Source: Stylophora pistillata (taxonomy: Eukaryota). Taken from it: 64,000 bases of DNA. The DNA lies in NCBI RefSeq assembly GCF_002571385.2, contig NW_019217784.1, positions 791,218-855,217 on the forward strand, in the 5' to 3' direction. The notes beneath the pieces are model-generated. The model was not told where the DNA came from, searched no databases, and saw nothing but the letters and a program-made list of their open reading frames with translations. Both the position numbers and the translations under genes were made by a program. How positions within the stretch are numbered: the first letter of the stretch is position 1; every line of letters starts with the position of its first letter. Positions 1 to 64,000 of this stretch are shown piece by piece.

Positions 1-3000
1 GATATGTATTGATGTTGTTTTTCAAGATTTGGTAGTTTTTATCGGTCCAAGTGTTTTCAATTCGTGGCGTGACGCTCCGAGATTTGTCTGAAATTTTGAG
101 CTTCAAAAGCGGCATTTGGTCGAAATTCAGTTATTATCGATTTTCTCGAAAATAAATCGATATTCAGCCAAACGAAGTATGCAGTGCTTTGTTTCACCAT
201 TAGGCCTACCTAACTTGAGAATATGAGCCGAATCGATTTTTTGGCTGTTGCCACCAAATGTTTGACCGTTGGTAACATTCGCTCTTAAATCGAACTTTTA
301 AACCCGACCTCGCCTTGGTTTGAGTAGTCATTTCATTGGCTAGCGTGGCTGCCTACTAACACTTTGCTAGGAGTTATGATATTTGCGCTCCTCAAGAAAC
401 CAATTAACGAGACCGACAACATACGTATACAACAAAACCTTTCAGAACTAATGGTTTTTATTTCATGAATTTAAGCTACTTTTTTGACTCTCATTTGTGA
501 ATTTTCCAACTGCTAAGAGTACAAGTTGATGTAAAGCTAGTTTTATAAAGTTTTTAAAAAGTTTCTGGGTTTCATTTTTATCCGACGGTGAAGCCTGCGC
601 GTAAATTTAATTAATAAGACATGGGACGAAAACAGACACGCACAAAACGATTTTCATTGGTTGCAACTGAACTATAATGAAATGAAAATTAGTGTTTTTC
701 AGTTTCAAAATAGGACACGAAGTTTTTTGTTCTTGTTTAATGTTTTATGTTGATGTGCAATCGGTTAGTTTTAGAGTTTGTTTCATTCAGGCAGCTGAAA
801 ATAACTATTACACTTAAAAAAGATCTATTACCATATCTGATTACAAGCAAATTGATCAGCTGTCCACTTGAAGCCGAAATTTCCCATTGATAATACTTTC
901 TACTCTAAACATTGTTATTGCCAAGAAAATTAAATTATCCTTCAATTACGCTTTTATATTAATTCCAAAAAATATCTTATTTTGTCGTTTGACAGAGGTT
1001 AAGCTGGTTCACAGTTAGGCCCCCTCTCCATGTGAAATAATGGTGTATATGAGGTTGAGCTGTGCTGCATAAGAGAAGTCAACAAATATAGTGTTTGATA
1101 GTTAGAAAAGGTTTATTCAAATCTGTCAAGAGATCTGCGCTTGGCATAAGATAGAGGTTTGGAGGCCAGTTCTGGTTGTATACTTCATCAATTTTCACTG
1201 GATTGTGCTCTTTTTATATTTGTATTGTAAAGGCGTTGACGCATGGCAATGCGGTAAAATCAAATATAACACGGCATATGGTTCTGTTCTCTGATAGCTG
1301 TAGGCAAGTGAGTACTGTGCTTTGACCCAATACATTGTATAAGATGTCAGCTCAAGCTTTTCAACAAAGCTCGTCCAGTCTTTTTCAAAGACCTATTTTG
1401 CTGAGAGCCAGTTCTTACAGACGATCGTTGTGACTGACTACACTATGCTTGTGCGATAACATTAGAGAAGTGACGTGGGCAATAAGGTGATCGCAATCGC
1501 ATCCAGAAGCAGAACTGGACTCTGACCCAGACTGGACCCGGCTGACAAACTATCAACGGACAGGCACTCTGACAAGCGGCAACATTCTTCTTTTTTCCTG
1601 CGTGCATGATAGCTATGGAAGGAAGTTGATCGCTTCGATCTTTTCAGTTGTTAAAGAATTCTTCTGGTGATGGTCACCCATAAAGTGATGTTAATTATTT
1701 CCCCGCTACAGGAGTGTTGCGTCAATCGACGCAAATACTTCCACCAAAAATTACAGCGGGAACTGAGTGAATCATCAGATCAACATCCAGCAAAAAAAAT
1801 ATATATATATCTTTACAGTAAAGGGTGGAACCAAAAGTCAAAGATTGTCATGTAGATTGTAATGATATTTAAATATTTCGCTATAATTTTTTATGTTTCC
1901 AAATAATGTTACCCTGATTCATGTTAAATAGATCATGAACCACAAAAAGACACGTAAACATTGCTTATGCGCATGCATGAACGATGCACGACTGTTTCAT
2001 CGAACAGCAAATGGTGGAGCGACGCAAAAGCGTAATGTTGTAAAGAATATGTAATTTCCTTAATACTCTGCCATTAAATTAGAGACATAGCTTATAGAAA
2101 TTTTTAAATAAAATGCCAGGATAGTGATTACATCTCCGAAACCAAGCGCAATTCACAGCACAGGTGTTTACAAAATTTGATAAACAGCAATTCAGCTTTC
2201 AACGGTTGACACTATGATTGGTGCAGCACTGTCGCTACTTTGGGAAGAGGTATTACGGTAGAGACACTACCCCAATCCCTAAGAATACAGGTAATGTTTT
2301 GTATTTACTGACATGCGCTTGGTGATAACGATGTCTTTGCACTGGTAGTTTTTAAGTCGTTAGGTTTATTCAGAAGCCACAATTCACTCAATTTGATGCA
2401 AACTGGTGGCTCTGGATTTAAAATGTTCGTTAGCAAATTATAAACAAAGGTCAACAAAGACTTTCTGAAATGTTTTTGCCTTGATGCATTTACTTCTATT
2501 AATTACATTACCATTATTGAATGGTTTGGTTTTTTTATGTATGCCGCTCGTGCTATCAATAGAAACACATGAGTGATTTATTAGTATTATTTGTATTTCG
2601 GTCTTCTTAACTGTAATGCTTTCTTGAATAATTTCCGACAATATTAAGGATTGAAAGGAAACTACGTATGAACTTTCAGTACACAGTTAACTGGACTATG
2701 ACGTGGAGATTGATCGCCTCAAATGGACAGTGAATTTGCCATAATGGCTGGCAAATAATTGCTTCTTTTGGTCTCGGGAAAATGTTTCGCTCTTGCATTT
2801 TTTAGGTAAATTTTTATTGCTGATAATAACCTATAAATATTGTTTCATCTTTTGCGGGGTACTAAAATTTGAATTAAGTATTTAATTCAATAAAAATAAT
2901 CTACTTCTTTTACCACATGTAAACATACGTCGATTTAAGACCCGACAAAACGGTGATGTAGAGGTTTATTTTGTACTTAATTCCTGATATTTATTTTTTT

Positions 3001-6000
3001 TGAACAGGGTACAGAGCTCAATACGTTTACAAATTGAACTTTGTTTTCTGATCTCGGATTTAGAATTTATGTTTACCTTTTACTTCCTACATCCCCTCAG
3101 GTTTTAGAGAAGATCTGAACTTCTTGTTTAAAAGACTGTTTAAGTCATTGCAAGCATGTAAATCATTTAATATTTGGGAATGAAACTCACAAAAAGCTTA
3201 AACGCTTTTGATTAAGACGACGATTGGGGAATACGGGGATATTAATCGCAAACAGATAGAGAAGAAACATATTCTTGTCTTTAACCTGATCCTATTTTTT
3301 TAGTCCTTTCTTTTTATTTAGCAATAATTTCCATAAAATCTTCTACAATACAAAATATTAACAGCGTAAAAAACGATCCAAAATAACTCACTTTCGGCTC
3401 ACATCTACTCCTTTCTTTTTTTGTCAATGCGTCTGGAAAACTATAAATAACGGAGTCAAATCTGAACAGACTCAAAGTCTAATAATCTGATAAGTAAAAG
3501 CATATCTAAAACTATACAGAAAAGAGAAAGGTGATAATGAAAATTTAAAGAAAAATTAAAAGAAAATTAAAGATCGAAGTGCGAACGCGGTTAAAGTGAA
3601 GATAACATATGTTTATTCCAATCATTATGATTTTTACCATGCTTTTTTAGGAGGAAAGTCGACTTCTTAGTTTCTCTCTGATGTTTTGATTTTTCACAAC
3701 ATATGAAAATTAAAAAATCGAACTGATTAAAAGAGGACGCCATCGATTGAAAGTGAAGAAGCGTTTGATAAAGCTAAGCGTGTAAACTTCCGTTAACTGG
3801 TCGGGTTGAAAGTATTCCAAATGCCATTTGAACAGATAACACTGTTGATTGTCAGAACTGTTATACTTTTTTTCAAACAAGTTACTCTTTTTCCCCCTTT
3901 TCAGTGCTTCAAAAGCACAAGTTGAGTTTGAAGGCTTTACGAATTCGTCTTTCGAGAATTTTCTTACATGCGAATGAAACTCATTTGGTGTATTCAGTTA
4001 GATTTATGCAAAAGGAAAGGATTTTAAGCAAATTTTTTCAACAGTTTATGTCGGCTAAATGCAAGTGAAAACTACATAGAATATAATAGTTGGTGTATAT
4101 ATCGGTCGCCATCGAAAGTTTACAGGAAATGTAAATTTTTGTTTCTTCTTCCCTTTTCAGTATGTAAGTTAAGAAGGAAAACTCCTATCAAACAACTGAT
4201 TAATGAAATTACAATTAGTTCAGATTATCGTCAGATCTGTATTTATTAATTTTTGCAATGTTTTCGAGGAGTGCTTAGTTAAAAGTATCTTCATGACGGT
4301 CGAAACTACCAATGGGAACTTGTTAAAAAGAACTGGCATGCATGAAGGTTTGGTTTCAGTTTTACTTTTCGATAAACATGCGCTTTATCCATTACATGAA
4401 GAGTACTTCCCAAAGAAACTGTCAGCATTATCTTATTGAAGATGACTTAAACGCCACCAGACCCTGAATTAAAACGTGTTAAAATCGTCAATGTACATTC
4501 CAGATCCAAGCAATTAGCTCATACTGCACCGAACATCAACACTTTTGTCTGGCACGAAATACCGACATATTTAAATGACTGCTTGTCACAAGATTCTATC
4601 TACAAGTTACTTTAATTATTTTCATTTTTCATATTTTGTCAGTTGTCATTCCGATCTATAATCTGCCCGAAGGTCAGAGTGTAGGAGATTCAGGCTTGAA
4701 GTGAAACAAAAAAGTTTGTCATTTTGCATCTTCGCCGCATCGTTATGGTGTGATTATACTAAAAACACACGCAGCTGGTTTGAGATGAATACATCAATAG
4801 GTGGTTTGCACGTTACGTCATTGCAGCCATGTTGGTGGACGTAAACAATAGATATCTCATTAGCTTCTTTTGTTCGTCCACCAGCATTTGTTCCTTTCAC
4901 CATTATTACCTGTGTCTCTAGAGATTGGTTGCAAACCACCTGGGACTCTATTACTGCATAGTTGCAAAGCTGGTCACGTGGCAATACTAATTTGGAGACT
5001 CTCTCCCTTTGTTTGACTTTTACGTCATGAACTGATTTTCCTTTGTATGCGTGGGCTAAACACTGCTGCAACACAGCATTTCGGATTTGAATGTACTTTG
5101 TCACTTACGTCCAATCTAAGGCTTATAGATTTTGAGTAAGATGGTGAATACAAAGATTAATATACAAGGAGTATTATTCATTTTGGTATCAATAAGTGAT
5201 CAGTGAAAAGGAAAATTTTTATAAAACTGGAGTACTAGTCACGAATTTCCGCGCTTTCGGCACAAGCAACGTAAGAGCGAATGTATCTTCCAAACACAGA
5301 TCACAATACTACAATTTCATTTGGACGGCCAAAAGCACAATAACCTTAAGTTTAAGAACGAGTTTCAGCGCTTTTCAAGCGTATTTGAAATTTATTGATT
5401 GAAAAGTTTCCTTGATCTTTGAGGAGTAGTAAAAGCTCTTAACGCTTATTGGTCTACTTTAGAAAAAGGTCCAGAAATTTGTGTCACGAACCATTTATCA
5501 TCTCAGTTGGAGAAGGGAAGAATTTTTATGTTTTTTGATAGTCAACCCTAAGAGAGGTTGGTAACACTGGATTTGTCTTTTCCAAAGAATTTGTGTCTCA
5601 GTAAAGCCAAAAAACAAAACGGGATTGAAAACCGACTTAACATCATGGGGTTGAAAATCAAATACTTGTGCAGACTGAAGAGAATACCCTCAAAGATAGA
5701 GAAGCTAAATATGAGGAAAAAATTAGCCGTAGTAGTAATGCCGAAATTTCTTTTCCTCATCGTAAATTGTAAACTAGTCAGGGTTCCTTTTCCTTCGGTG
5801 TGGTAAAAATTAATCGTAACTGCCTTGTCTTGTATTATTATCAAAGCAAGGTAAACAAATTAAATAGTCAAGGACACAAATGCAAGCTTAATGTAAGTTT
5901 CTTCTTTTTCAAAAATAAAAATTTCTGCTTACATCGTCTGTATTTTGTTGAAATTGTAGAAAATAAAACACTAAAAACTACCTCTCAAAAAGTGATAATC

Positions 6001-6627
6001 ATTTTCACTATATGAAACTTTAAGGTAAATCAAAACTGCTAAAAAGATCACTGTTATATCTTTCATTTCGAAGATGGCCATACCCAAAATCTTTTGCATG
6101 TCAAGTTTCTGTAGTTACATTTATAGTAAATGTAATGTGATGAATGTAAAACAAACGAACAAATAAGAAAAGAAAACAGCAAGAGAAACGAGAATTCCAT
6201 ACTGCAAAGAGAAAAATTACTAAGGAGAAGAAAGAGGGTCAGGTTTCATTCCATTTTTAGTGAAGTGTTATTGATTGATATCCCCAGTATGAAAAAATTA
6301 AAATTATGATTATCATAAGTAGGGATATCGAAGGATTATGTGGCTATACTGGCCGAACTCATCGTTTAACATGAGCACAGTGAACTTAACTGTAGTTAGG
6401 AAGTAGGTTTTGAATTCTGTGCTCAAGACACCTCGGAAAACTCCATGCTGATTGTTTGCAAAATGGTCGCGGAAACTCGCCTAATGATAAACGAAGCCTT
6501 TGTTGTAAGTTTCCTGGTGGCCAGGTGCTTTCCGCACCTTAACGAACAAACCTTATTGTAAGAAGCCTCTCGATTAAAATAACTAAAAACCAGGCTACAA
6601 TGTCTTTCCGTGTATTTGTTTAAAACC

Positions 6628-6852
6628 AAAGTTGAAATGGTAAATTGGCCACCGTAATGATTACAAAAGCTGACGTTTCGAGCGTTAGCCCTTCTTCGGA
6701 TCCGACGAAGGGCTAACGCTCGAAACGTCAGCTTTTGTAATCATTACGGTGGCCAATTTACCATTTCAACTTTGTTGATATATCCAAATTATTTCGTTAC
6801 TCCCACCGACGCAGCCCCAAACAGTTTCTTTCGAAACTATCAGCCTTTATTC
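6628..6852 (+). mobile_element. Short Penelope-like (pseudo-LTR) insertion with 5' inversion forming a 146-bp palindrome; hammerhead-like cores
   Basis: 6628-6773 is self-complementary about 6700/6701 with one mismatch (6695/6706). It contains CCGACGA-AGGGCTAACGCTC-GAAA-CGTC (6702-6729). A 15-bp direct repeat ATTTGTTTAAAACCA lies at 6614-6628 and 6853-6867 (TSD). Confidence 0.75.
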
Positions 6853-7900
6853 ATTTGTTTAAAACCATTGTTCATTTGTTTGGTTATGAATAGCGCTAAA
6901 AAGACTTGTTATTCAAATTAGGCATAGTTTGTGACTTACTCACAAATTTTCTTCCGATGATCCCTGTTTCTCAGATGAGTTATAAAGCATACCAAGTTAC
7001 CAAGTTACTCTGGCCCAAAAGTCACAGATTTGCCTTAGATTGAAACCTCAACTGTTTATGATTTTTTTTTTTTTTATCATTGGAGTTGAAACAAACAGAA
7101 TGTGTAGACGAGGACTATTGAAAGATCCTCAGCCGCCTAACAAGGTAACCGCAGACTCTGGCGTAACATTTTCCTTTATCTTCACTTTTTGCCCGATCAT
7201 GTGTTGATGGCAAATTTTTGCCACCAACTTTGCTTTGATAGCATTATTAACGTTAAAGATCGATTCATTTCAAGCGCTTTTAACGTGTTAGTAAACACAC
7301 TTTTCCCGACATAATTTTTCCTTTAATTATTAACTAAGGGTCGACGAGAAAACTGTAATATAAGAAATCACCAATAGATTAGACAATTCGCTTTTGGCGA
7401 CGGACCATGCTCCAATTATTATTATCATTTTTTTAAGATATTGTGAGCTGTTAGGGCTCGGAATGAGATACTAAGTGAGATCACGCGTTACATCACCTTC
7501 CCCTTATTCTGACTGCTATTTGTTTAGTGTAACTCGCCACTAGTGAAGTTTCTAGTATAGGAGATAAACCCAGTTCTTAGAAAGGTCAGATTTAGGGAAT
7601 TGAAGTGCTACGCTAGTACAAGTTTACAGTTTGTAACCATTTGCACTCTGTTTATCAAAAGTAACTCACTAGTAAATGTCTTGTGTGGGTTGATGAAAGA
7701 AAAGAGGCCCTCCACCGCATCCACTTGTTACTCTTTTTTTTTTCTTTCTACTTTTGTAAATATTTGTGGAAAATGGGAGTGCCTACTTCATTTCCCGGTC
7801 AGCAGCAACTGCAGTAAACGTTACTGGTAATGCCGATGGCATAGTGACTTGTTAAGATAGAAAATAGATTTTGTGTATTTCTTTGATGCCGATACCATTA

Positions 7901-8160
7901 TAAATGTTATTCACCAGACGGGAGGTCCGTATTGGGAAAAACTGTGCCCGAGGTCTTGGATACCGCCCGAGATCGGAGGCCTGATTTGGATAATTACGAA
8001 AAGTTGCAACGAAGCAAGAGATCTTCTGCAAAGCGACTCGACATGAAACGGTTACCTCCCGCTGAGAGCGGGCCGGATGAGAGAATACTGCCCACTCTCG
8101 AAACCAATCAGATCGCAGGATTTGTAGAATACCGCCTGTTCACGAACTAAGAAAAAAAAT
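7901..8160. repeat. Dispersed non-autonomous repeat (MITE-like)
   Basis: The 3' part (GAGAATACTGCCCACTCT...CACGAACT.AGAAAAAAA) recurs with high similarity at about 27320-27420. Confidence 0.6.
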
Positions 8161-8530
8161 AGTATTGAGCATCACAATAAGCGAGCGCTTTGATTGTCCA
8201 TCATCCATCCCATCGTTTTTTAGTTCCTTCCCATTTATCCTATTTTTGTAATGTTTAAATGAGTGAAACTTTGCAATAATCATATCCATGGCATTCGAGA
8301 GACAAAAATTAACGAAAAAGATTGGTATCGTTGCAGGTGTTGTAGGGCGATCAGCGATATTACATTCTGAAGACAAGAAAGATTTCAAAAGTGAGAAGCC
8401 GTTCACTTCGCTCTAGTGCAAGCAGACAGATTGATAGTTTATGAACGATTAACTATGACCAGACATTGATTTAGTTTCATCTTCAATATAAAGAGACAAG
8501 ACCGAGTGCTAAGTCTACTGAGCAGACAAA

Positions 8531-9652
8531 ATGACAGTTAATTCAACTCATCCTACACAAAGCCCGACGGAGAGAAATGTGCGCTTGGGTTTTTTCATCG
8601 CCACGTTTGTTATTGGACTTGTTGGAAACCTTCTGGTAATCGTTATCATAACCAAGCGAGCCAAGAAAACTGTCAACGATTTTTTCATTATGAATTTAGC
8701 CGTGTCCGACCTTATGCTTATCTTCTTTCTACCGCTGCACATCTACGGCATGTTTGACACTATTCGTGTCACAGCATTTTTCTGTCATTTCATTCGCCCT
8801 CTCATGACAGCATCGTTCTTCGTCAGTGTCTACACCCTCACCTCAATGGCCATTCATCGGTGTCACGTGATCTTGCATCCTTTCAAACAGGAAATGCGTC
8901 ACAAGTCCGCTGTTTTATGGATAATAGCACTGTGGATTATGTCATTTGCAAATGTTCTTCCATTGATGATTGTCACCACACCAGACCCACCATTCGAATG
9001 TCTTGAAAACTGGCCGAGTTTGAATCACAGGCGGGCATATACAGCTGCTCTCTTTGTACTTCAGTACATCCTTCCACTGGTTATCATCGCAATAGCATAT
9101 ATCAGAATAGGTTTGGATCTTAACCGCTCGTGTTCTCGTAGTTTCAGAACTGCCAGGGCTTCCAAAAGCCTGAAGAACCAGGCAAGACGGCGAGAAAACT
9201 TTAAAGTAACTAAAACTCTGGCGATAATCGTCATGATATTTGCAGTGTGTATGCTACCCAGTCAGGTGGGTTGGATGTTGTTGGATTTTGGTGACACAAA
9301 ACAAAAAGCGATCGCCATTAAGGTGATTTTTAAATTTTCACTTGTTCTCACTGTGTTTCACAGTTGCCTGAATCCTCTTGTTTATGGAAGCATCACTAAA
9401 CAGTTTCGCCGTGGCTACGTGAAATATCTGTCGTATTTGTGTTACTGTTGTAGAAGTTCCATCTTGAGAGAAATCAAGATATTGCGCATTTCAGAAAGCT
9501 CATCCCAAAAAGGCCCTGACGACTTTAAACGTGCGCACAATGGACTTCTAGGAAATGCCGGACTCGAAGCAATATGTTCTCCAAAATCGAAACAAATTAG
9601 AGATGAATTATCTTCAAGCTATGAGACATTTGATGTTGTGACCGTACTTTAG
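8531..9652 (+). CDS. Single-exon rhodopsin-like (class A) GPCR, neuropeptide-receptor-like, 373 aa
   Basis: Seven hydrophobic segments. Motifs: TM1 GN (GLVGNLLV), TM2 NLAVSD, TM3 HRC at the DRY position, TM5 YILP, TM6 CMLP, TM7 NPLVY. ECL2 CLENW; Cys-rich tail CYCC. Confidence 0.93.
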   Translation: MTVNSTHPTQSPTERNVRLGFFIATFVIGLVGNLLVIVIITKRAKKTVNDFFIMNLAVSDLMLIFFLPLHIYGMFDTIRVTAFFCHFIRPLMTASFFVSVYTLTSMAIHRCHVILHPFKQEMRHKSAVLWIIALWIMSFANVLPLMIVTTPDPPFECLENWPSLNHRRAYTAALFVLQYILPLVIIAIAYIRIGLDLNRSCSRSFRTARASKSLKNQARRRENFKVTKTLAIIVMIFAVCMLPSQVGWMLLDFGDTKQKAIAIKVIFKFSLVLTVFHSCLNPLVYGSITKQFRRGYVKYLSYLCYCCRSSILREIKILRISESSSQKGPDDFKRAHNGLLGNAGLEAICSPKSKQIRDELSSSYETFDVVTVL

Positions 9653-10406
9653 AAAGAACTTGATGAATGTCGCATTGTAACATTTAGAGATAAATTAAAT
9701 TACCTGCGGTATGTTCTGAGATTTGAATAGTAATGACGCAAACTATAAATCCTTAAGTTTGTTGTAAAACTGGACGAAATTTTTCATCTGTACATTACAT
9801 ACTTTAAAGTACAAGAATACATGTGCTCATATACCTAGTATTTGGTTGGCGGACGTTTTATTCAAGACAGATTTTCTGTTCCCTAAGTTTTCCGTGTCCT
9901 CTAACAAGTTCAAGGAGGTGCCGGTCAGTAGGACCACTGAATGATCAACATCTTGAAACAAGTGCTGCATGAGCGAAAATTTTTTTTTTGTCTTATCCCG
10001 AGCATGAGACAACGGATAATTTTTTCTTTGTCCGTTCGCGACAAGAATAAAAACAAAATCTTTACCGAGCTCAAAATTTACTATCTTTCTTTAACAAACA
10101 TGTACTGTGTTATATGGCTGAAACAGATACAACTATATCAATCATAGGTTTCCTCAGCACACTTTTTTTTAACACAATTCACCACACAACTATTTACTAA
10201 CATAATTATTGGAAATCCCCGACAAAGAGACATCTGTATTAGCATAAAGTACTTTCTTCCTATTGATCTATTTTGGGCGTGGCCTCTCAACACAGAGGTC
10301 TGAAATCTAAGGAAGATTCGTGTACAAGAATGTGGTCGATCACAAATGAGTACTGTTCATTCTATTCATGGCTGAATTACGTTCAATCATAAAATACGCC
10401 AAGGTT

Positions 10407-13400
10407 TTAAATATACATTTGTTGTACTACGAGACCTGGCAAGTCCACTGTAACTCTTCCTTTCAAGCGATTCATTTCTTGATTAGTCCTGTGGATATCC
10501 TGCTCTGACGCCGCAAAACGAATTTGAATTTCACGAGCCTTTTTTAAGTTTTGTAATGCTTCTTCAGTTGAATCAAGGGCTCCAAGAGCACATCCCAATC
10601 CATAATAAGCTCTAGCAGTGTCCACATGATTGTCACCTAAATAAACAAAACATAATCAGAGTTAAGAAAACAAAAACAAAAGTAATTTGTTGGCCAATCT
10701 CTAGCTGACGATGTAAGTAGTTTTTACCAGAGTTTTAAAACGGATCGTAGTCATTAGAAGAAATGTGAGTTTATTGCCTGGCACGTTGCTTTGAGTTTGA
10801 GCCTTGACAAGGTCAGTGAAATAGTTTCAGAAGAGAATGATCTAATTCTTGCAACAACCAACAGACATTTACTACTACTGACTCTATAACAATCTATAAC
10901 TGTGGACAGGCACAACTTTTAGGCACATTTTTGAGGTGAGTAACTTGAACCTTCTCCGCTGTCTTTTCATATTTGCGCTAGTTACCTTTAATACTCACTC
11001 AGTATAAGAATTGCAAATATCTGCTGCAGAACTTTTTACAAAGCATATTTCTCACACCCTGTCGTTAGGAAGGGTGTGTAAAAACTACTTTGAGAGTATT
11101 TACCTAGAAGATATTTCCTCATTTCAAGGGACTCTCTCTTGCACGCTACAGCACGCTTAAGATCACCAAGACTCTGATGAGCATCACCAAGGTAATGTAA
11201 TAAGGAGGCTGTAAAGGGGTGTTGCCCCAGTAGCTCTCTATATCTGACCAAACAGATGTTTGTCCAGATGTTGATTGCAGCTCTTAAGTTTCCACTGACA
11301 AACATGGCCACTGCAAGAATAAAGATGAATGACAATCAGTACTCGCCAGGGTATAGAACATATGGATGCATTAGTTACCATTTGGCAAAAGCTGCATGTT
11401 AATACAAGTCAACCTCCCTTCGTAGCCACAACTTATAAGCGACCACCTGCGACCAACTCTCCTTTGTGACCATTTTTTCAAAATACCAAACGTTTCCAAG
11501 TTGAATCGCTGAAAATGGAAGCTCTCATAAGTGACCAGCTGTCATTAGTGAGCACTTTTTGAGATGCTTGTCTACAACTTTCAATTGTGTTTAACCTCTC
11601 TTTGGTGACCAATTCAACAACAATCAGCTTTATCTCTTGTGAGTGGAAACTGAAAATTGTTTCAAAAAATGTTGTTACATAGAGTAACAAACAAGCCAAG
11701 TTTGTTTCACATGAATTCCCCCAAACTCTGTATTAAATACTTTGTGAGATACAACCACCTCCCATAAGAGGCCACTTGGACATGACATTTCAGGCAATCA
11801 CTTACGGTAGGTCTGACTATTTTTCTAAATCATAATACTGTAATATAAAAGTGCAAACAGCACAGCTGTTAATTCTCAATACATACTTGCTAGATCACAA
11901 AAGCCACCAGCAAGGAGCATGCGTTCCACTTTACCAGATCCATCAGAGCGTACCCTCCTCTTCCGTATAGCAATTCCTTGTGCTATGAGTGAGATACCTT
12001 TACTTTTGTCCCCAGAAATGACAGTGCAAAGACCCAGCTTGCACTTACAGTGACCCACACATTCTGTATCAGAAATCAAAAGTTCACTTTGAAGTTCATG
12101 TGCTTGCTGGAGGCTTTCTTTTGCAGATGTGTGGAATGCATCCTTGTAGCCATAGTAACACAGCTGTTTAAATCCAATGGAAACAAGACACTCACTGTGA
12201 AGGATGTTGTCATTTAGTTTAACAGCTGCCTTTAAACACTGTGAATACACAGACATGAATTCATCTATGTTTAATACTTTTGCCAAAAAGTTGACAGCAT
12301 TGGTGGAGACAGACAGTCCATCACGCTCTAACTGATCACCACAATCTTCAACTGATGCCACAAGAGCATGAATGATGTTAGTCTTGCAGTTGTGATATTT
12401 TTCTATGGCATTTCTACAGTCTGTACCTATAAATTCTTCACTCAGATCTTGCAGAACTGCGAGATAATGCCTTGAAAACAGTTTAATTGCTGTGCTGTAT
12501 TCCCTACAGGTTTCTTCCATTGATGACCTGCAAAATGCTTGTACAAGAGGATGCAAGCTATAGTACAGTTGATTGTTCACTTCATCTAGCTGTAAGAGTG
12601 AATGTTGCTCAAGAGTGTCAAGCATATACTGGAAATCTAAAAAATCCTCAGTTGGAAACAACACATCTTTTGCTTCCTCTTTGGTAAATAATTTTGGGAA
12701 TGAAGCCAAAAAACCAAGGGCTTTCTTCATTTCAGGCTGTAGATTGTTATAAAATACTTTAAGATGGGAATTTAACACTTGAATTTTTTGGCTCTTCCCT
12801 TTAAGAAAATTGTGAGGACAGTTTTGTAACTTTCTGTGGAGATCACTTGAGTTAACTGTTTTTTTTTTCAAAAATGATGCTGTTATGTTCAGTAGCAGGG
12901 GGATACCATGGCAAGCAATGCCAAATTCCTTTGCCCTTTGATTTGAGATGTTAGGTACACAGTTCTTGAGAAAGAGCAATGAGTCCTCATTGGCTAGTGG
13001 TCTCAGGGGAAAATGTCTGGTGGCAAAAGGCCAGAGTTCTAATGTTGAGATAGGGGTCCTACTTGTGATAAGTGTGACAAGAGTTTTTGCATGGTCACCA
13101 ATATTCTTCAAAAGTTTATAAAAGTCTGACTCATCTTTAGCTTGCAAGTCTTCAGCATTATCCAGAATAAGCACTGTTGGCTTTTGCAGGGAAGTTAAAT
13201 ATCTTTTCAGCATTGAGATTGCATCTTGCTGATCAGCACGAGTACCAACTGCTTCCTCTAACAAGAGTTCAGCTGCACATGTAAGAGATGACACTGATCT
13301 CAGGCACATGTATATCACATCTTTTTTTCCTTGACTCAGTATCATGTTCCCAACAGCTTTTGCAAGGGCAGTTTTTCCAAATCCTGGAGGTGCAACAACA

Positions 13401-14940
13401 GTGACAAGACAGGTTGTATCATCCTCATCTGTGGTCAACAACCTTGTGATTTCTTCACAAATATCCATCCTTCCAACAAAATTAGGAACCTTTCTGGGAA
13501 GGCCAACAGATCTTGGTCTCCGTTCATTATCCTCACAGGGCTGTTCACCTGCAAATAAAAAAAAAAAATTGTTTGTTATAACTTCAACTAAGTAATTGCA
13601 TCATTAAGTGAATAGGTATGGGGGACAGAGAGAGATAAATTTTCTTTAAAGTTTGATTCAGGGGTGATTCTGCTGGGACAAATTACAACTTAATCATTCT
13701 TGGGGTGAGGAAGGTTAAGAGAATAAGCCCCTTCCCCTTGAGAATCTCCAGATTAAGAAGGGAAATCTACTCCCCATGGAATGTTTGATTAATTGTGACA
13801 CATAAAAATGCCACTTGGTCAAACCACATCACTTTTATCAGTTACAACTGGTAACAAATACAGTCATCAACACCTGCACCAACAGAACTGCATAATTTGA
13901 ACATTTCAATGAACCTGCTACACATAGCTTCCCAAGAATATTTAGCGATAACCTTCGAATATTTTATTATCAAAGGCACTTTTTTCCACTGTAAAATATT
14001 TGCAAAGTAAGTAACCAGCAATTTCTGGGCTAGATTGCCATCAAAACTGACCCTCTGAAATTTTATTTTAAGAAAATCCCCTCTACGGTGGTGGAGGGGC
14101 ATGAACATTTTCTGGAACTAGACAGTAGAGACATCAGACCTACTGAACAGTCATACATTCAGTCACACAGCTGACCACTAGCTGCTACACAGGAAGCAAA
14201 ACATGTGCAAATTTATGGTCACGAAAAGACATGGGATGTTTGGTTTGAGATGCCACCTTCCCTTAGACAGCTGTTTGTCTCCAGTGCATCATAAGGCTGG
14301 CTATCTCAATTCACATAAAGGACCATTAGAAACATTCACCAGAAATGCTTGGAAATAAAATAACTCAGTCTGTAATTACAACTTTTCATTCATGATTTAT
14401 CAGCTGGCCGAATGCCAATCTAAACAGTACGTCTACTCTACTTGTTAGACTGCACAGATATCATCGCGTAAAAGAAAGGTATGTCGAATAAGGTAATCAA
14501 ATAGTTAAAGATTACTACACTACGTGTAAATTATTTGCGATTGTCATATAAAAAATTTAACTATGAACAGAAATAAATAGATTTTCTTACCCTCTATACG
14601 CATCTTAATTGGAAAACGTACACGAATATTTTATGCTCCCGTAGAATCAACATATCTCAATACCTGACATATGGCGATGGATCTCATTGGCCAAGAAACT
14701 ACGGCCGGAGCCATGAAGAGCAGCCAAAAACGATTCAAAGGCACCAGGACCACATCGAGAAAGCACATCCAACAGGTAAAATGCCTTTCCCTCACTAGTG
14801 GTTTCAGCCAGGATCAATTCTTTACTTGCTTCGTCAAGAATTTCGTTGGTAAAAAGTACTTCTGTTATCCTCCTTGCATCAATATTCCGCGAGATATGTA
14901 GCCGAAACTTCCTTAACACTTTCCTATGTGATTCCTCCAT
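10407..14940 (-). CDS. CARD + NB-ARC/STAND ATPase + TPR protein (~791 aa); exons 14940-14664, 13548-11887, 11310-11104, 10636-10407
   Basis: Exon 1 is a caspase-2/RAIDD-like CARD (LLDVLSRCGPGAFESFLAAL). Exon 2 has LPRKVPNFVGR, Walker A APPGFGKT (13393-13370), Walker B LILDNAED, LITSR, GIPL and LHPLV. Exons 3-4 have kinesin-light-chain-type TPRs (LLGQHPFTASLLHYLG; LLGDNHVDTARAYYGLG). All introns are GT-AG and keep the frame. Confidence 0.9.
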
Positions 14941-15046
14941 GTTCTACCTCAACAAAACAAGTTAATGTTGGGGAGAGCAAACGTTTTCAAACGGTTTATA
15001 AGACGACCTCTCAGCTCGTGATTTCACAAAAGAGTTACTTCAAGCT

Positions 15047-15213
15047 TTCTCGGAAATTCCGGAAATGATAGTAAAGCGTTTGCGTAGTGAGGCCACCGGA
15101 AACTGTATCCACCAAAAACAATGTTAATCGTTGATGGGAAAGTCCCACCTGTGAAACTTTTCACCATAATATAAGAATCATTTCAAAACAAGCATTTCCC
15201 TGGGAAAGTTTCC
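15047..15213 (-). promoter_or_regulatory. Cluster of NF-kB and STAT(GAS)/ETS-like sites upstream of the CARD-STAND-TPR gene
   Basis: GGGAAAGTCCC at 15136-15146 (canonical GGGACTTTCC on the - strand), GGGAAAGTTTCC at 15202-15213, CGGAAATTCC at 15051-15060, GAS TTCTCGGAA at 15047-15055 and TTCCGGAAA at 15057-15065. All lie within 107-273 bp of the ATG. Confidence 0.65.
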
Positions 15214-15273
15214 TCGATATGTTTACAGAGCTGTGTAATTTATATTGTAACTTCCTTTTCGGAGTGTTAACTA

Positions 15274-15680
15274 GACAAGACAAGACAATACAAGACAGGA
15301 CAAGATTTATTTGAACTGTAAAATTACCTTAGTTACAAATTAAACGAGAAATAAATTAAAAATACATGCAGTTGCTGGTCACCCAAAATAACTAAATAGC
15401 TAAACTAGTTGGGTGACCACCATATATTAATTGAAAATAAATATAAAGTCAGAAAAGAGGCATTTTCACCATTTAACATTTTAAATTCTTATTAAGGAAA
15501 TAGATTACAGAACAAATAATTCTTAAACACGTATACAATAAAAAAAGTAAATGAAATATATAACTAAATAACAGAAACACCAAAACATAACAGTTAGTAA
15601 TAAAACTTAAGACAAATTAATGAAATGCATAGATAATTCTCTTTTGAATGAATAGCGCGTTAGAATCTTCCTTTAGAGTG
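15274..15680 (-). mobile_element. LINE (L2/CR1-type) 3' end fragment
   Basis: (CTTGT)n-like simple-repeat tail preceded by AATAAA on the - strand, and a 3' stem-loop GGTCACCCAA...TTGGGTGACC. The boundary at 15680 is approximate. Confidence 0.5.
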
Positions 15681-16675
15681 TTTTGATAATACTCTGTGAG
15701 CCGCTTGCCGCAACCCGATTCGTTGGCTAATTACAATCTATTAGTGATTTCTCCACTCATCTTCCTTTGAAGATTAACCACACATAATTTCCAAGTGGAA
15801 AGATTGCCCGCAGAAGTTATTAGTTTTTTGGAGCAGTGATTTTGTACTGATTAGAAAGTCCCATTAATTAGTGATAGTAACTGTATCGGATTTCCGCTGA
15901 GCTTTGCTCCTTCCTGTAACTCAGGGACTCCTTCCTGGAGCACTTGTTGAAAACAAAGTTAAATATCAAAAAGGGAGAACCAGTTTTTTTGCATCCAAAA
16001 TTTCAATAATAAAAACACGCCTAAATCAGTACACAGGCTACACCACTGTTTGTATGATTACTAAGGCTTGTAAATGTGAAGATTTTATCCTTATTACCTT
16101 AAAAGTCCTTAAAAGCTACAGTTTCAAGATAATTACAATGTAGAACATGGTATACCTTACCAAACTCCGGCTGCGACACTCCTCGCCTAAGCAGGGGCCG
16201 TGTTTGCTCTCCTGATAAGGCTGACTGGGAATTGACTTAGACTCATGTAGCATGACGGTAAGCAGATGTTTTTCAATTTAAGAGATTGCAGATATAGTCC
16301 AACGATCAGAAGCACGAAATGACAGGCAGGCAAAGTAGACGTATAATCGCAGGCGATACGCAGTAAAACAGACTTTCGCCGAGGTAAACACCGTAAGGTC
16401 AATGAGAGAGTACCGAGTCAGTGACTCATATCGCAACGAGTTGTGGCAGTTTTACAAAGAAAACACAAAAATATTCCATGTGTCCTGAGGGTTATGGCCG
16501 AGTCGAAGCTTATAAAGATATTGTTTTCTCTTTTAACATTCCCAACTTCCAAAGGAAACTTTTGACGTGATAAAAGGCGCTCTTGACATTTTTAAACTTG
16601 AGACTGCATAGGACACAATAAAAGCATAAGTGACCAATTAATTGACGTTATTAAGTATCGTAATTGTTAGGACAG

Positions 16676-16796
16676 CCAATCAGAGGACGGCTCACGGATT
16701 CCCCATGACGACTGTTTTAGTTTACAATTTGTGCTTTATCTAATCTCGATCTAGCGTGGATGTTGGCACATAAGACATTACTTTTATCATAGTAAC
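16676..16796 (+). promoter_or_regulatory. CCAAT box and two RFX X-box-like motifs upstream of the uncharacterised gene
   Basis: CCAAT at about 16676; TTCCCCATGACGAC at 16699-16712; TTTATCATAGTAAC at 16783-16796 (near match to GTTNYYATRGNAAC). Confidence 0.35.
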
Positions 16797-16846
16797 TGCG
16801 AACAGTTTTCACCCAGCCATCTTTTAACTGCACTTTGTTTCTAAAA

Positions 16847-19800
16847 ATGCCACAGTGGGTACAGTTGCCTCCGAATTTGCTACCGGAGAAACACACGATG
16901 GGAAAGTCAATCTACACTACTGACTATTCAAGCAGGAGACCTGGTTTTCAACTTCACCTTCAAAAGGCTCGCGGATTGCAAAGCAGCAAACATCATCCAC
17001 CGGTACCAAAGGTTCGGTCTCTTAATACTTGCTTAATTGCCTAGTCAAGCCAAGTCATGTATAAGCTAGTTAACATCTAAACTTATAGGCATATAAATTC
17101 ACATGGCTGCCTTTCCTCCCGGTTTTAATTTGAAAGTATTACTGTAAAGTCACTACTATGATTTGTTTTGTACCGGTCGGATTTTAAAATGTTTTTCATC
17201 AGTTGAAATACTCATGAATGATTATAACACGAATCTATAATCCTTGTTCCTTCAGAAACCCGACAGAAAGACGATGCGAGCGCATCAGACCGGCAATTAC
17301 CTCGATTTTAAAGAAGATTTTGTGAAAGCTTTGTCCACTGTGAGCACACACAAACCATGGAATTTTCGATTAGACGTTGACGTAACAACACCCGACGACT
17401 CCAGATCGGCAGGTACTTTAATTAATTTTCAGCAATGAATAATGCTATGTCTACCATTGTCGCACATTTCATGACGCAAATTCCGATAATAAGTTCCCAA
17501 TATGTCGTCAGGAAACGCCATTGAAACAGGAAGGTCACAAAGTTTGTTTGCAAGGATTTTTCTTCGCAAGGATTTCTTCCCATAAAAATGGTTATTTATA
17601 ATTTTGTGTCCCTCTCATCTGTACTTACCTACGAAAGCATTGATTTCTACCGCACATAGTTCCTTTTGAACAATTTTTAGTTTTCCTGTAGAAGGACAAT
17701 ATAGATATTAGCCGAAAGCTTTTAATCCTTCAGACGCACCAACGTGTCAAGTCAGTCAAGGTATCCTATTGTTTATTTGAGTGGTCCAAAATGTTAAGTC
17801 AAACGAGAATCTCAAGAGGACATGAAAAACTTTGACGTTAATTTCACTTTTTGGATGTTAATTCTGAGAGACCAAGGAATTTCATCGAAAGAGTTCTGAG
17901 AGGAAAAAGTAAACACGTGCAGATTATTTGGAAGTATCTCTTTACTAGGTGTCGCTCAAAGTAAACTAAAGACACTAAAGGACTTCAACAATTGACCCGC
18001 ACAGCTGACACAGGGATTTTAGTGCACGAGAGGTGTTAGCATATCCAATGAAAAACGAAATAATAAAACGGATGAAGGCAAATTGCACTAGCCACAGTTC
18101 TGTCATTACCTTAGGGTTGTGTTTTCTTACTGTTATTTCTTGGATTTTTTCTTTATTTTTCTTGCCTAGCCACACATTCAGAAAAGGCTTTGTTACAGAA
18201 ATTTATTCAGCCAACATTAGAATTAGTGGAGGAGGCCTGGCGAGGAGAAGTGACCAGCACGAAACGGGATCGAGGTATTTGAACAATAGATAGAAAGTTA
18301 GTGTTATCCCGGTGCCGTGTGGGTACCATTCAATGAAATTATTACTTTTTAAATTTCATCGGCAGATCGACACTATACTGTGGCTGGACAGAAAGCTGAA
18401 CTACACAGTAGATCTGAAAGACGCGAGGTATGACATTAGCAGAATAGGAACTTATTCTGTTAATTAATGAGGATTGCGACAGATTTTCCATCCTATTTGT
18501 TTTGAAGTTGCGCTTTTGTCAAAAACGATTTTCATTTCTCAATTCAGTTGTGGAGGTCAAATCAAGCACGCAGTTTTCTGAAGTAAAATATGGGAACTGA
18601 GATAATCGGCGGTACAACATGAAGGAGAATCATTAAAATTTGAGCATAGTACATGACAATTTGTAGAAACGCACTGGGGTCCACTGTGGCCTGACTACTC
18701 TCTGCTACTTTCAATTAAATTACCTTATGTTTTTTTCCGTTTGGGCGAAGGCGAAGCGGCCTGTTCTGCCTGGCGTTAACAAATGGTTGCGGTCTTCAAA
18801 TGAATATGGTAATTCAATGTTTTTTTTATCTATTGTCTTCCATGATTCCCGGTCAGCGGTGATCTTCTGTTGTTTTGGGTTAAATTAGAGTTTCTTGGTT
18901 TCCTTTCAGAAAAGGCAGTTGTTCACAACTTCATGAACACATTAAACAATGCGTCCTCGAGTTCTGTACATATGAAACAGAGTGTACCTAAAGCCACGGA
19001 GAAGAAAACTACGAAACCTCAATTTACAAAGGAGTTATATTTTCAACAACGAGCAAAAAGTGCTCGGTCCCAAAGGGTAACAGAACGCCCCACACTTCCA
19101 CCACGTCCCAAATCTGTTAGATCAGTAAGGTTAGTGAATTTCTCTAGGAAAAGTGTGTATTGCTTAAGACATAAAGGTTACTGAAGCTGAGAATGACAAT
19201 TCTTAGTTCGCTGAACTTCAGAGAGTGTTGGAGGGCGGACCTCGGATAGTCGTTAAATCGGTATTGTTAAATTCGTTTTGACCACCATGTATTCTCTCTT
19301 AACCCGAAAAGCTGCTCTGAGTACGATACATGATGCATCACCACTGTAAGTCTTTCGGGGTCATGGGTGTCTGCCTGACAAACACAAATGAGAAACAAAA
19401 TATCGAACAGAAATTGAAAGGATTTGGGAAGAGTGCCAACTCTTACCATTTGTCTTCCTCCACTCATCCCTTACTGTCAGTCCAAATATGGTATTATGTC
19501 AATGGATTTGTGCACTGTGCTAAAAAATTATTATATTTTACGGCTTGTTCGTTAGGGATGAAGACAAAGTTGCCGAGATAACCCAAACTCAAGTCGTGGA
19601 ACAAGCACACCCCCATCACTTCAATCACCCGGAAGGAAAGTGTGAATTTTGTGATTATTTAAGAGTGAAGAGGTTGTTGGAGCACCTAAATAAGTAAGTT
19701 GCACGCCTTCTGTTAACAAGTAATGTATTGCAATGTATTGCAGTGAACGCGACGGGAGGCGCGATGATAAGAGATGTTTGCTACTCAATATCTCTGTCAG

Positions 19801-20088
19801 GTAAAAATGTGTACAGTTTGTGATGGGTCCGTAACTTATCAAATTTGAACATTTGATTTTTATATCAATGTCTCCAGGTACGGATCCTGTGGTATGGGAG
19901 AAGCAACCCTTACACACTTACTAAGGCCTCGAGTGGACCCCACATACAACACAAGTTCTGAAGATTACGACTACGTACACGAAAATTCATTTTTCACCAA
20001 CACTAGCGCACGAGATCGAGGCTACTTCATTATAGCTCCTGACTGGGTTTCAGAAAGGAAGGGTGTAATGTCTACCCATTACCAATGA
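16847..20088 (+). CDS. Uncharacterised multi-exon protein; exons 16847-17011, 17256-17412, (17734-17760), 18170-18274, 18366-18427, 18751-18808, 18910-19129, 19878-20088
   Basis: GT-AG exons chain in a consistent phase into one ORF: MPQWVQLPP...GKSIYTTDY...KWLRSSNEYEKAVVHNFM...DRGYFIIAPDWVSERKGVMSTHYQ. The small internal exons are less certain. Confidence 0.65.
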
Positions 20089-20603
20089 CCAGCGGCCATC
20101 TCTACGTTCTGCAAGCTCCCTACGGCTCGAGATGAATTTCCTCTACAGTAATACAAAGGGAAAATTTGATAATGACCGGTTATTCTTCTTCGCAGTTGAA
20201 CGACTATCTAAAACATACAAAACCGAACAATTTGTCGTGTAAATGGAACGTCCAATTACATCGCAATTTTGTTGTAGTCTATAAATATTTCTTATCGTGT
20301 CAAGACAACAAAGAACAGAGATAATTTTTCAGAGTTAATATATTTTGATTTGTACGATCTCAAGACTAAGAATATTGATTTTACTGGTTAAAGTTTGATT
20401 TTGAAAACTATTTAAACAGTGGATGTTTTGTTTGATGTAAATATTGACCTATGAAGCCTGCTTGAAATATTTAATAAATTCCGAACATTTAGCAATCAAA
20501 GTTTATGTAGCAGGGTTTAAATTAAAGAAAGCGAGTTAATAGCCCACGTCCTTCACTTAACTCCTCCTCAGTAGACTCTATCGCCTTTTCCTTGTTACCA
20601 TGC

Positions 20604-30280
<9,677 letters not shown>

Positions 30281-33200
30281 CTTTAAAAGTAAAACAAAGA
30301 GTTCGAAAGATCTAAATCATGTGGAAAGGAGAATTCATCGAACTCATCGGCCCATGATGATGGAAAGGCCGCGGAGGTGTTGAGGTCTGGTACCAATTTT
30401 GCACCCTTGGCGTCGCGCTGGCAATGTTGCGTAATAATTCCACTTCTTCCCAGGACCTCAGTCAAACCATTCCACCCTAAAGTGCACCCGGAAAAAATTC
30501 CAATAGCCTACGGATATTGAGATACAAACAAACAAACCAAAATTATATGCAGAAAAAAAGAGAGACCCGAAACCACTTTTGGAAAAGATAAGGAACGGAC
30601 TTCTCAGTGTATCTGCGAGATATTTCCTTCCATTCTTTGAGAAGTGACAGATAGGTCCCACGGAAAGCATAAGAATCTATGGACATGCGCCCAATGATTT
30701 CTCTATATATGTTTAAGAAAGAAGATTCTCTAACCACATTGTAATGCGGCATTTTTTTAGGTTCTAGGTGTGCCACCAATATAATTATTAGGCACTCGAT
30801 ATGAAGTTGGGGCTTAGATACGGATATTTTAAAATGAGGGGTGCTGTGGTTAGTTACCATCTCTACGATCTAATCAACGTTTACCTCAAATGACCCACCG
30901 CACATGCCTTAAAATTTTGAAAGCGTTATTACGGAATAAGTTAGGAATTGCATGAGTTGAAGTAAGTTTTACTAACTTATTTCCGACCGAGATCAATATA
31001 TAGTTTATTTTAATGGAGCCTTTAATTTGGTCACGGCGTGCGTGCCTTCGTGAAACACTCACTTAGCAGCACGCGATAAAATATGACCGGCCCGCTCCGG
31101 TATACCAACATCGAAATGCATCTAAATATAATTAAATAAGAAAATATAATATCAAACCGTCTGAAGATCGCAGCGCAAGCTGCGTGAAACTCAGAGTAAT
31201 GGTGAAACGATCTTCCTGTCATTAATTTATAACCGCTCTAGATTAAGTTTTATATTTTCTTGCATGAACGAGATCTTTCATTTATCAAAAGTGCCCCTTT
31301 CGTTTCAGCACTTTTCAACTGGAGGCGAAAAAGCCGAACGCTCAGTATAAGGTTAACCTTATTGTGTTGTAATTTGTTCTTAAAAGCCCGTATTGCAACT
31401 TAGGAACACTCTGGCCTAGCTGGCAGAAAATTGTTACAGCCTTGCTAGGAATTCATGCCAAAGGGGTTGACTCCCTTCGGGAGATATTTAAGGTGGCAAA
31501 CTTAAGATATAGACTTTTTTGTTATAGCAACAACAAAGGCAACAACATTTATTATGAACACTGCTCATTGCATAAATTAAATTAACCAAACAATTAAATC
31601 TGTTTTCTAGCAAATTTCATCATTTTCGGGTTGCCCTTTGCCATCTTCGTAGATCGGGGAATAAGCCAATCACTTCATTAAGGCCATACTCTCTTGATGA
31701 GTGTCTTTGAAAGGAAACGATTTTTTTAAGCTTGGTTCAGTCATGGAGAAAGCGGCACAACTATCAGTCTCCCGGTCAACTGAACCCTGTCTCTAGGATA
31801 ACTGAGAGGTGTCAGGAGTTACTTTCGTTATCTTTATTTTGACCTCAGTAGTAACCCAGATTACCGGAAATCTATTTTGGAATCGTTCAAGTGAACTTCC
31901 GGACGTAAGTTGTGTTGTCCATCTAACGGTTAGCTGGCTGTCGAGTGGCTAATGGCCATCAGTCAATTGGTAAGACTTTGCAAAACAAGAGAAAATATAT
32001 TTCTTCCCGTGAGTCCGAAGTTTTCTCATCCTAAAGAGAAAAGATCCAAATGATATACATTTTGAAAGTGAGAACTCGAAACGGCCTTTCTGTTACTGGT
32101 GCCCTAAAAAATAGTTACACTGCGTGGAATATGAATCAAACTGAAGTTGGAATAACAAGGCTTTTTGTCTCAGTATGAGCTGCTCATCCCAGGCTTACTT
32201 ACCAACTCATGCGGCAACGTTGTGACGCGAGCAGTGCACTAAACGTAATGGCATTAGCTTCCTACGCCCGTCATGGCCAAAGGTCAAGACTCCGAAATAA
32301 CTATATTCAGAGAACTGTGAAATTAGTAGAATTGTGAAAGAGTCAATAAAGTTACTTTTAGGACAAACTGTTCCTCGTGCATTTTAATACTGTAATCACT
32401 GTTATTCGCCAGTCCACATAAAATGTGAACTGCTTCGGTGCAAATTGTCCTTAATTGAAACACCTTAAGCACTTCTTCTGCCACCTTGGTGCATGGTTTG
32501 CAGTGTTCACTGGTGATTTCATTCTACCTCTTTCTAAAATATACCAATTTTATTTTTGATAAAGTTTTTACATTTTTGTCATACTCTTATTACTTCATCT
32601 TTCCACAATTTTCAAGTATTCGTGTGGAGCCGTGGTAATACCACGCATTCTTTTCTATGAAAGTGGCTTTAGGTCCAGAAAAGTCGCACAGAGACTAAAT
32701 GAAGTTTTCATCAAATTGGTAAATTGAACTGATCAAAGTAACAAAAGAGTTCCATTCATACTTTTTCCACTGAACACATTTAAAACCTGAGGAAAGTTCA
32801 ATTCCAAATATCCAGGGAAAGATGTTAATTAAGAAAAAGACGATTTGTTAGATTTGAAACGCTCGATACTATCACCTAGCAATATCATCATCTCTTCCAA
32901 ACAGCATGCTTTAATGAAAAGGACAGAAAGTATATACTGTTGCTGCATGACTCTGATAATCTTTGAAGCCAACAGATTAAATTATTAATCAAATAGTCTA
33001 ACCAAAATTCTTACATTACAGACACACTCAACACACCTGTATAACTTGAACTATCTTGTTCTAGCAATTTCAGTGGATAGCTCAGTACCCAACAAAAAGC
33101 TCTGAATGGCAGTAACCTTATTCGCAAACGTTTATTCATATTGCTGAGGTTTAAAGGAGCACTTATTGGAAATCGAATTTATCACAACGAAGGGATCTGT

Positions 33201-35417
33201 GCGGCGTCTTCAAAGCTCAACGAAAAGAGCTTTACAGCAATGAGGAATATGATTTAATTTAAGACTAAGTGCTTTTAGATCATAATGTATACAATTCTGT
33301 TGCGTGGCAAGTTTCCTCTCTCATTTATGGTTAGAATGAAATGTTTAAAGAAGTTATTGATGAATTGTGAGCAAAGAAATTATTTCTACCAGTTTAATAA
33401 AAACTTTCTTTCCTTATGATGACCACTTTCCGTCGCTACTTTGTTCAAACTTCCCTTGCTGTTGTGACAGCTTTTGCACGGTAAAAAATAGCAATTAAAG
33501 CGAAGTACAAATCAATTCTATGTTAATTATAACTGCCAGAAACATCAACTGCTCAGTCTGCATCAGTTTGCCGAATAGAGATTCTTCATGTTTTTAACAT
33601 AGTGTGAATGTTCCAAACGAGAAGAAAGAACCAAATGTTGAGGACTTGCAAACTTCAATATTGCGGGTTCTTATTCTCATTTAGCATAAGAGTCTAAAAA
33701 AGACAGATGTAATTGCTATTTTTTTCTACGGGCCGAAGTGTTCTTGTTTTTAGTTTTTATTTTCTGTTGATAAATTTTTTTTCTATTTCATTATAACATC
33801 AAATTCTTCCGAAACACGCGGAATCAATTTTGTTAAATTTGTCTTCATGCGGTCAAACTAACAAGACGGCAGAACACCATAAAGCCATATATCACATCCA
33901 ACCGCATACAGAAGACAGTCACCGACCTTTCACTTCCTTTCATTATTTACAAAAATGATAAATTAAATAAAGCAAAACATTATATTATAACCTACATTGA
34001 GCACGTTAAAATTCCCAAATTGAAAAGTTTGCGCATAAAAAATTCATGACATGAAAGAAAATCTTCCGTGAGCGCTTTTTGCTCTAGATGAATCAGATAG
34101 CTTTAAAGAATATCCATGTCACTGACGCGCAGTGCTTGATTTAAACGCTTTTGTCATCTACCGCTCTGCGATTGCTGTTGCGGTAGCAGTTAAGAACTGA
34201 AGCACTATTCTTTATGTAAATTAGTTACTCCCCCACAAAGCAAGTCTATTTGGAAGATTTTGTGTAATGTTTATATTTCGGTACATCATTTACCTTTTAT
34301 ACTGATTTCAAAGATAGCTTATTGCACAGCGAAATAATATTAAACAGCAAATGGGAGTAAATTGCTCTCAAAAATAGCCTCCGGGCATGAATAGAGCTGA
34401 GTATCCATCGCCCTTCAAAAATAAAGTTATCAAAATGATCCACTGACTGACTTGGCTGACTCTATATCGAGTAGAAACCAAAATAGATGTACTCGTTCTG
34501 TTAGTGACTGCAGTTCTTTCAAACAGCTAAGCCTCTTATGAAAAAAAATATGCTAGGGATACGTAAGGAAAGAAACAAACTCCTTCGGAAAGTCTAAATA
34601 TTTCAAATGTCGATTTCAGATTCATCTCTTGGTGGACCTGATATGGTTGAATTCGCCAACAGTAGGACTAATATGAATTTACTGAGATACATTAAGTAAC
34701 CATGTCAACTTTGAATGGATTTGAGAGTCGATGCCACGTTCAAAAGCTGCCTTTTTTTGCTTTCCTCTCTCTAGAAATATCGTGCAACTGAACGCGTTTT
34801 TGATAGTGTCAGAAAAACAGAAGCTATATAACCAAGCTACACAAAAGAAGATTTTCTTTCAGATGAATTCACTCTCTAGAAAGCTTTCTTTCTATTCAAA
34901 CTTTATTGAGATTTTTGTACTTCGATAATATTTCACTAAATAAGACGTCTTACTCTTTATTTCTACTAGTGTTTCATCTACTTAACCATATCGCCATGTG
35001 TAAAAAATTGACTTATCCGTTGGCTAATTGAGTGAAAATGTCGACGCATCATATCAAATGCAATTTGGTGTTTTGTTTCTATAATCTCTTTTAAAGCTTA
35101 GGTCATTTTTCCTTGTCCGACAGGGTGAAATACATCAATTTCAGGGATTGAGTTATGTTATGGTTTTGATTCAAGGACAAATATCAACGCAGGTCTTGTA
35201 ATGGTTCAAAAACAGTGTGCCTAATCATGCACAAATGAAAGAGAAACTAGTTCATTCACGAGTCTATTTGCGATATATTTCTTTTGAGCTTCTCATTAAA
35301 ATGAGCCTTGGCAGGTACGTTTCTGTTCTACTGAGAAACAGCAAAATTTCCTTCCTTAAGCAGTTTTAATTGTCACATTCCCTCAGCTTTTGTGAGTTTT
35401 TACGGAAACAGTTTCTT

Positions 35418-36506
35418 TCAGGGTGTTACTTTTCTCAGTTGATCTTGTAATTTAGATAGAGTTTCTTGCCAGCTTTCTGGTGTAGAGCCCTTTTGGCCCT
35501 GTGTGACAACAGTTTTTGATCCGAGGTAAGTCGAAAACGCCGACGACTCCAGTGAGGTTGCAGCACACCCAGGAATAGCGTTTGTTGCCAATTTTGATAC
35601 GCAAGAGAGAAGCTTCGGTGAGGTATGGAAAAGAAGCGAGTGGGGTGGCGAGGTGGCAGGATATTCTCGACTTCCAACCAAACTCAGAGAAGGGTACGAC
35701 CAGACGGATAATGGACTGTACAGGTAAGGGGACTCGTAAGAACCCATGATGCTGTCAATGGCGAAGCTTTTCTTGGTAGGACGAATGTAGGTCAGATTCG
35801 GGTATCCGCGACAGTCGTCAGCGCGAAAAGGAAAGAAAGATGAGGATGCTGAGAGAGGACTCAGCCCCCGGAAATACGCCGAGGGACAGGAGCTGCTTCC
35901 ATATTTTAGGGGATTACTTCTCCTCACCCGCCGTCTGGCTCTTCTACGCCTGAAATCACCATTGGCGAAGTCTTCAACGTTGGCCGGATGAATAGCCCAA
36001 TAGTTTCCTTTGCCGTTCTCACTGCGACCTGCTTTGATAAAACACTCGTTTAGCGACAAGTTGTGCCTAATACTATTTCTCCAACTCTTGTCCTTATTTC
36101 GGTAATACAGAAAGTTATCTGAAATGTACTGGTAGATATCTCCCAGTATCATCTTTTTGTTAGGGCAGCTTAGTATCGCCATCGCTATCAGCGCAATGTA
36201 AGAATGAGTTGGCTTCACGTCTGGATCGTTGCAATCAGTTTTATGACTACCATCTTCTTCGGGCGACTGGCTTTGGTCCATCTTTGCTGGGTCGCCATCA
36301 CAGTCTAGCCCGTTCACTCTATAGTTTTGCTCATATTCTTCAGAGCCCTGTGCTCCGTGATCGCTCTCTGAAATAACAAGTTCACTCTCTGCGTGTTCAA
36401 TTTCTTGGTTTTCGGGCAGTAATGCCATTTTACTGTGGCCCTCTGCAGTCGAAAGTTCTGCAAAGTTTGTAAGGTCAACCACTCGATCACTTAAAAATTC
36501 GCTCAT
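35418..36506 (-). CDS. foxQ2: Forkhead transcription factor, FoxQ2 class, single exon, 362 aa
   Basis: Forkhead domain KPTHSYIALIAMAIL...WRNSIRHNLSLNECFIKAGRSENGKGNYWAIHPANVEDFANGDFRRRRARRRVRR carries the FoxQ2 signature. An EH1-like FAIDSIM lies at 35765-35745. Confidence 0.92.
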   Translation of the reverse strand: MSEFLSDRVVDLTNFAELSTAEGHSKMALLPENQEIEHAESELVISESDHGAQGSEEYEQNYRVNGLDCDGDPAKMDQSQSPEEDGSHKTDCNDPDVKPTHSYIALIAMAILSCPNKKMILGDIYQYISDNFLYYRNKDKSWRNSIRHNLSLNECFIKAGRSENGKGNYWAIHPANVEDFANGDFRRRRARRRVRRSNPLKYGSSSCPSAYFRGLSPLSASSSFFPFRADDCRGYPNLTYIRPTKKSFAIDSIMGSYESPYLYSPLSVWSYPSLSLVGSREYPATSPPHSLLFHTSPKLLSCVSKLATNAIPGCAATSLESSAFSTYLGSKTVVTQGQKGSTPESWQETLSKLQDQLRKVTP

Positions 36507-39500
36507 GTCTCCTGTGTGTATTCTCTTGAAATTACCAGTGCCGTGTGTACTTTCTACGGCCCACTGCAGATTATGAATTATTATACTTTTAGTTAGTCAA
36601 ACAAATACCGTGCCAAACAATAGGTTCCGATTGGTTTCAGGTCGCTGACATATATTTATCACCACCCTCATGAGTGCTTATATTGACCTTACTGCAAATT
36701 GTTCTGTCTCGGCTAAACAAAGCCAAAAACTAACCAGCTAAATTGAGCCGAACGCGACACGAAATCCAAGGAAAATTTCAAACGAGAGCGTTTTCCAAGC
36801 CACGAAATTGCTAAGCTCCAATAAAATTCCTATACCGATAGATAAAATCAGTTTTTCGATAATTTCAGGTCTTGATTTCACCGCGTTTCTTTCATGTTAT
36901 TCTTGACTGTTAAGTTCTTTTGTAGACAAGGTGATTAAGGTAATTGCAAGGCCCGCCTCCATTGCTAGGATCGACCACCCGGTCCGCAGTCTAATAGTGA
37001 CCGCGTTTTACAAGCAGAGAGCTGATTGGCTGGACATTACATTGACACTAAGAAACAAGCTCTGGCCAATAAGTAATGCTTTTTATAAAATATAAGTTGC
37101 TAGAGACAGATGGCACCTTTTCTTTCTTCGCCAACAGACTAACAACAATAAAGCAATCGTTTTGATCCTCTAACCACCATTCGATGTGATAAATACTAAA
37201 AATTAACTGTTTTTGGGAAGTTTTCTGTTTGACAATCTGAACGAAACAAATTATGGTAGGTTTACAGCAGGTGCATAGCAAAGGTTGTTATTAGTTCGGG
37301 TTTATAAATAGGAAGAAAATTTATATATACGACGGACAAAGAGATGATGTTTACCTCTATTGTACATACCGCGCCAAATGACGTTAGCAAGCAATATTTC
37401 GCAGTGAGCGCGATCAATTTGACACGTCAGAACTCTTTAAACACAGTCTTGCTGGTACTTTGAAGAGTTATGAAAAACTCTTCTAGATAAAATTGTAATA
37501 TCCGACAGAGCATCATATAATTTAAAAAATTTAACATCTAAATTTCGATGGTCGATAACTTTCCAAATGCATACAGAGCAAGGCGTCAAAAGCAGTTGTT
37601 TTGTCTCACACATCTACTGAACTTGGGATTAATGTTTACATTTCTTGGCTGACAAATGATTGCGGTTTGGTCCACAAGTTCATTTTTAGCAGTTCGAAAA
37701 CGCGTTTCTCGTTTACAAAAAAATCATCTCCATCCCTTTTCAATAATTGTGTCCAGCAACGTTTAGTTTATGGGTTCTATTTCGTAGTTTGCGATGTTTG
37801 GGAAACTTGTATCATTTTGATGTTGGATCAACTTCAAACAAATTAAGCCTTTCCTTTCGTCCTAAGGCCAAATAGTTTTAATGATTTGATAAAACCTTTG
37901 GCACCCCAAAAATAATGAATTGATTAGCCCCACAATAACTATTGTTAAAATGCATTTATATCAGGGTAAATTTGAAGTCAAATCATACACGAAACAAAAC
38001 TGTTTGCTTGCATACATAGCTTCCGCTTACACGAACACGAATTATACTCAAACAAAGATATAGTCAGAAAAAAAATCTATGAAATTAGACATTTCTCAAA
38101 ATTGAGAGCAATTAATAAGATGTATTTTTTGAAGAAATGGAAAGAAACCACATTCTTTTGATATTTTCATTTTTGCCCACTGACTTGTCTTGCAAATTAA
38201 ATAGGTAAAAATGCCGTAATCTTGGCGAGGCATATATATATAACTGGATACTCCTTCAACTATTTCTATTGTTCGACAGATAAAATAGTTGTTGGTGCAA
38301 AAATACACCTGTTAATTGCGTTTTGCCGCTTGCTAAAATTTCAGAAATATTCCTCCTTGATTTATTGAACAGCAAATGACGATTTTTATCAACGGAGATA
38401 TGTTTCTCTAATTTTTACTCAGGTGGTGTCGAGCGATTGCGGTATATACATGAACAGAACTCTCGAGAAGCAGCGCTCAGCGAACCACGATATAATTGTG
38501 GAATTTAAGTTTGTTTTCCTCCCAGCATGGCATCTAAAAACACAAAGATCAGTTTTGATAAGTCTCCAGCTGGTTTCGACCGAGTTTATGAAAAGAACAG
38601 AGCAGTTTGTTGTTGCAAAACAAAGAATTTACAATGTGTGTGGCAAACAACATATTGACTTGACTTGTTTGCGCTTGTAGCCCGAAGTGCATTTTACATA
38701 TTGACTTAAATAAGTTTCATGGAATGTTTTTTGCCACTATTATCTTATTGAAAGAAAAATGATGGTCGTTCGACGTGGGTGAAATAAATCATTTTCCACC
38801 GAGGCCAAACTTTATGTATAAAACACTTTTCAAGGTATTTTTAACTAGATTTCAAGACTCACTAATTTTGAATCAGTAATATCTGTAGCTTTTTTCTAGG
38901 TTGGAAAGCGTGAAGAAAATACTTTTTTTGTCGTTGGCCAATCTTTTTTGCTGTAAATATTGTCATCTGGTTTAGAGCACATTTGCTTGCATGGCAAATA
39001 TATTTCGCCTTAAAACACTTTTGTGTGGCTATGCCACATAAATCATCTTGGCTTTCTAAGACAATTTAACTTAATTATTAATGGCCATTAGAAAGTGTCG
39101 TTCAAATCATTTCTCTCGGCTTGCTATTAGGGCCAACGTCAGTACAGTCTATGAATAAGTCTCTGTTGTTTCTGTGACTGAAAGGAGTACGAATTGTTAA
39201 GTTTACCCCACGATTAATAATAACGAGCTCCAACTGCACGCCGTATGTGAATAAATCCACACAGGGATATATAGAAAGCGATACATGTACACATGATTCT
39301 CAACTGTTTTATTACATTTAGAAATTGAGTGGATTATGGACAGGCAATGATTAATTAGCTCAATTAAGGTGATTAGCAACTTGTTTTATTGTCTTTTTCA
39401 TTATAGCATCATTGTTTGAAAACCAACCCCACCCCCAAAGGACAGCTGCCAGCGAACTGAGCTTAATTCGATCTCTTTCAATAAAATATCGGTTTTTCGG

Positions 39501-42500
39501 AACGAACATGAAAACTTCCTTTGTGAGGTGATCTTTCTCTTTATCTCCCTTTGTTTGATGTATTTTGCTTGCAGTAAACATGCGTAAGGAAAAGTGAATA
39601 AGCGTCGTACGCTGAATCAGACAAAAACAGTGAAAATCACCTTTCAGCATCAAATGAGATACACCTTGAATTACTTTTTACCAGAGATTGATTCACTGCA
39701 TTTGTGCTCTTGAATAGGTTCGTCTAATATTCGTGAAGAGTTTGCTCTTTTCTTTTTCTTTTGCTTGCCGGAATCGTTGTTGTCTTTTAGTGACATTACT
39801 TGGCGATTAAAAGACTCGCAGGAAGCAATATCGTTTACATGAGGTGACACAAAACCATTTCAATATCACAAATAAACCATAGAGAACTCATTTGCAATTG
39901 AGTTGTATTGTGTAGTTAGTTAAACGGTTTTAGTGTTTCCTGGAAACAAATTCGAGCCGACTCTCAGTTAAAGAAAAAAAAAACAAAACTGAAATAGTAG
40001 GTCAACTTGGCAACGAATTAATTATCGAGTCACTACCGGTCGTACATTAAAGGTCTTTCGAGTTTTGAACATTGGGAGTGTTTTTTAAAGCCGTTTTTGC
40101 CTCTTTGTAGGCGATGCGGTCAAAGAGTAAAAAAATACAAAGCTCGGTGGTCAATTTATTTCTTGCCTTCCTTTCTGAATATCTCAAAGTATCATCCAAG
40201 TTTTCATTTTCTGTTCAGTTTCGTTTCTTGAACGCGGAACCTTCTGGCCTGACTTATTCTTTTCTGAATCGTTTGCAGAACTACTTTCATCGGATTTCCA
40301 TTTGATCAAAAAATTGCATTTGCAAGTGTAACTAACGTAGACGATTATAGAGAGCCGAGCTGTTGTTACAATCCGAGCGAAAGAAATTTCGCAAAAACTT
40401 GAAAACGACTCAGTTTGTGGAGATTCAGTTATCTTAATGTTTAGTTCAGTACAATCTACTCATAAAAACGAAAAATGGCGAAGTTTTGATGCTGTCGATA
40501 ATAAAGCTCGAATGGGCCCAGAGGAGGGGAATGGGTAGAGGAGTTTGAAGGATCTTACCCACGACATGACAATATCATTTACTCTAAAAATTGTCACTCG
40601 CATCAGAAGGTAGCGAACCTAACGCATCTCAGACCCTGTAATGACAACGAAAACAGTTATAATTGTAATTTAAGTTACATAAACAAGTACTCCACTAAAA
40701 AGACGTTTCCAGTTATCTACTGTAAATAAAGAAGAGAACGAAAGCTTTTCAAATTCCGAAAAATTCACAAACGGAATCTTCTTTCTGCAACATCTACTGG
40801 TCATCGAGTCTATTGCTATACAACATGGACAGTACAAGATAAAAAGATTCGAAACTTTCCAGCAATGAAATATAAGGATAAATAACTGACAAGTTTGCTT
40901 ATGATTTTATATTTATGCTACACGACTGTGCTAAAATTAAGATTTATAATATATTATCTTCAGCTAAATTTCCCAAAAAATTGAACTGTTCCACTTATAC
41001 GATGATTGGAACTAGTATTCGAATATCATCTTTTTTGTTGTCCCGGCAACATTGACATTCGTGTTGTCCTGGAGACGTTGGTTTGACCAAACATGTTTTC
41101 CTCGATCTCCAGAGCTGTACTTATTTTTGGATGACTACTCGATGGTGTGCATGCTCGTATGAAGCGGTAAAATAAAGAGCCAATCTTAATCTATAATTAT
41201 AACATTTTCGCACACTAAAATATGCCCTTTTTTCCAGATATTTTGTGTACATAAACTGTTTCATATTCTTTCGGGAAAGAAAAAAAAAGTGGTTGATCAA
41301 ATGATAACGAAGAAGCAAGAAAAGTTTAAGACTTACCTTTCCCCTTCAAACTCTTTTATTTTTGACCAGTTTCAATAGCCGGCAGTATTCGTGATCTAAG
41401 ACGCACAATGTAAACTGGACTTCTAAGAGTAATGACGTCAGTAAGTCTCTAGTGACTCTTTAAAGTTTTTAACATAATATTGAAGCTATATTTAAACGTT
41501 ACCCGAATTAAGCACTTTTTCTCTCTATGAATATGTTTGTAATAACTTCTTTAAGGAAAGATGATAGATCAAATTTTCGATCAATTTTTTTTTATTTCAT
41601 TTCATATTTTACCTGGATGTAACGGCTTGTCATGATCATCTTCCACTGCAAAAGAAGTAAATAAGAAGAATAATACACTAAAAAAACAAAAACAGAAAGG
41701 AGAGAAAACCAGTGTTAGAAGTTGATGGAATCCCTTCACCCTTGCATTGTTTGGCTGCGTGTTAGTCGTCAAATGTAAAGAAGACGAGAAAATTCATCAT
41801 CAAGAGTGAAGTTCAATTATTACAATCAACAATGAACCCTGAGTTAAACTACAAGTAAAATTTGCATTGTTTCTCACTTTCCTGATCTAGTTTCTCTGTG
41901 ATGTAAATGAGATTTGTAACAGTCATTTACTCACCGATAGAAATCAAGTGACCGAGAGAGTACAATCTTTCATATCGAAACGTTTGTAGCTTTTATTTTG
42001 GGATCAATTAATTTGTTTCTCAGGGAAATGTTCAAAATTTATTCAAATCCTAATGGTTTGGTCTCGCTTCCCGATCTCAGTGATTACTGTGGGTTATGTC
42101 ATGCAGTGCGTACTGAGATGTTACCTACTGACTGATTTATAACTGAAATATTTTTGTTTCAGAGAAGAAAAGAAACATTTTTAGCAGCTGGAAAAGGATT
42201 CATTTTCAACTTTGTATGAGAAATAGTTGATACGGTGAAATGGGGAGAGAGCGTGGGCCCTAAACACAAATATTGCCCATACCAATTCATGGACCAAATT
42301 ACGTCGGAAAGTAATTTGGAAAAAAAAACAGAAAATGGGAATACTTAATAGAGACTACAGAAAACTGAAGTAACTGTTCAAAACTTATAAAACAGCATAT
42401 GAACAATGATGTAAAATATCTTTGCAAATGTTACACCTTTTGCATATTTGTTTTAATAATAACAGTCTTTTATTAGGAAGCTCCATCACAATAGTGGTTT

Positions 42501-43867
42501 ACGTATTCGTGGATGTAAAAAAGACTCAAATATTCAAATGCAAGACAGCCACAAGCTCCAAACTACAAAGTTCGTAACCTAAAAGTATAGGTAAGATAAG
42601 CTTGTATTTGGCAAATGACAGGAAATGCAGGTTATATGTGTTGATAATAACCCATGGAATGGGAAGGGAACTTGTCGAACTGAAACAAAAGTAATGCAGC
42701 AAGTATTGTGACTAAATATCCGAGAAATATAACCAAGAGTCAGACCACTGCTAGAATCATAGTCAAGTGTTAAAAGGCTATATATCTGAATACTTTGTAA
42801 TGTAGGATGGCAAATTCAGACGGTGAACTGTGTTTTATTTGCAACACTTTCTTCAGAGACAAATTAGTCCATTGGCCAGGACCCCCAAAAGGCAGATTCA
42901 CCATTCTAGAATGAGCGCTCGTTTATTTTTTGTCAGATCGGGTATAATCTCGATAGCACTGGCAGTGGGGGGTATATACAGACCGAAGACCGAAGACAAA
43001 CCAGATAACGAACACCTAAGACCCACAACCGAAATATCGCGCGCTACATTTTGTGAGGCCATGAGCGCACGTTATGGACAGGGTTCTCGTTTCTGGAAAA
43101 AGCTGGAATCAAACTTCAAAAAGACCTTAGCCTGAATGTTTGCCGGCCGCCGGCATAATGTGGAAAGGTGTTCGTTTTGAAAACCCCCGCTAGGACGAGT
43201 TGTGGACGTTTATACAACAAAGCATGGCGAGCGATTTATCATGTATTTTGTGGCCTGAAAAATCGTTTTAGAAAAGGTTTTCGTTTTTTATTCTGAGCCT
43301 ACTTTTTCTACAAAACAAGGGCCCTATCAATAACGTTATTACAACTCCTCACAAAATGTAGTAGCGACGAGTGATGAGTTCAACGTCCTCTTTATGTTGT
43401 TTTTCACAAGTTGCCACACCAAATTTTTGTGTCCGTTGTTTATTAACTATGTCTTTTTAAAGCGTCATAAAAGGGCGAGGCTTATATGACGAGGACTTTG
43501 AAGGACTTCGCTTCTTTGAAGCTTACTCCTGATACCTTTCAAGTTTGACTTCTGGTTTCATTTAGTTCTCTTTTTGGCTTTTAGCCAAAAAATTGTTTTC
43601 AAAATGCTGTTACATACATTGGTTTATTTGATATGGTAAACAAAGAATGCGTTGGAAACGATCATTTTTTCCAAGTTATGCAGTATTTTCACAAATAAGG
43701 GAGAGCAGAAAAATTGGCAAAGCTACTCTTTCACTGTTGCTATCAAGTAAATTTTTTTAAGTATTTCACATAACCTTTCATCAGATAACACTCAATTAGA
43801 GAGGTACCGAGAACCTACTCTGGACTAAAGGATTATAGGGGGATCATTAAGTTTCTGATGTTACGTT

Positions 43868-43991
43868 GACCCATCCTCGGGGCAGAGTCGATTTCAAGTC
43901 AGGCCAGGAGGCCACTGGGGACAGTGAAATCGACTTACAGCCCCTGGGTCTCTGAAGATGACACTGTCCCTCAGGTCGTCCTGGCTGGGTC
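43868..43991. repeat. GC-rich element of interleaved inverted repeats (MITE-like core) just upstream of NDUFA9
   Basis: Complementary pairs: GACCCA/TGGGTC, GGGGC/GCCCC, AGTCGATTTCA/TGAAATCGACT, GCCAGGA/TCCTGGC, GGGACAGTG/CACTGTCCC. Termini are CATCCTCGG...CTGAAGATG. Confidence 0.7.
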
Positions 43992-44078
43992 GCAAGCTTC
44001 TGCTAATATGACAGCTGTTAACTGACCGCAGGAAAAAGCGGGCTCGGATTGCAGTTCAGAGCGCCGCCATATCCCGCC

Positions 44079-47000
44079 ATGTTGGTTACCCAATGCTTTG
44101 GAAAGTTATATTGTAAGTGGCTGTGATTAGGTAGTTCTACCATTTTTGTGGCTAAATCTAAGTATGTGAACTTCGAGGGTAGAGTTTACTTTGAAGCATC
44201 AGTGTGTACCGCATTTTTTGTTTCGTAAAATTAGGATGTCTGACGTCAATGCGCTTGCCTTAGTTTATTTCTGATTAGACAAGTTGTACCGTAGTTACTA
44301 TGAACGTTCTCTTGGTTAATAGTGCAAGGTAACAGCTGAGTGTTTGAATTTAAAAACTAACCATCGATTCTGAGTGATCATCGCCGTCAGTGTTGAACTT
44401 TGATTTAAAATTTTGGGTATGATTAGTTCTTTACTCTTAAAATGAGACAATATTTTTTCGTAATCTTCAGGCTCTCCTACAAGATTTGCTGGACTCGCAC
44501 TTTCTTTTAAGGTCAGCACAGTTTGTGATTATCAGTGTTTTAATTTTTAATGGTTATTATTGGCATTCTTTATTTTATGTGTTCAAGGGGCAACACTTTA
44601 TGTACATAATGTTTGTTAACACCAAGGTATTATAACATAATATAAGTCCAGTTTATAATAAAGTTTGGATATAACGCATTCTGTCATTGGTTGAAAGGGA
44701 TGCTCTATCAGAGTACAGAGCATGGGGCTGAGCTAAAGCTGTCACAGCATCTGCGTATTTGTTCTATGTGTAGCTGTTTTTGTTAACTGAAAGCAAAATT
44801 TTGGAGTAAACAAGCTGGAAAGTTGTATCAGAGAGAGGAATATAGGTTTGTAACCATGCCAAGCATTGTAATTTGTATTACTATAACATATGCTGAGACA
44901 AAAATCATTAAGGAGAAAACAGAAGGGACAGTTTGAGTTTGAAGGTTTTCACACTCAGTTAGAATTTAAACTTGCATACAGTAGTAAAAATCAAACACAG
45001 CAAATATTTTAATAGTGTAAATAGTTTTGTGTAAACAAAAACAGAACAAAACAGGAATGACAAAACTTGAAAATATATCCTAACTGGCCCCACTGTTAAA
45101 ATTCTTACAAATCATGACATGTTAGAGTGACTACCGTTATGCTGAGGTCCATTGTGGCTAGCTCATCATGGCAGTCTCTGGTCATTACAGTGAAGCAAGC
45201 CTCAGAAATTACATTGGCCGCCCTTCAAGTGAACTGAACTTAGAGCTTGCTCTGATATCCTTTCCAATGCATCAAGTGAAAGGCCACATTAGTCACAGCA
45301 GCCAAGTTTATGGAGCTGTCATCCTGAGCAATTTTCATTCATAAACACATCCCTTAAGCTGTTTGTATTCTAATTGTCAATTGTCAGATTTCAAGCCTTC
45401 TCAAAAAGATCGTAAGGAGTAGGTTAATGGATTGGAGGAGTAGGTTGAGGTGCTAACGGCACCCCTTTGAGTGCCCTGCATGCACGAGCCTGTAGGGGGG
45501 TCCGGAACATGCTCTCCGGAAAATTTTGGAAATTTACATGCTTGGAGATCCAATTTGGTGCATTTTGGGTGTGTCAAAAGGGAAAAAAGTCGTGTAATTA
45601 TTATATAAGATATAAGTGGATCACGCCAGCTAAACGCACTCTGGTGGCTTTTCTTTAACTTTCTCTGTTTGTGTTTAATTTTTCTTATTTTCTTTTTTAT
45701 TTGTTGCCATTGAAAATTATATATTTTGACTGAAAAGAGACGGCCAAGATTTGAAAGGAGGTGGCTCGTTGAGCCACTGACCAGCCAGTTTTGAGAAGGC
45801 TGATTTCACTGCACATTTCATCAGATTCAGTATTAAGACTAAAAAAACTGAAGGTAAAAGTATAAATTTGACCAGCCAAACTATTTGAGTTTGTGAACTA
45901 TTGCAGATTGTGAACTTTGATGGTTTGACATTTTTGACAGCATTAGTCTTGTTCAAACAATTTGATTTCTTGAACCATTCCAATAAGGATTCTGACTGGC
46001 TTATTGTAGCCTGCTTTATAAGAGTATAGAGCATGCTGACAGCACTGTTGTTCGCTTTGGGAATAAAGTTTGTTTGGCAATTTGGAAAGTTCTTTATTAC
46101 AAAACAAATAGAGAAGCCTTGACTGTGCTCCATTCTGTTGTAAAGCACTTAGGAACTGGCTAGAGCCCTCAAGAAGTAGGGAAAAACACTTCACTACCTT
46201 TCATGTTTCTCCCCTACACTTCTTTCATGCCAGGGCTTGACACTAATGGTAGCCCACTAGCCACAGACTAGTAGACATTCAGTTTTGGATGGTGGTTTTC
46301 AATTTCCACCGGCCAGTTTGGCTAGTAAATAAACTAAAATTGTCATAAAATCTAAGATGTCACTAGCCACTTGGCTAGTAAGTTGAAAAGTTAGTATCGA
46401 GCCCTGCATGCTCTAGCCACTTCCTAAGTGCTTTACAACAGAACAGAGCACAGTCAAGGCTTCTCTATTTGTTTATTTTGTCAATTTTTCTCCAGTAAAA
46501 GACCATATTAAGTATTTGAGGATTTTTGCAAAACTAATGTCTTTCATTAAAGGTGTGACAGAATACCATGCTGTGGCTCATGCATTGGAAGAACTTACCA
46601 TTTGCTTCCCTTGTGCATGTGCTCTCATCTACATGAGGGATATACACTTTATATTTAATTAATTAATTAAGCCGCAATAGGTCTCTTAAATTATTAATGT
46701 TAAACCAAACATGTGCAACTCATACTAGACAAAGTCTTGTCATTGCAGCGAAATGTGAGTTACTTGCCTAAAGCAGGACCAGGTGGAAGGTCATCTTTCA
46801 GTGGAGTGGTAGCCACAGTGTTTGGTGCAACTGGATTTCTTGGGAGATATGTCATCAACAGATTAGGTAAAATGTAAAAAGAAAGAATACAAGTCATTCT
46901 TGCACCTTCAGAGTTCAATTTATCTTTATGACAAGGCTGACAGTTGATTGTTAATTAATGTAAGTATTTTGTAAATACTAGCAGCAAATTTTAAGCCTCA

Positions 47001-50000
47001 GAGCACTGGGGCTAACCCTTTGTTCAATTTATCAGTGCAATCTGAGACCTCTTAAACAACTTTTTTTTTAATTTGTGTATTCTATATTAAATGATTAAAG
47101 AGGTCATTTCCATGTGTTTTTATTGTGTTGTAATGAAATGTACTCATCTTAGGTCGTCGTGGAAATCAGATAATTGTACCATATCGGGGAGATGAACATG
47201 ACTACCGGAACCTCAGGATGATGGGGGATTTGGGACAGATCATGTTTTTTGTGAGTGATTTTTGTAAGCCAGAGCTAAGATTATTGGTCATAGCTTGAGT
47301 CGAAAACAAATGTGTAGAAAAATATTTGATGGTCCAATGCCCCTCTTGTTCTTATTACCTGTATTAAAAAAAGGACTAGTTTGAAATATACAGTGAACAC
47401 GTAGAGGTCACATTTTCTATATAAAGAACTTGCGAGTCCCCTGACCTGACAGTAGAATTGATCAAAATTTGAAATATAATGTTGGTGTTACTAAGTGGAT
47501 GTTTGATACCTGTCTAGTATAATACTTCCAGATGACACCCCTGGACTTGAAACACATCAACAAAGGATTCTCATTCACACTATTGTGCAACCATCATCAG
47601 AATGCATGTTCAAATTAAATGAGCCAAAATCATTAATAAAATAGTTTCCTCTTCAACCAGTCAACACAATCATATACATGTATCTTCTGTATAGTGAGAA
47701 CCTCTGCTAGTTTTCTGGTACAATGGGTTATATTTTTGTAAATTATATTTTGTAAATTCAAATGGTTCCTTCAACTAAAATCAAGGCTGATACCAAAGAG
47801 CAGCAATAGTTTTCATTTTAGTATTTACAGCAGATGGAGACCACATTTGAAGTGTCTTTTTATTAATTAAAAATTGCTATTGCTAAATAATATTCAAAAA
47901 TTTTGATTTCCTCTTCTATGTCTAAGGATTATCATCTAAAAGATGTTGAGTCTGTGGCCAAAGTTATGAAGCATTCCAACTGTGTGATCAACTTGATTGG
48001 CAGACAGTTTGAAACAAGGTGTGCGTCAGACCTCAATGCATAAGAAATTAAGCAGAAACATTGTTTGAGGACTTGTGTAATTTACGCCAGTTCACACACT
48101 TAAAATGATAACAACTTTGTACCCATGACCCTACCCCCCCTAGCTTCCCCCTCCTCCCACCCTCAAAACAAAACAATGAATGAACTGGTTCATACTTAGC
48201 TTTATTATATGGCTGTGTCTCGCAAGGACTGGGAACTACCAAATTTATGAATTTGATTGGCTGAAATCAATATTGAAAGCGGTCTAGATTTTCCCATCTA
48301 GATAAGCATCTAGCCCGGTCTAGAAAAAAAAAGGTGCAAAGAATATAAAAAATTGGCATATAAGACACAGCCATATGATAAACATCTTATTAACCGAGCT
48401 AGGTCTGTATGGGAGAATCTTGACCTCGGTTGCTGGTACAGACCGAACGCAGTGAGGTCTGTACTGGCGACCTTGGTCAAGATTCTCCCATACAGACCTC
48501 CCACTCAGTTAATAAGAACTAAATAATTTCATTATTCCTGAGTTAGCATTTGTATTAGTGCTTTACTAATAACAGATACAGTGTATGCCTGTTTATGGTA
48601 TTTGATAGCTGCAGAGCCACATGAGGTGTTGATTGATAGCTTCTCAAAGTAAATGATGTTAGCTTTAATATAGTTTCAATTGGAAAAAATAATTCAACAT
48701 TATTCATTGCTATTTTGTTTTAGAAATCTCTATGCTAGAGCTACCTCAACCTTTGGATGAAGCTTCATCCTGAGATTTTATATACATAAATTTAGTTGTA
48801 CATACTTTTCCCATACAGTGTGACATTAATTTTTGATATTATTTTTTCCAGAAACTTTACATTTGAGGATGCCCACAGTGAGGGAGCAAGGGTTATTGCC
48901 AAAGCTGCTCGGGAAGCAGGAGTCAAACGCTTAATTCATGTGTCAGCACTTAATGCCAGTGAGGATAGCCCATCTAAATTTCTACAGTCAAAGGTTAATC
49001 TCAGTCGCTAGCTTGCTGCAGCTCCACACTTTGCTATAAATTTAGAACAGAAAAGAAGTTGGAAATTGTACTTTTGAAAAGATACCTGTGATGGATGCTT
49101 ACCCCGTGGGCAGCCTGTGGTACTTGATATTGAAAATTAGTGATGTAACCCCACTGCATTGTGTTGTTTAGAGATATTTCCTTTCCACTCATGAAGATGA
49201 AATTTACAAGGGCACAGTAGCACATTGAGCACATGGAAAGAATTAAAGAAAAAGTTAGAAGTTTAAAAAGAAAATTTAACACCTCTCTTTGGAAAGCCAC
49301 AGAATAATTTTTTTTTTGGGGGGGGGGGGGTGAATATCTGACTTAACTGGGAAATTCATTTATCCACATTTAGCAGAAGTTTTCTCTTCCTGATTGGTGT
49401 ACAGTTATGCCCATATATGTATTTGTTGTGCATGTTCTTTGCTTCCAATGCATGCTGGGACCTCATGCTTTCACGGGTCGCCATGTTCATTAAACATGTG
49501 TTGTGTTGAACTGTCGTGAGTTCTTTCTACGGTTTCCACATTTAGCAGAAGTTTTCTCTTCCTGATTAGTTGTAATAGCTGTTTTAACATAACATGTTGT
49601 GGAGCTTGATGGCTTTTTATATACTTGTATCACATTTGGATCGATTCTTCTCTTTAAAAATGCAAAAGTAGTAAATATAATAATGCCTGAGTTTTTCTGT
49701 ACTGATACAAATTTTTACTTTTCCTTATATGATAGGCACATGGGGAGGCTGCTGTTAGAGAGGAATTTCCTGATGCTACCATTGTGCGACCTGCAAAATT
49801 TTTTGGCCATGAAGATCAGTTTTTGAACTACTATGTGTGTAAGTTCATGTCGAAGATAAGTTACCAATAGTGAACTTTCAATGCACTTTTTTTAACATGT
49901 AACTTAATATTTAATTTTTATTCAAACTTGCACTATCTAAACAATTTTTTAATACTCAGGTCTAAAGAGGGTAGACAGAGGCCATTGGAATTCAGAAATT

Positions 50001-53000
50001 TTAACCAAATAATAGGCCATTTTACAGTTGTGTACTTAGTTGCCAAGCCTTTGATTTGGAGTGAGGCTGAAGGTGACCTTGTCATGATAGAGACCTGTAT
50101 CTAGTTAGCATGATAATAAAGTGATTTACATTTGAAAGGCAGCAAGGTTTTGCAGTAAATGGTTTGAACCCAGGGGTAACATGTGAAGGTGCAGAATGAT
50201 AGTCTGGGTGAGTGTATTCCTGAGAGGGACTGTTGTCAGTGGAGTCTCTGATGATGACTTCCACACAAGTGGTCAAAACGTCAGTCACCACCACCGACAA
50301 CAGTCCTTCTCCGGACTACACTCACCTGGACAATCATACTGCACTTTCGCAGCAAGGTTTGTTTCATAACAAGGTCAACCCCAGCCTCACTCCTATTAAT
50401 AGGCTTGGCAACCAAGCACACAACTGTAAAATGGACTATTAACATCAAGGATTCATTGATGCACCTTGCTATATTATGTGTACCATAGATAAATGTTTGG
50501 CTATTTGTAGTTAATTGTAATTTATTTCTTGTGGTTTTTGCTTTTGGCTGAGAGTTATATTCACTGTCCTCTTCAAGATCTTGGTAATATTCCTTTTGGT
50601 ATTCCACTTATTGATGGAGGCATGAACACAACCAAAAGGCCCGTCTATGTAAGTGAACTTTAAGCATTACTTTTGTGAGCAGAGCAGTATTGCACTTACC
50701 TATAAATTTGGGATGCAAACTACATTGACACGTATTCATCTCATGGAAGTGTGCTACCAACACAAGTATGCAAGATTATGAGAATTTCCATCCAAACCAG
50801 GTGTTAGGTACAGTGTAGGAGTTTCACAAGTTTTTTAGACATTGTTGTAGGGGCTGTGTGCAGAAAGTGTTGAAAAGAATGTAAAAATAGATTAGTTGTG
50901 GCGTGTAGGATGGCTTTGAAGATTTGTGAAGGAGTGGTTTTTAGTGAATGAAAGAAATGTTATAAAACGGTTTCACCAATTCCTTAATGATGCTTACTAA
51001 AGTTTTTAACATGGCTTATTTTTCTTCTGAGGCTCAGGATAATCACATTTGGAGCAATTGGGTATCTGGATGGATAGTATAGCTTGATAATGTTTGTAGG
51101 CAATATGATGAAGTAAGTCAATCAACAATTACATTGTGCTTAATTTAGTTTTGGTTTTTCCTTGTTGGTTCCAGGTGGCTGATGTTGCCCAAGCAATAGT
51201 AAATGCTGTTAATAATGATGAGAGCATTGGACAAACATTTGAACTTACAGGGTGAGATATCTTAAGGTTGTTTCTGATCAGAATTTGGATTTTACCACAC
51301 TGAAGTCATTTGTGACCTTTGACTAAACAGATGCACAGTCACATGGATTTTTTTTTTTTTTTTTCAATATATATTGTCCTCTGTAGACAAAGTCAGCGAG
51401 GTTCATAGCAGGACTAGGTTTGAAACAATGGCATTTTTAAACTAGGTTGGTTTCTATATACATACATATGTATAAGAGGAGCTCAAATTTGTTATCTCTC
51501 CTCATTCAAGTGTTAACTGTGGTAGGGATAATTGTTTATTTCTTTATGTTTTTTTTAATTATTTTTTTCTTCTTAGCCCAGAAGAATATTACTTGCTTGA
51601 TATTCTGGACTACATCTATCGGCTGATTAGGAAAGAGCTTCCCTACTACAACATATCAAGAAATATGTACAAGTAAGCTGCCATGGTACAAATCATTAGT
51701 GAACTATGATCCTACATACAGACATACGGTATATACATATCTTTATTTGATAAGTAGGTTAAAAGATTGGCAACTTTACAGCTGATGTGGACCTACTATA
51801 TTATCTATGTAAAATAACATAAATAAACCTAGAGTAAAGTGTTAATATAAGAAACAGAATGAATATAAATATAAATGTGTCATAATGTATCAGAAATAGT
51901 AGAAATTTGAATTCTTATTATAAACAACAGAGCCACCCTCCTTTCCAAAATTTATATTTACAACATAATTTTTTGCCTTTTTAAACCTATTTTTAAAAGC
52001 AACGGGATTAGAAAAGTGTCTTAAACTATCTGGTAAGGAATTCCAGGCAATTGCTGCCCTGTGTGCAAAAGAACTACGGCCAAGTTCAGTATTAGGTCTA
52101 TAAATTAATATATTTAGCGATTTTCTAAGATTATAACTATTAGAGCAGTTAACAACCAAGGAATTTACTTCATTTAAGCCCAAGCCATAAAATGTCATGT
52201 GAGTGATAGTTAGGATACGAAGCCTATAGAAATACTCAAGATGCATCCACCCAATCAATCTTATCTGTTATCCGTATTCCTTTGTTTATCTGACATGATA
52301 TGAATCATGTGATTATCATTGTGATGTTTTGTTTAATACATAAACTCCGTCATAGTATCATAGCATGACGACTGAACACGCACTTTATTATCAGAAGCTA
52401 TTATCCTGTGCTTTCTTACATTTTAATCGGGAGAAACACCGATATGTATATTTCGAACTACATCAATTATCATGCCAATTCCTTCTCGTGGTATTCTGTG
52501 TAAAGTTATTTGAAAGGAAAAGTTTTATTATTTGATTGTCTTACATTTCAGCCTTGTAGCCTGGGTCATGGAGCAGTCTATATTCAACCCGCGTCTTACA
52601 CGAGATATGCTGTTTAGGGTAAGAATGGAGAAATGAAATTTCCTGCCGTTACTCCATTTTGTAAGCCACGGTATGTAATGGGTCATGAGGCTCATGAATT
52701 TACTACGACTGAAAGTTCACGGCCGAACCACAGCTTGCCAGTGTAATCAGTGTCCTAATTATCCATTGAAAACCGTAATTGTAGCCAAAATTTATTCAAG
52801 TTTTGTGGTTGTAGTTGTTTATTTCTTTTTTTTCAGGAATTCCTATCAGACCAGGTTACACCAGGTTTACCAGGACTGAAAGATCTTGGAGTTGAACCTC
52901 ATTCAGTTGAAGATATCGCCATATCAGTTCTTCGGCGCCACAGGGACTGCTACTTCTTTGAGGATTCCATCGATAGCGAGGAACCTTGTAGACCTACCAG

Positions 53001-53019
53001 CTCTTACGCAACTCAATAA
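44079..53019 (+). CDS. NDUFA9: NADH dehydrogenase 1 alpha subcomplex subunit 9; exons (44079-44112, 44471-44511 tentative), 46749-46866, 47153-47250, 47927-48018, 48852-48993, 49736-49838, 50578-50648, 51175-51251, 51577-51672, 52552-52618, 52837-53019
   Basis: [87 protein letters not shown]. The transit-peptide exons are less certain. Confidence 0.95.
45141..45291 (+). ncRNA. Candidate intronic H/ACA snoRNA
   Basis: Hairpin 1 CTGAGG/CCTCAG with upper stem CATTGT/ACAGTG; H box AAATTA at 45206-45211; hairpin 2 GGCC/GGCC with apical AGAG-CTTG-CTCT; ACA at 45286-45288 plus 3 nt. It is sense within an NDUFA9 intron. No target identified. Confidence 0.35.
46102..46474. mobile_element. MITE with ~65-bp TIRs containing a nested hAT5-like element (46231-46406)
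   Basis: Outer TIRs AAACAAATAGAGAAGCCTTGACTGTGCTC... / ...GAGCACAGTCAAGGCTTCTCTATTTGTTT. Inner element CAGGGCTTGACACTAA / TTAGTATCGAGCCCTG with 5-bp TSD CATGC. Confidence 0.8.
48201..48520. mobile_element. Composite MITE-like repeat with internal inverted repeats
   Basis: ATATGGCTGTGTCT / AGACACAGCCATAT and AGGTCTGTATGGGAGAATCTTGACC / GGTCAAGATTCTCCCATACAGACCT. Confidence 0.65.
50011..50440. mobile_element. MITE with ~75-bp imperfect TIRs
   Basis: AATAGGCCATTTTACAGTTGTGTACTTAGTTGCCAAGCCT / AGGCTTGGCAACCAAGCACACAACTGTAAAATGGACTATT. Confidence 0.8.
50151..50348 (+). mobile_element. Penelope-like pLTR fragment with degenerate hammerhead core, nested in the MITE
   Basis: TSD GCAGCAAGGTTT at 50139-50150 and 50349-50360. 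CTGATGA (50248-50254)...GGTC-AAAA-CGTC. Flanking inverted arms GGGTGAGTGTA...GGACTGTTGTC / GACAACAGTCC...TACACTCACC. Confidence 0.7.
51712..52258 (-). mobile_element. LINE 3' fragment (end of ORF2 plus tail) in an NDUFA9 intron
   Basis: YNLRKS...[23 protein letters not shown]...FKNRFK, followed by AATAAA and a (TATG)n-like tail on the - strand. Confidence 0.75.
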
Positions 53020-54004
53020 CACTGCCCGTTCTTTTCAGTGAAGAGAGCTTTAATTATATATTATGACTTCCACACCACCACACTCTCCGTGCTTTTTCAA
53101 TTACGGTTTTTTCTACTTTTTGTGTTCATGGTTAAGACATGGACGTGTCTTGGATATTTGAAATTGATTATTATTTCTTATTATCAGTTATGATAACCTG
53201 AAGGTGATAAATAAAGATGGTACTTAAACTAAATAAAGAGAGGTTTGGTTTCTTATGGTCACACGGTTTAAAATGACGTAGTGATATTTTTCTCGTCATG
53301 ACAGAATGAATAGCTGAGAGGAGATGAAGTTGTAATCTTGATCGGTCCGTCCGTCGGTCGGTCGTTGGTGACAGCCCTAAATTAAAAAAAAAAAAAAACC
53401 TTCCTTGTCAGTGTTTGTTGAGAGAAATTCCTGCACACGGAGAGAGGGAGGTATGATAGATTATTCAAACATGACGAGGATTGTTGCAAGGAGGAAAGAC
53501 CATGTATCACTACCATCACACTTACTTGCATCAATCAAAAGGCGTGACAGAGGTACACAGTTTGTCCAGTCTCTCCTAACGTAATGCGAACGGGAAGTCG
53601 AAGTCTCGTAACCAGTCCTTCGCAGTCAAACATCGCTCGTAGTTGTACCTAAATGAATTTGATAACAGCGTTCCGATTGCCACCACCTTTGAAGCAATTT
53701 TCGGTGTATTGTTTCAATAAAAACTGTTTTGCCTTCTTTTCGGCCGCATCCCTAGTTAAAGTTATTTCCTCTCAATTGAAACTGGATTGAATAGGACTAG
53801 TCTAACCAGGCTGTTCAGACGTTTTGAAAGGTTGTCTTAAAGAAACAATGGCATTAGCGAAAGAAATCGGAGAAGACACTTTTTTAGGATTTTATGCTTT
53901 ATTTTTTTTTCCATTTTCATAACCTCGGTTAGGTCAAGACAGCACCTCGAGCACGAGGAAAGGTACTTATGCCCAGTACCCAATGTCCAATGAGGGGAGA
54001 CTGA

Positions 54005-56708
<2,704 letters not shown>

Positions 56709-57146
56709 CAGCTATGGATTGTTATAAACCTGACTTATTTATGATGATTTGTGAAAACACCAAGGCCTCAAACATTGAAGAAGACTTAATTGAGTTATGG
56801 TGTTGTTATACATTAAAAATGCCTAAAAGGGTGTAACAAAGAAGTTTCACTTCATCATAAGGTATTACTGGACAGGCTAAACTGTGTTGGATGATAACAA
56901 GCTGTAACAAGTGTTCATCAATGCTTAACACAATGGTCTCTTTTGTAGCCAGCCACTCCTTGAACCATGTAAAGCCAAACCAGAGAAGCCAAATGTCATG
57001 GGCAGCCACACTAATGAAATGAGTTTTGTCTGAATTTTGATTTCAAACATAGCAGAAGAGATGATTAATAAAAACAATTACTCTATGAAATATGTCAGTA
57101 TGTCCTTAGTTCTGATGTTCCTTTCCAATTGACACTGTGTCATTAG

Positions 57147-58262
57147 TTGACACCAGTTACTTTTGGTGTACCTCAAGGGTCGGTGCTGGGCCCTACCCTG
57201 TTTTCCATTTTCTGTAATGACCTGCCCAATATCACTGAGGGAATAGATGGTGACCCACAGCTTCATATGTACGCAGACAATACCACCGTCTATGTCTCGG
57301 CTCTGACCTATGATCTGGTGGCTTCCAAGATGAATGAAGTACTAGCAAGGCTATATACATGGTGTTGCGAGAACTGTCTCTCCACATCCCACCAAGACGG
57401 AATATATATTGCTTGGTGGACGCGGAAAATTTACTGGGCCAAAAGCTATTAAGATGGGTCCTTGTGTTATCGAGGAGGTTGTTTCTACGAGATGCCTAGG
57501 TGTTCAGATTGATAATGCTCTTAAATGGGATCATCATGTATCGGAAATAGCTAAGTCATATACGCAGAAGTTGAATTTACTTAAATCCTTGTATTTCCTG
57601 CCTAAACAGGCAAGAACTGATTTCTATTTTAAGGTTTTTCTGCCGTCTGTGACATATGGTATGTTAGTTTGGGGCTCTTGTGGTCGAGTATTTTTCTCAA
57701 CCTTAGAATCTATACATGTTAGAGCGGCGAAAATAATATTTAACTTGGATTGGTGTACTCCAAACAAGGAGGTTCTTGCCACAGTAAAATGGAATACCTT
57801 GGAGATTATGTATGAGAAATGATTACTAATCTTAGCGCATCAGGCTTATTATCATCTTTTACCTTGTCCTATGAACCGTCGCTTTGAAAAGTATGTAAGT
57901 AGCTACGACTTCAGGAGGAAAATGACATTTAGGTTACTTAGACCTAAGACCAATATGGTCAAGAAATCATGCTCATACAAGTCAATTACTCGGTGGAACG
58001 CTCTGGAAAATCAAATGAGATCAATTCAAGACGTTGACGCTTTTAAAAAGTCACTCAAGTGTATTTTTAAGCCACGTATATTATAATGATGTACTATGTG
58101 GAATTTTTATTGTTGAAAATTTTACATTAGTCTTATAATTAGTTAAGAATTTAGTTTTATTGTATTTTGTTAGGAATTTAGTTTTATTGTTTGTACACGA
58201 CCACATCAGCTTTTGCTGAATTTTTTTTACCGTGTTTAAATAAATGCTGTTGTTGTTGTTGT
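57147..58262 (+). mobile_element. 5'-truncated LINE (L2/CR1 clade) reverse transcriptase, frameshifted
   Basis: GVPQGSVLGPTLF, YADN (YADD variant), CLGVQIDNALKWDHHV, RWNAL. AATAAA plus a (TGT)n tail. Near-TSD GTTGACACCA (57146) / GTTGACGCCA (58261). Confidence 0.9.
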
Positions 58263-59128
58263 TGACGCCACCTGACATTTTGCAACTGAAACCTGTTATT
58301 TCTCTACTTCCATTCCCTTTTGTCCTTTGAAATAATGTGAAACTTATCTTAAGTTCATAAGGAGAGTTTTAGTTGCCCTTAATAATAATAATAATAATAA
58401 TAATAATATAATATTTATATTGCACAAATTAACATGTGGATATGATCAAATGTGCATCACAACACTCTTCGGGGGACTTTGGCCAGACTGTATCAGCAGT
58501 TTTTTTTTTTTAGGTTCATATGTTGATAGAATTTTCAGAAAATAAGTATGAAGCATTTAGAATTAAACCCTAACCATTCGTTCTCCATGGGGCCTGCACT
58601 GTTGACTGGCATCTGTAAGTGCTCAGTCAGTTCTGGCAACTTCATGAGGTGCTTTCATGGTCTTGTGAACTTGGAGAAGTGGAAAAGGATGATAAAGGGG
58701 AAAGTTAAGAGTGTAAATAGAGTGAAAACTAGTCAGAAATGACCTACAGAAGTGACTGAAATGTGGTTTTCATTTATTCGTTTTGAATTAAGCTTCAAAT
58801 AAATTTCAATATCTGAAACAAAAAAATTACATCATTCTATAAAGAGCTCGAGGTGCTTTAATTGGGTGTAATTTCTGGTGTACTGGTAGATTGGCAACCG
58901 GTGGGGAGAGGGTCTCATAAGCAGAAGGTTACAGTATTCATAGCGTTGATTATTTCCATTCAAGGCGCAGGACCTCGTGTGGCTTAGCTTAACCTATTCA
59001 CTGTATCCCTTCCAACCGCGAGCTCAAGGTCTATTCGACCTTATAAAGGGGCCAAACACTTAAGAGAGGCCGCTATCCGGCCTTATCAAGTTTTAGATAC
59101 TGCTGGCTCAGCCTACTGGCATTCCAAC

Positions 59129-62100
59129 ATGGTCGTTTGTTTTCTACAACAACGTGTGTTAAGCAATCAGCAAATTTACGGTACGTGCCGGTTTACTTGC
59201 CGTCAACTCTGTGCTGTAGCCGCAAAAACAGAACGTCAAGAGACTCGTCAGACTGGAGTTCCATTGATAATTCCGAAACATGTGATCGCCAAAGCTTTTA
59301 TCGTTCATCCTTCAACAACAAGTGTGTTTGACGCCAGCTCAAAATATCAATGGCTTACTAAGACCAAGTTATTCGAGGGATTACCCGCTCCTTTTTCAAA
59401 CGTAGACAATTTCGTGGATGATAAAGAATATGTGCATCTAAGAGAAAATTTCAAGGAGTCCATTCTACATAACCATGCTTTCCGCAGAGAAGGAATAAGC
59501 GCGAACCACAGGTTCAGACGTAGAGGAGAGGAAATGACTATGGGGTTTTTGCAAGATTTGCTGAGGTTTGGATGGTCGTTGTCTGATCGACATCGTCATT
59601 TGGATGATTGTTTTCTTGATTTGAAGCCCAGGATGAGGATCCACTGGGTCAGACATCATAACTTTTACCAGTTGGACCAAGAGCCGGCATTTGTTATTCG
59701 AACAAAGCAACCCACCCATCTTTTAGAAACAGGTAAGTGAGACAACTTTTCTTTCTGATTGGAACCCAGACAGAAAAAATCAACTAAATTGCTGTAGCTC
59801 TGAGAGGAATTGTCTTAGTACACTTTATTCCGGCCACTTAATATGTGTCTTTAAATAGCTGCTCCCACAAGGTATCCGGTCGTTTCACCAACGAGTTGTT
59901 TCACCAACGTCTCGTTCGCCAACGTGTTAGGTTGATTCGCCAACGTCCTATGTCGATTCGTCAACGTCCTACTGGTCAATTCGCCAACGTCTAAATAAAA
60001 GTTTGCCTTCACTTGTGTTCTCTTGCAATGTTGTGTTATGTGGCATTTTATAAAGGTGAGACTTTTCTTCTTTGAATGGATAACAGTCAACAATCCTTAT
60101 TGAAATATACTATTAAAAACATGTTTTCTAGTTTTTGCAGAAGCGCCTATTATGGCACTCCTTGCTTCTTTTAATTGAGTGCGAAGTGAAAACTGTCATA
60201 GATTTAAAACGAGTTCTGTTAACTGGCGGCATTCTAATGGAAGGTGCGACTTATGTTGCTTATTGTTTTCTGTTTCACATTTCATAACGACTTAGTGCTT
60301 CATTGAAGAGATGCTTTTGGACTATATTGTAATAAAATATCTGGTTTTTTGTACTTGTAAATATTTGATACTATATATTGTAATAAAATTGCTGTTGTTA
60401 TTTAGTTGACGTTCCATTTTATTTATTACTCGATTATAAGGCTGGAAAAGTTGAATATACAATGTTAATCGACATCGTAATACATTAATGAATTGGTGCG
60501 GTAGTTGCAACAACTGTCAAAATGTGCAAATTGATCGGAAGTCAGTCAAGCGAAACTGGCAGTGACTCAAGGATCAGGATTGCATTCTAAACATCTATAA
60601 GCAACTTTTTTTTTCGTTATTCTTGGATGTCTGACATTGGCAAATTGACCAGTAGGACATTGGGAAATCGACATAGGACGTTGGTGAATCAACCTAACAC
60701 ATCGGCGAACGAAACGTCGGCTAAACGACTGCAATTCTCCCACAGTCCTGAAGTCGCTAAATTAAATAGTGGCTCCTGCAGTTCAGTGGTGCAAAATTCT
60801 GTGGTCGGCTTGAACAGTTGCGTGGCATATGCTCTAAAAGAGTCATTCATTTTTGAATGGGAAGAGGGTATCTGATTCTTTTGCCCCACTATCGAGTTTG
60901 CCCCTTTGAGTTTTTTCCCTACCGTAGACCATGTTTGCCCCTACCATGTCTAAATTACTGTAGTTTCTGTCTAAAATTATGAACAAGTTACAACCAAAAC
61001 AAGTTTCAAATTTAATTGGGCAACAGCCATTTTGAAAGTTTATATGTGCGTGGGAGCTGGGGCGACCAGAAACAAGAAATACCAGAAACAACTATGCTAG
61101 CAGTAATGTTTCAAAATTGTTGGACTGTGGTCAAACAGTGAAATACAAAGAACTTTTGTTGGTCGTGACCTTTACAGTGGCTCCTAAAGGAGCTGTTTTT
61201 ATATTTAACTGAGCCTAAAGGCTACATGGTTGTTCAATGATCAGGTTGTTAGCTATCTTGCGGTCAGTAGAGTACGTTGCAGGCTTGCAGAAACTGCTTT
61301 GCCATATGATCACCACTCTTGTACTGATCCCACAGGCTAAAGATATTTGCTTGCAGCTGCCGTTACATTTGTTATTCGAGTCTACACAGTTTATGCTCCA
61401 AAACTAGTTGTTTTTGGTAACCCCAGATCCCACGCAGAGTATTTAGTTGATTCTGCCAACCCAGTTCCCAAGCAGATTCCACACAATTGCCGAAATTTAA
61501 AATAGTCATGGCTGACTTGACATTTGGCACATTCTGCTAGTGCCTTGGATCTTGAATGATTTTTGTCACAAATCAACTCATCTGAACATTACACAATCTA
61601 GGGGCAAACTTGACGTGGTGGGGTCAAACTTGAAAAGTGTGGGGGCAAACATGGTATAAGGTAGGGGCCAACTTGAAAGGGTGAGCTTGATAGGGGGCGA
61701 ATGCAGTGCAATTCTATGTATGCCCCGTTCTTTAGTGTGGCTAAACAGTGTACACAAACACACATACCTTATATATATAATATAAATATATAATCTTTGT
61801 TCTTAGATCGAATCGAATGTGTGACTTTGGGAGCACAGGAGCAACAATTTGTTAACGTTCAAAGTGGCTGCATGTATTCTGAAGTTGCTCCAAATATTTG
61901 ATAAATAATAATTGTCTGTTCCACTCTGGAAAAAAGGGAGCATTCCTTAGCAATCAAATACAAGTACCAAAGAAATATATTCTGTTGTTTGACACTGACA
62001 CTTCAACTGCTTAGTATGTCAGGACAGTGTAACTGTTAGGGTGAAACACCAGAAGACTTGAAAAATTGTTATTTTGTTAATGCTACAAAATAAGCCTTTG

Positions 62101-63457
62101 TTCAAACAGCAATAAACAGGTTGTCTGTTGCTCAAGTGGGATTTGATTTTTTTTTTAATTGTTATGCAGTGAACATAAGATATTAATTAAGTGCTTTGAT
62201 GTGACATGTATCTCAAATAGCACCACACAGTGTTAACACTTGGCTCTTGTGATATAAAAATACTTTGTATACAATTTTATTTTAATTTACTTTTGATGGC
62301 CCAGCTATTCATTTTTATTCAGTTGTGGAGCCGTTGTGTAGTGCATTCTCTTGTTATTTCACACTGTTTCCTATTGTAACACTTCTTAATGGAAACCATG
62401 ATGTCAGGTAACTTAAGTCTGTCCATGGCCTTCTGAAAGTGGAAATCTTTCCCTTGATGTTTTCTGCCTAATGGTAGGTGGAGTACCCCATAGGTGAAGG
62501 AAAGCACTGACATCAAGCCCGTGATGCCTTGTGGCCATACTTGCAACAGGAAAGGCACAGACAGATGACTTTTCTGATGCATCTGTAATTCCCAAACTTT
62601 CCCTTTTTTGGATAATAAAATAGTTTGGAAAGGGTTGGTTTGCAGAGTGTAGGTTTACCCTGTACCAAGGTATACACCATTAAGAGAGTAATCCAACCTT
62701 GCTTGTTATTGAGTTTACAATATTGGAGGCAGCAGTTCACCAGTGATAAGCCAAACTCACTATGTGTAGGGATTATGAGGTCTTATTTGATAGTTATCAC
62801 CCACATCAAGCTGTGGAAATGTGATTTCCAGTATCCTTGGCATGGAGTTTCATATTACTGAAAGTATATTTACAATCTTCCAAAGTTGATGTTACTCATT
62901 TTTTGTCTTATTTACATATAGATATTGAAAAAACATCCTTGGAAACAATACCCGGTCCGTTTGATAACTACAGCATCAATGTCTTCCGCCATCCCATCTT
63001 ACATCTACAGAACAACCCAGGCTTTCAGAATAGTGCACTTTACAAATACCCCTACAATCATACAATGTTTTTGACAAACATAAACAAACTGACATTTGAG
63101 CAGCAGCAAGCTTATGGAATCATGAGCATGTTTGGTTCTCTGGTTGCCTTGGCAATGGATGATGGTGTTCAGATGGGTCAACACTTGCAGAAGCCACTTG
63201 TTACTAAGTGTGTAATCACAGATGGAATCCAGTTTACTTTGATGTGTTATCAACTCAACACACTCTCATTTCAGGAAGACTTTGGAATCAAGAATTGTGC
63301 CTGGGTTTCACACAGCATGAATCTTTTTAAGGTGACAACTGCTAAACGCAAACCACTTTTATTTGAGACTTTGGATATGGACAACGAAGTTCCTGGTTTT
63401 AATGATGAGTGTTTCAAAACTGTTTTAGCTTTCCTTTGCCAAGAGACAGAGTCATGA
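59129..63457 (+). CDS. Mitochondrial large-subunit ribosomal protein of the mL37/mL65 (MRPL37/MRPS30) family, ~379 aa; exons 59129-59732, 62922-63457
   Basis: Arg-rich transit-like N-terminus, QWLTKTKLFEGLP, VITDGIQFTLMCYQLNTL, GIKNCAWV, GFNDECFKTVLAFL. A phase-1 intron joins the two ORFs. Confidence 0.85.
59870..60736. mobile_element. Non-autonomous DNA transposon with long subterminal TCGCCAACG arrays
   Basis: Inverted arms of about 120 bp (59873-59995 / 60620-60730); 8-bp TSD CTCCCACA at 59862-59869 and 60737-60744. Confidence 0.8.
60866..61713. mobile_element. Second non-autonomous DNA transposon with TTTGCCCC subterminal repeats
   Basis: Left TTTGCCCC repeats (CCATGTTTGCCCCT) mirror right GGGGCAAAC repeats (GGGGCAAACATGG). 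TSD not resolved and ends approximate. Confidence 0.65.
62398..62580 (+). ncRNA. Candidate structured intronic RNA with box C/D-like termini
   Basis: ATGATGT at 62398, CTGA at 62433 and 62507, GTGATGC at 62521, CTGA at 62574. Stems CTTGATGT/ACATCAAG, GCCTAATGG/CCATAGGT, TCTGTC/GACAGA. Confidence 0.25.
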
Positions 63458-63880
63458 GGCATTTTAGGATATTTTTATTATTCCTATACTGTCTACAGAG
63501 ATTTTAAAGTTTTTTTTTTGCTATCTTGATGGCTAAACTCTGGCAAAACAAGAGTGACTGAACAGGTAATCTTATCAGTTGGCAGCACTTGCCATTATAA
63601 TGTTATTCAAGTTTTTACATAGTTTTACAATTGTATAACTTTATAATTATCTCCAAGTAGTTATTTGAAAAGAAATAACCAAAACATCTGATTTAAAAGA
63701 GTAGAGTGCAAACTTCAGATACACTGTTTTCTTCAAAACTGTACATCTTAATGTATGTTGGAAGCACTGTAAAATTATTCAAACAGTTTTACACCCAGTC
63801 AGGACTTCTATGTCAGTAGCAATTTCTTTCCTAGGCATCTTACCCAGGCGTATTCAGTGCAGGTCTCAGTTCTGCGTTGT

Positions 63881-63983
63881 TCATCCTCTTGCCTGCAAGT
63901 AAGCTTTCCTCTCTGGTTGGTCAAATCTTGGATTATTTGTTTGCCTTTGTCTTAGCTGACTTGCTCTCCCAGAGTAGCTGACC
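63881..63983 (-). CDS. Possible terminal exon of a minus-strand gene extending beyond the window
   Basis: Polypyrimidine/AG acceptor, then an open frame VSYSGRASQLRQRQTNNPRFDQPERKAYLQARG*. Confidence 0.25.
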
Positions 63984-64000
63984 CTGCCTCAGAGAAAAAA

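What the first reader, a model, noticed from the sequence alone, without database searches (positions are those of the whole stretch)
10407..14940. CARD–NB-ARC/STAND–TPR gene: Apaf-1/NLR-like receptor with a TPR sensor instead of WD40 or LRR
Seen: four ORF fragments splice into one intact ~791-aa protein with a caspase-2/RAIDD-like CARD, a complete AP-ATPase-type STAND module (FVGR, Walker A, Walker B DNAED, sensor LITSR, GxP, LHPLV at the MHD position) and C-terminal TPRs. Established: Apaf-1/CED-4 are CARD-NB-ARC(-WD40) and vertebrate NLRs are NACHT-LRR. NB-ARC-TPR receptors are typical of fungal and bacterial immunity, and cnidarians have expanded STAND repertoires. Inference: this is a ligand-sensing apoptosome/inflammasome-like platform that recruits a CARD caspase or adaptor, and it is functionally uncharacterised.
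Basis: partly seen in the sequence, partly recalled or inferred. Interest (0 to 1): 0.85.

Follow-up and report, generated by a model that had tools for sequence, protein, structure and literature searches.

The report
Coral CARD–NB-ARC–TPR switch gene
This is a real, expressed four-exon coral (Stylophora pistillata) gene for an Apaf-1-like cell-death or immunity switch protein with a CARD, an NB-ARC ATPase and a short TPR arm, but this design was already catalogued in cnidarians, so it is an untested member of a known kind.

Summary
Four minus-strand exons (14940-14664, 13548-11887, 11310-11104, 10636-10407) have GT..AG introns, all in phase 1. They encode 791 aa, identical to the public Stylophora pistillata model LOC111319657. 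Transcript contigs from three studies and raw stranded reads confirm all three junctions.

Pfam finds CARD, NB-ARC and TPR_12 above their cut-offs. PDB profile and fold searches find Apaf-1, CED-4, plant CNLs, AfsR and the archaeal STAND-TPR protein PH0952, and no NACHT NLR.

- Apaf-1 homologues with CARD, DED or Death heads and TPR tails were described in Nematostella and amphioxus in 2007 and in corals in 2013 and 2023. The architecture is not new.
- The gene is not the coral Apaf-1. A canonical candidate lies on another contig.
- Oligomerisation and caspase recruitment remain inference. A CARD-CARD complex prediction gave no verdict.

New here:
- The gene is a solitary, ancient orthogroup with a collinear Nematostella orthologue (38% identity, reciprocal best hit).
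- Its sister clade carries DED.
- The TPR end is the best-conserved part, which argues for a conserved ligand rather than an arms-race receptor.

Interest is moderate to low.

The parts
9800..15229 (-). Approximate extent of the mRNA (about 3.09 kb spliced). The 3' end lies near 9800-9850 and the 5' end between 15051 and 15229.
   Evidence: table 8: contigs X2 record 6 (3094 nt) and X6 record 9 (3089 nt) run 176-200 nt beyond window position 10000 and reach 15051/15070. X1 record 2 reaches 15229.
14664..14940 (-). Coding part of exon 1: residues 1-92 plus the first base of codon 93. It holds the CARD (Pfam match residues 6-88, about 14677-14925).
   Evidence: PF00619, 2e-9, 37.7 bits; RAIDD 3crd 8.5e-5; helices spanning residues 3-91 at high pLDDT.
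13549..14663 (-). Intron 1, 1115 nt, GT..AG, phase 1.
   Evidence: (joint 13546->14662, 'cut +2').
11887..13548 (-). Exon 2: residues 93-647 (part). It holds the linker, the NB-ARC NOD (P-loop domain, helical ARC1, winged helix) and the first half of the helical arm.
   Evidence: (PF00931, 30.4 bits, covering 6-247 of 248 profile positions).
13469..13480 (-). FVGR motif (residues 116-119). R119 is nearly invariant in the family alignment.
13370..13393 (-). Walker A / P-loop, APPGFGKT (residues 145-152; K151 at 13375-13373).
   Evidence: G148, G150 and K151 are nearly invariant in A2.
13148..13171 (-). Walker B, LILDNAED (residues 219-226; D222 N223).
   Evidence: D222 and N223 nearly invariant.
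13058..13072 (-). Sensor-1 stretch, LITSR (residues 252-256; R256).
   Evidence: R256 invariant among the 8 proteins of A1.
12899..12907 (-). GxP motif of the ARC1 helical domain, GIP (residues 307-309).
   Evidence: P309 nearly invariant.
12548..12556 (-). LHP (residues 424-426) at the MHD/LHD position, at the end of the winged-helix beta hairpin.
   Evidence: Y422-L427 invariant in A1; strands 411-416 and 419-424, then helix 426-437.
11311..11886 (-). Intron 2, 576 nt, GT..AG, phase 1.
   Evidence: (joint 11310->11887).
11104..11310 (-). Exon 3: residues 647 (part) to 716 (part). It is a TPR cassette, symmetric in phase 1-1.
   Evidence: (TPR_12, 7e-8, 33 bits).
10637..11103 (-). Intron 3, 467 nt, GT..AG, phase 1.
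   Evidence: (joint 10634->11102, 'cut +2').
10407..10636 (-). Coding part of exon 4: residues 716 (part) to 791. It holds the last TPR, a long cap helix and the TAA stop at 10409-10407.
   Evidence: (TPR_12 over residues 680-753 of the whole protein, 65.1 bits).

Best explanation
The locus is the expressed Stylophora pistillata gene LOC111319657. It encodes a 791-aa signal-transduction ATPase of the NB-ARC (AP-ATPase) branch of STAND proteins. The protein has an N-terminal CARD and a short C-terminal helical/TPR arm (about four clear TPR hairpins and a cap helix). It is a solitary orthogroup conserved across hexacorals (stony corals and the sea anemone Nematostella). It is sister to DED-headed relatives and separate from the canonical coral Apaf-1. 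The most likely mechanism follows Apaf-1, plant NLRs, MalT and AfsR. In the resting state the nucleotide-bound NOD is held closed by the winged helix (His425) and the TPR arm. Binding of a ligand to the TPR arm releases the lock. That ligand is probably conserved, so endogenous or widely shared. Nucleotide exchange then allows NOD-NOD oligomerisation. The clustered CARDs recruit a CARD partner, most plausibly one of the coral CARD-caspases or a RAIDD-like adaptor, which is activated by proximity. Shown here: gene structure, expression, domain identity, fold class, orthology and the conservation pattern. Inferred: autoinhibition, ligand, oligomerisation, partner and outcome.
For: The gene model is exact and transcribed. 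CARD, NB-ARC and TPR_12 score above the Pfam cut-offs. The P-loop K151, Walker B D222, sensor-1 R256, GxP and His425 are all conserved across orthologues. The AF2 model is confident (pLDDT 86.3, pTM 0.73) and has the CARD / alpha-beta NBD / helical / winged-helix / helical-repeat order. Foldseek top hits are ADP-bound Apaf-1 1z6t (8.8e-14), the STAND-TPR protein PH0952 6mfv (5.7e-13, TM 0.64 by target), CED-4, NRC1/2 and MalT. Profile hits are AfsR 1.5e-24, Sr35 3.7e-17, NRC4 1.1e-16 and Apaf-1 8e-15, with no NACHT protein among the best 60. The Nematostella protein XP_032225984.2 is collinear over 788 residues at 38% identity and is a reciprocal best hit. The hexacoral CARD proteins form one clade on a tree of the NOD region alone (support 100/99). 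The TPR end is the best-conserved region: 64-66% identity against 48-50% for the P-loop domain between Stylophora and Acroporidae. The genome holds at least 50 CARD exons. The three closest to this CARD include two that lie beside caspase exons (C11, C290) and one with a Death exon about 8 kb downstream on the same strand (C124; one gene not shown).
Against: No experiment or prediction here shows oligomerisation, nucleotide binding, a ligand or a CARD partner. The CARD x caspase-CARD complex prediction gave no verdict. Walker B reads D-N rather than the D-D of Apaf-1, so hydrolysis may be slow or absent. The D-N form is conserved family-wide, so it is not decay. The TPR arm is short compared with paralogues that carry 9-15 TPR_12 stretches. 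It could therefore serve mainly as an autoinhibitory or protein-docking element rather than a ligand sensor. The high conservation of the TPR end fits a fixed protein partner as well as it fits a small ligand.
Confidence: 0.6

Rival explanations
1. It is a fast-evolving, pathogen-specific immune receptor of the plant NLR, fungal NLR or bacterial Avs type. Its TPR arm would recognise a microbial or viral molecule directly.
For: The genome holds a large family of related NOD exons: at least 73 matches, several in tandem arrays such as C123. Coral NB-ARC/TPR repertoires are read as innate immune receptors in the literature. Avs3 appears among the fold hits.
Against: This gene is solitary: the nearest family members on its contig are about 1.5 Mb away. 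It has collinear orthologues from Pocillopora to Nematostella. Its TPR end is the most conserved region, the opposite of an arms-race sensor. No PADLOC defence model matches beyond a weak generic TPR hit.
Confidence: 0.15
2. It is a non-oligomerising regulator or decoy. The CARD would sequester or tether a CARD-caspase or adaptor, with the NOD-TPR serving as a static scaffold.
For: Walker B is D-N rather than D-D. The TPR arm is short. The TPR and P-loop regions give weak sub-threshold matches to nephrocystin-3-type domains, a scaffold protein family.
Against: All nucleotide-switch residues (P-loop Lys, Walker B Asp, sensor-1 Arg, winged-helix His) are kept over the Actiniaria-Scleractinia distance. 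That is hard to explain without a working switch. The NPHP3 matches are below their cut-offs (23.3 against 24.8, and 22.7 against 100).
Confidence: 0.12
3. It is the coral's functional Apaf-1 (the apoptosome core), with TPRs having replaced the WD40 propellers.
For: ADP-bound Apaf-1 is the top fold hit and a strong profile hit. The Nematostella orthologue is listed among 'putative Apaf-1 proteins'.
Against: A separate locus on contig C149 carries two CARD exons and the only APAF1_C (PF17908) matches in the genome. That fits the CARD-CARD-NB-ARC-WD40 Apaf-1 described for Nematostella. P0001 has no PF17908 or WD40 match. With the wider family profile, the NOD matches AfsR and plant CNLs better than Apaf-1.
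Confidence: 0.03

Closest known systems
Nematostella vectensis XP_032225984.2 (LOC116608999 isoform X1; 'Nematostella_vectensis3' in the Apaf-1 set of PMC11251625)
   Same: It has the same order of CARD, STAND NOD, helical arm and two TPR_12 units. It is collinear over 788 residues at 38% identity and is a reciprocal best hit. It falls in the same clade on the NOD-only tree.
   Different: It is 825 aa with a longer tail. Its P-loop reads PPFNGKS instead of PPGFGKT, and its Walker B is IFDNTEE. It is likewise uncharacterised.
Cnidarian DED-NB-ARC-TPR proteins (Nematostella A7SNU5 / XP_001626708, Actinia tenebrosa LOC116308654, Stylophora contig C71)
   Same: They share the same NOD and short TPR tail, at 30-36% identity. 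They form the sister clade, with moderate support (86/97). The exon design matches, with the death-fold head on its own exon.
   Different: The head is a death effector domain instead of a CARD. The expected partner class is therefore DED proteins (caspase-8 or FADD-like) rather than CARD proteins.
Apaf-1 (human/mouse; PDB 1z6t, 3sfz, 5juy)
   Same: CARD followed by an NB-ARC NOD with P-loop, sensor-1, GxP and a winged-helix His. It is the top fold hit in its closed ADP-bound form.
   Different: This protein has no APAF1_C helical domain match and no WD40 propellers, and so no evident cytochrome c sensor. It carries a TPR arm instead. Walker B is D-N. A separate canonical Apaf-1 candidate exists on C149.
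AfsR of Streptomyces (SARP-NOD-TPR; PDB 8k60, 8jke), with the archaeal PH0952 (6mfv) and MalT (8bob)
   Same: AfsR is the best NOD profile match (1.5e-24 over profile positions 11-350). PH0952 gives the best global superposition (TM 0.64 by target). All have the NOD-plus-TPR/SUPR arm architecture.
   Different: These are prokaryotic transcription regulators with DNA-binding heads. None has a death-fold domain.
Plant CC-NLRs (Sr35, ZAR1, NRC2/4)
   Same: They share the NB-ARC NOD, with profile E-values of 1e-16 to 1e-17 and the same oligomerising-switch logic.
   Different: They have LRR sensors and coiled-coil pore-forming heads.
Vertebrate CARD NLRs (NOD1, NOD2, NLRC4)
   Same: They share the general plan of CARD head, STAND NOD and repeat sensor.
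   Different: Their NOD is a NACHT domain and their sensor is LRR. Here NACHT matches only the P-loop core at the threshold (27.0 against 26.7 bits), and no NACHT structure is among the hits listed.

Membership tests
NB-ARC / AP-ATPase branch of STAND NTPases (Pfam PF00931) | The profile match spans the P-loop domain, ARC1 and the start of the winged helix, and scores above the curated cut-off. | tested here: met
   PF00931 scores 30.3-30.4 bits against a cut-off of 23.5 and covers 6-247 of 248 profile positions.
NB-ARC / AP-ATPase branch of STAND NTPases (Pfam PF00931) | Walker A GK[ST], Walker B hhhhD, sensor-1 Arg, GxP in ARC1 and a conserved His in the winged helix (MHD/LHD position). | tested here: met
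   GFGKT 148-152, LILD 219-222, TSR 254-256, GIP 307-309 and LHP 424-426 are present. All are invariant among the eight proteins of A1. The second Walker B acid is Asn.
NB-ARC / AP-ATPase branch of STAND NTPases (Pfam PF00931) | Solved relatives by sequence profile and by fold are NB-ARC proteins rather than NACHT or other AAA+ proteins. | tested here: met
   Hits are AfsR, Sr35, NRC4, Apaf-1, PH0952, Roq1, CED-4 and MalT. No NACHT NLR is listed.
NB-ARC / AP-ATPase branch of STAND NTPases (Pfam PF00931) | Nucleotide binding or hydrolysis and nucleotide-dependent oligomerisation. | not testable with these tools
   This needs purified protein.
Apaf-1 orthologues (apoptosome core) | APAF1_C helical domain (PF17908) and C-terminal WD40 propellers. 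| tested here: not met
   P0001 has no PF17908 or WD40 match. The only PF17908 matches in the genome are on C149, next to two CARD exons.
Apaf-1 orthologues (apoptosome core) | N-terminal CARD joined to the NOD. | tested here: met
   CARD at residues 6-88, with the junction to the NOD exon seen in RNA.
Animal NLRs (NACHT-LRR) | NACHT NOD and LRR sensor. | tested here: not met
   NACHT scores 27.0 bits against a cut-off of 26.7 and covers only profile positions 7-131 of 167, the P-loop core. There is no LRR match and no NACHT structure among the fold or profile hits listed.
Cnidarian death-fold / NB-ARC / TPR proteins (Zmasek 2007; Hamada 2013; Noel 2023) | A death-fold head (CARD, DED or Death), an NB-ARC NOD and C-terminal TPRs in a cnidarian genome. 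| tested here: met
   Domains. Organism. Descriptions of the class. Relatives with DED, Death and CARD heads.
CARD (death-fold) domain, PF00619 | A helical-bundle death fold with a profile match above cut-off. | tested here: met
   PF00619 scores 37.7 bits (cut-off 23.9) and PF16739 scores 36.4 (28.2). The model has helices spanning residues 3-91 at high pLDDT. RAIDD, Apaf-1, BCL10, CED-3 and caspase-9 CARDs appear in the PDB searches.
CARD (death-fold) domain, PF00619 | Homotypic binding to another CARD. | tested here: inconclusive
   The complex prediction with the CARD of the C290 caspase gave 'no answer'. This counts neither for nor against binding.
Bacterial Avs / anti-phage STAND systems | A match to curated defence-system models. 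| tested here: not met
   PADLOC gives only weak generic hits: TPR 3.8e-4 and mad8 5.3e-4. Avs3 is a low-ranking fold hit.

The most novel reading that the evidence does not exclude
Hexacorals keep a second, TPR-gated 'apoptosome' in parallel with canonical Apaf-1. This would be a single-copy CARD-NB-ARC-TPR switch, conserved since the anemone-coral split, whose unusually conserved TPR arm reads one fixed endogenous or symbiosis- or stress-related signal. It would then activate a CARD-caspase directly or through a RAIDD-like adaptor. A sister DED-headed switch would feed the caspase-8 arm.
Probability: 0.25. Interest if true: 0.65.

Novelty: new member of a known kind. Interest (0 to 1): 0.35.

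Why it matters
Corals die by caspase-dependent cell death during bleaching and disease, but the upstream switches are poorly known. This gene is a cleanly defined, expressed candidate for such a switch. It is conserved from Nematostella to reef corals, so it can be studied genetically in Nematostella. Its conserved TPR arm suggests one fixed trigger that could be found by affinity purification. As a catalogue item it adds nothing to what coral NLR surveys already list. Its value lies in being a tractable, single-copy representative of the death-fold / NB-ARC / TPR class, no member of which had a reported function in the papers read here.

Tried and rejected
1. CARD-CARD complex prediction (this CARD against the CARD of the C290 CARD-caspase) gave no verdict, with a score of 0.00 in both runs. 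It is not evidence either way.
2. The DNA of the Pocillopora orthologue, needed for dN/dS, was not on record. Selection was therefore judged only from per-domain protein identity.
3. PADLOC defence models gave nothing meaningful.
4. A paper search for the locus name gave nothing. No paper uses the strings CARD-, DED- or DEATH-NB-ARC-TPR; 'NB-ARC-TPR' appears mostly in brown-alga and fungal papers.
5. Earlier scan notes near the locus: none.
6. NACHT membership was rejected. The hit is P-loop-only at threshold, and no NACHT structures were hit.
7. Apaf-1 orthology was rejected, because a canonical candidate lies on C149.
8. A nephrocystin-3 relationship was rejected, because the matches are below cut-off.
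9. The second-nearest paralogue (C71b) showed no death-fold exon within the 10 kb fetched, so its head is unknown.
10. I could not tell from the text held whether the dsRNA-induced Nematostella gene NVE2160 is this gene's orthologue.
Whole-protein steps used the public protein P0001, which matches the four exon translations exactly.


Full report
OBSERVATION. The window is from Stylophora pistillata, at G000:C1:791218-855217 in a genome of 398 Mb. Reading 10300-15100 on the minus strand gives a four-exon gene:
- Exon 1 CDS, 14940-14664.
- Exon 2, 13548-11887.
- Exon 3, 11310-11104.
- Exon 4 CDS, 10636-10407.

All three introns (1115, 576 and 467 nt) are GT..AG and phase 1. The ATG at 14940 follows an in-frame TAG, and the stop is TAA. 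The in-frame translation of each exon is an exact substring of the public 791-aa protein P0001, 'uncharacterized protein LOC111319657 [Stylophora pistillata]', which UniRef names 'CARD domain-containing protein'. The exons cover residues 1-92, 94-646, 648-715 and 717-791, and the three split codons supply G93, M647 and G716. Whole-protein analyses used P0001 by its id.

EXPRESSION. Twenty public runs from ten studies hold the stretch. The RNA runs hold about half of its sampled words, as expected for a spliced message. Four runs were laid on 10000-15400:
- Single transcript contigs of 3094 and 3089 nt (X2, X6) carry all three junctions. Two contigs of X1 carry them as well.
- The raw stranded reads of X24 give 10, 5 and 4 junction-spanning reads. 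The 4 reads on the CARD-exon junction begin at one place, so they could be copies of one molecule.
- Nearly all first mates lie on the plus strand, the usual sign of a minus-strand RNA.
- The junctions fall exactly at 10636/11104, 11310/11887 and 13548/14664.
- The message runs from about 9800-9850 to 15051-15229.

DOMAINS AND FOLD. Exon by exon, Pfam gives CARD (37.7 bits, cut-off 23.9), NB-ARC (30.4, cut-off 23.5, covering 6-247 of 248 profile positions) and TPR_12 (33.0, cut-off 30.1). On P0001, TPR_12 reaches 65.1 bits over residues 680-753. NACHT touches its cut-off (27.0 against 26.7) but covers only the P-loop core.

All are invariant in the eight-protein alignment A1 (seven coral orthologues plus the DED-headed Actinia protein).

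An AlphaFold2 model built on a 30-sequence alignment is confident (pLDDT 86.3, pTM 0.73). It shows:
- a helical CARD (residues 3-91);
- a five-stranded alpha/beta P-loop domain;
- a helical ARC1;
- a winged helix whose hairpin ends at LHP;
- an all-helical arm from 441 to 790, with about four clear TPR hairpins (588-755) and a long cap helix.

Foldseek against the PDB puts ADP-bound Apaf-1 first (1z6t, 8.8e-14). Next comes the archaeal STAND-TPR protein PH0952 (6mfv, 5.7e-13, TM 0.64 by target), followed by CED-4, NRC1/2, MalT, ZAR1, Sr35 and, lower down, Avs3.

Sequence profiles agree. With A1 the hits are Apaf-1 9.7e-12, RAIDD CARD 2.6e-11, Sr35 5.4e-11 and AfsR 5e-9. With a wider 30-member family profile they are AfsR 1.5e-24, Sr35 3.7e-17, NRC4 1.1e-16, Apaf-1 8e-15 and PH0952 1.8e-14. 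No NACHT NLR appears among the hits listed. The ATPase therefore belongs to the NB-ARC/AP-ATPase branch. Within that branch it looks at least as close to the TPR-linked prokaryotic type as to Apaf-1.

PLACE IN THE GENOME AND IN EVOLUTION. The NOD exon has at least 73 matches in the genome, several in tandem arrays such as contig C123. The nearest paralogue is only 34% identical, and the gene itself is solitary: the next matches on its contig are about 1.5 Mb away.

Full-length collinear orthologues exist in:
- Pocillopora verrucosa (87% identity, 789 aa);
- Montipora (about 50-55%);
- Acropora millepora (48-50%).

Many exon-2-only gene calls from other coral assemblies also match.

Nematostella XP_032225984.2 (825 aa) has CARD plus two TPR_12 units. 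It aligns end to end at 38% identity, and its best match in the Stylophora genome is this gene.

The nearest Stylophora paralogue (C71) has a DED on a separate upstream exon (PF01335, 4.9e-21). The related Actinia and Nematostella proteins are DED-NOD-TPR.

I built a maximum-likelihood tree of the NOD/helical region only, with the heads removed (36 rows, 530 columns). It gives:
- one clade for all hexacoral CARD-headed proteins (support 100/99);
- a scleractinian subclade (100/100);
- a DED-bearing sister group, with moderate support (86/97).

CARD-STAND-TPR proteins also exist in the brachiopod Lingula. The uniform phase-1 introns around the head exon and the TPR exon fit head swapping by exon shuffling. 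Hamada et al. proposed this for corals.

By region, the TPR end is the most conserved part between Stylophora and Acroporidae: 64-66% identity, against 48-50% for the P-loop domain and 37-43% for the CARD.

NOT THE CORAL APAF-1. The only APAF1_C (PF17908) matches in the genome lie on contig C149, next to two CARD exons. That fits the two-CARD Apaf-1 described for Nematostella. P0001 has neither APAF1_C nor WD40.

POSSIBLE PARTNERS. The genome has at least 50 CARD exons. The three closest to this CARD in the genome search (33-35% identity) are:
- the CARD exon on C11, which lies upstream of caspase exons on the same strand;
- the CARD exon on C290, which lies 1.5 kb upstream of a caspase ORF with a QACRG site;
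- a CARD exon on C124, with a Death exon about 8 kb downstream on the same strand. This would be RAIDD-like if the two belong to one gene, which I did not show.

A plain BLASTP puts an uncharacterised CARD exon on C83 just ahead of C124. RAIDD is also the best single-sequence PDB hit. The one complex prediction allowed, this CARD with the C290 caspase CARD, returned no verdict. The partner remains open.

MECHANISM. By homology with Apaf-1, plant NLRs, MalT and AfsR, the protein most likely works as follows:
- It rests as a closed monomer, locked by nucleotide and winged-helix His.
- Something bound by the TPR arm opens it.
- It then oligomerises through the NOD and presents clustered CARDs to a CARD-caspase or adaptor.

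The conserved switch residues support a working switch. The solitary, old, TPR-conserved pattern argues for one fixed ligand or partner rather than a diversifying pathogen sensor. All steps beyond domain identity are inference. Walker B is D-N rather than D-D. This form is conserved across the family, so hydrolysis may be slow.

WHAT IS KNOWN. Zmasek et al. 2007 described CED-4/Apaf-1 homologues of Nematostella, amphioxus and sea urchin with CARD-pair, DED, Death or TIR heads, in which WD40 is sometimes replaced by TPR. Hamada et al. 2013, as summarised in PMC4083563, counted about 500 NACHT/NB-ARC loci in Acropora with CARD, DED or Death heads and TPR, LRR, WD40 or Ank tails. Noel et al. 2023 noted that coral NB-ARC proteins mostly carry TPRs. 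The Nematostella orthologue is in the 'putative Apaf-1' set of PMC11251625. Two other notes of this scan report HEPN-headed NB-ARC-TPR genes in the same genome. The architecture is therefore known, and this particular gene is annotated but unstudied.

VERDICT. The gene is a new member of a known kind. Interest is moderate to low (0.35). What raises it slightly is the finding that this is a deep, single-copy hexacoral orthogroup with a conserved TPR end and a DED-headed sister. That makes it a tractable entry point into the function of this class.

Noticed in passing
window 8531-9652 (+): An intronless 373-aa rhodopsin-family GPCR ORF (7tm_1, 6e-46). It is convergent with the CARD-NB-ARC-TPR gene, and its stop lies only about 150-200 nt from the 3' end of that gene's mRNA.
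   Followed up: partly
window 35421-36506 (-): A 362-aa ORF with a Forkhead domain (2.1e-33), a fox-family transcription factor gene.
   Followed up: no
window 59129-59737 and 62837-63454 (+): Two exons matching mitochondrial ribosomal protein S30 / PDCD9 (PF07147; 5.6e-13 and 4.8e-20).
   Followed up: no
window 13558-14233: Low-depth RNA contigs (depth 2-4 against 30-60 on the exons) lie inside intron 1 in two polyA runs. They are probably unspliced precursor or rare intron retention.
   Followed up: no
window 15290-15400: A separately transcribed piece upstream of the gene's 5' end. It has loose ends that continue elsewhere, so it is probably an exon of a neighbouring gene (tables 2, 7, 8).
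   Followed up: no
window 12921: All four runs laid read G where the assembly has C on the plus strand. On the coding strand this turns codon 302 from Gly to Ala, and Ala is the residue in the Pocillopora orthologue. The reference may carry a rare allele or an error.
   Followed up: partly
G000:C149:77184-84024: A candidate canonical Apaf-1 locus: two CARD exons (77184-77429 and 80600-80839) followed by the only APAF1_C matches in the genome (83443-84024).
   Followed up: partly
G000:C124:552759-560724 (-): Two CARD exons (560473-560706 and 559102-269) and a Death-domain exon (552759-552956) lie on one strand. This may be a RAIDD/CRADD-like adaptor gene, but I did not show that they belong to one gene. 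The first CARD exon is among the closest in the genome to the CARD studied here.
   Followed up: partly
G000:C123 (about 2000-158000): A tandem array of at least ten related NOD exons, some with internal stops. This is the expanded, turnover-prone part of the family, in contrast to the solitary gene in the window.
   Followed up: no
L057:577-1530 (-) = G000:C71:30576-31529: A 317-aa ORF with a YVDD motif, which looks like a reverse-transcriptase fragment of a retroelement. It lies just downstream of the DED-NB-ARC-TPR paralogue. It was not tested against Pfam.
   Followed up: no
Montipora capricornis orthologue (P0234-P0237): RefSeq lists two isoforms of 800 and 712 aa, a difference of 88 residues. 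That is about the size of one phase-1 cassette such as the CARD exon. No alternative junction was seen for the Stylophora gene.
   Followed up: no

What the first reader, a model, noticed from the sequence alone, without database searches (positions are those of the whole stretch)
15047..15213. Dense NF-kB + STAT/ETS site cluster in the proximal promoter of the CARD-STAND-TPR gene
Seen: within 170 bp there is a perfect canonical kB site (GGGACTTTCC), two more kB-like sites, and a GAS site overlapping one of them, plus a palindrome GTGAAACTTTTCAC at 15151-15164. I did not notice such a cluster at the other seven gene starts. Established: anthozoans have NF-kB and STAT, and mammalian NLRP3 is NF-kB-primed. 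Inference: the receptor is immune-inducible, suggesting a priming-then-sensing circuit in a cnidarian.
Basis: partly seen in the sequence, partly recalled or inferred. Interest (0 to 1): 0.75.

Follow-up and report, generated by a model that had tools for sequence, protein, structure and literature searches.

The report
Conserved NF-kB site in coral receptor promoter
A stony-coral gene for a CARD/NB-ARC/TPR switch protein has an exact NF-kB binding motif just upstream of its start, and the same motif sits there in the matching gene of two other corals, so NF-kB control is plausible but untested.

Summary
A single kB site is at chance level in 64 kb: 3 found against 2.68 expected. The cluster is not at chance level. 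It is the top-scoring locus of the window, and 0 of 200 shuffles reach its score, though the motif set was chosen post hoc.

The main result is conservation. The exact 11-mer GGGACTTTCCC lies on the sense strand upstream of the CARD exon in 2 of 3 orthologous coral loci. It is the only 11-mer shared in this way. A conserved GTTTCCGGT (ETS core) follows it 33-44 bp downstream.

The GAS site, the GGAATTTCC site, the distal kB-like site and the palindrome are not conserved in position. Spliced transcript contigs reach 15051, 15070 and 15229. The start of transcription therefore lies inside or above the cluster, and the GAS/kB-like pair is transcribed.

Verdict: this is a real, compact promoter with a footprinted kB site and ETS site. 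NF-kB control is plausible. STAT input has no support, and the priming circuit and inducibility are untested. It is a new member of a known kind. Another note of this scan (s1-783821, unchecked) reports kB-rich promoters elsewhere in this genome.

The parts
15136..15146 (-). kB site GGGACTTTCCC, an 11-mer with two 5-bp half-sites, at -206 to -196 from the ATG
   Evidence: locate it. The exact 11-mer, in the same orientation, is in orthologous loci L033 (-237) and L032 (-175) but absent from L034. It is the only 11-mer shared with at least 2 of 3 orthologs, and 0 of 2000 shuffles give any such 11-mer.
15095..15103 (-). Conserved GTTTCCGGT (ETS-type CCGGAA core), 43 bp downstream of the start of the kB site
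   Evidence: The 9-mer is shared with L033 (-193) and L032 (-142). The spacing from kB to ETS is 43, 44 and 33 bp.
15076..15085 (-). Conserved block ACGCAAACGC, probably at or just upstream of the main transcription start
   Evidence: It aligns in all 4 sequences as ACGCA(A/G)ACGC, with GCGCAGACGC in L032. The transcript contig of X8 ends at 15070, 6 bp beyond the block.
15047..15065 (.). GAS TTCTCGGAA, GGAAATTCC and CCGGAAA, overlapping; species-specific and transcribed
   Evidence: locate them. They are covered by spliced transcript contigs of X1 and X8, and partly by that of X3. They are not conserved in position.
15151..15164 (.). Inverted repeat GTGAAA-ct-TTTCAC next to the kB site
   Evidence: One search shows it. 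The 10-mer GTGAAAAGTT recurs in L033 and L032, but at -28 in the 5'UTR rather than at the matching place.
15195..15213 (.). Distal TTTCCCTGGGAAAGTTTCC (off-consensus kB-like site, 12-bp spacing)
   Evidence: it matches none of the three 10-mer kB patterns. It is not conserved in alignment A2.
14995..15000 (-). TATAAA at -60, inside the transcript
   Evidence: locate it. A TATA-like block aligns in all 4 sequences. It is covered by the transcript contigs of 4 of 4 runs. A similar, shifted stretch also seems to lie in the 5'UTR of the spliced contig L038; this is my reading of the printed sequence, not an alignment. The X5 allele carries T>G at 14997.
14664..14940 (-). Coding part of exon 1 (CARD domain), with the ATG at 14940
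   Evidence: Pfam CARD, E = 2.4e-9. The exon 1-exon 2 joint, intron 13549-14663, is seen in 4 of 4 runs.
15267..15669 (.). Dispersed repeat of about 400 bp that bounds the unique promoter DNA upstream
   Evidence: 38 other matches at 79-95% identity. 27 other matches, mostly at 84-93% identity.

Best explanation
The region is the compact, TATA-independent proximal promoter and first part of the 5'UTR of the single-copy Stylophora pistillata gene LOC111319657 (CARD, NB-ARC, TPR).

Two elements are under purifying selection across stony corals. One is an 11-bp p50-type kB site, GGGACTTTCCC. The other is an ETS-core 9-mer, GTTTCCGGT, lying 33-44 bp downstream of it and followed by a conserved block where transcription most likely starts.

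The proposed mechanism is inferred, not shown. An ETS-family factor sets basal transcription. The coral's single p100/p105-like NF-kB, once activated, binds the kB site some 40-70 bp upstream of the start and raises transcription of the receptor.

The other GGAA/TTCC-core motifs (the GAS site, GGAATTTCC and the distal site) are lineage-specific. They are either weak auxiliary sites or chance matches.
For: - The motifs are present, and the cluster is the top locus of the window, with 0 of 200 shuffles equal to it.
- The DNA from 14941 to about 15266 is unique in the genome.
- The gene is single-copy; the nearest paralog is 33% identical.
- Its identity is confirmed at 100% to LOC111319657.
- The exact kB 11-mer and the ETS 9-mer are conserved in 2 of 3 orthologous loci whose exon 2 is only 62-63% identical in protein, while the flanks have diverged.
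- The kB-to-ETS spacing is 43, 44 and 33 bp, so it differs by about one helical turn.
- Among 71 fetched loci the 10-mer occurs only in the window's own locus (fetched twice), in the two orthologous promoters and at one unrelated place.
- The 11-mer occurs 187 times in the genome against 97 for the reversed control. It forms homotypic arrays elsewhere. It also sits upstream of three tandem STAND-TPR paralogs.
- The genome has one RHD locus.
- Spliced contigs end at 15051, 15070 and 15229.
- In passages I read, sea-anemone NF-kB has a binding profile like human p50 (PMC5700166). A Nematostella CARD+NB-ARC gene rises modestly, LFC 1.12, after poly(I:C) (PMC11251625).
Against: - There are no expression or binding data for this gene.
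- One of the three orthologous loci (L034) lacks both conserved elements.
- Contigs cannot fix a transcription start. In run X1 the contig reaches 15229, which would put the kB site inside the 5'UTR.
- The sense strand has no ATG from -226 down to the start codon; only 1% of shuffles give a run that long. This also allows a start upstream of the kB site.
- In Nematostella, 16 of 200 random genes carry a predicted kB site within 500 bp of the start (PMC10329013, passage), so such sites are common.
- The binding score of this exact site for a cnidarian NF-kB is in a supplement that I could not open.
Confidence: 0.55

Rival explanations
1. The conserved 11-mer is a working cis-element but is bound by a factor other than NF-kB. 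The gene would then be expressed constitutively rather than induced by immune signals.
For: Conservation shows constraint but does not name the factor. The gene is present in RNA contigs from 4 of 4 runs of four different studies, with no challenge known to me.
Against: The 11-mer is a perfect match to the kB consensus. Elsewhere in this genome it forms tandem arrays 19-20 bp apart together with other kB-type variants. Only the 11-mer itself is shared among the orthologs, not flanks that would make a different composite site.
Confidence: 0.17
2. This is a GGAA-rich, ETS-driven housekeeping-type promoter. The kB-like and GAS matches arise because they share GGAA/TTCC cores, and the whole cluster reflects ETS-family binding.
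For: There are 8 GGAA/TTCC cores in 167 bp against a mean of 1.47. Every kB-like or GAS motif here contains such a core. The conserved 9-mer has an ETS core. L033 also has 6 cores in the matching interval.
Against: The best-conserved element is the full 11-mer including GGGAC, which goes well beyond an ETS core. 7.5% of shuffles reach the same core density somewhere in the window, so density alone is weak evidence either way.
Confidence: 0.13
3. Transcription starts upstream of the whole cluster, at or beyond 15229. The motifs would then lie in the 5'UTR and act, if at all, as downstream or RNA-level elements.
For: The X1 contig runs to 15229 and then into adapter letters. The sense strand has no ATG from -226 down to the start codon.
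Against: The contigs of three other runs stop at 15033-15070. In L033 and L032, ATGs lie between the kB and ETS sites, which argues that transcription starts downstream of them. A de Bruijn contig can be extended by rare reads.
Confidence: 0.1
4. The cluster is a chance cluster of short motif matches and has no regulatory role.
For: Single motifs are at chance frequency. The motif set was chosen post hoc.
Against: 0 of 200 shuffles reach the cluster score. The exact 11-mer and 9-mer are conserved in orthologs, with 0 of 2000 and 3 of 2000 shuffles respectively giving any k-mer shared in that way.
Confidence: 0.05

Closest known systems
Predicted and validated NF-kB target promoters in sea anemones, such as Nematostella TRAF3 (PMC10329013, passages read)
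   Same: There are kB sites within a few hundred bp of the start of an immune or cell-death signalling gene. The organism has a single p50-like NF-kB.
   Different: The TRAF3 sites were shown to bind Nv-NF-kB in EMSA and to be needed in a reporter. Here there is no binding or reporter test, but there is cross-species conservation of the site. The passages I read did not mention such conservation for TRAF3.
Transcriptional priming of mammalian NLRP3 by NF-kB
   Same: A STAND-family receptor gene carries a kB site in its promoter. The idea is the same: a first signal raises the level of the receptor.
   Different: The coral protein has CARD, NB-ARC and TPR domains rather than PYD, NACHT and LRR. 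It resembles Apaf-1 as much as an NLR. Neither induction nor sensing has been shown.
Coral and anemone gene modules enriched for NF-kB motifs upstream of the start (10.1101/2021.12.10.472165, passages; Cleves et al. 2020 as cited in the review PMC13042239)
   Same: The kind of inference is the same, from kB motifs in proximal promoters.
   Different: Those are statistical enrichments over gene sets. This is one gene with a footprinted site.
Expanded NACHT/NB-ARC repertoire of corals with CARD and TPR combinations (PMC4083563, passages, citing Hamada et al. 2013)
   Same: The gene architecture belongs to this catalogued repertoire.
   Different: The passages I read do not treat the cis-regulation of these genes.

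Membership tests
NF-kB-responsive promoter element (kB site) | Match to the kB consensus GGGRNWYYCC | tested here: met
   GGGACTTTCC at 15137-15146 on the minus strand.
NF-kB-responsive promoter element (kB site) | A Rel-homology factor is encoded in the genome | tested here: met
   PF00554 matches one locus on C125, in two exon pieces with E = 1.8e-29 and 3.1e-10.
NF-kB-responsive promoter element (kB site) | The site lies in the proximal promoter, upstream of the transcription start | tested here: inconclusive
   Spliced contigs end at 15033, 15051 and 15070 in three runs, which puts the site 66-113 bp upstream. In X1 the contig runs to 15229, which puts the site inside the transcript. Contigs cannot fix a start.
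NF-kB-responsive promoter element (kB site) | The site is conserved in orthologous promoters | tested here: met
   The exact 11-mer, in the same orientation, is in 2 of 3 orthologous loci with upstream DNA. L034 lacks it.
NF-kB-responsive promoter element (kB site) | The organism's NF-kB binds the site, and expression depends on it | not testable with these tools
   This needs EMSA, ChIP, a reporter or a knock-down.
STAT-responsive GAS element | TTCNNNGAA motif present above chance | tested here: not met
   It is present at 15047-15055, but the window holds 23 against 28.03 expected.
STAT-responsive GAS element | The site is conserved in orthologous promoters | tested here: not met
   There is no GAS in L032 or L034. 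L033 has GAS motifs at other places, -149 and -267.
STAT-responsive GAS element | A STAT factor is encoded in the genome | tested here: inconclusive
   PF02864 and PF01017 gave no exon-wise match. The tool warns that this does not show absence.
ETS-site core promoter | A conserved CCGGAA core close to the transcription start | tested here: met
   GTTTCCGGT at 15095-15103 is shared with L033 and L032. Contig ends lie 25-62 bp downstream of it in three runs.
NLRP3-type priming circuit | A first immune signal induces the receptor mRNA through NF-kB, and the receptor then senses a second signal | not testable with these tools
   All runs were held as contigs. No paper text holds the gene's LOC number. 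Supplements were not searched.

The most novel reading that the evidence does not exclude
Stony corals keep an old feed-forward link in which NF-kB raises transcription of STAND-TPR death or immunity switches. The link would cover this CARD/NB-ARC/TPR gene and, through the same 11-mer, other STAND-TPR genes such as the tandem trio on contig C5. That would be a cnidarian counterpart of NLRP3 priming, and it would place receptor priming before the split between cnidarians and bilaterians.
Probability: 0.3. Interest if true: 0.7.

Novelty: new member of a known kind. Interest (0 to 1): 0.45.

Why it matters
Cnidarian NF-kB has few confirmed direct targets; the 2026 review calls for ChIP and knock-down work to define them (PMC13042239, passages read). 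[quoted passage not shown] A single-copy receptor gene with a short unique promoter gives a small construct that can be tested directly. That promoter holds a kB site and an ETS site, both footprinted across coral species. A reporter of about 330 bp, with or without the 11-mer, would show whether coral NF-kB controls an Apaf-1/NLR-like switch. That question bears on coral immunity, symbiosis and bleaching.

Tried and rejected
- Close paralogs for promoter comparison: none exist. The best paralog is 33% identical in both the NB-ARC exon and the CARD exon.
The closest named ortholog could therefore not be examined.
- The metagenome scan gave 11 orthologous loci, L031-L041. Only 3 of them (L032, L033, L034) hold the CARD exon with upstream DNA. 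A fourth, L038, is a spliced, transcript-like contig with 100 nt of 5'UTR. The other 7 were left out of the promoter comparison because they lack exon 1.
- A TATA-box reading was rejected. It placed TATAAA at -60 and the start near -30, but all four runs' spliced contigs cover that box.
- The 25 unlike letters at the end of the X5 contig were rejected as a candidate upstream exon. They match window 6767-6791 on the opposite strand, and there is no splice signal at 15033. This is an assembly chimera.
- STAT domain searches found nothing, which is inconclusive.
- A literature search for the exact 10-mer together with cnidarian terms was swamped by the other terms and gave nothing usable.
- The gene's LOC numbers occur in no searchable main text.
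- Supplements, such as the binding-array scores of PMC5700166 and expression tables, are closed. They may hold this site's score or this gene's response.
- No PWM library was at hand, so IUPAC patterns were used. The patterns HGGARNYYCC, GGRRNNYYCC and CCGGAAR are recalled consensus forms and do not come from any call.

Full report
**What is there.** The window is G000:C1:791218-855217 of a 397.6-Mb genome. The gene downstream of the finding lies on the minus strand. Its first coding exon (ATG at 14940, donor after 14664) encodes a CARD domain (PF00619, E = 2.4e-9). The next exon encodes an NB-ARC/NACHT-type NTPase, and a later one encodes TPR repeats. A word search returns a 791-aa protein, LOC111319657 of Stylophora pistillata, that is 100% identical to the exon 2 frame. 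An 87% identical protein from Pocillopora verrucosa also comes back. The gene is single-copy, with the nearest paralogs 33% identical.

**The observation.**
- GGGACTTTCC is on the gene's sense strand at 15137-15146, or 15136-15146 as the 11-mer GGGACTTTCCC.
- The GAS site TTCTCGGAA is at 15047-15055 and overlaps GGAAATTCC at 15052-15060.
- Two CCGGAAA sites lie at 15059-15065 and 15096-15102.
- The inverted repeat GTGAAA-ct-TTTCAC is at 15151-15164.
- TTTCCCTGGGAAAGTTTCC is at 15195-15213.

One fits only the RelA/c-Rel-type pattern HGGARNYYCC, a consensus I recalled. The distal one fits none of the three 10-mer patterns used.

**Chance.** Taken singly, the motifs are at chance level. The strict kB pattern occurs 3 times in 64 kb against 2.68 expected, and GAS occurs 23 times against 28.03. 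As a cluster the region stands out. In 167-bp sliding windows the combined count of kB-type, GAS and CCGGAAR sites is 5. No other locus in the window reaches 4, and 0 of 200 dinucleotide shuffles of the whole window reach 5. GGAA/TTCC cores number 8 against a mean of 1.47, and 7.5% of shuffles reach 8 somewhere. The motif set was chosen after seeing the region, so this test is generous to the finding.

**Surroundings.** The DNA from 14941 to about 15266 is unique in the genome. From 15267 to 15669 lies a dispersed repeat of about 400 bp. It has 38 other matches at 79-95% identity, and 27 other matches, mostly at 84-93%. Beyond it the DNA is unique again. The candidate promoter is thus at most 326 bp of unique sequence between a mobile-element copy and the ATG.

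**Transcripts.** I laid contigs from four runs of four different studies; two are on record as polyA RNA-seq.
- All four show the exon 1-exon 2 joint (intron 13549-14663, GT..AG on the minus strand).
- The middle of the intron, 14373-14569, has depth 0 in all four, so DNA carry-over is low.
- The spliced contigs reach, towards the gene's 5' end, to 15229 (X1, followed by Illumina adapter letters), 15070 (X8), 15051 (X3) and 15033 (X5).
- X5's contig continues with 25 unlike letters. These match window 6767-6791 on the other strand, and there is no splice signal at 15033, so this is an assembly chimera.

Contigs cannot fix a start, but they give lower bounds.
- The TATAAA at 14995-15000 lies inside the transcript in 4 of 4 runs.
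- The GAS/GGAAATTCC pair is transcribed in X1 and X8, and in part in X3.
- The start lies at or above 15070 in two runs and at or above 15229 in one.

The start lies within or just above the cluster.

**Orthologs.** One scan of metagenome contigs with an alignment of exon 2 homologs returned 11 orthologous loci at 59-63% protein identity. Three of them hold the CARD exon with upstream DNA: L033, L032 and L034. A fourth, L038, is a spliced, transcript-like contig with 100 nt of 5'UTR. The three loci are 82-86% identical to one another in exon 2 protein, so they are distinct genes. L033 and L034 come from the same metagenome and may be paralogs.

In the 330 bp upstream of the ATG:
- The exact 11-mer GGGACTTTCCC is on the sense strand in S. 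pistillata (-206), L033 (-237) and L032 (-175). It is absent from L034.
- In an unbiased comparison of all k-mers, it is the only 11-mer shared with at least 2 of 3 orthologs. 0 of 2000 shuffles give any such 11-mer.
- The next footprint is GTTTCCGGT, at -163, -193 and -142. That puts it 43, 44 and 33 bp after the start of the kB site, a difference of about one helical turn.
- A block ACGCA(A/G)ACGC then follows. It aligns in all four sequences, with GCGCAGACGC in L032.
- Among the 71 loci fetched up to that point, the 10-mer occurs only in the window's own locus (fetched twice), in these two promoters and at one unrelated place.

By contrast, the GAS site, the GGAATTTCC site, the distal kB-like site and the inverted repeat have no counterpart in position. 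L033 has GAS motifs elsewhere. The 10-mer GTGAAAAGTT recurs at -28 in L033 and L032 rather than next to the kB site.

**Trans factors and genome-wide use.**
- The genome has one Rel-homology locus.
- STAT domains were not found by exon-wise search, which the tool itself calls inconclusive.
- The 11-mer occurs 187 times in the genome against 97 for the reversed-pattern control.
- Some copies form tandem arrays 19-20 bp apart together with other kB-type variants.
- Four tandem copies on contig C58 lie next to TMEM121-family frames. Three of the four are followed by a GAS motif and the fourth by a near-GAS with a 2-bp spacer.
- Three tandem copies on contig C5 each lie about 0.6-1 kb upstream, on the sense strand, of a paralog with an open frame followed by a STAND NTPase frame. 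Coiled-coil-type hits were found in two of the three, and TPR in one.
- Another note of this scan (s1-783821, not checked here) reports kB-rich shared promoters elsewhere in this genome.

These points support the view that this 11-mer is a working transcription-factor site in this coral.

**Mechanism.**
*Shown:* a unique proximal region of 326 bp; two footprinted elements, kB and ETS-core; transcript 5' ends within the region; and one RHD gene.
*Taken from passages read:* anemone NF-kB binds DNA like human p50 (PMC5700166). A validated Nematostella target, TRAF3, has kB sites near its start (PMC10329013). A Nematostella CARD+NB-ARC gene rises modestly after poly(I:C) (PMC11251625).
*Inferred:* an ETS-family factor drives basal, TATA-independent transcription that starts near the conserved block at about 15070-15110. 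Activated NF-kB bound 40-70 bp upstream raises it.

I put this at 0.55. The rivals are:
- another factor binds the 11-mer (0.17);
- a GGAA-rich ETS promoter with no NF-kB input (0.13);
- a start upstream of the whole cluster (0.10), favoured by the X1 contig and by the lack of sense-strand ATGs from -226 down to the start codon;
- pure chance (0.05).

**Against the reading.**
- One of three orthologs lacks both elements.
- The orthologs are unnamed, and two may come from one species.
- No expression level, binding or induction datum exists for this gene.
- In Nematostella, 16 of 200 random genes carry a predicted kB site within 500 bp of the start (PMC10329013), so a kB site alone is common.
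- The binding score of this exact site is in a closed supplement.

**Comparison and novelty.** Predicting NF-kB targets from promoter motifs is established practice in cnidarians (PMC10329013; PMC13042239; 10.1101/2021.12.10.472165; passages read in each). The CARD/NB-ARC/TPR design is catalogued in corals (PMC4083563, passages). The LOC numbers of this gene and of its Pocillopora ortholog occur in no searchable main text; supplements were not searched. This is therefore a new member of a known kind: a specific, footprinted kB site at a coral STAND receptor gene. Interest is 0.45.

Noticed in passing
window 15267-15669: A dispersed repeat of about 400 bp (38 other matches at 79-95% identity; 27) is inserted 327 bp upstream of the ATG and bounds the unique promoter DNA. 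RNA contigs from other copies lie on 15290/15306-15347.
   Followed up: partly
window 15563-16720: Unspliced RNA contigs at low depth lie in the unique spacer between the two divergent genes (X1 9.75, X3 9.67, X8 about 4). They carry allele-like indels, 13 letters put in at 15833 and 30 left out at 16227. Strand and function are unknown.
   Followed up: no
window 16745-18500: The neighbouring gene is on the plus strand. Its exons are about 16745-17009, 17254-17410 and 18168-18272, continuing from 18364, with GT..AG on the plus strand. It lies head-to-head with the CARD gene, and the two starts are about 1.5 kb apart. Its identity was not determined.
   Followed up: no
window 14997: The allele in run X5 has T>G inside the TATAAA at 14995-15000. 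This fits a box that is not needed as a TATA element.
   Followed up: no
window 6767-6791 and 15033: The X5 contig joins the CARD transcript at 15033 to the opposite strand of 6767-6791. There is no splice signal, so this is most likely an assembly chimera.
   Followed up: yes
L079 4400-4480 (G000:C93:500400-500480) and L080 4886-4915 (G000:C180:499885-499914): These are homotypic arrays of kB sites. L079 has three to four kB-type sites 20 bp apart, and L080 has two exact 11-mers 19 bp apart. The downstream open frames have no Pfam match.
   Followed up: partly
L074 4330, L075 4756, L076 2356 (G000:C5:1778329, 1790755, 1798355): Three tandem paralogs each carry the exact kB 11-mer, on the sense strand, about 0.6-1 kb upstream of an open frame that is followed by a STAND NTPase frame. 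Coiled-coil-type hits were found in two of the three, and TPR in one. The flanks are homologous, so this counts as one inherited event.
   Followed up: partly
L077 2759 and 5604; L078 2098 and 6283 (G000:C58:598758-612282): Four tandem copies of the kB 11-mer lie next to CECR6/TMEM121-family open frames. Three are followed about 20-30 bp downstream by a GAS motif (TTCTTAGAA or TTCCTAGAA), and the fourth by a near-GAS with a 2-bp spacer.
   Followed up: partly
L038 1-400: This metagenome contig joins the CARD and NB-ARC exons without an intron, so it is transcript-like. It has 100 nt of 5'UTR and no upstream ATG. L040, from the same species at 99% identity, is genomic.
   Followed up: partly
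window 8531-9652: An intronless rhodopsin-family GPCR open frame lies on the plus strand (PF00001, E = 6e-46).
   Followed up: no
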